A stretch of 64,000 nucleotides of DNA from Yuukianura sp. NJ FZ-2021 (Eukaryota). Shown here piece after piece: positions 1 to 64,000 of the stretch. The notes below the pieces were generated by a model that did not search any database, was not told the origin of the DNA, and saw only the letters and a program-made list of their open reading frames with translations. The position numbers were made by a program, and so were the translations under genes. The stretch spans positions 5,828,001 through 5,892,000 of the forward strand of contig CM102283.1 in assembly GCA_046563655.1 (NCBI GenBank), in the 5' to 3' direction. How positions within the stretch are numbered: position 1 is the first letter of the stretch; every line of letters begins with the position of its first letter.

Positions 1-686
1 GTTCCTAAAAAGTTCAGTCGGACAGTGACAGTGAAGTTAGAATTTCAGTAGTACTGGCTTGTCAGTTAATGTTTTCATACATTTCGGCGCTATTTTAAGA
101 ATTTAAGAATCGTTTTGATGGAAGTGATGAGTAGTTACTGGTTTGGAATACTAAATGTTGAAATACGTTTTGGTCAGATCCATTAGGAATGTCATAATTA
201 CTCCTTCTTTTCACCTTTGTAGCTTGATTACCAAATCATCACGGTCCAAGGTTGTGTAGTAAGTGTAGGCGGAATGGCGGAAACTTTTGTTTACACTTAA
301 AGTGGCAGGAGGTGGACGAAAGACGTCGTGACTTTAAATGGGAGATGCTAAATTTTGGGCGTAGCTACTTGGAAACTTGGATTGCTTCAAGTTTCAAGTA
401 AGGATAGGAGAGCGGACGTGATTTTGCATTCGACTTGAAGAAATTGGAGAACGGAGATGGTCGTCGTCCCAGGCGTAATGGAGGCATCAGTTTCGTAACT
501 TTAGTCTTCTAGGCTCCGCAAGTTGATTCTTTGAGCAGTGCAGGAGTGCAATTCACACGGTTTCAGATTTGCGTTTAGTGGTACACGCGAAATTTCGGAA
601 TTAGCATCACTTATCGTCAAAGTGTTGTTAAAGTGTAAACGAATGTTTTGAAGAAGAATTTAGAAATTTCAAATTCAGTTTTGGAA

Positions 687-3600
687 ATGGTACATTACGT
701 GGATTCTCGTAACGGAAGAAGCAGTGAACAGACAATGACAGTAGTAAATTCACTAGATGTGAATAAAAACAATCGGACACTTAAACCTGTCGGGGATTCC
801 TTAAAACACAATGTAAGAAACCTAGATTTTAGTAAAAGTCGTGACCAGGTTTTAGGAATAGGTTAATTACCAGTTCATGTAGAAATAAATCATAAATCAA
901 TGGCGTTAATTTTGTTACGTTTGGTGAAATGAGTACAGTAAAACACCTCAGTAATACTCTATAACATGAAAAAGTTTCAAATACATACACAGCTATGTTA
1001 AATTCACAGATTCTATTTCTGAAAGTCTTGATTTGTCTAAAATCCAAATACCTAAAAAAATATTTGTGTTTTGCCACCGTTAAGTGGAAGCGACAAAAGT
1101 GTTGCAAAATGGCAAAATGAGGGGTTTCGCTGTAATTTACAAATTCTAAACTTTTTTTTGTTTGTTTCAGGCTAAACAAAGGGCTTCCATAAAATGGCTC
1201 CTGAGCAAAGCCTACAACAACCAGACTCCGGATGACCTTGTGGAGCCCTTCTACAGGGACCATGAGGTACTTTATCACAAAACAATATGAAGAGAGTACG
1301 AATGTTGCCAGTATCATAAAAACACTATCAACAAGACGAATTGTGTCAGTTTAAAGGCCTCTTTGCCACGCCAAGTCGCGGTTTCTTGGGTTGTAATCAA
1401 AGTAATGGATCCAATTTGTCTCCACTGGCTACACCACCATTTGTCTCAACCCCCTTGAGCTTCCTGTTCCACTCTTCTGACATTTATAATTCAAAGGAAG
1501 CCATAAAGTACCCCCAATTCCATGTTAGGTAGTAAGAGGTGTGTGGTGTGTGCATAGGGAGATAACTTTGTTACGATTGATTACATGTCCAGGAAAAAAT
1601 GTAACTTGGCGGGTTGAGTCAAAAGGAGTGAATGGCAAATTGAACTTGACAGGTTTACCCGCCTCTGATGAAGATGAAGCTGAAATTTTGAAAAAATCCT
1701 AAGATTAACTTTAATTCTTTGTTTTCAGGGGGAGGAGCATTTGAAGCCGTTTATCGTGAAGGGCCTGTCGGATGCTGAATTGTACTGTCGTGCCCTGTGC
1801 AATTTGTATGCTGACCCCAATTACTCACAACTTAGTCCATGGGGTGTAGTTCAAGCAATGGCGAGGAAGGGGTCCTATGTCCAGACTCCCCACGACATGA
1901 CACTTACCGAAACTGTCCTTATCCAAAACAGACCTCTGCGGATTGTAAGATATGCAGCATACTTGCCAGTATTTTGTGAATATGCCAAAAGATTTGCAGT
2001 TTAATCCTGATTTTTTTGGTACAGAACGCTCATATGGCCTTGATTGAAGCAATGATGGTGTTACATGTGCGTGAATTGATCTCACCGGATCGTGTAGTTA
2101 GTAGTGTGCAGAGATATGGACCGCAAGTACATCCACGTAAGTAGTTTACAATTCAAAACAGCTTGGCTTTTCTTTTCAACTGCTTCTATTTTAACGTTGA
2201 AACTTGCACAAGAGTAAGTTGCCTAACTCTGGAATCTTGTGCACTGCATTAACTGTTGGAATTTACATTTCCTTTTTGCTCCCGCGTAAAAAGTGAGGAT
2301 TTGGTTCGGTGCAGGTGAAATGCCGTCGGATACGGAAGAAACGTTTTTACTCTGGATAAACAGAGCTGTACTGGCCATCAAGGAACACATCCAGTCACAT
2401 AGCCAAAGGAAAACAGGACTGGTGAGTGAAAATAGTACAGTATAAACTCTCATTGTGCAACTTTTAGCTCCGTATCTACGTATAAACGAAGAATACGCTT
2501 TGCGTGGTACTTCAGAATCAGATGTGTTAAAATTTGAAGCTGAAAACTTCCTGAACCAACCAATCCGAACGTGTTGCGCAATGAGAGGTTCTGCTGTAAT
2601 TAACACTTAGGAAGGTTGAATCATAATTAGCGAAAACATAGTTGAATTGATTGTTGTATTTTTGTAACAGACTAGCATCCAGCTTGAGAATTGGACTAAT
2701 CTTCCACTGTTTCAAGACTTTTCGGACCTTGGTGACGGAGTTGGACATTGCGCCCTACTGGCCTTCTATTGTCCAGATGAGATTTCAATTTCGGAGATTA
2801 TCGTTCCAACTGCCGGAGAGCCACTCAACGTTTCCGACAGCCTTTGGAATCTACAACTACTGCAACGTGTATGTCGAGAGTCCCTGCCGTTCAACGTCCT
2901 TCATTTCACTTTCGAAGATCTCCTCTACTTCAACGATTCCCTCAAGCAAAATCTGTTCTCCTTTCTCGCCGACATTTTCTATCTGATGGAGCTCAAGCCT
3001 TGCTCCGTCGTTAAACCGCTAGGGAGTTCCGCTCCGCCCGGAATGCCAATGAGCAGAGGTAATTTTTCATAAAAGTTGCTTCTTTTTTGACACTCCAATC
3101 ACTGAAAGCTTTAACGAGTGGCTGGGTTGGTGTTGGTCAGTTTTGAATTTGAATTGTTGAATGACCTTGAATTTGTATTTTCCCCCGCTTTTGCTACAAT
3201 TTCTGGAGGAGTAGACGACGAATCCCACTTGAGAAGAATACGCCGAGGGTTTGTGTATCAATCGCTATTGAATGCGTCTCAAATGCCAAACCTGAGAACT
3301 TCACTTTATACGCCTTCAGGTTTGGGATCTAATTTAGAAATGTCTTTAACATGGCTTTAATTGATTCTTGATTACTGTAATTACGCTACACCATTTACTA
3401 CAATCAATTTCCCTTGAAGCTTTCGCAGATAACGTACAGCCAAAGACTGTTTTCGTAGGTTTTACTTCAAATTTCTTCTTTCTACAGTGAAACCCCTCAT
3501 TGCACAACATGGAAAATATTTCGGTTGATACCGTAAAGTTTCTGATTAATTGCACTTAAGCTTAATTCAAATCACTGATTTGAATTTAGCGAAGTCTATT

Positions 3601-6600
3601 TACTATTAGATTCTCTCAAAAATTTGAATTTTAGGGTGTCGCGCCATGAAATGAAGGAGAGTAAACGTATTGCGCAAAGAGGGGTTTTACTGTACCTGTT
3701 TATTTCTGTGATTCTTGTGGAATTATGATTTGGTTTAATTCATTTACAAATCTGGCGTGGGAGATAGTTTTGGATCTTTCCATTGTGCATGGGCGTTATT
3801 GTGCGTTGTATATGGACATTCAGTCCGCCTAGGTACAAAAGAATTTGAACAGGTTCTAAAGTTGTACACCTTGGTTCCTTTACAGATCGTTCTCCATTTC
3901 ATTCCCAATCTGCATCTACTACGCCGAAGAAAGTTGCTAATGCTGGGAACACCAATACTGTTCAGATTCACGAAAGAAAGAAAAGTAGCACCAATATTTT
4001 TCTGGGAGACAGTTCTTCTGGACGAAGATCTCCGACGGGTTCGGTGGTCTCGATTCCTCTGCGTCGGTCACAGACACCAGAACGGTACATCGAAAAAGCA
4101 CATTCGGAGAGATCAAGGAGAGACCGTGACAGACAACGGTAACTTTTGTTTACTTTTTTAAGAAAAAGATGTTTGGGTTGAATTGCAAATCAATGCTAAT
4201 ATTTTTTTTTGGAATGCATTATAGGTACTGCGGAAATTCGAGCGAGGATTCGGAAGAATTTGTGGTCCACAGAGGCAGAAATGTACCAACGCTGAGTCAA
4301 GTTATTCGGTCCATGTCTCCGTCTTCCCAGGACGAAAGAAGTAGTCCTGGCAGTCGTATCTCAAGTTCACGTCCTGAGCATTATCAAGCTACCACGCTGA
4401 ATACCGACGATGATAACGGAATTCCAGCAGCAGGACGACCAACGAGTTTGGGAGCTAACAAAACGTCTTATGCGGGACGACGTTCTCGCCGAAACTCATT
4501 TTCTGAAGCCGATTCTCAACTGACGGTGGAGAATTTTGGTGGATCCCAGGAAAAGTTGAATCGATTCGTGATGGAGCGGAATCCAGATAAACAACCGGCC
4601 ATTGTTACTGACAATACTCCGTCACCAGTACGATACCCTAAGAGGAATCCGTCTGTGGAAGAGAACACGAGACGTTCTTATGGAGATTCTCCACGCCAAT
4701 ACAGCGATGTGTCACAGCATCGTGATCACAGTATTGATAGAGATGCTGACAGAGATACTCGGCGGGACCGGGAGAGAACGGCAAGTTCTAGTGATGATGG
4801 AATTCTAAATGAACCTCCGCCGCCATTTTGGGGCAGAAAGAAACCTCAAGCATCAAGCAACTACTCACAACCACAAGAGAGTTCTCCGCATGTGCAAAGG
4901 AATGAGGCATTGGCTCCGCATTTCAGAACCAGTGATACCAACGGACGGCAACCAGAAAATGTCACTGTCTATGTCGTAAATGAAGGAAGTCGTGGTAAGT
5001 TGTGAATTGAGTTTGAAATTTTTGTATTAGTGTTAATCATGTGTTTCTCTTGTTCGTGATTCTAGATATACCGTACAGGAGCACCAGCTTGTCCAACCTC
5101 TCCCGCCTGTCAGACGTTCCGAACAAACCTTTGAATATCGTCTATCTTCCAAACAACACTGGAAATGTAAACTACGGTAGTAACGGCTATGAAGACACGA
5201 AGCAACCAACCAATAGCAATTCTGGGTCACAAGGCTATTCCCCAGCAGTATCTTCAGTGCAGCATGGGAATTCTAGACTGTCAGGTTCTTCTGGTGATAG
5301 TTACAGACCACCTCCAGCGTCTTATGTCGACATAGCACAAGCTCCTGGAGAAGATTTTGATACTGAAGATCTAGCCGCTCAACTAGCTTCTATTAGACTC
5401 AAACTGGAAGAAAAGCGAAAAAGAATTGAAATGGAAAAAGGACGAATGGAAACGATTGCAACGAGGAATCAATCCAAGTTGGGAAAAGCAGCGTATCTCA
5501 AAGCCATCAACAAAGTAGGTTTTATTTATTAAGTTTGATTGCTTTTGGTTCAATTTCGGGCTAAAGGTTTTTAGCTTGTGTCAGGACAATTGAAACGCTT
5601 TTCGTTAGGAAAACGACAGTGGCTTTGTTATTTTGTCTTTTTCTTTTGTAAATTGCCCACACTTTTAAATCTATTGCTTGGTGGTGGTGGCTTTTCATTT
5701 TCTGGGATTATTGTAATTTGTTTGCAGGGAAGAGTGGAAGGAAGTGAGGGGCTAAGTAGTTCCAGCGGTGGTGGTGGGTTAACGGACTCCTTAAATGTTT
5801 CCTCTCCAGCTACTCGGCCCCGAAAGGAACAACTTACGCTTATGGTTGGAGTCCTGTTCTTTGTTAGCTTTTATGTTGGTTGCGTCGTTGTCACTGGTGC
5901 TAATTGAGAGAGCGCCGCTCCTATGTTAACATATGAGAGAGCGGGAGCGGGCGGTCATTAAAGTTTTTCGACCGCTCTGAGCGGAGCGGGAGCGATGCGG
6001 AGGAGGGAGCGGGCGGGTGCGGAGCGGTAAAATTTTTTGCAGCAGCTGATGAGCGCCGCTCGAGCGGCGCTCTCTAAATTAGCACCAGTGGTCGTTGTAG
6101 AAATTAGTAACGCCTTCTTGTTTATCCGCAGGATTTGGAAAGCAAATGGTTGGGCAAACCCGAGGAAATCTGCCGAACACCGGAAATTGAAAGTATGGAT
6201 ACCGAAACATACCAACAATCCCTAGCTAGGTGAGCTGAGCTCGTAATATCAGTAAATAAGTTAACTATTACTACCAGCTTTGAAATGCTAACGTTCATTT
6301 TGCATAATGATTTTTAGGATGGACACAAACCTGTGTGAGCTTGAGAACGATATAGGCCGGCTAAGTATGCAGCAGGAACAATATCAAAAAGCCAAGAACA
6401 CGTTTTTTCTGCACGGTGACTCGAGCGGGTCCGAAACTGTTGATGGCGGACAACGAAAATCTGGAGGAAGTTCAAATTCCCCGGCACCAACCACTGGAAG
6501 GAGCAAGTGGGGACCACCAAGGCCCACTTTTCCTTCAAACGTTGTAACTGATGTATCATCCAAGGGCCTCCAGAACGGTGACTATCAATCTGTCAACGGA

Positions 6601-9600
6601 ACGAGTTCAAATCCATCTCCATCTTCGTTTAGGTTACATACGAACTCTGACTCTCCTGGAAATAGACTTTTCAATCGAAATTCGTAAGGAAAAGCATAAA
6701 GCATGGAGCATAAGGCAAGATAGTACTTAGAATTGATTGAGCAGTTTATTTTATTGGATGTGCTTGTTACAGAGGATCGTCAGAGGGGTCTCAAGAGCGT
6801 GAAATCGAGGAACGTCCGACACCACCACCCCGACAACGTGCAGTACATCATGTTCCTCTTCCAACACCGCCACCGGATGACATGGAACCTCAGTCAGTAT
6901 CGTTTGTTCAAGATGAGAACTCGCCTGCTACTGCCGGTGACTATCCGTCGCTTGCGAGCCGCAGATCGCTGCAAATCACATCGGGATCAAAGACGTATAG
7001 AATCACACCAGAATCTGGTTCTCCACCGCGCCCATCTGCTCATCGGTTTTTCAAAAATGAAGTTCCCAGCGGTAAGAGTCTATATAATTGCAGATTAGAT
7101 TTGGTTTCGTGACCCAGAGGTCAAGAGGTCAAGTATGATTCAAGTGTAAGTGAAGCATAATTTTGTTTACTTATTTTCCTCAGAACAAGATGCAAACTTA
7201 GCACAAGGATTTTATATCGCGATGGACGAAGGACCAAAGGGACCTAAACCACCATTACGAGCAAAACGAATGAATGAAGGGAGACCAGCATCACAAGATC
7301 TGTCGTCTGCTTACGTTGCTTCCATAGTCGAACAAGACACGAAACAAAGAGGGACGGAGGAAGTAACTAAAGAGTCTGAAGCTCTCCGACGGTTTGAGAT
7401 GGACGAATCAAGAATTAGGGGCGAGTTAATTATTGATGAAAAAGAAAGACTGGATTCTGTAAGTAGAGTATCTTAATTCTGTTTTGGACTTGTTTGGAAC
7501 CTTATGCCATTTATATTTTTGTCTATTAGATGGAACTAGATTTAATGGAGAAAAAGAAGGAGAAATTCCTACTTCAGTCACTGAGACGTCAGCAGCAAGT
7601 AGAAGAACAGCGTCGAAAGAAGGAACAGGCGCTTCAGAGACAGAAAGAGGAAGAAGCGGCCAGAGCAGAAGAAAAGGAACGGAAGAAGGAAGAGGAAAAG
7701 TCACGGAAGCAGGCGATTCTCGAGTCTTACCGTATGAAGAAACAAGAGGATCTTCAAGACGTAAGCAATTTTTGCTTAAATTGAAGACGAACAATTCAGT
7801 ATAACATTGATGATTTTATGTTTCTTAGGGAAAGGGATGGGAAGTACAAGAAAGCAATGCGAAGAAGTTTATGAGACCGAAGAGTGGCCCGCCAGGGAGC
7901 ACAAGGCAGAGACCGAAGACAATCCACATGTCAGACGTAGAAGCCGCGACAGCGGTTAACATGTATGGTCAGCGAACGACGTTGAAGCGGAGTGACAGTC
8001 AAAGCTCCACGTCAGGATTAGGCCGGTCAGTTGGAAAACGCGGCTCATCGAATACTTTATACTCAGGTGCTCCTTCAGGTTAGCAAACTGGAATTGACTG
8101 AAGCCATTCCTTGAAAAGATTTCAAAATTGATGAATTTTGATTTTGATGATTCCAAAATATGTCAATTTCAGGTGCTGAATCGAGACAAGGACGCCGTGA
8201 TCCATGGGGTTCAACTTCATCGTTAAATCAAGGTAAATTAATTTCATTTTTGTATTTCATTTGCTTTGGTTGGTATTTAGTAGCACTTTTTTGTTGTTAC
8301 TGCATGAGCAATATTTTGGAATGCGTTGATTTTAAAGATAACCGCCGTGGATTTAGCAGTGTGAAATCAGGGGGATATAATAGTCGATCACACTCGCGTC
8401 CTCGAGATCACTCTACATCAAGGCTCGAAGGTAATGGGAGTGTTAATTAAAAAAGTTTTAGTTAATTACTCCTTGTAGTAGGGTTGATTCATGCATGAAA
8501 ATATTTGGCATGGCCATGATATGTTTTGACACTGTTTTTAAGTCCGTTCGAGACGAGACAGTGGTAGTTATTTGGGTTCCCAGGACTTTCTACCACGCGG
8601 AAGTTCTACGTCATCCTTACTGGATGGTTAGTTTTTGTTTTTCGTTTGCTTGTTTTAGTCACCTGAATGACGACATTTTGTTCTTAGCACGATTTGCTTG
8701 GGCTTTGGTGATTTAGTAGTTTTGTTGGGTCTGGTCTACCATTGGTGAAGGTGTTTCTGTTTAAACTAGCCGGGCTTTTCTTTTCTTCATTTTGAAGCAG
8801 GTACGGATGATTCCGGTAGTCGATGCTCACCAATTTCATCGGATACGGATAAATCCAGAAGGCCGAAGACTACCACTAATTCTCCAAGGGCTGGACTGTC
8901 TCTGCAAATGAAGCAGCCTGCTGCAATACGCCCTACGACGCTTATCTCACCCACTACAACGTCTAAACCTTGTAAAATTTGCACTGTCTCAATCTTGTTT
9001 CTCAAATTGCTTCTTCGTGCTAAATTTCAAGAGCTTCCTTTGATCCGCTTGGTTTAGAACATGTGAGTAATATTGTTTGTTTGTAGGGCCTGGGTCACTA
9101 CCGTCTGGCCTGGTACAGCGTCGCAGATTCGATGATGGTGCGAGTGATATTTCATCTGTCATCAGTTCCAACATGGACTATTCAGGTACAATGATCAATT
9201 GATTTGAGTAATTGCGTTAAATGATATACTAAACTCCTATGCGTTTTGCAGGTCTCAGATTATACAAACAACCCGCCGCCAAATCGAATCGGTCCATTAT
9301 CTTGAACGCAGTGGAGTACTGCGTCTTCCCTGGTGCTGTGAATCGAGACTCGAAACTCCGAGTTTTAGACGAAATTAATCAAACGGAAGCTAAACATTTC
9401 CTTATCATGTTTCGAGATGCCGGTTGTCAATTTCGAGCCATTTATGCCTACTGTCCGGAAACGGATGAAATTGTGAAGTTATTTGGTACAGGACCACGCG
9501 CTGTCACGGACGCCATGTTTGATAAGTTCTTTAAGTAAGGAAACATTTCATTTTCGAAACTATTAGTGAAAGTATTGATGATTAGTTAGAGAGACGTAAG

Positions 9601-9783
9601 TTTTGTGTGTGTGATTTTTGTGACTTTTGTTTTTGTAGATATAACTCTGGTGGAAAGTGCTTTAGCCAAGTTCACACAAAACACTTGACTGTTACCATTG
9701 ATGCTTTTACGATTCACAATTCGTTGTGGACTGGAAAGAAGCCACCGGGAACTAAGACTAAGGACATGACACTCGTCATTTGA
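687..9783 (+). CDS. Patronin: Patronin / CAMSAP microtubule minus-end binding protein (multi-exon; first exon uncertain)
   Basis: Exon 1171-1266 encodes AKQRASIKWLLSKAYNNQTPDDLVEPFYRDHE and the next exon HLKPFIVKGLSDAELYCRALCNLYADPNY (CAMSAP N-terminus). Coiled coil LASIRLKLEEKRKRIE at ~5380. C-terminal CKK domain LYKQPAAKSNRSIILNAVEYCVFPG...FRDAGCQFRAIY, last exon YNSGGKCFSQVHTKHLTVTIDAFTIHNSLW, TGA at 9781-9783. The start at 687 is a candidate exon (687-848) only. Confidence 0.93.
5892..6090. mobile_element. hAT-like MITE in a Patronin intron
   Basis: About 29-bp terminal inverted repeats CACTGGTGCTAATT(G/T)AGAGAGCGCCGCTC, a perfect 8-bp direct repeat GTCGTTGT at 5884-5891 and 6091-6098, and internal GAGCGG repeats. 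Confidence 0.9.
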
Positions 9784-10741
9784 GGGCAGGGTAACTCCCT
9801 GCCCCTGTCAATTTATCATCGATCAAATACCAAAGTTTAATCGAAACTTCCCTTCGTCGTTTTTTAATTTTAAGTATTGCTACCTCAGGATCACTGTGCT
9901 CTCAAATAAATTCTTCCCACCCTCCTCATCACAACTAACTTAACCAAATCTTAACAATAATTGTAACAAGCTTGTTGTTAACTGCTTGTTTATTCGATTT
10001 GGTCCATTCCATGTTTAACTAATGCAGCTAAAATACTAGTAGAGTACTGCTCAGTATCGCATTCCGACTAGAATCCCCATTTCCTTTTAATTCTAGTACC
10101 TTTTTTGTTAATTTAAGTTAAAATAATTTTAGTCAGCTTTTTGTTTTTTCTTAACTTAAAGTATTACTTTGCACGACACTTGAGAAGCTGACGGTTTTTT
10201 GAAATTTTCCAAGCTTCCGGTTCTCGAAAAATTGGTGAATTGTACGCTCGCCTAACAGGAAACTGTTTGAAAATGTTAAAAATGTTAAAAACAAGCTGAT
10301 TTTTCTAAAAAGTTAAGCGAATTGTGGCGAGTGTCCTTATTAGCAAGTTCAGTGTGAAGCTACTACTATATGCATTGTACAACCCAAGTTAACTTAAATT
10401 TGACACGGTGCATTTAAAACTAAAACTCTCCAACTACTAAAAATTACATGACTTACCATATAAAATCTACTGATGGCTTTTGGTGTGCCAATTTCTATTC
10501 TAATAAAATATTACAAATGAGCTCGAAAACAATTTGTAAGCTTGTAGTAGTTTTTGATTTAATTCGTGTGAAGATTTACGTGTTTAGACTAATCGATTCT
10601 CTTGTAAGTTACTCAGTCTTATGCGTTACGTTTAAATTGGAATGCTGTGGGTTCTTGCGGTACTTGTAATTTAGGAATTTTGATTGAGAGGAAATGTTGA
10701 CTGCTTGATGAATTTTTTGGAGATGGAGAAGGTAGTCGTTT

Positions 10742-11312
10742 TTAGCACTTCTTATTCTTGTCCTGTGATTACAAAACAAAAGATTACCAAACTTCAGTTA
10801 ATTTAGATTGGTCAAAAACGTATTTGCATCATTAAGGTTACCATGCCAAGTGGAGCAGGTTCGCAACTGTTGTCGTTCTTCTTCGGTGCAGCCTTGGACG
10901 ACGATCCTGACTTGGAAGCTGGAGTTGGACACTGCTCGACCTTGGTGGGTGGTGGTGGACAACATTTGGTAGCTGCTGGCGGTGGACAGGCCCCACAATC
11001 GGATGCTGGGCAAGTAAACGTAGCCGTTGGTGGAGGGTTGCATTTCGGTGGTGGTGGACATGGTTCAGGACATTCTGGTGGTGGAGCTGGACAGCAGTCT
11101 GGCTTCCCGACACTGCATCCGCCTTTCAGTTGCTCGCACTTCTCGATGAGCGGAGGATTGTTTCCCAAGCCAGCACACTCACGAAGGTGGTCCTTCAATG
11201 GTTTTTGGCAGTCCTGGATAGAAAAGTTAAAAATGAGGAAATACTGATGATAGATGATTAAATAGACTGATGCGCTTAGTACACTAACCTGGTTGTCGTT
11301 GCAGTTGCTCAT
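10742..11312 (-). CDS. Small Cys/Pro-rich protein of unknown function (3 coding exons)
   Basis: MSNCNDNQ|gt..ag|DCQKPLKDHLRECAG...CCPAPPPECPEPCPPPPKC...CEPAPLGM|gt..ag|DKNKKC*. Both introns are canonical and phase 0. Confidence 0.75.
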
Positions 11313-12739
11313 GATGATTGAGGAAGTATCAAAGTTGACAGAAATCGATTAAAAATCGAAAGTTTGTCCAAAAAGATTGAAAAGGAAGGAGAAATTCAAA
11401 AGTACGTCCTACCTCTCCGACGTCTCGAATGCAACTGAGTGGGAGATGCAAGAGCAAAGAAGACAAAGGAGGAAACAGCTGTCTACAAGTCACGCATGCG
11501 CAAACATCTCTGCGTAGAGTCTTGCGCCGTTGCCAGAGTAACAAATGCGTAACAAAATTACAAAATTCATCCCTCGGACAATACCAATACCAAAACGAAC
11601 ACAGAATCGTTACAGGAATTTTCGTCATGCTATCTGAAATGAGATTTTGAAAACTAAAATTAATTGTGCTTAGGTTTGGTTTATATTCGCTTGCACTGTG
11701 TTCATAATGGCCTCGGCTATGAAATGCTACTATGAAACTGAAAATTTATATGTTAGTTTTAAAAAATATTCAATCTATAATTTAGTAACTTGCATAATTA
11801 GTTCCAGAACAAAAGTTCATTGACATGCAACCTTAATTTCACGGACTCAGATTTTTAAAAACGCACGAAGTCATGATTTTCTAATTAGCTTCGGTTGTTT
11901 AAAATTACTCCAGGCTTAAAATACATTCGATTCACAATGAGTCATTCCCAAGAATTTTCCGTATTCTGAGTCAGCCAGTACATTTGTAAAATGCATAGGT
12001 TGAGGTACTTATGGAAATAGCATAAGGAACGGAAGGGGAAGAAGGGGATGGATGATAAGGGTACAGGGATATAGGAAAGTTACCCGAATTTGGCCAGACT
12101 TTGTCCCCTCTGCTCCTGTCCAGACCAAGCATAGCATCTAACTTAATGCATCGACTCTGTACAGGGCACACCACTCCCTTTGTCGCTTTATTTCATCTTT
12201 TGTGTAAAGTGAAGGAGACAATGCCCTCTACGTCCCTTTTCCATTTGGCGTCTGTGTATTTGAGACGCTGTCTGAAAGCTGTGCTGTGTGATCCACCAGA
12301 GAGACCCACCCAGGAGCCCCACCACCCTAGGGCTTTCCTCCTCTCCCTTCTATAAGGCAGACGCCTCATCTCCACTCACTCTACAGACAACTACGGAGAC
12401 TCCACCGCCCCAAAATCCGAAACGAGACAGACAGGAGAGGACGACAGGCTTGTTCAAACTAAACGCAACATTGACGGGTAAGGAACCAATTCTTCTGTTT
12501 CGTCCACCGCTGGTAGTCAATTAACTAATTTGTATCGATTTGTTAGCTTAAAGGTTAGTGTGGTCTTCGAATACTTCGGGCTTCCGGTATACAGTCGACG
12601 TTAACTCTTCATCATCTTCATTCATCTCTCCGCTCCCGCTCCATTCCAGTTTGCACAAGGGTAAGTTATAATTTCATGTTTAAACGATAAAGTATGAACA
12701 AGTCGACATTTATGTCCGTTTTGGTCAGTACTAGGTAGG

Positions 12740-15209
12740 ATGTCAACTGAAGTAGAGACGAAGATGCCCGTGATTTCGGGTGACGGGGACAAGGAAATCA
12801 TTCCAATTTCAGAAGAGAAGAAGGCAATTGAGGAAGAAGAGGCAGCAGTTGCGGCTGCCGTGGCAGAAAAAGGAGCCACCGTGGGAACGAAGGAGGAGAA
12901 ATCCACCGCTGATACGAAAGAGGCCCCACCACCGCCGCCACGAGTTCACAAAACAGATTTCGAAAAGGACGTCGTCTACTTATATCAGTTTTCCCGAACT
13001 CCAGTTGTTCCTTCAGTCAGTCCATACTGTCTCAAGGTTGAAACTTGGTTGAGACTCACTGGTATCCAGTATCAGGTAAGCATGAAATTCAAATTGACAT
13101 GGTCTTAATTATAACCAGTTCGACGAGCATTGACGATAATGGTAATTGCTGGCATACAGTAGGTAATAATACAGTACTAACATAACAGTGAACTACAAAT
13201 TGCGTGCCTTCGCATTTCCATTTTAACGTCCAGTTATATTCACTCCTAGGCGTATGTTTATGTAAATAATAACGAATTGCCGCATAATAGTGAAGTAGGA
13301 CTTTGTTTTAGGTGTTCTTCGCATAGGTGATTGAAACATAAGGAAGGAAAGTTAATTAATTCAACTCATTGCAAGGTTAAATGTTAAAATACGGTGGTTT
13401 GCAGATCAACGCTTCTGCGTGTTAGATAGGCTAGGTTGGGTAGGATCTCTGGTAAACTTCGAACCGAATGAACGAAATAGCGGTGTCGGGACAGGCCAAG
13501 GTTGGGTTTTCCCCAACCTACACGCAAACGCAATGCTAACCCTCTGCCTTACACAACTTGTAATGCCGAACTCCAAAAACACAAGCGTTCATTTGTATGA
13601 GTGAAAGTAAACAAGCGGGTTTCTGCTTTCTCTCGGTTTTCTAAATAGCAGAGAGGAAAGTGCATAATCTTTAACTAACTTTAGAATAATGTTTGAATTT
13701 GTGACATCAAGGAAGTTGGTATGCCAGACTATGCTGCTAATGCATGAACAGAAACAATGCTTAAGTATTTGTGGCCTGAAGACTTAATAGTTTACATTCG
13801 TGTTTTGTTTTATGTGTAGTCGTTTGTAGAATTCGCATTTGGTCCAATTTATATTTTAAAATAAATGTTAAGAGATCTCTCATCTGTCATGGCGTTGACA
13901 CGAAACAGAAGCCCCCAGCGGTGCAATTCATTTTCTCAATTGAGGCAATTTAAGTTGAAGCAGATTAGACTGATTGAATTCAAGGAATTTAGTTTCTGTG
14001 AAGATGTGTGATGGATGATGAATGGGGATTTAGCTGTTGGAAAATAACCAGAACCTACCAAAGTTTAAAATTTTTAACAAAGCGTCTGCACTTGACTCAT
14101 CTTTTAAAACTGAAAAGTTAAGATAGATGCTTACTCTTTAAAACGTCAAGAGTCCATGACCTCTTCGGGAACTGACGGGTCTGGATTTCCTTTGATGATA
14201 CATAATCCTACCCGACCAATTGTAAAACATGCTTATCACGTATTTAACCAGAGCCTTTCTTTTTCTATTTTCAGAATGTGGATCATAAGACAAAGTTCAA
14301 GTCGAGCAAGGGACAACTTCCATTTGTGGAACTGAACGGAGAGGAAATTGCAGATTCGGCTGTAATCATGACTAAGCTGGCTCAGCATTTTGGAATTGAC
14401 CCGGATGCTCAACTGACGAAGGAGGAACGCAATGCCTCTCATGCTTTGATTTCCATGATTGAGAACCATCTTACATGGGTTTACGTTTACTGGAGATCCA
14501 AGAACACCGATTCCATGCTCAAGGTTAGGCAGCGACAATTCACTCGCTTGAAGTTGAGTTTTTCCAAGTTGTCCAAACAATTAAAAATGAACTGTTTTCC
14601 AGGGTTTCAAAGTGAGCCTTCAGCATACACTTGGCTCTCGCCTTCCCAACGGTGTCCTAAACTTTTACTTCAAACTCACCTACGCCAGAAAGGGAGCAAA
14701 GAAGGTCAAGGCTCATGGCCTTGGAGTTCATTCGCCAGAGGAAGTACTGGAATTTGGAAAACAAGATCTGAAAGTGCTAGAGGAAACACTTGGAACACAG
14801 CAATTCTTCTTTGGAGACAAGCCCAGCAACGTAAGTGCTAGAAATTGACAAGTTATTTCTAGAAATATTGAGTCAGTTTTGTTAATTGGGTTGATTTGTT
14901 TTGTTTTTCTAGTTGGACGTAGTTGCTTTTGCTCACTTGGTCCAAATCTACTACGTGGACAAGAGTGTCAAGTTTGAACTGCGAGACTGGATGAGTGACA
15001 ATTGCCCTGCCCTTGTTGGCCACATTCTCCGAATGAAGGAACGCTGTTTCCCGGATTGGGACAGAATCGGAGCCACCCTTGGCATGAACACTCATATCCC
15101 AGAGCCTGAGCCGAAGGAAGAAACCAAGGAGCCAGAGAAGGAACCACTCGTCAAGGCAGAAGAAGAGAAGAAAGATGAAATGAAGAAGGAAGAGGGTACA
15201 GACAAGTGA
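12740..15209 (+). CDS. fax: Failed axon connections (metaxin/GST-fold FAXC family), 4 coding exons
   Basis: Motifs VVYLYQFSRTPVVPSVSPYCLKVETWLR, SSKGQLPFVELNGEEIADS, FFFGDKPS-LDVVAFAHL and RMKERCFPDWD, joined by canonical GT-AG introns. Confidence 0.95.
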
Positions 15210-16299
15210 AGTAGTACTTGTGGTACTGCTGGTAAATACTATGGTCCTTCACCACCCCACGACTTAGCTAAGAATTCAAGTGTTGTAAAAGTTGTTCAAT
15301 GTCGCTAAAGTGTAATGCAGCAACATCAATTCCATCTTTGTTAGACAGCTCCACCGATTTTTTTCTCATTTTGTGTACAATTTTAAGTTTTACTTATTTT
15401 AATTTTCTCAAACCCAAACCACCGTCCTTGGATCTAAGGAAAAACTACTATTTAGTTGCAATATTGTAAACGTATGGACTGTTTTTTTGTTTTATGTGTC
15501 TCTTGAAGCAATGCATGTGAGCAACTTTATGGACTGTAAGCTACGGATCATAATTCCGATTATCTGGAATTGCAGAATAGTTTTTATTTCTTTAAGTTCA
15601 AACACTCAATCAAAATGCAATTTTATGTTTTATATTATTATTTTTTGAAAGGACCATTGACATTCGTATTTTAATTTGGGAATTATTAATACTCAACAGT
15701 TTGTGAGATTTAATTACGTTTACACAACAATTTGTAAATGGTTAAGCCTCTCCAATGTCACTTTTTGGTTGTTTCCTACTTACTCATGCAGCATTTAAAA
15801 AGCCAACTCTTGGAACAATTTTATTATCCAACTCATAGAAAAGATTTGCAAATGTTTTATACGCTTTTGCTATGCTTTTGTACATTTATAAGAATCTCTC
15901 TTAAACGTTAAGATGTTCAACTTGTTTTTAATTGTTAAGACAAAACTTTCAATGTCCAATTTAAACTTCCTTGGAGGGGTCATCATTTACCACAAGAATC
16001 CAATCTCCGTTACCATCTTGGATTATTGACCTACACTACATACTCCATTTATAATTGTAATTCTGGAATTTAAAAGTATGAAATACCTCTTACTTATTTA
16101 GAATTTTAGTTTCTGTTGTTCTGAAGTTAAATTATTAAAATGAATTGACAAACCAAACCGCCCGACATCGTTTCTTTGGTTGAGAGGAGACAAGCAAATT
16201 CCAAGCGTTGTAACGATAACTTCGCTTTACCACCGACACTACATTTCAGAATAAGTTAACCAAACTCATCGCAGACATAAATTTTTACCTATTGTCCTT

Positions 16300-16500
16300 G
16301 TAAAACTTCCACCTTTTTCCGTTTTTGGTTTTGAAATTTTTCTAGTACTATACTCAAAACTTCCACCTAAATTTCCAGCTTTTGGTTTATGCTAAGTATT
16401 TTATACTCAAAACTTCCACATTCTAGCGTTTCGAAATTCGAAATTTTACTTGCATTATAGTCAAAACTTCCACCTAAATTTTTAGGTTTTTGAAATTCAT
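16300..16500. repeat. Degenerate tandem repeat, about 54-bp unit x4
   Basis: Core AAAACTTCCAC recurs at about 16302, 16356, 16409 and 16463. Confidence 0.8.
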
Positions 16501-17396
16501 GGTTACGTCCTATACAACTCGGACTTATCTCGACCGTTTATGTCGAGGATGGAAATTAATTTTAATAAAGTTCTCCTTACTAAATACAATTTGAAATAAA
16601 AATTCAACGCATGATGACTTGAACGTGGCGTGTAAACTTGTCCCATACTTTATTCGTGGAATAAATTGTGTTGCGTAGAGCAGTTAGTTAATTTTTCGCG
16701 TGTTTAATTGACAGGAGTTAGTAGAGAAGAGGAAGGAGGCTAAAGGAATTCTACGAGCACAAGGGGAATTTTAGTACAAGAAACAACCATCAATTCCCAA
16801 TAAATACAAAATGTGAACGGCCTTACCACCTAATCAACGGACATCTCCGTTCCAGGAATAGTCAATTAACTATTTCTAAAGTAATCTAAGTTCGTAACCT
16901 CCAGCAAACGCTCCTCTCTTTTCACACTTTCGCTTATGATTACTAATTAACATTATGACTTACAACCTAATACACTCTAAAAACTTGATTTAACATTGTA
17001 ATTGTAAACACAAGAAATGGTCTCATATCCCTGCACTCTCTCAGACCTTAACTGGGGGGGAAATAGTAAAAAATAAACAAGGAATTATAACGTGGAGGCA
17101 AAAGCGGTACAGTTATATGGATCTTCTTGATTCTCTAAGGATTAGGGCTTACGACAAACTCAAATGTAACTTTAAGTGATACTATTTTTGGGTTTTCTTT
17201 TCCAAACACTTAACATTACGAAGAGTTACACAAATGAAGAAAACTGTATGGGAATTGAACGGGAAAGGGAATTTGGATAACACTTAAATAAATTGTTGGA
17301 AAATCTCCAATCTTGTTCTGGATTGCTTCGTTTCCGCTCTAAACTTTCAGTCCCGGACAAATTGGTGACTGAGAAAACGAAAACCGCCACGAACCA

Positions 17397-20300
17397 TTAC
17401 AAATTGTTTTCTTCGAAAGTTGCCAACAGTTCCGCTTGCATGTTCATGTCAATCTGACCCTTCATCTGCAAAAACAAACATATTAGATTTTGGAACTCAA
17501 CCTAAACCTAATAGTCATAAAATGTGTAAATCAAAATATGTAAGTAGACTCACCGCTTCCCGCCTTCTTCTCTCTTGTTCCCTCATTCGTTGTATTTCAC
17601 GATCTGATTTTCCAGGCATCACCGTATCTCCTGGACTGCTCGCTGGAGACGAGCTCAGATGTTCTGATCTAAATTGACAATTCAAACTGGATTAGAAAAC
17701 AACCAAATTCATGCAAAATTCAACCAATTATATAAAAGAGTAAGCATTAGCTAAAGAAATTGGTTAAACAAGGAGTGAACTGGAGTGTTGTAATACTTGA
17801 TGATGGGAGACGGTGCATGCTCTTGCTTTGTAGCTTGGCGTGCCTTCTCCAAGGCTTCTTCTTCCTGCTTAGCACGACGCTGCTCCATTTCCTGCCGTAA
17901 TCGTGCTCGCTCGGCTTCCTCTGATTGGCGCCGTCGTTTTTCCTGCTGTTCAATTAGAAGACGCTGGCGATCAGCCTTCTCCTGAGCCTGTCGCTTAAAC
18001 TGCTGGAAGGAATTGAGAGAAGTGTTGTGCTTAGGATGTCCTTGTCCACCATGTCCTCCACCGTGACTCGGTTTTCCAGAAGGTGCCACCGGATGTCCTA
18101 CTGCTGCATTATTATGCTGTACCTGCGGGGCTTGAGGCGGGACTTGTGGAGGTGGGACTTGAGATGTAACTGTCACTGGTGGAGCAGCTCCCATTTGCGA
18201 CTGGGCCAGTGCTGACCAAGAATTTGTTCCAGGAGGAGCAACGGTATTGACGTTACCATTGTTAACCTTTTGGGCTCCTGGAGAAAGAAGTTGATTGGTC
18301 TGCTGATGACCTTGAGGCTGGCCGCCTTGGTTAAGGCCTATCCAAGGTTCCCCGGCATTCGGGTTCGGAAATGAAGGAGAAGCCACAGACGGCCGTCGCT
18401 GAACTTGACCTTCAACTTTCACTTCCATGGTTCCGTTGATTCCCGGTTGAGATTGACCTACATTTTGACTTGGGATAACCTATAGCCAAAAAAGTAATTT
18501 AATTTTGAATTGTGGAAAATCGAATGTAATATTGGAATTCAAGAATTCTCTGCGTACCTTTGTAGGCGACTTTCGCTGTGTCTTCTTTTCTGGGGACTTT
18601 CCTGTAAAACGACATAAAATATTACTGAAAATCATTGTGACACATTGCCAGTAACCTTAACATATTGAACTAATCTTCGTTTTAAAACTAAATTTTAGCT
18701 AATTTAATTCTTCCGTATTTCTTCTTTATCGATGATGCACGTATGTACATTACACCAAATCTTACAAACTGAAACCGAAACTGCAATCAAATCATCTTCA
18801 TCATTCCATCAAATTAAAAAACTTTTTGAACAAATTCGTTAACCAAGCACTAATTAAGATATACTCATCATTTCGTCTCTTTACAAGGAAGAATACTGGA
18901 AATAGTTAGCCATTTATTCGTTAAAATAGTAAGTAGACGACACGCACTCAGGGTTCAAAAATGCTGCTATTCATTTTTGCTCAACTTTTCGGCTCACATC
19001 ATGACTCACAACGACTCACATTGTACTTCTCAATAAATCGTAAACGCATTGCAACGTAAAACGACATTTAACTACTAACTTTATGTGCAAAAGAGTGGGG
19101 AAAAATTAGATTATTATGATTTAAGTTATTTGCAAGTCACAAATTCCGACTTTACCAGCGCCAGTTTCCACAATTCTCCTATTAATTCTGAACGATTGAC
19201 TAGAATCGGTATCATCTTTTCCGATGAAACTTTTTACTAATCCTATATCTAAAAAGTGCTCAAAGGAGTTTAACCTGCTTCTGAGTCTGAGGAATCTGAG
19301 GATGAAGACGACGAAGACGAGGATGAGGAGTCCGAATCTGATGATGATGAGGACGACGCTGACAAACGCTCACCCGCTGCCGCCTTGGCTTCTTCTGGAA
19401 TAAACACAACAAACAAAATTAACACGAGTTCAAATGTTAATACACAATTTACGCTTCATTAAGTACTGGAATTACAACTTACCTTTCTTGGCCCTCTTCG
19501 CTGCAGCGTTTTGAGCATTACCAAGCGCTCCAGCGACGTCTTGTAATCGCTTCTCCAACTCTTGCTTCTTCTCCAACTGCTCAGTTTTTCGCTCTGCTGC
19601 AGCAGCTGCCGATTTCTTAACTGCAATTTTACGAACAACGATTATAATTAGAAAACCACTCACAATTTTCTTCAAATTATGAAGATAAGTTTACCGTATG
19701 GCTTCCTGGCTTTCCTTTGAAGACACGACGCCACATACGTTTCTAATTCTCTGAGTGTGGATGGTTTGAGTGTCTCAAAGTCAATTTCAATTTCGTCAGG
19801 GTTTGAATCACGAAGAGATGGCTCTCGTGACTGTATTATATGAACTACCCGTCCCAATTTGTCACCCGGAAGCTTGTTGATGTCGAGAGACAACTGACGT
19901 TTTTCATCATACGACATTGGTCTCGCATTATCGTCTTCCTCGGACTCAAATCCACCTTGACCTGCTAAAACGAACAGTAAATTTGTCACAATGTTGTTAA
20001 CATTCCTCGGTTCTAAAATTCTTATCACTATCAGGAAATACCAGGCGGTCCAGAGTTCGGCACAGCAGTACTATTCTTTTTAAGTTTATTAGGACGAGGA
20101 GTTCGCGGTTTCTTGGAGGCTGCATTTGCAGACGAAGCCGCAGGAATTCCAGGAGGTTTCCCAGTAGGTTTTTTCGGTGCCTTGAGGGCTTTACTGGACA
20201 TTGAGGCAGTTGACGTGCTCGTAGCTCCGCCTCCGCCTGGAGAAGGACCATCCAGTTTCTTCATTTTGTCTTTATTCTTCTTCTTTCCTTTCGTCGCACT

Positions 20301-23300
20301 GGTTTCCATCAAAAGTCGCATCTGCTCCTGCATCGACTTTAACTGCAAATCAAACAATGGTTTGGATTTGGTTTTCAAGGTTTCTGAATCTATTTCTTAC
20401 GTCACTCATTTGAAGTAAAATCTAACCTGGTCTTGGAGAACAATTAATTTCCGCTGGCGTTCTTCTTCGGAATCTTCTGCTGAATCTGAGTCTCCATCGG
20501 AATCTCCAGATTCGTCAGAAGATGTAAGCCCATCTTTGGCCGGCTCATCCGGAATCTTAGCAAACTTCATCTCAAAAACATCTTGCAGCTTTCGCGCCAT
20601 TGCCACAACATCATGATCTGGAGGATTGTACTTGTAACAATTGGTGAATATCAGTCTAACATCAGCTGCAAACTCTGCACACGTCCTGTACTCACGGTTG
20701 TCCATTTTCGCCTATAAAACGAACAAGTTTAAAGTCTCAGAGACAAAGATTAGTAAAAAATTAGGAGCTTCTGATTACTCACTTTGACTGTGCCCAAATC
20801 CATGGGTTTCTTTATGATATCGTGATAGTCATGGAGTCCAAGTAGTGCTGCGTCGACTGGCTTGTAGAAAGGCCATCCGTAGTGCTAGAGAACGACAAGC
20901 AAGCCGAGTGAGTCACTCTAGAGCTTGTCATATCCCTGAGAGTCCAACATTGTGACGCTTACCGTGTGGCGTTTAGAAAAGAGTTCTTTCAAGATCTCGT
21001 TACAGGCCTTCAACGACTCTTTCAGCTTCTCTTTTGGCTTGTTCAGCAAAACGGGAGGCGGATTAACGTCCATGAGATCCTTATTTACCCTCTTAATTTG
21101 TCGTCCGGACTCTCGACGTGTTGCGATCCGAGCAGCTTCAGCAGACGTGTGAGGTGTGTAACACTCAAAGGATGTCCCAGAAGGCGTCGTAGTGTCAGCT
21201 TTCCGCTTAACACCTTTCTTCACCTAGCATAATCATAATGCACAACGTTAGTAAATCTATTACGCAGCCTCAAGGAACAATGTAAGCAAGGTTCGTCTAA
21301 ACTAAACTTCTCTGAACTGTTAAGCATTTACTACACACTAAACAATGTGTGTAAAAGTGTTTTATAAACGTATTTACCTTCGCAGGTTGAGGCGGGGGAA
21401 GGATTCCGGTGGCGGCAGCATACATCGCAGCGTTTTGATCATGTCCACCAACAGGCATCATGTACTGGGCGTTGATCGGCGTTGACATCTAGAATAACAT
21501 ATAAATCGTATGCTGTATAACTGATAGACCATAAATCCGAATTCACAGTATTTTGTAGTCATTATTGGACAAAACTAGCAACAACAATAATCAATACCTG
21601 TTGCTGCGGAGGGATAACAGGGGTAAGTTGGATAGATGATGGAAGGTTGGGGGTGTTTGGTGGCATATGCGATGGAACTGCTTGTGGAAGGCCGGGTCTC
21701 GGGGCTGGCGGAGTTTGTGGTGGCGGCACAGCGGAAGCAGCAGCAGCCGGAGCCATTGTAGCAGAGCGAGTCGCTGGAACGGCAGTTCCCGGACTTCGCT
21801 CAATCGGACGAAAACCTCCCGCCTTCTTCTTCCCGGCTAAATGCAATCCCAGAAAACCGGTTCAAAAAGTTAACGTTTCCAATACGAAATTTTGAGTGAA
21901 AGTATAAATTGCAGAGAAAATTAGGATCGATTTTCCAAGGAACATAGCATATTCTGATTAAGTTAGGTAATCTATCAAACAGCTTACGCTTTCGGGGTGG
22001 GGTGATAGGGATTGCCTCTTCTTCTTTCGGCATGTCCGAAACTTTCGTAAGGAATACTTTCTCCAGAGATTGGGCCATAAAGACGACGTCCTCACCAGGT
22101 TTATTATAAACATAACAATTTGTGAACATGGTTTTGAAGTCATTCAAGCATTCCTTGGCACTCCAGTAGTAATAGTTATCTAGTCGCTTTTTAATAGTTC
22201 CTAAATCCATTGGTTTCCGGATTATTCGGTGGTAATCCTGAAACAGAATTTTTACGTTAATTTCATCTCATCCGTAATCATCCTAAGTTAGTACACTGTC
22301 CTATTATCTTTGTTATATTTTACGGGTATTTGGAGCTTGATAGTGTCCACAGGATTTTGAAAAGGCCAAGAGAAGTTATGCCTCCATAAGGATTTGGTGA
22401 CAACGTTCTTCAAATACTGGAGTTGGTTTGTGTGTCGGCCAGGTCGATCAGGGGTAGGCATAAAGTTCGGTTGTACTATGCCATTGACTGGCTCAATATA
22501 CGGTTCCTCACGACGAGAAGCTTCTCCTTCCCCGGCTGGACCAGATCCTTCTGAAAGTTAAAATAAGAACAATTATTAGGAAAAACCCAAACGAACTGTT
22601 GGACTTTGTGTCCAACACAATGAGTTTAGTTTAAGACAATTGAAGTAACTTCGAAAAAACCGGGATTTCATATGATAATCCTATAATCCTGTGCATTGTT
22701 TCAGCAGAAGGCAGAAATGTACAAAGTTGTAGACAAAATTTAAAAAAAAATACGAAAGACGAAGCGTCAAAGAAATTCAATAGTAAGAATAATGCCCGCC
22801 TTGTTAGTAATTTCGTCTACTCCCCAGTGGTTCCGGTTCATATAAAAATGAACATTGCGAAATAAAATAATGCGTGCAGTGATGTTTACATATTCGCATA
22901 GTCGGTTTATTTACCAAAACAATCTCCCGTGGTTGTGCCCACTCTTTCGAGCAAATGGCTACGATCCATGTCCATTTCGAATAAGAAATGACAAAAGATG
23001 TTTAGTTTTAAGAACGATCAGCGTGTTTTCGGCAACGGCAACCGATTACAGCTGATGCTGACTTTAGCGGAGGTAACTTTAGCAGCCTTGACAAACGTGA
23101 CACGCATCATTCATAGTGTTATAAACATGTTAGGAATGCAGTACTGAAAGAAAAGAGGAGGAGACGGGAAATTTAAGGTAAATCAAACGTCAATTGACGA
23201 AGTAGGTATGTATAAGTAATTAATGGGAAGTGTTAAAGGTGGACGTTGCTTCGTCGTCATTACCATGCACGTCATACGCACAATACAAAACGACATTAAA

Positions 23301-23748
23301 AGCGATACTGCCCATTCGCCGTGATTCGTTGCGAAATTTAAACGAGAAACTACTAAAAAGAGCCTATATGCATGAATATTAGAGATGACATCATCAGTGA
23401 AGCCTATAGTGAGCAATGTAACTGTAGTTGGGTAATGCAAAGGATTCGAATTTGAAGAGGTTCAAAAGTCCCGCCAAAAAGTCCACTGCTGTACACTAGC
23501 CCATCAATCGATTAAAATGATGTGGAATTACCCTGCTGAGGGTTACGTTGAACTTCTTCCTTGACCTCCATATCCGAGTTGGTGTTGAAACCGATAAAGT
23601 TACTGCTATGTTCGTCCGTTTCCGAATTCGGAGACACACTTCTAAGCGGGTAATCCTGAGTGGGTGCGGACGAAGGTTGTGACGAAAAGAGACCGTTGGA
23701 AAGGAGACTGCTGTTGGTGGACACTTTGACCGAGGTCAAGTTCTCCAT
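17397..23748 (-). CDS. fs(1)h: BET family double-bromodomain protein (fs(1)h / BRD2-4 type), long isoform
   Basis: BD1 ([38 protein letters not shown]), motif [16 protein letters not shown]2 ([24 protein letters not shown]), ET domain ([34 protein letters not shown]), SEED tract, and C-terminal motif [32 protein letters not shown]. The start codon could alternatively be 23571. Confidence 0.95.
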
Positions 23749-25168
23749 TCATTGTCTCTCAGACACAGTGTTCCACTGTTCACTTGTCACTTTCACAGTT
23801 GACACAGAAGAAAGTGGATACGGTGAATTTGAAAGTTACTTTTTGGATTTGAATGGAATTGGAGAGTGACTTTGGATGTAGAGAAATGAACCTGGCAGTT
23901 TGAGTGAGAAGACAGGAGAGCACCAATGGCGGCTCAACAGCCACTAAACCTCTCCTACTCTCTTCTGTTCCTCGTTCCGTCTATAACATCATCATCACCA
24001 TCCCTCCTTTCCAACAAACGAACAGCAGATCCCAACAACAGAAGTGCACAGGCGCCTCCACCCCTACTCTACCTGCTTTTGCACTTACGGTCATTGCGTA
24101 CCATTGTAACCACAGAGGTACTACGTCATTTGATAATGGACCCATACTGTGCAGATTTAAATGAAACCACCCTTAATTTCCAATACTGTAGTTTACTTCA
24201 AATTACTTTTGCAAAGCAACTCAAAATGCATTAATTGTATTAATAAATTATCAGAATAGTTACAACTCTAGTAAGGTCACAACAGTGATACGTCTGCTTC
24301 ACGCCAACTTGAATCCCTTACAAGAAAACCACCCAACTAGGAAAAACCCAATGGATGTACACCAGCTACGCTTCGACAGTACGCGTACGAAAATTAGTGA
24401 ACAATGAATATTTAAATAATCTCACAGCCTTTCACTACAACGCTTGAATTTGGAAAAAAAATTGGTTTTTATAGATTTTTGTCATGTTCGTATATTTTGT
24501 GTTCATATTTTAAGATTTATATTTTAAATATTTTTATGCAAGGAATAACCTTATTGCATTATAATAATTAATTAAATTGTAATAAGTTCTAATTCAAAAC
24601 AAATTTTGCTGTAGATTTTTACTTATTGTAGATGAGAGAAATTTTAAGGTATAAATGTGATAAATACCACTCTAATTCATTTCAACAAGCAACGAAGCAT
24701 CAGGATTTAAGCAAACACAATTCACGGAATTAAACTGGTTTAAAGTAAGGCGACCATGTCAAGCCGTAATATTGGACATTCCGAATTCCATTACTAGATG
24801 GCACTGGAACTGTGCAACACCAATTTTACAAATTCCGAGCCGAATCCAAAATCCAATCATCTTTTAGCCGGAAGTTCCGGACTAGCGGAACCTGTTCCGT
24901 ATCCGTTGCGTTGGGATCTTAAATTCTAAACACAAACCAAAAAATAAACGTAAACCGCAAGTTGCGGACCGCAACAACGGGCTTTCAGCTTATTGGTCAA
25001 TTCGGTTTTAGAAGAGAGTGAAACAAATTGAAACTTGAATGCCATGAAAGAAAGAGAATGACGTTAGGTCAGATTACGTTATGTGGCGAAGGAAAACGAA
25101 TTGCAGAAATGTTTTTTTTTGTCTAAAAATAAAAAGTGAACGTCCCGGTCTTAGTACAAAAAGTTGCT

Positions 25169-25240
25169 TGACCCTGGCCGGACTTGAACTGACAACCTTC
25201 CGATCTGGAGTCGGACGCGCTACCATTGCGCCACAGAGTC
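25169..25240 (-). tRNA. tRNA-Trp(CCA), copy 1
   Basis: 72-nt cloverleaf GACTCTG...CAGGGTCA, anticodon arm TCCGA-CTCCAGA-TCGGA, A box and B box (GTTCAA), T5 Pol III terminator just downstream. Confidence 0.93.
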
Positions 25241-25360
25241 ACACACTGTTTTCACTACCTAAATAAACAATTGAAATTCTGGATCTCAATCGATTTCAAG
25301 TGGATTTTTTTTTTCTTTCCACCGCATGCGCTTCATTGTGATTCATTTGATGAAAGATTG

Positions 25361-26376
25361 GGTTGAAGTAAACTTGAGAGACAGGATTGTCCCCACCCGT
25401 TCAAATTTTCGCGCTGCTTCCATTGTCCCCACTCGGTGGGGACAAATGTGTCCCCACCAGTCTTAAACAACTACTCCCCCTAGCGGTTGGTGTCGAACTA
25501 ACAAATTCCAGCTGGCAACGTTGTATTGTTGCTTCAATGTAAAAAAAAACCGGTATAGACAAGGCCACTAGGGACTAGGGCACATATAATCAATAAGCGA
25601 GATTCAGTCAGCCAAACCTACAGACTAAAAATAAAATTGCGAGACTTTTATGCCCAGTTCGTCCATTGCAGGTTAAGTTTTAACGGAGTTTAAATATTTA
25701 ACCGGAGATTAAAAAATTTAACTGGAGAAAATCGGCCGGTTAAATTTAACCAGACTTTAACCGGCAGAGGAATACAAGAATTTTGATACTTTGCATGTCA
25801 AAATTAATTGACGCATAATTAAGTTAATTGAGTTTAAAGGTGGAACTAGTTTGCACTAAACTCCGTTTAACTTTAACCTGCAATGGTAGAACTGGCCATT
25901 AGTTGGGCAAACCTACAGACGTAATCACTATTGCGTGCTTAACCAAACATAACGCCGCGGGAACTGCAAAGAAACTTCGTCCTGCAGTTTTAGCCCGAAG
26001 TACAATGCAGTATCCGCGCCGAAGGCACGGCGTTAGGTTTGGTTAAGCACGCAATAGTGACCACGTATGTAGGTTTCGCTGATTGTCCTAAAATAGTGAT
26101 TTTGTCTCTAGGGTTTTCTGACTTATGTTTCACTATATTTATTATCTGTGCCCTGGGTGGGAGCAATTGGGCCACAGTACGACGTTGCCCGCTCGAATTC
26201 GCTAGTTCTAGTTCAGCCGCTAGGGGGAGTCGGTGTAAGGCTGGTGAGGACACATTTGTCCCCACCAAGTGGGGACAAATGTACCCACTTGGTGGGGACA
26301 CTGGATGGGGACAATGGAAGCAGCGCGAAAATTTGAACGGGTGGGGACAATCCTGTCTTTCAAGTTTACTTCAACC
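25361..26376. mobile_element. Non-autonomous foldback DNA transposon (Mutator- or Merlin-like)
   Basis: Long inverted arms starting GGTTGAAGTAAACTTGA..ACAGGATTGTCCCCACCCGTTCAAATTTTCGCGCTGCTTCC, an 8-bp direct repeat AAAGATTG at 25353-25360 and 26377-26384, and internal GTGGGGACA subrepeats. The superfamily assignment is inference. Confidence 0.88.
25651..25898. mobile_element. PIF/Harbinger (Tourist)-like MITE nested in the foldback element
   Basis: About 40-bp imperfect TIRs TG(C/G)CCAGTTC..CCATTGCAGGTTAA..AACGGAGTTTA with TTA on both flanks. It interrupts only the left arm of the host element. Confidence 0.75.
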
Positions 26377-26795
26377 AAAGATTGACATTTGCTTGTGCTT
26401 GTGCAAGTTCGAAACCCATATGTTTCGTGTTTGTATAAACGAGAGCATGCTTTTCCTTACTGCAATGCGTTGTCCGGTGCGGTGGATTTGAGTCACAGTG
26501 AAATCAAGCGGTGCTGTCATTCGGATCAACTAACTAAAACTTCAAAAACTAAAATCTCTAAAGTGGCCAGTGGCGTACTATATTTGAGGCTTCGTTTAAG
26601 GGATTTCAAGAAAAGCAGTGGACCAACGTAGGCGGTAGCGGTTATTGGGTGGTGGTAAACGATATTCTGACGCAAGGTAAAATGATGCAAGCCTGCTATT
26701 ATTATTGCTCATATTGCTCTTTTTGTTGTGACCTAACCTTTGAAGTAAATTTCATTGTATTTTCAGAATCGGTCATAGTACGTCGAAGTAGAGTC

Positions 26796-29700
26796 ATGGC
26801 GGAAATCAAGAACGAATCAGAAATTCCCGGTGACAAAACGAAAGACGGTGAACCCCAAACACCTCTCAAGGACTTGCTAGTGAAGACGAAATCTCCGGGT
26901 GCTCCGAGTTCATCCGACTCAAGTCCAGGACCTGCAAATGGTAATCTTAACTTTTCACTGTAAAAATTTAAATCAGTTTCACATACAACGTCTTTGTCAG
27001 TTTCACCATTTTGTATCTTCTTCACGCCTCCACCTCCGGGAATCTTTATAGGGAAATAATTGGACGTATTTTGTTAAATTTCCAATTCCCGAAGTAAACA
27101 GCGCTCATTTTCGTTGATGTCTGAGGTAGACGATTCCTATGATACCATAAACGCTGACGAAGAATGGGTACAAGCTCAATTACGCGAAGGTCCCGTGCGT
27201 CTTAACGAGGCAGATGAGGTGGAGGCGGGGAAGGAAGACGAAGATTGTGAAGAAGAACTTGTAATGATTGACGCCATTAACAAGTATTTTGGAACTCCGT
27301 TCCGTCCTCATCCTATAGATGCGGCACTGGCAGCGAAGAAGGAGAGGGAAGCTAAGAAGAACGCTGAAAAGGCAGCCAAGATGCAGAAGTTTCTGGAGAA
27401 GAAGCAGAATGCTGCTGCTCCCAAACCCGGCGACGGAAAACCGAAGGAAAAGGCTAATAAGCCAGCCAAAGAAAAAGTTGTAGATACTGTGGACTACATG
27501 AAGACCTTACAAGGAATCCTGCCGGGAACCAAGAAGCCAACCGATGTACCTCTTCCGGATTCCTACGACCCCAAATACGTCGAAGCTGTCTGGTATCCAT
27601 GGTGGGTTTCTCAGGGTTACTTCAAACCTGAGTATGGATTGGGTGACGAAAGTTTGGAGGAAGCAATCGAGCGACGTGGAAAGTTTGTAATGGTAATTCC
27701 ACCACCAAATGTCACTGGGACGCTGCATATCGGTCATGCTCTAACCAGTGCTTTCGAGGACGTTATTACGAGATGGTAAATCGAAAAACACAACTATGTA
27801 TTAATATTTACACAGTTTTCGTCCATTTTTCAACATTAAGTTATTTTTGCTGTTTCAAAGGAATCGAATGTGTGGAAAAGTGACACTGTGGGTACCTGGA
27901 TGTGACCATGCTGGAATTGCTACTCAAATGGTGGTTGAGAAGGCACTGGCGAAGAATGAAGGGATATCGAGACATGACCTTGGGAGGGAGGCCTTCGTTA
28001 AGAGAGTTTGGGAATGGAAGGAACAAAAAGGCCATCGGATTTACGAACAATGTCAACGAATGGGAATTTCACCTGACTGGGATCGTGCTTGCTTCACCAT
28101 GGACGAGAAACTGTGTAAAGCTGTGACGAGAGCATTCATTTGCCTTTACGATTGGGCAAGTGGAAAATACAATTCGATTAACTTGCAATAATGCTTGAAA
28201 TTGAAGTTAACCTTTGACTTTGTATGTTTAGGGATTCATTTACCGTTCGGATCGTTTGGTAAATTGGTCATGCACTCTGAAGAGCTGCATTTCTGACATA
28301 GAGGTGGACAAGATCGAACTGACTGGAAGAACATTTTTAGCTGTGCCGGGATACAAAGATAAAGTCGAATTTGGTGTCATTACGTCTTTTGCTTATAAGG
28401 TGAGGGGAATGTTGACCTTTGGCATTCATGACTCGATTATAACAGTATATTTTTGTTTAGTTGGAGGATGGAACTGAAATTGTAGTCGCCACGACTCGGC
28501 CGGAGACAATGCTTGGTGACGTTGCTATCGCTGTTCACCCTGAAGACGAACGATATAAAAGTCTAATTGGAAAAATAGCCAAGCATCCTTTTGTTGAACG
28601 TGACCTTCCAATTATCGCTGATGACTTTGTGGATCGTGCCTTTGGAACCGGTTGTGTCAAGATTACTCCTGCGCATGACGCAAATGACTACGAAGTAGGA
28701 AAGCGACATTCGCTTGAATTTGTTAACATCATGGATGAAGACGGAAATATGCTTGACAACTGTGGAAAATTCTCCAAGATGAAGCGATTTGATGCTCGAA
28801 AGGCCGTTTTAGCAGCACTCAAAGATCTTGGTCTATTTCATGGTACTGCGGATAACCCTATGGTGGTTCCAATTTGCTCTCGTTCCAAGGACATCGTGGA
28901 ACCACTTCTGAAGATGCAGTGGTATGTCAACTGTACACAAATGGCAAAAGATGCTTTAGAGGTTGTGAAAGAAGAGAAACTGCGGATAATGCCAGAAGCT
29001 AATGTGAAAATATGGACTCACTGGATGGAAGGAATTCGGGATTGGTGCATTTCGAGGCAGCTTTGGTGGGGTCACCAAATCCCGGCATACCGAATCAAAT
29101 CGACACTAATTCCTGAAGGTACATTGCTAAAAATTGTTCAAGGATTCTAATGTTTTTGCTTGTCATTTTTTTTTGCAGATCAAGAAGTGTGGGTTGCAGC
29201 TGAGAGTGAACCAGAAGCTTTAGAAAAAGCGCGCCAAAAGTATCCTCAAGCATCTGATGTATCATTGATCAGAGACGAAGATGTGCTGGACACTTGGTTT
29301 TCGGCAGGACTATTCCCATTTTCTGTTTTCGGTTGGCCGGATACAGACAACCAGGATTTCAAGCTATTCTATCCCACGGACTTCCTGGAAACGGGCTATG
29401 ATATTCTGTTCTTCTGGGTAGCAAGAATGGTCTTCATGGGCATGACGTTGACAAAGAGCCTTCCGTTCAAGACAGTTTTTCTCCATTCTATTGTGAGAGA
29501 CGCCCATGGAAGAAAGATGTCCAAGTCTCTAGGAAATGTCATTGACCCGGTGGATGTTATCCAGGGAATTTCGTTAGCCGACCTCCAAAAGAGTCTGGAC
29601 AGTGGAAATCTGGATCCCAAAGAAGTTGAGAAAGCTAAACAAGGACAACGCCAAGATTATCCAAACGGAATCCCAGAATGTGGAACAGACGCTCTCCGAT

Positions 29701-30920
29701 TTGCTTTATGTGCGTGTATGGCGCTTGGACGTGACTTGAATCTGGATGTGCTCCGTGTCCAAGGCTATCGATTCTTTTGCAACAAAATGTGGAATGCTGT
29801 GAAGTTTTCAATGAGATACTGGAATCAAGCTTACACTCCAAGCCAACATAGTCCATTGGTAAGCTAGAGAATCATTGGAATTTTGTTCGTTGTTAATTTG
29901 ATGTTGATTTTTACTTTTTGTTTGTTTGTTTGTTTTTAGTCCGTCCCGGTTGCTGAATTTGATCGAATGGATCGGTGGATCTTGGGTGGCTTAGGCAATC
30001 TTGTTCGTGTAGTAAACGAAGCCCTGGAGAAGTATGATTTCCAAGCAGCCAGTTCTGCAATTTATGACTTCTGGCTCTATGACCTCTGCGACGTTTACCT
30101 GGAATCGATCAAGCCAAAGTTAAGCACAGAAGCCACTACGTTGACCCCACCGCAGCAGCAACATCTCGACGTTCTCCTATTCTGTATTGAAACTGGTTTA
30201 CGCATCTTAGCTCCATTCATGCCGTTTATCACCGAAGAACTGTGGCAGCGTTTACCCGTCTTCCAGGAAGATAAGGCCACGAGAGCCCCGTCACTTGCAG
30301 TAGCGCCATATCCTCGTGCCCAAGCGTTTCAAGTATTTGAGAGTGACAAGATCAAGGAAGAAGTGGCTTTCATGAACAAAATGATTCGTACCATCAGATC
30401 GTCTCGCTCTGTGTACAACTTGCCAAACAAGGTCAAAACGGATGTACTTGTGCTTTACTCGGATGATTCCCTGCGAACTGTTATTGAAGAAGATGCGGAG
30501 ACGGTATCTGCTTTGGCCTACTCGAAAGTCAAGGGGATACAATCAAAAGATGAAGTTCCGGCCGGATCAGCTGCTGCTGTCGTCTCTGACAAATGCACTG
30601 CGTACATTGTTCTTCAAGTGAGTTTATGCTTACTTTTAAATAAGTTTGTCCAAGTATGCTTGAGATTGATGTTATTAATTCGCGTTTTGCAGGGATTGAT
30701 TGATCCAACGAAGGAAGTGGAACGGCTCGGCAAGAAACTGGGAATTGCTCAGCAGCAGTTGACGAAACTTCAGGATGCAACCAGCCGACCAGACTATGAA
30801 GCCAAAGTTCCAATTGAAATTAGGGAGACTAATTCCACCAAGATGAGTACCCTTGACGGTGAAATTAAGGAGCTGTGTGATGTTATAGCGGCCGTGAAAT
30901 TAATGATCAGTGGAGAATAA
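26796..30920 (+). CDS. ValRS: Valyl-tRNA synthetase (cytosolic type)
   Basis: [13 protein letters not shown] (HIGH motif), [50 protein letters not shown] (KMSKS motif), [16 protein letters not shown] and a C-terminal coiled coil. Confidence 0.97.
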
Positions 30921-31271
30921 GCTATTTCCACTTTTTGTACCGTTCAGAGTATCTCATTTAGCACTTCACAATTTCAGAAATAAATTAAATTCGGTAACTG
31001 CTGCAGATTCTAATGCAATTTTCTCGAATTCGTGGGATGAAGATGCAGAGTACTAGTCCTAGGATTGGTCTGGCCTCCTCTGTTTTTTTTTCCTGTGGAG
31101 TGAATGGGACTTGGGGGAGGATGTTTTTGTTTTTGGTCTCTAATCATCTGCTAAATTGTATAAATTGACAGTAATTTTCAGGTTTTCAGCGATTTATCAG
31201 GACAAGCATTTCAGTCCTCGTCACTACGCTGGATTGGAAGGCTAAGGTGTGACTTTATCATTCATTACAAT

Positions 31272-31434
31272 AACTAGACGGAACCCGTGATGTTGACACA
31301 TCACGATGACATGAAGGAAGGATGAGTTTGAACATTTTGTCAAAAATCCGCTAGCTTTTTCGTTTGACCCGAGGTATGACCTAGTTCTTAAAGGTAATTT
31401 CGTGATGTGCGAACATCACGGGTTCCGTCTAGTT
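31272..31434. mobile_element. Short element with inverted termini, each resembling a Helitron 3' end
   Basis: 23-bp perfect inverted termini AACTAGACGGAACCCGTGATGTT. Each end carries a subterminal hairpin (CGTGATGT-n4-ACATCACG) about 10 nt inside a CTAG. Confidence 0.65.
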
Positions 31435-31730
31435 GAATCGAAAATGTATTGTAAAGGCTGGGGGGCAAGCCCCCCCAGACCCCCCCCCCCTTTCTTTTGG
31501 TTTCTGAGTTGAGATGGAATTTGTGGAAGTCTGTGCTTGGAGAAGTAATGTTAAAGGGACACCCCAGGATCGTTCCACTCTTCCAAGCAGAGAGAGTTTT
31601 TTGCACATATAGTTTGCATTAGCATGGGATTTCACGTTGTGACCAAGGGACACTCGTCAATTAGAGTATGATTGACTTGCATACTTATTAGGGCTCAAGC
31701 TCATTCGTATCATTGGTTTGAATTATGCAG

Positions 31731-33233
31731 ATGGAGGAAACGAGCTCGAAGCCAAAGAAAGCCAAGGAACACTGGAAACAGAAGAGGTCAAGGTCAACTT
31801 CAAGCTTACTCGCAGTGGCATCAGTCGCGACGGTCAACAGCGAGTCTGATAACTCAGGGAAGGAAGGAGATTCTGATGATGCTCAACGATCCTTTGCCAA
31901 ATTGAGTCTACAAACGGGTAAACCAAGGTAACGCCTTGATTCTGGCTGGTATTTATCAAAGTATTGGCCTTTGGATATGCTTCAGATTAAATTCAAATCC
32001 TGCTCTTTCATTCTTCAGCAGGAGACGACGTTATAAGCGAATGGCGATTGACTACATAACAGAAATTGAGACGCATGATGAACCACATCTATTGAAAGAA
32101 CCCTATCAAACTAATATGCACGATGGTCCTAGCCAAGTGTACGGTCCGCATGAAGCAAACGTTTCCAAAGTTAGTCTACCAGTACCATCCGCCTCTGGTG
32201 CTAATCATCATCATACTCACCACAAAAAGCACAAGAAAAAAGTGTCACCTTTCCTTTCTTTTGATTTGGACACTGGAAAGAGGAAGCGAAGTGGCAGAGA
32301 CAAGTCTATTGAACCACCTTCATTTCCTTTGGCCTCCTGCTCCTCTGAGTTTCAGTCTATGATTGGTATTGGAATGGATCTGATGAACGTGGACAATGAC
32401 GATAACGAACTTATGGATGAAAGCGACGGCGACGATATGTCAAGTCTTTCCAGTGGCTCTGAGTCTGGCTCAGTTGCTCATAGCTGTGACGAAGGAGGAG
32501 ATGGTAAATTGAAGCTCATTACTATGCTTATCTTAATTTAAATAACATTTATTGTAGTTGGTAGGTTGTGCGGAACATGAATTTTTTATTTAAAGGAGAT
32601 GACGAACAATCAGACTGGGTCGGGGATGAATGGAAAGACGAAATGGGTGAATCCGATCGCCGTGCACTGATTCTAAGACGTCTTCGAGATTATGTCCCAT
32701 CTCGAGAAATTCGAGCAGGGAAAAGAAGAGGTAAACATCACACTGTGGCAACGTGGCAACATCAGCGCTGACATATTTAAGGCGTATTGCACTAACATTC
32801 TGTTTATTTTTAAGTTTATCCCGAGATTCCGCCGTTTTCAATGCGAACGTATGCCAACGAACAAGTATCGAAGTTCCTCCAGGATCCGGGACAGTCACAA
32901 TTGAGGTAAAACTGAAACTACAAATGCCAATTACTTTTACATTTGTAGCGACAGTTGTAACTTGAGTTTCCACTTTTTCTTGCTTTGACCAGGCTTCATC
33001 CAATGCGACAAGACGAGCGCGTTCAATTGAGTCACATTGCCTATCTGTATTCGCTGCAACTCAATTCGGACGAAGCTGGTGGATGTGTAATCCTCACAAA
33101 AACATCAAACACGACACAAATGACTGCTGGTAGTCCAGACCGAGGAGGATATTCCAAGTCGATGCCAACAGAAAATGCTCGGATTGAAAGTGAAAGTGAT
33201 TCCAAGAGAATTAAAAAATCAGACTGCCATTAA
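31731..33233 (+). CDS. GPATCH2/GPATCH2L-like protein with a degenerate R3H-like C-terminus and no visible G-patch (5' end uncertain)
   Basis: Motifs RRRRYKRMAID and GDDEQSDW resemble GPATCH2 blocks as I recall them. Five exons splice in frame and end HPMRQDERVQLSHIAYLYSLQL...SDCH*. A possible extra first exon lies at 31624-31665. Confidence 0.65.
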
Positions 33234-33898
33234 TACGGTACACAAGACGTGAAGTAAACGACGGCAAGCTTCTAATCAACAATAACCCAGTTAATCAGGC
33301 GCTTAAGATTGGTTGGCCGGGTCAGTATTGAAGTTTCAAATGCTAAATGCTGTTTGTTGTCTAGAAATTGTTGATTTGTTAATAAGCTTCATTTTTAAGG
33401 TACTACTGCGACAGCGATTAGTTAACTGCAACTTAAACTGTTAACTACGTCAGTTCAGAACGACTTTAGAATTATTTATTAAAAAAAACATATTTATACA
33501 AAGCGATGTTTTACATGATTCATTTGAAAATTTATTTTTAGTACAGTTTTTCAACAATGTTCGAGCGGCAATGTACTGGAAGTATTTTTCTGGTCAATAA
33601 TCTTTGTTATGGAAACGGTGACGTCTTTTCAAACAATTCTTCAACGTTAGACCAACAACAGGTACGTACCCACTTAAAAATAGCCAAAAAATTTTGAAAG
33701 TTATTCACGAACGCGAGCGTAACGTAGATTGCTATTTCAACTTTCTTTGTTTTGGTTTCAGTCAAAAAGTTCCGAGTTCTGCTGCACTTCCGGTGCAATT
33801 CTGTGAAGTTAGGTTGAAGACAGAAGTATCCGAAAACTTTGGCGTCCTGACATACTGGTGACCTTGACGACGGGATTGGTCGATGAGTGTGCAATACC

Positions 33899-35178
33899 AT
33901 GGCCTTAGTTGACCATCAAAAGGGCTCATTCTCTGAAGCGCTTGAACGCGAATCAAGTGTAGGAGGTGGAGTAACTTATGTAAACTGGGGAGACTTAGAA
34001 CCTCCGCTTGAGATTGACGATCCGCTTCCGCGGCGTGGGAGTTCTCTCGTTAATCTACCGAAAGGAAAACGCCTGATTTCCTTCATCAAGCGTCGGTTTG
34101 TCTGGATTTTGTACTTGACCATGATCATCCAAGTAGTAAGTTTGTGTACAAAACTGTAAAAACACTTAAAAAATCTGTAGTTTTTTTTAGTTTCTTTGGT
34201 TTTTCAATTTCAGGGAGCCAACATTGGCGTGCTGACGGCGCTTCCTGGGATATTGACGAATGACGCTCTGTACTCCCGAAATGATCTGACTCATCCCGTT
34301 ATCACTTCCCAGTGTGTGCCTCTGTTCGCAACTTGCGTCATCACTCATCGTAAGTCAGTAACAACAGACACCAATTATAACATAAAGTAATATTGAAGTT
34401 GATAGTTGCTAATCTCAAATGCAGTGGTACTCGGAGAATGGCACTTCGTTCGATACCGATATCATCTCCAGCAAGGTGATCTCCTTGGAGTTGTCGGTAT
34501 GCTACTACTCTTCGTTACGGCCGTAGCCATCGATGCATGTCGCCTAATCCAGGCTCACATGCGCCTCGTCGATATAAGACGACATGATGGCACTAACGAA
34601 ACGGTCTACAGCACACAATGCCTCCAAACTTACGTCAATCTTGCTAGAGATCTCGACTATACGCGTTTGACTCTCACGCCGGTAGAATATTTGATTGACA
34701 AGGTAAAAATAGCATACATAGCAAAGTTGTGTCCGACGACGGCGAGTCACACTTGATTAATTGAATCCATTAATTGCTAATTTCTTCCACTTCTGGTTTC
34801 TACTGTGTAGTATCAGTGTTGCGGACCAAAGAAGAACTTGACCAAGAACTTCGCCTTTTACCCCAACGTAACAACGAATCTCCGAATGGAGAACCTGACC
34901 AGCGCAGGATTTCGTTGCTGCAGTAGCGAGTGTACTTGTAACTCCAACAACGGAAGCATGTCCACGGTAACATTCTTACAAAAATACCAAGCTGTTCAAG
35001 TATAAGTTCAAGCTGACCGACAGTCTTTGCTTTGTAGATGTGTCTAACAAAGCTCGTGGAGGAAATGGGCGGGGTATATTCTTCTACGTACCCAATTTAC
35101 ATTGTGTTTGTGTTAGCATCAGTAAGTTCTATATTGGCTTTTCTTCATTACAATTCCCAACCAACGGAAATGCAGTAA
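33899..35178 (+). CDS. Divergent tetraspanin-like membrane protein (5 exons)
   Basis: Several hydrophobic segments and a large loop containing YQCCG, RCC and a Cys about 11 residues before the last hydrophobic segment (MCLTKLVEEMGGVYSSTYPIYIVFVLASVSSILAFL). Confidence 0.65.
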
Positions 35179-35297
35179 AAGGCTTTTCTTTAAGGCTATT
35201 AGGAAACATTTACTAAAATCTCATCAGGACTTTAACGTTGGCGACGACAATTGGATGCATAACTCATTTAGATTGGTATTATAAGTTAACAAAATTA

Positions 35298-36831
35298 TTA
35301 CGAAAGGCAATCTACTGAAGCAGTTGAATTTGAGCTTTTCTGACCTTCGATGCAACGATTATGTTGTGAATTATTTGGTGTGGTTGATGTCTGACTCTGG
35401 CGGGATTGGTAAGCGACAATGTTTCTCGGAAAAAGAGCAGCGATTAGAGCAAGTTTAGCAACTAAAGGTGACTTCGCAGTTTTCTTTAGGTCTAAATGTT
35501 CCTTATCTTCTTCCACCTGAAAAAATGAAGTGAATTGGTTTTAAAATGTAACATTCTCTTGAATCCCTTAGTTCTTTCTTAAACAAAACATGAAACATTT
35601 CAGAATGTGACCATGTCGTTCTGTACCTTATCAAGGATGTGTCTGTAGACAAGTCCGTCTGACCCAACGTCGAAATGAGAAATAGCGTCGAACCATACTT
35701 CTTGATGCTTCATGATTTCCTCCCACCTCCACAATTTAAATTTCCAGAATTTCAGGAACACCTATAATTGACAATTTTTGGTCAGTAAATGACATATTAT
35801 AATGAATATCAAGTACATCAAGTAGGAAATCTTACACGTAGACCAGAAATTCCCACGACTTGCCATTTAACGGTTATCCTCCCTTCCATGGGATGTTGGC
35901 TCATACTAACCAAGTGTGCCCTGACATAGGCAAATTTAAAGTGCCCACCAAAACGAAGGAGAGCTACTTGTTGGACATATTTGAACAGCCCACTAAAAAC
36001 AGACATACGATTACAAGAATTTGACATCAGTGGCAGTGGACGATCAATGAAAAATGTCATGAAAGCAAACTCCGCTGTCACTTACTGAGTCGTCTTATTG
36101 TGAATATTGTTGATGAGCACCACATCCTGGGAATAAATTTTGTAATCCATAGTGTGTGTAAAAAGTCTTGGTAGCTGGACAGAAAAAATAAGTAACCAGT
36201 CATCAGTCATGTTTCGTTAATTTTGCAACATAGATATCTGAACCCGATTATCAAGTAACAAAATAATTAGCAATGTATTTCATTCTTACGTTAGTCTGAA
36301 TAGAGTCATACACATATTGAAGTTGATCAGCCGATGGCTTATCGTCCATGTCAGACGAAGGTGGAGAGACTGCTGGCTTTGGAGCCGCAGCAGAATAAAG
36401 ATTCTCGGCAGGGTTTATAGCTGAGTTTAAACCATTAGAGCTCGTTGGAACTATTGGTGATAGCCAGCGATTCCCAAGACAAGTTTCAGTTTGAAGCTTG
36501 ATGGTATCTAGATATAAAATTTCATATTCAATTATTAATTATCTGATGTTTCATGTTTACACAACTTCAAGTACTTTTACTAACGTCGTGGTAAGTTGGA
36601 CTGAGGCCCCTTGATTTCTTTTAGCAAAAAAAGTCTGCTAGTTATACGAGAATCTTGTCGTTTAATTTCTCCAAGCCAAAGTACTGGATTTGCATGTAGC
36701 AAGTTCTGAAATTTCAAGAAATAATAATATTGCCAAAATCCTTCCTAATATACGAAATAAATTCCAAGTAAAATGGTGTAACTCGTAATTCATAAATTGC
36801 TTACTCTGTGTATAACTCTATGAGTCGCCAT
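35298..36831 (-). CDS. C6orf136: C6orf136 / DUF2358 homolog (7 exons)
   Basis: Spliced product contains KPSADQLQYVYDSIQTN-LPRLFTHTMDYKIYSQDVVLINNI, GHFKFAYV, ITVKWQVVGISG and WFDAISHFDVGSDGLVYRHILDK. Confidence 0.8.
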
Positions 36832-37601
36832 TGATCGTTCGTTACTAATAGACTGCGTGAGTCGTTACTGTCGTTTCCTTCCGGTTAATATGACCGTCTT
36901 TTGGAGTTTTAGAGTACTACAGAACAACGTATTAATCGTGCAGACATCAGCTTTAGCAGGCGTCTTAATAAACGTAGACTGAGCAGTGAGCACTGACCGG
37001 TGCTTATCGATGATACGAGTGAACGACCGAGGTTAAGTAGATTCGTATGCGATAATTTTTCACAGTGGAAATGTCGCTTCGTTACCGTCTAAGGTTTACC
37101 GCTGTCACTCTCCACCCTTAATTTCAGTTTACCTTTTCTGGTTTCTTATACGTTTGACCTGCACAAAGATGTCTAGCAAAACGAAAACTAGTAATTGTAA
37201 TATATCATATGTAATTAATTAGCGGTAATTAACTACTGGACATTACTTACATTGATTAGCCGCAAAAAAATGGAAATCAAGTGCTCTGTTTGTGTTCTTT
37301 ATGGAATCTCAACATTGGCGCCGTCAGAAACCGGATGCGGATGAAATGATAAAACGAGAAAACATTTCAAAAGTTGACGTGAAAATTGTACTTATCTAAT
37401 TGGTAAGTAATTGGAAAACCTTGAAATTCCCGGAAGATATCCATTTCTTTTTCTCCTATTTTTATTAGTATTTTACTCACTTTTTTAACTCAATTTAAAA
37501 TATTCATCAATGAAGGCTGAGTGCAAAAGATCAATTTGTAAATTATTTTGGCATTGTGATTTATTTCTAATAACTTCCAGGTTCTCTAAACTTTCATCTT
37601 T

Positions 37602-37673
37602 GACTCTGTGGCGCAATGGTAGCGCGTCCGACTCCAGATCGGAAGGTTGTCAGTTCAAGTCCGGCCAGGGTCA
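37602..37673 (+). tRNA. tRNA-Trp(CCA), copy 2 (identical to copy 1)
   Basis: The same 72-nt sequence, followed by GGCTAA and a T-run terminator. Confidence 0.93.
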
Positions 37674-38700
37674 GGCTAATTTTTTATCGAATGTCGTCTC
37701 CACACTGCCAAATTTTTTGGCAAGTCATTTTCCGTATGTTTACCAAATGTCGACACTTCTGAAGATTCTAATTTAGAAACGCAATGATAAAGGCCAGGCA
37801 GCAGCTTGCCAAAGTAAAACAATATGGCTTCTAAATTCACCGTCTATAAAAACCGTACAAAAACGAAGATGTAGCGAAACGTGGTTGTTTATTTTAAACA
37901 TTTTCAAAATGGGCCCTGCCAAATACTGGATTTTAAAATTTCCATAGGTGCTAAACATCCCTTAGCTTTTAAGGTTAATAAACAGTTTCTGATACGAAGC
38001 TTTTGTTAATATGATTGTCCAAAAATGGAGACTCAACGTTACCGGGACTAATGCGAGACTTTTGGAATGTCAAGTTTCCCTACATTAACTTTATATTATA
38101 GTTGGTAACACCGCAAACCGTGAAAGTCTATAACTTTAGTTTAAGTTTTAACTCTAGTTTTAATCTAACTTTATAATAGCAGCATCCAGTCGCAATCACT
38201 TGCGCAGACTCCCATTACAAAGTCTGTTCTAAATTACTTAATTGTAAAACGTACTTCGACAGATGAGACACCTTTCATTTCAACTAGCATTTAAGTAACT
38301 AAAATTCCTACAGTTTTACAAACACTCAAAAGCGATTTGATTTTGAAATGCGATTTTGAAGGAACACAATCCTCGTCTGCCTCCCGTTTCCGCCCGTTCG
38401 CAAAGTTCCATTTTTGGGGTTCAAAGTTCCCGAGACACGTTTTGTTCGTAAGGTACAAATGAGTAATTAGCACTAAAGTTAATTAAACACGATTGTAATT
38501 CTCCATCCTAAAAATTAAGACAATGATGGCTATTCTGTGTGATGGTTCTCCGCTGCTTTCAGTTTTCTTTAGCATCTCCATAATTCCACTCGCGTATCAC
38601 ATTGTAGGAATCAAACCAGTTAACTGATCCTGTGCTATACCTGGAATCAAGGTCAAAGGTCAAATTCTTAAAACATTTCAAAACATTTTAACGAAACATT

Positions 38701-41700
38701 TCAGTGGACATTTACCAGCGAAGAAGTGCCGTAGAGCTTGTACCAGCCGATGACAATGTTGGACAAATCCAAGTCATCAAGCATAATTTGTGCCACGCCC
38801 ATAAATATTTTTCTCCCTTCGATTCTCCCATAGTCGCCCCAAACAGTTACCTTAAAACATTTCAAACAAGTCTTGAACATTTTTTTTTAAATTTCAAGAA
38901 AAGTTGTCGACTAATTTCCAAAATCTTCTCGAAAATCGGTAACGTGTTCCTACCTGGAGAATGCAACCTTGATATTTTTCTCGAAACGTAAGTTGTTGTT
39001 GGTAAAGTGGATCCAAGGTCCTTCTCGCCATGCCAGTCTTGGCCTTCGTCACGCATTTCTTCCCTTTGACCAAGTACACTTTGACGTAAGGAGCGGGCGT
39101 CAACTACAATGAAATAGCCAAAAAAAAATTTTTGGTTAATTGAAATTGTTTGACCTATACTTCCGTAGCAGGTGAAATGGCCAAAAAATATTTGCCCAAA
39201 AATGAAAAGGCCAGAATTCAAAAGACTTTTAGAATTCAGAAATTGAAAGGATGAAATAGGCCTTTTTTCTGGTCATTTCAGTTTTGGTCATATCACTTTT
39301 TGGCCAAGTTACATGAAATCTATATTTCTAGTTTGTATTTGGACATGTCTGACCTTTGTTCCTAGTTTAGCGACGAGTCCTCGAGCCCGAATGACCTCGA
39401 CCTCAAGATTTCCGCGACGATCTGCAAGGCTAAGCTGGACATCTCCGAGTGAAGGGGAGGCCAATGCTTGGCGACCTACGACCTGCCCAGGGCCCAGGCC
39501 TTCGATGAAGTCTGTGATTCTTCCTCCTTCGCTTGAACCGGCCAAACGAGGCAACCAACTGTCACCGCGGCAAACACAAAAATTAAAAACACAAAATTTA
39601 AATTTCTAATTCATTGCTGCTTTTAGTGTACAAGAGTCCAGGAATTATGCTTTTTTAGGCAGCCGAAACAACATCAAGGCAAGATGCACGGAAGTACTTT
39701 TGACCTCTGCGTTGGAGTGAGGAAAACCATACCCAGTCGGGTACGTTAATTTTTTTGAAATTGAGAGCCAACACTTAAAAAAGCATAATTCTGAATGATA
39801 GAGAGAGAAAATTGGAAAATGTCAAATTCAGGGTAAGTTTTTTGATTGTGTAAAGAGTAAATTTTGTTTGGTACAGGAAGTTATGATGGAAAAAATTTTG
39901 AAAAGGAAGAAAGTGACAACGAACGTCCCGAATTAGGTTGATTTTTGGAACATTATGGTAAATATGGAAGGCAGCACAAAGGTATTGAAGAGGTGTCATC
40001 GTGTCAAATGATGAACTTGACTACAACATACAGAGGTCATGGCAAGTATAGAAAAGCAAACAAGTGAATAAGGTAGAATATGGACATGCCACTTTGCCGT
40101 AACTAATTTCAAAAATTTCAAAATTCTGCACACTTTCAAAAATTTTCAAAACGTTCAACTACTCTTCAAAAAATGATTCTCGCCTTTCGCCTGCCTGTAA
40201 TCCAAGCCAGAAAAATTGAGCAACCTCGGCAGTACAAAAGCGTAACACGTACATGCGCATTGACTCCTTGGACCAAAGCACTTCTGCGTAAGTGCATGGA
40301 TGCTTCTTTTGACATGTATGACGACATTCACAGCAGACATTTAGTGACAGATTGAAAAGAAAGCAAGGAGACAGATGGAAGCGACACAGTGACATTGACA
40401 TTGAGCATGACAAGACGAAGAATAAGACGCTCACGTTGAGCCATCGGATGAGATGGAGTTGAGACTTCCAGTGCCATCGTCAGTGGACTCCTTCGAATTC
40501 TGTTTCACCAGCAAGTGACACCGACTCAGCCCTCCGTTCCCTTCTGCGCACATCCAAACACATAACCTTTGACCTTAAACTCTCCAATTGGAAAGCATTT
40601 CAACCCAACCAAACGTAAGGAGCAAACGAAGAAGGCAAATCAAATTGTAACAAACATACAGAAACAATTTCGCTCCCTCAATAACTTATTCCTCAACTTT
40701 TACACATAATAAACTGTCTATCGATTTTCAAAATGTCACTCTCACGTCCAGTACACAAATTTAGTCAACTCCTGGAAAGTTGGCGGGAATCAAGGTTCGT
40801 AAACAAGAAAATAGTTTTTTTCTTCAATAGGTTAGGCAATAAGTAGAACTTTTTAAATTTTGTTTAAAAATTAGCAATACTTGTTTCAAAGTGCCTTCCT
40901 ATGGCATTATGCCAATGATTTATATGTAATAAAATGGGATTGCCGGAAAATTAGCGGAAAAAATTGTTCGAGGCGGGATTTTTCGTAAACAGGGCTTATT
41001 GCCAAACCTTTTAAAGGAAAACTATTTCGTTGCTTATGGAACCTTGGCGGGAATCGTCAATCGTCAATCAGTTCTTGAGGACAAGGACATGACGGATGTT
41101 GGTCAGGAGTGGAGTTTGATTGTTAGTTGAATCGGTGATACCTGTCCGAAGTGTCCTGGGAGGCTGACATGTCTTCTGAGGAAAATGAGGACCCAGTGCC
41201 ACTTCTGGGCATGCGCAGATCGTCTGGCAACACTTCCTCACTCCGGTGAATCCCAATAACCCCTTTGCTTTTCCCAAACCCTATGCGTCTCTTTCGTCCT
41301 AAAGTTTTGTTCATAGTGAAAATATTCTCAATTTGCCCCTAAATTACATCTTTAGTCGCCAAATTCTACTTGAGTTGTAAAATGTAAATATCAAAGTCCT
41401 AAAACACTTTATAAGCAGTCACTCAAAAATTGTGGTTCAAAAAAATGAAATTTGGGTGAAGGTGTGAAAAGAAAATTGAAAATGTTACCGGTTGCTGAAA
41501 GTTGTGACGTTGAATTTGACTTTTTGTTAAGAGCTAAGTTTTGACCTAGAAGGCGTTGTGGTCCTACACTCATCCGGTGGGACCTCGGTCTCTCCCCACC
41601 ACCAACCGTCACTGCCGTGTCACTCAAACTTCCATCTGAAAATTATGAATGTTGACTTTGTACTTTCGAAATTTTCCAAAAAATGTTTATTGATTTCAAA

Positions 41701-44700
41701 ATTCAGAGAAAACTTACCAGCCTTTTCCTCTGGACCAGCCTCGGATGACAAGCTTCTTGTGCCCAGCGGTCGCCTTGGATGTCTCAACGTATATTCACTG
41801 CGGAGTTAGAAAAATATCATATTTGTCAAAAAATTTAAATTTTAGCGCTTTGTAATAAAAGTGAGCATTAGGCCGAAGCTGGACTGACAGTGAATGACCT
41901 AAGGTCAACTTTGTACAAGAAAGCAGCGATGTCGCTCTAGGGAGACATAAAGTCTATAACTTTGGTTATGCTTGGGGGCCTAAAAAGTGCAGACTGCGGA
42001 GTTGATTTTTAGAAAATGTCACTGAACCTTTGACCCTGCGTGAACTCTAAATTTGAGAAATTAGCCGCCGTGTCTTCCTCTCCCTCTTCATCTTCCGTCG
42101 ATTTTGAATCTCCCACACTTTCCTTACTTTGGCTTGTTCTTACCCTCGGGCTAACCACAATGAGGGACAAAGAGCCATTGTTTTACATTGAATTACCCCA
42201 TAACCCGTTGGAGAAGTGATGACCTTGACCTCTTACCTCATTCTGTTGGGGTTTTCACTCTGCGTCGAGAAGGCACTGGTGACACTCTCAATGTCGGAAT
42301 CCCCAGCAGCCCATTCGCGGTCAGGCGACAGTCGGCGCGTGGTTCTAAGGGCTGGTCCGGCTTCATTCTCGAGACTTGGGCCTCTGGAAGAATAAGAGGA
42401 AGATGCAGACAAGGACGACTGCATTCGGGCCTTCACCAACCTTGCTCGCTCATCGATATCCTACAAGTAAACGAATAAAATATACCATAATTTATAAATA
42501 TAACTTTATCTAATATTATCATAATGAGTTTGGGTTTTACCTGTGATAGTCTTTCTCTTGCTGGAGGAATGATCGGTAGTTGTCGTTTTTTCGGCGATCC
42601 TTGAGGTGTTGCTGGACCGGATCGGATTCCTCTCGGATACGAACCGCTGCTGGCCATTTCCGCTTGTTCCCGATCCGTTCTGCACTGTGGGAAGTAAGTC
42701 GTGGGCGTATTTCTCGGCAGTCCTTGAGGACTCCGCGGTCGAAACTGCTGAGAGGATCCAGGGATAGACGCCATATTCATGGAAGCTGCTCTCCGACCGG
42801 CCGATAACGGTTCACCTCTCATTCCCGGTTGAGATGTGTACGAATCCGAGTCAGACGCTACACGACGACTAATCAACGGAGCCCCACCTTCTCCTCGTCT
42901 TCGTCTTCCGTCTCCACCACCTCCATCATCCGGTGGTGGACTTGAGGAACTTGAAATGGAAGCAATTTCCAGCCGTCGTTCATAGTCTACTTCACTGATG
43001 TCAGAATCTGAAAGGCGGGAAGTGGTGGAGGGTGGAGAGAGGTGATCACCTCCAAGGGCAGCAGCCGATACACGGTCAGTTTCAAGGCTAAGTTGAGACC
43101 TGCGTTCGGTCGTTAGGAAGTGCCACTCGGGTTCGTCGTCCATTGGATTTGTGCTTAGTTCCAACGAAGTTTCGCCCAAGTAGTCTGCTGCTGTGCCTGA
43201 TGGATCTGAATCCCATACGGAAACTTGTAAAATTCGTCCGCGCAACTCCGAAAGCCGAATTGGAGCAAAGAGAAAACTTTGATTCCAGTACGGATCCCGG
43301 GTTTGAGAAATTGTCCGAGTCCTCCGCTTCCATTTCTCACTGAAAGAACAATATTTGGATCAAGATAAAAAAAATTACAGTAAAATTATGAAATTTTGAT
43401 TACAAATTTTGTAAATTCAAGATTTCCTTGCCTTCTGTCGGGTAAGAGGCACAATTTGGCGAAAGGACTCGGAACTCGTCCACGTCCTGACGGAAGATCA
43501 ACACCAGACAGTATGGATACACGAAGTTGAAGGAGAATTGGGTCAAACCAAATCCTAATTTGGACTTTGGGTTGTTGCACTGGTCCGAATTTGGGGAAGC
43601 GAGCTGGGTCAGGCGAAGTGGGGCTGGTCACGGTCACGCTTGGTCGACGCGGAGCTGACGATGAGGCGGGTTTTCCACGAATACTGAGTTGACTCATGGC
43701 ATTGCTGGCACCAAGGGCACTTCCGGTAGATCCGATCCCACCTCCACCTCCACTGTAGCTCCCTGCCCCACCACGGCCGCCTCGTCCAGGTCCCAGTGGA
43801 CGAGCCACTACTAGCTCCACTTGCGTATCTTGCTTCGACTCGGAAATAATCTGCTGCACTTTCGAATCGGGCAGATCAGCAAACGGTCTGGAAAGAAATC
43901 AAAAGTATAAAAATTAGCAAAAGAATTCTAAACTATTTTAAGTTGCAAAAAATTCAAAAGTATTTTAATTAAATCGCGGTTAATTTAATTAGTTTTACCT
44001 TCCGTTCCATTCGATTACTTCGTCACCAGGTCTTAATCTTCCAATTTGGTCTGCTATGGATCCCTTCTTAACTTTTTCTACTACGGCTCCTATCCGTCCT
44101 CCTTCCAGAAACTGTCCACCGAGTACTCGCAATCCCAAAACGTTTAGCGAAGCGCTTCCAGCGCCATCTCGAATTTCTTTTCTTAGAATCATGTAGCCCG
44201 TTTCCCGCGTTCCTTCTCGATTCCTCTGCCAAGATACTGGATGCTGTTTTCAAAAATTACAAAACAAAAATTCTAGTTAGGTTAATTTTTTACGCTTAAC
44301 AAATGTTTAGGGCTGCCGTCGTTCGTTTCGTTTCCGTATTTTTTTTCTAGAAACGGAAACGGAACGGTAGGCCGCAAAACGGCAAAGGAAACGGTTATAA
44401 AACAGATAAACAAAAACGGAACAAAAAAAAAACGATTTAAAAACGGTAAAACTGTTGACTGCATAAACAAAATTTCAAAAATTAGATTCCATCTTCTGCT
44501 TTCAAAAAGTCGTTCCAAATGAGGTCAAAATTGTTAGAATGTACTATCATTATTTGTAACGTTTACAAATCTTTTATTTGTAACGTATTATTTCTAATTT
44601 TCCAAAAACTCAGTTCGGGGTAGCGAAAAAATTGACATTTTCCTGGTTTTTCTGCTTTCCGTTTTTTTGACTCTTGTTTCCGTTTTGTTTTTTGGCGAAA

Positions 44701-46460
44701 ACGGTAACAAAACGAAAGGTACCGTTTCAAAAAATTGAAAAAACGAAAACGGAAAGTCCGTTTCGTTTCCCGTTTTGCACGGAAACGGTGGCAGCCCTAC
44801 AAATGTTCTTAAAGGTTCAACCTTTGTAGGAATAAGGTCACGATTTGAGTCTTCGCTGGATGTGAAGTTGGAGCAAGTATCAATGCCCGAGTCTCTGGTC
44901 GTTGAATCCTGCGAACTCTGTCTCTCCCCCGCCGTTCCAGTGTCTGTCGCTGATTGATCCCAGAGAAACCATTCGTCATCGTTTCGTCCACTTGGTCCAT
45001 CTCCAAAATCATCTGAATCAAATCGCACCGTTTTCTTTTGTCTCCGATCTGTGTAGCCTGCTCGTCGTCTCTCTGGTGGTGGAGTGGACATTGGTCCATA
45101 TCCACTTCCGTCTCCATGGTAATCCACCTCAACCCTCCTCAGACTTCTATAGGAAGACACTCCTGGTTCTTCAGTCGGAATTGGCCCACGAGGTCCCACC
45201 AACGGAGGCAGTGGACCAGTATCAAGTAGGTTCTGACTCAGAGCTCGACTCTTGTGATTTGAAAGTCCCGCTCGCCTCCTCCTGCCTTCAAACTCGTCTC
45301 CCGAGTCTGGCGTTGAGCGCAGTTCTTCTTCCGAAGAGCTCAGGGACCCTTGACCCAGACCAGAAGAATGTGGACGTTGCCTTGGAGATGAAGCAGATCC
45401 GGAACTATGATGCGGAGACACACGTGACCTGTAACTCTGCTCATCATGACCACCAGAGGCTAACTGTTTCGAAGTTAATTGATATTGGGAGTGTTTGGGT
45501 AGTACTGGAGGTTCCGGTTGGTAGTAGCGCCCTGATTGGTCACTAGCACTTGGGAACTGTTGGAGCTGAATGGGGAACGGGCGGGAGTAACTACCGGGAG
45601 GCTGGTGTGGCGGGAACTCTTGTTCTGATGGCAGAATTCCGACGTTATGGGGATACCCAAGTCCGTACTCCCGATCCCGGTACGTGGGTGGGTAATAGTC
45701 TTGTGTTTCTGTCGAAGAGGAACGTCGAAGGTGGTGCTGGAGGTGGGGATGGTGGTAAGTACCCCCTCTGCTCTCTTGACTGTACTGTCTCCGGAGAGAG
45801 GGTGTAGGCAGTTCCCGCCCGTGATTTTGAAGGCTGGAGGCCCTTTGAAGTGGTGGGGCAAAGCGAGACGGGGAAGTCTGAGGGGACGCTCCAAGGCTTC
45901 CCATTGGCCCGCGGTTTTCTTTTTCGGGGGTACTGCCGGAAGGGGGCGTGTTTATCCACTGTCCTGTTTTGATAAGTAGTTCCTGTTTCTTGCGACAAAG
46001 GATACAAACCCAAATGACCTTGGCAGAACGAAGTGTCACTTTACCACCACACCGAGCACAACACCGAATTCCACAGTAGGCGCAGACGTGTCCGATTCCA
46101 TCAGCAAATTTCGTTTTGAGACAAATTTGACAAGTGGCGTCGAGTCCAGCTCCAGCCTTGCGCTGCTGTTCACTTCGCTGTCGAATTGTTTCCTCCAGAA
46201 CTTTCACTTCGTCTGCTTTTCTTCTACAAAATTATGAAATAGTAAGGTTTTAAAATTTCAAAATTTCGAAATCCTAGGATAACTGTTAAAAATGAACCTG
46301 GATGAGTGACATACCTGACCAGTTCTGATTCTTTCTCTTCCTCCTGCTGTTGCCGCAGCATCACATTTTGGATGATCAGTTTCTCCTCGGCAGTGAGGTG
46401 TGACAAATCCGGAAGTGGAGGGAAGTCAGTAGGAATATTGGCCGAGGAAGTGCTTGCCAT
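38701..46460 (-). CDS. Rim: RIM (Rab3-interacting molecule / regulating synaptic membrane exocytosis protein)
   Basis: PDLSHLTAEEK Rab-binding helix, zinc finger CQICLKTKFADG..CCARCGG..WVCILCRKKQE, PDZ (LGLRVLGG..VKKGSIAD..LRPGDEVIEWNGR), C2A, PQGSPKKRQLP, and C2B (GLGPGQVVGRQALASP..PAPYVKVYL..VWGDYGR..GWYKL). The exact last exon is uncertain. Confidence 0.95.
40791..41046. mobile_element. P-element-like (or hAT) MITE in a RIM intron
   Basis: Imperfect 28-bp TIRs starting CAAGGTTC and a perfect 8-bp direct repeat GCGGGAAT at 40783-40790 and 41047-41054. Confidence 0.82.
44308..44799. mobile_element. hAT-like MITE in a RIM intron
   Basis: TIRs TAGGGCTGCC...GGCAGCCCTA, a perfect 8-bp direct repeat CAAATGTT at 44300-44307 and 44800-44807, and many subterminal AAACGG/CCGTTT repeats. 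Confidence 0.9.
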
Positions 46461-48214
46461 TGTTGAGGTCTAATGGTCCATCCCCCCGTTCGTCCGGAAG
46501 ACCACTGTTCGAATGGGGGCAGAAGGCAGGGGTCAATGACCTCAGAAGCACTCTGACAGTCCTCCCCCATCATGTGACAGAGGGCAGGAGAGAGGAACCA
46601 AAAATGAGCACTTCCATGTCCATCCAAAGTCACTGGCACGCATGTCAACTCTATAATATAGTTTATCTTCAACACTCACCACTGCTAAATCACAAACACT
46701 TCAAAACGTTTTTGAAACGAAAAGAACGTTTCCGAACTTTCCACTTTTTGAATCACTTGCACTTCGGAGCCTAAAATCTGTGTCGGTCAGGATTTAGGAA
46801 TCGGAATTTTTGAATTTTGAAACCTTTTGAAAACTGAAATTTTGAGAACTGATTCAACTAAATTCAAACCGATTCGAATACAATCTTGTTCCGATGGTGA
46901 GGATGAGATATGCTTCCACACGCAACTGAAACAAAGTTGCGTAGGTTCGGAAAGAAATGGATCTGAACTTTGAACTTTGATGAAGAGGAAAGGCACCGCG
47001 GGCGGTCCAGGCTGTCCGAAAAGTGATACCGTCGGAACGCTGTCACACACAACTCGATCAACTGCCGTTACCGTTTCAAATACCGTATCGGTATCTCTTT
47101 CAACTTCCGAACTCCGAATGACGACAGAAAACAAATTAGTGATTCGTGGCTACAGGAGGAAGACCAGAAATACTGCACAGACTACTCAACTCGTTCGCCT
47201 GACCTGTGCCGTTGTCCATGTTGTTGCTCTGCCTGTTCCTTTGACCTTGGATTGTTGGTCAGTGACCAATTTGTAGGTTACGAAGTATCGTGTAATGGTC
47301 GTAGGAGGTATTGGGGTGGCCAGTACGTTGATTCCTCGACTGCACCAACTTTCTCTGGGGGGTCTTTGACTGGGGCTGGTTTAGACGTTAAGTGAGGGAG
47401 AGCAGATTGCGCAGGGAGACAGCCTAGGCCTATGCATCAACTTTCTCCTCGTCTTGACGTCAGCCAAAAAGAATCGATTCTCCAGCGACGCTCTTTTGAC
47501 TGGAAGACTCCTCTCTTCCTTAGGTTGTAGGTAGCTTTCTCTGTCCCTGGACAGGAACAACCTTACAGGAGAGATCCTGTTCCAGGAATAATTCCAGGAA
47601 GGTGGATCCTTCAAGATGAGGGAGAAAGAGCACCCATCAGGTAATCATCAGACACAAACAAACAACTAAACACCTTTCTCCACTTTCTTCCTATACTCAA
47701 ATCATCATGAATTTAGACAGTGCTCAATCTCATATCCCCAGTCAACTACTCATGCCCACCATACTGAAAAAGGAATTCGGGTTTTTCACAAGTACATTTT
47801 GAAACAAAATGTAAAACCCTGGGATCCAACACAATCCAATGAATGAATGAAAGACTTCTCATCCCAAGTGGCTATTGCGCACATCGCACGAGTGCTTACG
47901 CTCTCGTCAACAGACACTGAAACCAGAGATGATGGTTGAGGTTGAGTAGGAGTCACGGGAATTCTAAAAAGCAGCAGACCGGAATGGTAAACTGACTCTG
48001 GAATTCAAAAAACTAGAAAAACAATCACGAACGTCACGGAGTCGAAAGAATCGTTTTAAAAAATCTGCCAACCAGATCGCGAAGAAATCTAAGGTGACTG
48101 TTTATTACTTATAAGAAATCTTTTATTTTGGTACAAAATAAAAGGAATCCTATCAACTTACAGTCGCCTCCGAACTTTCTTTCCTTAAACTTAAATTGTG
48201 TCCGTAAAAACTGT

Positions 48215-49941
48215 TTACTTTCCTTTCTTGGCCTTGATTTTCCTAAGGTAGAACTCCAGCTCCTTCCCCTCAAGGATGTAACCGTCGGCACGGCCTACTT
48301 GACCCGGTCGGCTGGATATGCAAGCTAATTTACAAAAAAAAAAACATCTGATTAGTTACTTGCATTGGTTTTGAAAAAAAAAGTATAAGAGCTGTGGTAA
48401 TATCAGAGTAACTATGACAAATTAGCCTCATTGTACGTAATACTGGCCATAAAAAATTTCATCCTGGAAATGTTTTCCCTTTAGTTTGGTATTCCAGAAA
48501 AATTTACTTACCTAGGACACGACCAGTCTGGAACTGTTCTTCGAGGGCAGGGTCCACTTTGGCGGTTTTCTGTCGTAGCTTGAATTTTTTGTCTACTTTC
48601 TTAGATCGCTTCTTATTCAGAGCGGCTTCTTCAGCTTCCGTCTAAAGATTTGCAATGATTACTGATTATTTATTTCTTAAGTAAAATAGCTAAACCGATT
48701 AGTTGTAAATTGTTATAAATTCTCACCAGTTTGTTTCCCTTCTTTCGCCCGAGGGGAATTCCATAATGGGCTTCGTACCACTGTCTGAAAGGTGCTCCAT
48801 CGACGACAACGATGGCATTCTTGACCAATGTCTTGGTACGGACCAGCTCGTTATTTGAGGCGTTGTAAACAACATCGATTAGACGAGTCTTCCGAGCGCA
48901 ACCTGGGTTAATCAATTACAAATTCAAAGGGACTGGTATTTAGACAGCAACGACTATCATTACTTTACTACCGAGTGAACAACAAATAATCAGTACTACG
49001 CAATAAGTTGTCGTTCACAAGTTACTCTGTTGACACGCTTTTTCATCACTTATCACTGGGCATATCTTTCATTATGTATCATAAATTAATGATGAATGAA
49101 TAAGAACTACTCACACTCAGATCCCCATGAGAAGTTTCCAGTTTCTAATCGAAGGGCTCGAAATTTCTGATTTCCTCCTCGTGTTCTGACAGAGTGTACA
49201 CGGCGGGCGCCCAGCTGAAAACAAACAGATCCGGTTTAGTATCGACCACAACTCCGCTGGCTAGTCAAACTGATTATAGTAAACTTCATCAGAACGTTAG
49301 AGGTGAATCTGAATTATCTCAGCATGGATTTATGATTGAATTCATTCATCATAGGAAATAAATAAAATAACATCAAACGACATTGAAGATGCAAGCTTAA
49401 CGACTTACTTTGGTGTTTGCTGGTGGTCGTCCGAGTTCGAACTTCCTCTTCTTGCGGACAAGTGCCCGCTTTCCACCGGTTGCACGACGCTTATGATAGT
49501 GATCTCTTGAGATACCTGATCAACACAAAGAAAACATCATATCAGTAATTGGGGAAATTATAGTAAGGCAAATGTAGACTCTAAATTTAAATTGTGGAGA
49601 GTATGCTCCCCATTGTAATATCAAGCAAAGTATTGAACTTTACATGGACTTTGGGATGGGAATAAACCATTTCTCTCAACTTATTAGTTACTAATTAATA
49701 ATTATTAGTAATTACTTGTGAAATAACAATACACTAACTACATTAACCAGTGTACCGGTAATGACATTATAACAGGAAAGGGGGAAGTCAATGTTGCATT
49801 GTAGAAGTACATTTGTTACATTGCACGGAAAACCTCGTGTCTACAACAATGACGACATAACTCTGCACACGACATACTATGACCATTGACCTTAAATTGT
49901 TGTAATTATCCAAGATTTAATTGTTAAATTAACTTACCCAT
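48215..49941 (-). CDS. RpS8: 40S ribosomal protein S8 (eS8), 6 coding exons
   Basis: [37 protein letters not shown] ... [22 protein letters not shown] ... [36 protein letters not shown]. Confidence 0.97.
48399..48470 (-). ncRNA. Box C/D snoRNA, U46/SNORD46/snR63-equivalent, in the last RpS8 intron
   Basis: Box C variant AGGATGA and box D CTGA preceded by GTCATAGTTACT, which is complementary to the conserved 28S sequence AGUAACUAUGAC. Confidence 0.85.
48986..49053 (-). ncRNA. Box C/D snoRNA, SNORD10/mgU6-77-like, in RpS8 intron 3
   Basis: ATAA-GTGATGA ... CTGA-TTAT (perfect C and D boxes with a 4-bp terminal stem). D' box CAGA is preceded by GCGTGTCAA. Confidence 0.8.
49284..49357 (-). ncRNA. 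Box C/D snoRNA with an 18S rRNA guide, in RpS8 intron 2
   Basis: ATGATGA ... CTGA (D') ... CTGA (D). The D guide TTCACCTCTAACGT is complementary to ACGUUAGAGGUGAA of 18S rRNA as recalled. Confidence 0.85.
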
Positions 49942-50008
49942 GTTGAAGAATTGACGGCGTGGCGTTCACCCTATGGATGGAGGTCTATGCAAGTACTTCC
50001 ATTGACTT

Positions 50009-50020
50009 GGTAAAGACAAA
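50009..50020 (-). promoter_or_regulatory. Candidate TCT/5'TOP start of RpS8
   Basis: TTTGTCTTTACC about 70 nt upstream of the RpS8 ATG. The transcription start is not demonstrable from sequence. Confidence 0.35.
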
Positions 50021-52131
50021 ATGAGTCCTTCTCCTCCTTACCGCATGGCACCGCTTCTGCTGCTACTTTCCCATTAATGCCGTTTGTGGGTGCGCCAACC
50101 TTTTAAATTTCAGTGCAGTAGGGCAGAATTATACATTTTGTAATACCTAGAATACCTAGAATACCTAGAAGTACCTAGAATAATGCACTGCCATTTTTGT
50201 TATCGCATCTTGCTAAAATGAACTGGTTAAAACTAACCTAACCTCAGTTATACATAGACATAATTTAAGCCGTTAGTGTAGCCAGTGGGTATTTTAAGTT
50301 TGAGATATGGCGACAGTGTCCACACTATGTGTTTACAACAGTGATGGCTATGTTTTAATCCAACCCAAATTCCATAGAGCGGTGGTGCGGCATTAAATTA
50401 TGAAAAACCGCTTTATAGTTAATTAGGTAAACACTTATTAATTTGTGCAATTAAACACCAGCCATTTGCTAGGCATAATGCTAATATACAATTAACAAAA
50501 GAGGATATTTGATCCGGTCTTTTGTTTGCATCTTCCATGACCTCTGACCCTTCCTTTTAGTGCAGGCGATTTGTTTGTTGTTTCTAGCAGAGGCATTAGC
50601 ACGCTTTGAGAGTAAGGCTAAGGTGTTGCTTTGTACTCCATATATGCTCGAAGTACTTTAAGTAGTAGTACGTAGTGTTTAGTTTTGTCTGTAGTAACAA
50701 AACTCAGATGCATATGCAACGCTATCATTACCACATAAACTTCTGCAATCGTTTGTCTTCGTGTGTGGCGTGGAATTTAATTCTTAATTACTAATTACGT
50801 TAATGGTAAAAGGCATTGTAGTTTTAGCATGGACCTTATTCGGTAATCTTGAAAGAGTACAAACTTAGCATTAGCGGCAACCTTAACGTCAACCGGAAAC
50901 AGAAGCCCTTTCAATTTCATTTTTACTAACTTCTTTTTCTTTTATACACACACAACAGCGAAGAAGAAATTTTTGTGATTCACTCGTCTGCTCAAACTCA
51001 ATCTAAACAAAAGGCAGGAAGTGGGGAAACATTTACTGTTTTTTGTTTAGTGAATTTCAATTTCGGCCGAGTCAAAGTCAAGAAAGAAGATTGAGAGGTC
51101 TTAAAGACTTGTCAAGGCTTTACTAATGTGCCGAATGCTGCCAAACAACCAGTTAAGTCCATTTTGACCCATCAAAACGAGGTAATGAAAATCAACTCGT
51201 CAGGAATTTAACTTTACTTGCAGTAAGTTTCTCTTTCTCAGTTGTAGTTTAGTTTTACGTTAACGACAGGAAGGGTTTAATAACAGTTAACTTTGATAGG
51301 CGAAATTAGATTTTTTTTACTAAATAAATTTTGTTTACGTTACATCCGGTTTAATCGATATCCGGTGTTGTTGTGTGCTAACCATTAATTTTCTTGCTTA
51401 AAGTTTTAGGTAAACATCCACTGACGCTCGTCTCGCCTGCATCTTGTCTTGGTTTTGCTATTTTGCTTCAAAATAGGTTAGTGTTGACTTTATTGCCTTT
51501 TCCCCTTAAAAAACAGAAGCAGGGTCTGAGTTTGTCAGAACAGCTTCCTGGATTTAAGTGATTGATAAATGATAAGTCGGTCTTTCTTTCTTTACACAGC
51601 TTCTGACAAGTCGGGCCGGTATCATCAGTTGAAAGAGTGACGGCTGATGAGTGGCAGCGACTTCCAGGATTTTGCGTTTCTTTCTAAATTCGAGCGACCT
51701 CGGGCCAGATTTCTCTGCAGAGAGCTTTTTATGTCACTAAATTTTATGTCGGCAGCTTTGGAGGTTTGATTTGACGAAGGCAAAGTCCATGTAAAGAGCT
51801 CACTACACATTTATATGGTAAGAAGTTCCATGGTTTTGTTCATTAACTTTTGTTCGTTTCTTGATTTTAATTGATATCTACCTCTCAGAGAAAGTCCATT
51901 TAACATTGACATTTCCTTCAATCATGGATTTCAGAAGCTGACTTTCTGAGTACGTCCTGTAAGATCGAAACCGGAGGCAATGATAGCTTCAACATCACAA
52001 ACGTTACATAAAATGCACCCGAATCACAACTTGTCAACCACTACATCTTGTTCCATTGTAAAAATCACTCGCTTCCAGTGACCTCCGAGGACTTTTCTTG
52101 ACTAAGCATTCCAAACATCACAGCACCAATC

Positions 52132-54705
52132 ATGTCCGCCTACGGATTCCATAAGCGAATGCCAATTTTGTTGCTAGTCGTTCTGCTGAGTCTGTGCCAT
52201 ACAAACGCCCGTTCGCCAGTTGATCGAGAATGTAATCAGATTGGGATTCTTCTGCGAAACAAGACGTTCACATATCCATGGTGGGATTATTCACTTGCAT
52301 TGGCATCTCCTTCAACTTCCGGTTGCCCTGTCAGGGGTAAGGCAGTGAAATGCTGCGCTTCGACTTTTGACACTCCAGTTCATCGACGTGAAATCAACAA
52401 TGCAGTGACCCACAAGTGGCTAGGGAGTAAGCTAACAGCAGCAAAGGAGGTTTTCAGTGAGCGAAAAAAGAAGTTTGACCTGACCTTCAAAGCATTATTA
52501 CTGAGAGCTCATACATCATTCCACGCCATGTTTGAGAGAACGTACGTACTACTTTTCAAAGGCATTGCATGGGTTTGTCAATTTACTAATTGAAGTTTTG
52601 TTGTTTAGATATGGGATGTTGTATATCCAACATGCGGATGTGTTCCACGCCCTCTTCAAGACCCTTGAAAAATACTACGAGGATGGAAGAGATCATTTGG
52701 AATCGAAGTTGAATGAGTTCTTTGCAATTTTAACTCGAAAGATGTTTGAAGTTCTAAATGCGCAGTACGACTTCACCGAGGCATACCTCTCTTGTGCCAC
52801 AATTGTCATAAGCGAAAAGCAAGGAAATGACCTTCATCGGCAAATCGTGTCCAGCCTTCGGAGATCATTTGTCGCTACAAGAGCCTTTGCCCAAGGCCTT
52901 ATTGAAGCTGAGCGAGTAATTTCTAATGTCAACAAGGTATTGAGTCACACTTCTATTTAGTGCAAGTCAATGTACTATTTATTTAGTATAACGGAATTTT
53001 TTATTTCCAAATTGTAAACACTTTATGGTATTTTGCAGATTCAGCTGAACACGTCAGACTGTTTGATTCCTATGGCACAGATGCTTACATGCCCAATTTG
53101 CGTAGAAAGTCGAGCTTACAAGCCGTGTTTGCCTTTATGCACTGCCATTACTGTGAAGTGTCTCAGCCCGACGTTTCATCTGACAAAACCTTGGAATGAA
53201 TTCGCAAAAGCCTTAGAAGACTTAACCGATCGCTTAATGGGTCCCTACAATGTCGAAGCCGTGGTGGAGCCTATTCATATTAAAATCTCCGAAGCCATTA
53301 TGAACTTCCAAGAAAGTGGAGCCGATTTGAGCCAAGCCGTATTTTCGAAGTGTGGCAAACCAACGTTGAAGAACCGAAAGTAAGACTTGGTATCTGATTA
53401 ATCCATTTCAACATTTGTTCTATTTAAATCCAAGCACAAATCTACAAACGGTGCAGAAGTGTTTCTCAATAAGTACGTGTGTATACTTTCAGTGTCAACA
53501 AACGGGAAGCATTACCAGAACCCTTGGCTCAGGCTTCGTCATCGTCTCGCAGAGCGCAAGAAAAAGATGATTCACAACCTAACAAATCCTTGGAAAAGCT
53601 TCTGAAGGATACCAAGGGCAAAGTGAAAAAGTCCAAAGATCTTTGGAACGTGCTGCCAAAGCAAGTTTGTAATGCAATCTCAAAAGACTACTCATCACAA
53701 CAATGCTGGAATGGTACATTTCTTGTAAAACTTGACAAGCGAGGAAGCAATTCCAAGGATACTGATGGGAACGATGATGGTACTTCGCTCGTATTGGACA
53801 CGCAGCCACAAGGAAGGCCAATTTCATTGATAACTGAACAAATTATGATTCTCCAACTCATCACAGATAAATTGAAAACTGCATTTAATGGTGGCGATAT
53901 TCAGTGGATCCAGGAAATTGGTAATCAGAAACATATTACCCACAATTTTCACACCAACAAAAACCATTCTAACGCTAGTTCTTCCCGCAAACTGAAGTTG
54001 TGTTATAATGATTTTTTAACACTTTTAGATTCTGATGATGAGTTTGGGAGTGGCATGGGCATGGGATCTGGGTCGGGTGAAATCCCAACTGACTTGGAAG
54101 ATACTGACGACGATGACCCTGGAGGAGAAGTTCACAAAGGAATTCCTCCTCTTTCCACGGATCTCAATTTGGGCACACGAAAAGTAGTTACGACTCCAGA
54201 GAAACCATTCAATCCGTTTCCAAGTTTCGAGGAGCCTACACGGTTACCATCTCCACCGCATTTCAATAGGCCGATAGTTCCGAGTAGTACTGACGACGAG
54301 GAGGAGGAGGAGGACGAAGACGACGACACGTCCAACCTCAATTTGAATTCATACAGCAATAAAAATCGACATGGCAGCACTAATAGTGGAGGTACTAATG
54401 ACTTTGGAGTCGACTTTCCTCCGATTTCTAACACTCCGCCGCGATTTCCAATCCCAACAGTTTCACCACCAGTACAGTTACCAACTACAACCACGGTAGC
54501 ACCCACTACTACCCGAAGTACAACAACAACGAGGAAACCAATTACTATCGTAACATTGAAACCACGGAAGGATCCACCTCCTGTCGTCACTACTGCGCCT
54601 GTTCCTCCGAAACAGGAAATCCCCGGTGCCAAGACGGTAGCCGTTGTTAACGTTTTTACTCCAGTCATAATGTCCATGTTCAAGAAACTGTTCAACATTG
54701 GCTGA
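52132..54705 (+). CDS. Glypican (dally-like / GPC1-2-4-6 type heparan sulfate proteoglycan)
   Basis: Signal peptide, conserved Cys pattern (C..C..CC, CPIC..KPCLPLC..C, CGKP, CWNG), RSFVATRAFAQGL, GPYNVEAVVEPIHIKISEAIMNFQE, acidic-flanked GSG glycosaminoglycan sites and a hydrophobic C-terminus. Confidence 0.92.
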
Positions 54706-55792
54706 GAGAGTCATCTGAGAGCTCGAACTGGTAAGGTACTTGAAGGACTATGATTTGATTTAGTCTTATTCTTTGACGAACAAATTACAAAGTTAGTAAG
54801 ATTGACGTTAATTTAAGGACAATCTAATTTGTTAATTGTGCCATAGCGCTCTCTAAATCCAGTGTCCAACTTATAGTAAGCTGGACACGGTTTCTTACTC
54901 AGGTATAACTGTACATCCATTGACAAGGGTACTTAACTACTTAATTTAGCTAATGATTAGTCTATTAGTAAGTGCTATCAACTTAGTCGTTGAATGTCAT
55001 TCAAACGTCAAAATCAAAACCAGAATCACTTTGGTTGCCATCTTTTTTGTTACTACTTAACTTATACCATGTTCAACATGGTAGTTAACCTAATATGAGA
55101 ACTGACTTGTTGTAAAGCTTTTAGTGCAGCTAGTGCTGCTTTAACTACTAGAAAGTCTGACCTAACGATGACTGAAGCAGCAATTTTGTATTTAAAAGCA
55201 TTTCAGACAATTTAGAAGCAAGTGAAAATTTAGTTTCTAGTTTGCCATTCTCAAAGTGTTCGCATCTCATACTCAAATTAACATAAATTTTGTCTCCTGT
55301 GAAAACTTTATGCAGCTTTGTCGATCTTGTGTAACTTGTGGCAGCTATTTATTAGACGTTTAGGAGTTATTACTAATATGTAGAGCCAAAACGGATGTTG
55401 TTGGTGAATAAACTTGAGTTAATCATTTTTTTAATTCTTTTTTAATTCATAAGATTCGATTTCGCTGACCATTTTGTCAAAAATTTTATTTGGAATTCGC
55501 ATCATGCGATTCGTACGTTGCGAAGCCCGGCAAAGTCGCTTTAACATTTCAACAAAAAATCTTGTCTCCATCCCCCAGCCAGTTCCTCGCTCCGCCGACA
55601 ACTCGTGTTTTGTGCACTGAAAAGAAAATAACATTATATGCTTACACTACTGCTGCTCATCGTTTTTGAGGTAACATTAGTAATTTGTGAATTATTTTTC
55701 GTCCATTTACGTTTTTTTAGTGTTACTGAAAAACTGAAATATCAATTTTATGAATCTTAGGCAGCAGGTTGAGCTTGGACTGACGCTAAAGT

Positions 55793-56866
55793 ATGGGCGA
55801 CATCGGGGATAACGATATTGCGGGAGAAAATTTTTCTGATTGGTTAGGAGATCGGTTGAAGGAATTGAAGATAGACGAAACGGTATTTTCTCCTTACATC
55901 ACAAGCATCCTTGAAGGGGACGAAGACCAAGAAGAAATAGTGGAGTCACTGGATGGAATTCTTGGTGAACTCGGGGTAAGTAATAATGTTAAGCAATAAA
56001 AATTATTGGCTAGGATGGCTATTTCTATCGTTCCCTGTCGTCTGCTTATCTTTCAGTTTTGGTACCGAAAACGAGTGATTTATAGCAGCGAGAGTGCTGA
56101 ATTTTTGGTCTAACATTCTAATATTAGGTCATGACAGGAAGAGAATTTAATTTGCAATGCCAGAAGCTGAAGAAGTATGGATTTTTAGAATGGGATCGTA
56201 GCCGAGTCACTTCGTGATGAAATCTTATCAAAATGGAACCAATTCCTTGCCATATCAAAAAAGATCTCGACTTCAACAGAAGGCAGAGGTGACCAACTCA
56301 ACGAAATCCTACGAAAGGCTACTGAATCTGCTGAATCCGGAGCTTCCAAAAACAAAACCGAACCCGATCCGAAGTTAAGAGCAGCTATTTTATCCGCCGT
56401 TGCTCAAGCGAATGTAAAGCCATAACCACATATAATACACTTCATTTCTTGCCATCATAGTAGTCTAACTTGAATCTTCTTTTGATCAGTCTAGTGAATC
56501 TGAAGATGAGCAGACCGGCCCATCCTCGTCCAACGTTCGCAAAAAGAAAACTGGAGATTCCGACCATTTAGCCGAGTTTGGCCGAAATACAAACGTAGAG
56601 AAGGTTTTAGCTGAACAACGGGAACAAAAAGACAAAGCACGAGCTGAAAGCGCTAAAAAGAAAGAACGTGACAAGGAAGACAGGTAAAACAGGACAAGTT
56701 TCTTGACATTTGAAGACACTTTTTACTAGAAGTTTACTTTTTACTTTGCTTCAGTTCTGACTTATCGATTCGTTTTATTGGTTTTAGGGCCAAACAGAAA
56801 GCAGCAGCGGAGGAACGTAAAGACAAAGCCAAGAAGAAAGCCACCAAGGTTGAACGGAAGAGATGA
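55793..56866 (+). CDS. CCDC43: Coiled-coil domain-containing protein 43 (4 exons)
   Basis: FSDWLGDRLKELKIDETVFSPYITSILE (PWI-like N-terminus), RNTNVEKV and a K/E/R-rich C-terminus ending KATKVERKR*. Confidence 0.85.
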
Positions 56867-57078
56867 TTTTTATTGTGGCTGAATAAGAAGCGTTATAATT
56901 GCACTCATACACTCGGAATAATTAAGTCTACACACCTCAAGATAACCATGGAAAGATACACTTTGAAAACACTGAAACATTTGGAGTAAAGTAAGATGTC
57001 ATTTCTACTAATTCGTCAATGACTTCCTCTTGAGTTACTGGTCAATATTGACCATTGACCAATTTTGATATCTTAACC

Positions 57079-58068
57079 TTACGGATACTCTTCTGCCACT
57101 GTTCGATAGATAAAGGAAACTGCTTTCTGTGGATATGGAAATGTCGTTTTCGGACCGGGCTTCGGTTTCCCGCTTTTCTTCAACCCCAAATAGTATCCAT
57201 GGTGGGCATAATCCAGACTCAGGAGGCTGAGATACGCCTGCCCAGAGCCCAGTTTCGTTTCGACCCATATTGTACCTCGGTTTTGTGCCAATGGCTGTCC
57301 ATGAACTCGTCCTATGTTAACGATGTGAAACTATGACGTCCAACGTTTCACGGATAACTTTAAAACTCCTACCTTTAGGTGTCATGGTCACGTAGAATCC
57401 AGTGTGCGTACCTACATAATTTTCCAAGAATTAAGTTCAAATCCTCCCATTTCGAAATCAAGGTCAAAGGACAGGATTTAAACGAAATGGCTAATGTCAA
57501 GTCAATAATGAATGCACGCTACCCCGAATTCTCATCTGTCCATCCAGTCCTGCCGCTTCGAACTCCAATAACCCTGAAATGACAAAAGCGTTCTTCCGGT
57601 ATTAACTAATCAAGTAATTAATTACATACTTTTCCTGCTTCGGAATACTGAATCACTTACCGTATTTATTTTTTGGAGATTTAGTTCCGCGGACTACTCC
57701 ATTTGGGAATACCTGCAAGTCATTCCAAATACTGGAAAGTACACGCCTCAAATACTTTTAACTTCAATTTTAATTTTAGCAGCTCTAACAAAAACGCTTA
57801 CTGCCAAATCGTATCCCGTGGCACACCAAAGTCGTCGAATGCGCTTGCGCCGCCCTGGTTCAGTCGGATTCACTTGATTGGTCGGTTTTCCTTCTGAAGC
57901 ACTTCCATTATTCGGCCTATCTCGTTCTTCCCTACTGTGTCCACTTCCACCTCCAGGTTTCGGCTGGTCACTCGGTTCCTGTTCCATTTCCTCTTCAGTG
58001 GGTTTCGGTGCTGGAGGGGCATATTTGTCATCCATTGGTCCACAGTCACAACAGTCACCACAACACAT
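57079..58068 (-). CDS. Fibroblast growth factor, FGF1/2-like, no signal peptide (exons 58068-57802, 57712-57661, 57573-57523, 57411-57373, 57311-57079; 213 aa)
   Basis: All splice phases are compatible. The spliced core reads RRLWCATGYDLAVFPNGVVRGTKSPKNKYGLLEFEAAGLDGQMRIRGTHTGFYVTMTPKGRVHG...YAHHGYYLGLKKSGKPKPGPKTTFPYPQKAVSF, matching the FGF beta-trefoil pattern including the basic heparin-binding loop. Confidence 0.9.
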
Positions 58069-58657
58069 CCTTCCACAACAGACGCACCCAACTACAAATA
58101 GAAGCCACCCAGTACAAGTCAACCTGTCGCCACAATCTGGGGACAGCCACAACCAAACACCAGTTGGAAAATATCAGGACATCTAACTACCGCGGTGCAC
58201 CGCTGTTCCTTTTCCGGAAGCCCCACGACTACTACTGAACTCCAAGTCCAAATCCCAGCAGGCGACTGACTCAAAATGTCAAAGTCTGCGCAGCGGGTGT
58301 CGTCGTTTTGCAGGGGGAGGAGAGGCGTCGTTGCGTTTTTACGAGGAACAGAAATGATTATTTGCGATGATAAGGAAATGATGTCTATGTTGGAAATATT
58401 GGGCAGCATATTCGCACTCTTCATCCTTCATCTGAGCTTGTTTTGACTATTTTGGACTCCTGGCTAAAATTAGAAGACAAGTCGACTTCATTTCAAACGA
58501 GGAGTAGTCGAGGTGTTCGGAGCAGCCAAAGATCACGGTGTCAGGAAGATCATTCAAGACAGAAGCGGAACTCAATTCAACGGAAGAACAAGTAGAGCCA
58601 CACGAGTAGTCGAGAGACTCAATAAACAAAAATAGTAACTGCTACTCACTCCCCCTC

Positions 58658-58778
58658 TTTTCTAAACACCAACTCCCCTTTAGATTCTAAACGGGAGTTG
58701 GTGTTTAGAACAAGGTTTTTCTAAATTCTAAACTTTAGGATTTAGAAAAACCTTGTTCTAAACACTGGGTTTAGAAAA
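58658..58778. repeat. Overlapping perfect inverted repeats
   Basis: 58660-58677 pairs with 58693-58710 (18 bp) and 58701-58725 pairs with 58741-58765 (25 bp). Built from TTCTAAA/TTTAGAA units. Confidence 0.85.
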
Positions 58779-59008
58779 TGATGAAGATCCCTCGCCATTG
58801 ACTCTTCTACTAGCAAGTGTCTGAACTGAAAGGCAAGTAACCAAGTTGACATTGCCAAGGAAGTCCAAAAGCAGGAAGTTTAGTAGCACACACGAGCCCT
58901 GTTTATTTCAAAAAGGAAAATAACCTGTGACCTCCAAACAAATCATTTTTTTATATTTATTAATTTTTATAGAAACTGATTCAAAGGATTAGCCCGGTGT
59001 CTCCACTT

Positions 59009-60890
<1,882 letters not shown>

Positions 60891-60937
60891 CTAATTAATT
60901 AATTAAAAAAACCGTGACAGATGAAGAGATGACTTAC

Positions 60938-60997
60938 CTCGAGAAGAGTGGAGCTCCAAAAGAGACGAGATGGCAGAGAACAGGGCGAATGAAAGAG
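60938..60997 (-). promoter_or_regulatory. Non-coding first exon of EF-1alpha starting with a TCT/5'TOP motif
   Basis: CTCTTTC followed by a pyrimidine-rich tract, then donor GAG|GTAAGT at about 60937 and acceptor TTTTAAG at about 60811. Confidence 0.6.
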
Positions 60998-62339
60998 CCG
61001 ACGAGGTGAGGACGTGAAGATGAGAAGACAAGGCAAGGGCAAGAATCACCACGTCTCCAAAAAACGCAATCAACCTCGAACTAAAACACTAAAAATTCTA
61101 ATAAAAATAATTATCTAAACTTACTAGTTGAGTTAGCAGTTATTGGCCTGATTTTACACGTAATTTAACTTCCAACTTTTAATTTTCATGTTTTAAAATA
61201 TAATTTTTATTTAGCATAGTTCGATGTTGATTATAAATTTTGCGGCGTGGCAGATAGTTCAAGTTGGACATGCCGACATGCGGCAAAGTGGAAATTCACA
61301 CTCTGCACATTTGTGGGATTCCAGAGCGGGCGGGTGGTTCCGACGAGCAAATTCGTACGAACCCTCAATATACATTTTTTATTAGAACGATGAACGAAAA
61401 CTTGCAAACGCCTGTGCAATTCCAATGTTCCCAATAAATTTACGACTACTTTTTGAAGTATTTTTTAGTACTTTATGAAATTCAGGTTACTATTTTGATA
61501 AAAGTATTACAAGACTTATTTAGAACAAACTACATCCGTATCAAGGTTGTGTCACAATTTGAATTTATTTGTATAGAAATAAGGCGATGAATTTCAACTC
61601 TTTTGTGTAAACCTTAATTAGCGAATCATAAATTATGCTGCATAATGCTATCTGAAATTAATATGACCTTAGCTTTTCCGTTGGATAAAATACCTCGGTT
61701 ACGGTGAAGCGACGTTTAGATACGTACGATCAAGCAGTATCGGTACCGCGCCGCACCTACGCTACACATATGTGGTTGTAAAGCATGGAGCACCATCTCC
61801 TCCAACCGCAACCAAACCAATATCACCAGCACCGGCCGCCGGGCCGGGTTTGGGGGGACCGGCAATTGAAGGCAGAAGGAAGGAACAATCCCTTATTCCA
61901 TGCCCCTTCTCCGCCTCCTTCCTCCCTCTCAACGTCAATGTCAATAGGCAGTTATCTGCAGCCCACGTATCTTGAAAACGTAAACGTATCACGTATCTTT
62001 TCGAAAAAGATACGTGAAGAGCTTGAGATACGTAAACGTATCTACTTACGTTAACGTAAAAATCAAAAAGATACGTGAGAGATACGGGAGACGTAAACGT
62101 ATCTTAAATTCCAAATCACACTCGGTTCAAAGTGTGAATCCCTTTAGAAGTATGTTTTGTATCTGTAACAGGTGCAAGTTGAAAATCACTTTTTTTCGTC
62201 TTTTTTTGTAAACAAAACGGACTTGCGCTAGACGTTACGGTTTTTGGTTTTGGGGCTTGCAGAAAACTGGTGAAAAAGATACGGGAAACGTATCACGTAT
62301 CTCAAAAAAGATACGTTACGTTACAACGTACGTTTCAAG

Positions 62340-63433
62340 CAGGCAGGCCCACCACACCTCCGTCTTACAGCCGGAACATCATACATCGGCACTTTTTTTT
62401 ATTTTTTTTATTCTGTAATCCCAAATCAACCATTCAGATGCTACATACTTACCACTATATTAAAACTCATTAAATTTCAACATTTAATTAAAGTTAGTGG
62501 TATAATTTCACTATCGTGGGCAAGCACCGATTTTTTTCAATTTTTTTTTGTAAACACCCTGTGGACCACTGATCGCAAAAATATATTTTTTTTTGAGGGA
62601 TCTCAAAAAAAAATATTTTTTCGAAATTTTGAAAAAAAAAATTCGAAATTTTTTATTGCGCCCGATTTTGCTCAAAATGAGTTTATAGACTAATTCATGT
62701 ATGGCAAACACGAATATGAAGGAATTGTTGTCCTAGGATGTAAGACAAAAAAGTTATGCGCTGCTGATATGATTTGACTCCATAAAATCTACTGTGTTTC
62801 CCGCGCCGAAGGCGCGGTGTTAGGTTTTAATAGTTCGCAATGCTTATTTCGTCTCGAGGTTAGGTTTTCTAAAGTTTGCTTAACTGATTCCGTCGTGAGG
62901 TAGGTTAGGTTTCTTAAAGTTAGGTTATATTTGCTTCACATTCCATTCACTTTTTCTTCCACTAACTTGTTGGTCTACATCCTACAGTAATAATTTTTTC
63001 ATATTCGTGTTTAGCACCCTTGAGTTAGTTTAAAAACTCATTTTGAGCGAAATCGGACACAAGAAAAAATTTCGAATTTTTTTTTTCAAAATTTCGAAAA
63101 AAAAAATGTTTTTTTGAGACCCCTCAAAAAAAATTGTATCTTCGTGATCAGGGGTCCATACAGTGTTTACAGAAAAAATTTGAAAAAATCGGTGCTTGCC
63201 CACGATAGTGAAATTTTTCCATATTTTTCGGTAGTGTAAAAGAAATTGATGTAATTGCAAGTTTTATAATTTTGCTGAAAACTTGTAACTTGCAATGTTT
63301 CATACCGTGTTCTAAAATTGTGTGAGCTCTGAGAAACAACCACAATCATTTGTTTGAATTATTTTTTAAATAACCAAAAAGTGCCGATGTATGATGTTCC
63401 GGCTGTAAGACGGAGGTGTGGTGGGCCTGCCTG
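62340..63433. mobile_element. hAT-like non-autonomous element inserted into the right TIR of the outer MITE
   Basis: About 57-bp perfect TIRs CAGGCAGGCCCACCACACCTCCGTCTTACAGCCGGAACATCATACATCGGCACTTTT and a perfect 8-bp direct repeat GTTTCAAG at 62332-62339 and 63434-63441. Confidence 0.92.
62509..63210. mobile_element. Inner foldback segment with about 250-bp inverted arms
   Basis: Arms begin CACTATCGTGGGCAAGCACCGATTTTTT. 62509-62755 is the imperfect reverse complement of about 62962-63210. TSD not resolved. Confidence 0.7.
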
Positions 63434-64000
63434 GTTTCAAGATACGTGGTCTGCAGATAACTGCCTAATATATGTAACGTCAATCGTACATTTAACGATA
63501 CGACCATCGTCGCTATATCGTTTTTTTTTATTTCTCACGCTTCTTGTTTCATCATCGCTCAGGGATGAATCATTCAGGATGTAGTACCGCAGTAACCAAA
63601 CCCTACATTAAAACTAACACCGACTTGGAATATTCAATAAAAGAATTTTAATATCATTATGTAAATGTAATGTAACCGAAACTAGGTGGGATTTGAAGAA
63701 ATGGATCTGACTTATGAAAACTAATTTACTTTAACAATAGAATTGCCTATTTGACAGACGCCTAGGGTTAGGAATGATCAAACAGAGATATGCGAAAGCT
63801 ATGAAAGAAACCGAAAAGAGATTCCATCCACAATGTGGTTGTGCTATGTGAGTCACCTCAGACCACACATAACGTACTGTTTTTAGAATATTTGGCGGAA
63901 CTCAACTAAAAAAGCTATACATCTATTTGAACAAATAGCATAGCATGCCGTGCTTGTAAACTACGGAGTGGTTACAACTTGTTGATTACAAAATTCAAAA

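Follow-up and report, generated by a model that had tools for sequence, protein, structure and literature searches.

A signal-less springtail FGF carries a conserved N-terminal cysteine cluster that may act as an S-acyl membrane anchor

The window analysed here, a stretch of 64,000 nucleotides, contains an FGF gene whose product lacks a signal peptide and starts with MCCGDCCDCG, raising the question of what these cysteines are for. The preliminary description of the locus had noted this start, a second in-frame AUG at 58035, a linker, the basic patch RRKRIRR and an FGF core, and our gene model confirms all of them. The gene occupies positions 58068-57079 of the minus strand and, in a splice-site model, encodes a 213-residue product in five coding exons. 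Its parts, and a conserved element upstream of it, are listed below; P0001 is an annotated FGF of Allacma fusca, and L004, L005 and L006 are orthologous metagenome loci.

58410-58479, minus strand: short non-coding element, ~340-410 nt upstream of the ATG, conserved in L004 (about 2519-2609)
57802-58068, minus strand: coding part of exon 1, residues 1-89, with the Cys cluster, linker, basic patch and core strands 1-2; aligns with P0001 and L004-L006
58042-58068, minus strand: start codon and Cys cluster (Cys 2, 3, 6, 7, 9), the proposed S-acylation anchor; A at -3 of the ATG
58033-58035, minus strand: second in-frame ATG (Met12), with C at -3 and G at +4; not conserved
57853-58041, minus strand: acidic/Pro-rich linker, residues 10-72 (63 residues); poorly conserved, disordered in the model of an orthologue
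57832-57852, minus strand: basic patch, residues 73-79, running into core strand 1; kept in springtail orthologues
57713-57801, minus strand: intron 1, 89 nt, phase 0; absent from L004-L006
57661-57712, minus strand: exon 2, from the splice-site model
57574-57660, minus strand: intron 2, 87 nt, phase 1; at the identical position in L004, L005 and L006
57523-57573, minus strand: exon 3, from the splice-site model
57412-57522, minus strand: intron 3, 111 nt, phase 1; absent from L004-L006
57373-57411, minus strand: exon 4, from the splice-site model
57312-57372, minus strand: intron 4, 61 nt, phase 1; absent from L004-L006
57079-57311, minus strand: exon 5; encodes the core's second half, with the basic heparin/PI(4,5)P2-type site, and contains the stop codon

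The model is based on splice consensus and end-to-end alignment with orthologues rather than on RNA. All four introns are of the GT-AG type (89, 87, 111 and 61 nt; phases 0, 1, 1 and 1), and the product aligns from end to end with P0001, reaching 74% identity in the last exon. As Allacma fusca is a springtail, this match makes a springtail the most likely source of the window. Its cysteines lie at residues 2, 3, 6, 7, 9 and 82. On both strands of the window, only 1 of 1250 ATG-initiated, stop-free 10-codon stretches has at least four Cys, and it is the FGF start. With ATG1 taken as the start, hydropathy averaged over 10 residues peaks at 0.66 within residues 1-40; there is no hydrophobic leader, in agreement with the earlier statement that a signal peptide is lacking. 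The gene is intact and, from the sequence, apparently single-copy: protein searches of its own genome (98.7 Mb, 22 contigs) with P0001 and P0010 returned this locus alone, and one with an FGF8-like query returned no match, with the proviso that intron-split genes can escape such searches.

The four introns had been singled out earlier as an unusual feature of the core. Their number stands, but as a family trait they are rejected, as the three orthologous loci all lack three of the four: there is one intron each in L004 and L005 and there are two in L006, and intron 2, which we take to be the ancestral first FGF intron, is the only one common to all four genes. The EF1-alpha introns of L004 appear at the window positions, as far as covered, and the L004 FGF still lacks introns 1, 3 and 4. 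Because L004, with its apparently matching EF1-alpha introns, has none of them, the three are most simply explained as recent gains; they look like local gains and carry no evident functional meaning. Direct repeats of 3-4 nt flank these lineage-specific introns (57713-57801, 57412-57522 and 57312-57372) across their ends, as at proto-splice sites, and no clear copies of them were seen elsewhere in the window.

The FGF gene begins 940 nt past the stop codon of a same-strand EF1-alpha gene, and it is convergent with a small conserved gene. This neighbourhood recurs in the three metagenome loci, with both neighbours in L004 and L005 and with the downstream neighbour in L006, where the upstream sequence is too short. 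The EF1-alpha gene (59009-60782, minus strand) encodes 462 residues with five coding introns; it lies directly upstream of the FGF gene, and the linkage is kept in L004 and L005. At the 3' end of the EF1-alpha gene, an RNA-type contig matches as far as 58892; the 3' UTR is partly conserved in L004, and the one RNA run covered EF1-alpha pieces alone. The small intron-split gene (55790-56880, plus strand), which converges on the FGF gene, is conserved in L004-L006; it had no Pfam match in three exon frames and presumably resembles CCDC43. Further away lies a glypican gene (PF01153; about 53000-54705, plus strand) with a long Pro/Thr/acidic insert, which ends about 2.4 kb from the FGF gene; glypicans are FGF co-receptors.

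Upstream of the start codon, positions 58458-58410 match L004 at 76% over 55 columns (local BLAST, E 7e-6), with a weak adjacent 17-nt match (E 0.16). From its sequence, this element is a candidate promoter, splice acceptor or upstream-ORF region. It contains a pair of upstream ATGs; an adjoining pyrimidine-rich AG resembles a splice acceptor or a MEF2-type site. Both the window and L004 have several upstream ORFs within the 400 nt before the FGF start. Between the EF1-alpha and FGF genes, at ~58700-58780, a short stretch resembling an inverted repeat, recognised by eye, is possibly the remnant of a small transposon.

Next to the cysteines, the FGF core is conventional in fold. The last exon scores 20.6 bits against the Pfam FGF profile (PF00167), below the 24-bit cut-off as a fragment; the orthologue P0001 carries PF00167, and the window model aligns across its whole core, so the profile check upholds the FGF assignment. 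In the AlphaFold model of P0001, residues 1-70 are disordered (pLDDT 52-60) and a complete FGF fold follows at pLDDT above 90. Foldseek matched this model to FGF1, FGF2 and FGF9 with TM scores of 0.75-0.95 (rmsd about 1.1-1.5 Å for most matches) in a PDB rich in FGF1 mutants, and the PDB sequence E-values are alike for FGF9 (3e-16) and FGF1 (2e-14). Among these sequence matches, an FGF7/1 chimera and FGF9 are also basic at the position of the basic patch. Aligned with an FGF2-like row, the core has basic residues at all three positions of the PI(4,5)P2 cluster and no Cys at the positions of FGF2 C77 and C95, residue 82 being its sole Cys. The last loop is nearer to FGF1/2-like rows than to FGF9- or FGF8-like rows in the alignment. 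We take the Glu, Tyr and Asn positions and the C-terminal Pro of the core to be receptor-contact residues. The Glu and Tyr positions are kept; in springtail-type cores the C-terminal Pro is replaced, and the Asn of Tyr-Asn-Thr-Tyr is replaced by Leu, Met or His in all five of them and is also replaced in double-FGF proteins. This Asn contacts the receptor linker and is likewise changed in FGF11-14, and its replacement may be read as a weak hint of altered receptor use.

The subfamily is less firmly placed than the fold. In one tree, FGF9/3/10-like rows stood apart from FGF1/2-like and invertebrate rows (100/97) with FGF8-like rows inside; a tree without the latter did not settle this node, and the deeper branching is poorly resolved. 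The FGF types of the vertebrate rows are those that we presume from sequence features. The earlier assignment to the FGF1/2 type agrees with the missing signal peptide, the FGF1/2-like C-terminal segment and the basic site, but the trees do not prove it. Arthropod genes from Tribolium, Strigamia, louse and tick are placed as FGF1/2-type in the available parts of PMC3420111 and PMC4244043, whose supplementary trees bear on the subfamily, and this placement, together with the motifs, makes FGF1/2 membership plausible.

The frame above the Cys ATG is closed by a stop 13, 1 and 4 codons upstream in L004, L005 and L006, respectively; in the window, the frame above ATG1 is open for 35 codons and has no ATG in it. 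A purine occupies -3 in all four Cys ATGs (window, L004, L005 and L006), and the annotated Allacma protein begins at the equivalent Met. The first ATG is thus the likely start as judged by comparison.

The preliminary description had left open whether the cysteine string occurs in other arthropod FGF1/2 proteins. We find a cluster that is conserved far more widely than had been guessed, from springtails to copepods. All ten springtail-type orthologues (P0001, P0003-P0006, P0103, P0117 and L004-L006; P0063 duplicates L005 and is not counted) begin with Met-Cys and have a second Cys within ten residues, as does the window protein. Six of the ten are first-exon fragments, and the full-length P0001 query may favour fragments that begin like it; P0006 is counted from its second Met only, its predicted ORF having a Leu-rich 16-residue extension. 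The linkers of the same orthologues align poorly.

We then looked at the wider family among the best 150 of 233 matches to a protein search of 1.84 billion representatives. A first quick tree, built from 117 cores, separated 44 rows from the chordate-like FGFs (SH-aLRT 98), and an inner group of 22 rows (93) included the window protein. At least two Cys in residues 1-20 occurred in 11/17 inner rows and 9/61 outgroup rows (p 1e-4), counts that drop 5 inner fragments and 12 of 73 outgroup rows; without rows bearing a signal-like leader, the figures were 11/15 versus 3/42 (Fisher p 2e-6). The Fisher tests treat relatives as independent, which makes these p-values too small. Cysteine made up 35 of 300 N-terminal residues, compared with 7 of 961 linker residues. 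A second tree, in which 37 of those 44 rows were combined with further proteins and 19 outgroups, recovered the clade at 95/96 with two long-branch FGF8-like rows inside it and at SH-aLRT 95 without them. In this wider clade, 17/22 members have at least two Cys in residues 1-20, against 3/18 neighbouring invertebrate-type FGFs, after the removal of 4 truncated rows. P0082, a protein with a signal-like leader and without Cys, was in the clade in the first tree and was later excluded as a long branch; including it gives 17/23. The five exceptions are one protein with Met-Gly and Cys5, one with its cluster slightly further in, one with a signal-like leader and two with nothing of the kind.

Within the clade, the number of cysteines (2 to 5) and their spacing vary freely. 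Cys is residue 2 in 8/22 members, five of them springtail-type, and Gly is residue 2, as annotated, in 1/22. Several N-termini run on into a hydrophobic or aromatic stretch; the springtail clusters are followed by acidic residues and have no basic or hydrophobic helper segment. The sequences point to two Cys as the conserved minimum, and the string of five is an expansion particular to this lineage. Around the start codon, a 7-nt TG-rich word occurs three times, once upstream of the ATG, and a local TG-rich duplication has probably enlarged the string to five. Members named by source are Allacma, an Orchesella cincta fragment and the copepod Tigriopus californicus (P0008), and we infer that the clade is pancrustacean; an aphid FGF (P0158) has no cluster and falls outside. 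P0154, the sister of P0008, has at its start a Cys pattern nearly identical to that of the window protein.

Some neighbours of these sequences have features of their own. P0008, P0009, P0154, P0155 and P0156 have two tandem FGF domains behind a Cys-rich N-terminus, and in the tree the first domains group apart from the second. The tandem double-FGF and springtail proteins have a two-residue insertion in the last loop in common, and the trees do not make them sisters. Neighbouring FGFs without a cluster (P0052, P0057, P0066, P0089, P0018, P0039, P0047 and P0012) often have Ser/Asp/Glu-rich starts. An Atlas search with P0001 returned FGF clusters by features and nothing informative on the N-terminus, and one with exon 1 yielded no usable match.

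What holds such a cluster in place? We favour, with a probability of roughly 55%, a model in which S-acylation anchors the FGF1/2-like protein on the cytosolic face of a membrane, from which it is exported or acts inside the cell. S-acylation would best explain the cluster because, in a cytosolic protein, variably spaced cysteines are conserved at the very end of a tail that is disordered and evolves fast. As in GAP-43/SH4-like proteins, at least two Cys lie near the cytosolic N-terminus in a disordered segment. Free Cys spacing, together with the hydrophobic or aromatic continuations, speaks more for lipid anchors than for a fixed motif of the metal or disulfide type, at least as far as sequence can tell. 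The clade member with Met-Gly and Cys5 is of a familiar kind, in that Met-Gly with a nearby Cys is the myristoyl-plus-palmitoyl pattern.

In this model, translation would start at the first ATG, a step well supported by comparison, and the protein would be made in the cytosol because it has no signal peptide, as is visible in its sequence. Cytosolic zDHHC enzymes would then S-acylate at least two N-terminal Cys and so direct the protein to the cytosolic face of the Golgi or plasma membrane, the tether running through the disordered linker of about 60 residues. Together, such an anchor and the basic site, which is conserved, would enrich the FGF core at the inner leaflet; FGF2 achieves this with C77, C95 and a basic cluster, and both of these Cys are absent here. 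From there, the protein might leave the cell by an unconventional route and serve as a short-range FGFR ligand, either tethered or gated by de-acylation (about 60% of the scenario), or it might act inside the cell (about 40%). Export of an acylated protein has a precedent: in the available portion of PMC8182054, N-terminal acylation drives the unconventional export of HASPB and PfAK2, and in that of PMC13243786, FGF2 export needs C77, C95 and the PI(4,5)P2 cluster, with C95 disulfide dimers driving pore formation. Some of the sequences appear to count against an anchor, namely P0023 with its signal-like leader, the five clade members without a two-Cys start and the springtail clusters without a basic or hydrophobic helper segment. 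Moreover, acylation that holds the protein on the cytosolic side might work against its export. More tentatively, and in our view somewhat doubtfully, reversible N-terminal S-acylation might replace the signal peptide and the FGF2 disulfide Cys in targeting and export throughout an old arthropod FGF clade, comprising at least springtails, copepods and the tandem double-FGFs.

The same absence of Cys at the C77 and C95 positions lends itself to another explanation, in which the N-terminal Cys form intermolecular disulfides or bind Cu/Zn and the resulting oligomers translocate directly across the membrane, replacing the surface Cys of FGF2 (C95) and FGF1. FGF1 forms a copper-dependent dimer, which speaks for this possibility. 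So does the role of C95 disulfide dimers in FGF2 pore formation (PMC13243786, in the part available). However, a metal site fits poorly with Cys that vary freely in number (2 to 5) and spacing, the Cys sit far from the core at the end of a disordered 60-residue linker, and one member has the Met-Gly and Cys5 typical of dual acylation. We consider oligomerisation unlikely, though it survives better than the other alternatives.

Leaky scanning had been proposed in the preliminary description as the source of two functional isoforms, one acylated and tethered, the other soluble or nuclear and begun at Met12. Met12 does follow in frame right behind the cluster, with G at +4 where ATG1 has T, and a Met at 36-42 in three orthologues could yield a Cys-free form. 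Comparison nevertheless makes the proposal improbable: none of the ten orthologues has a Met near position 12, where the closest, L004, has Leu, six of the ten have no internal Met before the core, and ATG1 has the stronger -3 context, a purine against the C of ATG2. Given Met12 in 0/10 orthologues, we reject the second AUG as a conserved switch; it would be a species-specific extra, giving at most a minor unanchored form. The alternative starts of FGF2 differ in kind, adding upstream sequence rather than removing an anchor.

A still smaller chance attaches to Met-Cys as an oxygen-sensing Cys/Arg N-degron (ADO, ATE1), by which the FGF would be degraded at normal oxygen levels and spared in hypoxia. 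All 11 springtail-type sequences have Cys as residue 2 (P0006 from its second Met), and a soil animal presumably meets hypoxia. But Cys2 is found in 8/22 clade members only, five of them springtail-type, and a degron needs one Cys rather than a cluster. Moreover, the residues after Met-Cys (Cys, Gly, Asp) are of the disfavoured kind, basic or aromatic residues being preferred there in the available text of PMC11199558 and PMC12377780. As a clade-wide role, the degron is rejected on the Cys2 count and the disfavoured following residues.

Marginally less probable again is a true start further upstream, with a spliced exon adding a leader or signal peptide for classical secretion. Positions 58136 and 58091 are good acceptor-like sites, upstream ATGs can on paper be joined in frame and without a stop in six ways, and the frame is open for the 35 codons above ATG1; among relatives, P0006 has its Leu-rich 16-residue in-frame extension and P0023 and P0082 have signal-like leaders. 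Yet four of the six joined leaders are weakly hydrophobic (2.04), and the other two joins begin at 58946, which is covered by the EF1-alpha RNA contig. The upstream ORFs of the window and L004 have no evident likeness, and the orthologues have in-frame stops just upstream. Joins from the ATGs at 58424 and 58409 via a weak donor at 58270, again on paper only, would give leaders of 54-74 residues that bury the Cys cluster. Pfam had no match for exon 1, the upstream-extended frame or a 101-residue upstream ORF. That the Cys are a functionless product of the TG-rich repeat at the start codon is very improbable and, for the two-Cys minimum, largely refuted: the three copies of the 7-nt word, one upstream of the ATG, do lie in the region, but at least two Cys persist from springtails to copepods while the linkers diverge, and the orthologues use different Cys codons.

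How would an S-acyl-anchored FGF compare with known systems? In our trees, the window protein groups with invertebrate FGFs, apart from the chordate groups. With vertebrate FGF1 and FGF2, it has in common the missing signal peptide, the fold and the basic PI(4,5)P2/heparin residues. It differs from FGF2 in lacking Cys at C77 and C95 and in having a 72-residue extension with the Cys cluster, and from both in the replaced Asn of Tyr-Asn-Thr-Tyr, a change common to springtail-type cores. FGF11-14 have, to our knowledge, no Cys-cluster anchor; none of them was among the best 60 PDB sequence matches or the Foldseek matches listed, and we recognised none in the tree rows. They are likewise signal-less, and their N-terminal tail sets location and release (PMC11335280, available part). 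The arthropod FGF1/2-type ligands (Tribolium Tc-FGF1a/b, Strigamia fgf1, louse and tick) are also signal-less and have an FGF1/2-like C-terminal segment in what is available of PMC3420111 and PMC4244043; these portions mention no N-terminal Cys cluster in them, and the main text of PMC3420111 has 0 occurrences of the word 'cysteine'. The available part of that paper also describes two Daphnia FGF genes that could not be placed. The Cys cluster, which marks the clade, could help to sort such unplaced crustacean FGFs and points to the copepod tandem double-FGFs.

Among the literature matches listed, seen in part, we found no S-acylated FGF ligand and no Cys-rich FGF N-terminus, though the Tribolium FGF1 papers may describe N-termini; the palmitoylation matches concerned FGFR3, FRS2 or Sprouty. 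The earlier suggestion that a lipid-tethered FGF is undescribed holds for S-acylation among these matches, but not for lipid tethers at large, as Branchless is GPI-anchored (PMC9203819, in the part available). Leishmania HASPB and Plasmodium AK2 are leaderless like the window protein, and an acylated N-terminus targets them to and across the plasma membrane; according to the available text of PMC8182054, however, they need N-myristoylation at Gly2, which 1/22 clade members have, and their folds are unrelated. How a leaderless FGF crosses the membrane and how far it travels are open questions that have mostly been studied on FGF1 and FGF2. With its conserved Cys-rich tip and no export Cys of the FGF2 kind, a natural FGF such as this one would make it inexpensive to test whether acylation drives or gates export or retains the FGF inside the cell. 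If the anchor is real and serves in export, this would be an animal growth factor released by an acylation-dependent route. As far as the available part of PMC9203819 describes them, Drosophila Branchless (GPI) and Pyramus (transmembrane) likewise stay attached to the membrane of the cell that makes them. Branchless carries a signal peptide and is fixed to the outer face by GPI at its C-terminus, whereas the putative anchor of the window FGF is N-terminal, would be attached in the cytosol and would be reversible. Membrane-tethered FGFs are thus already known, and the putative cytosolic S-acyl anchor would be new, adding a third mode of FGF tethering to GPI and the transmembrane helix.
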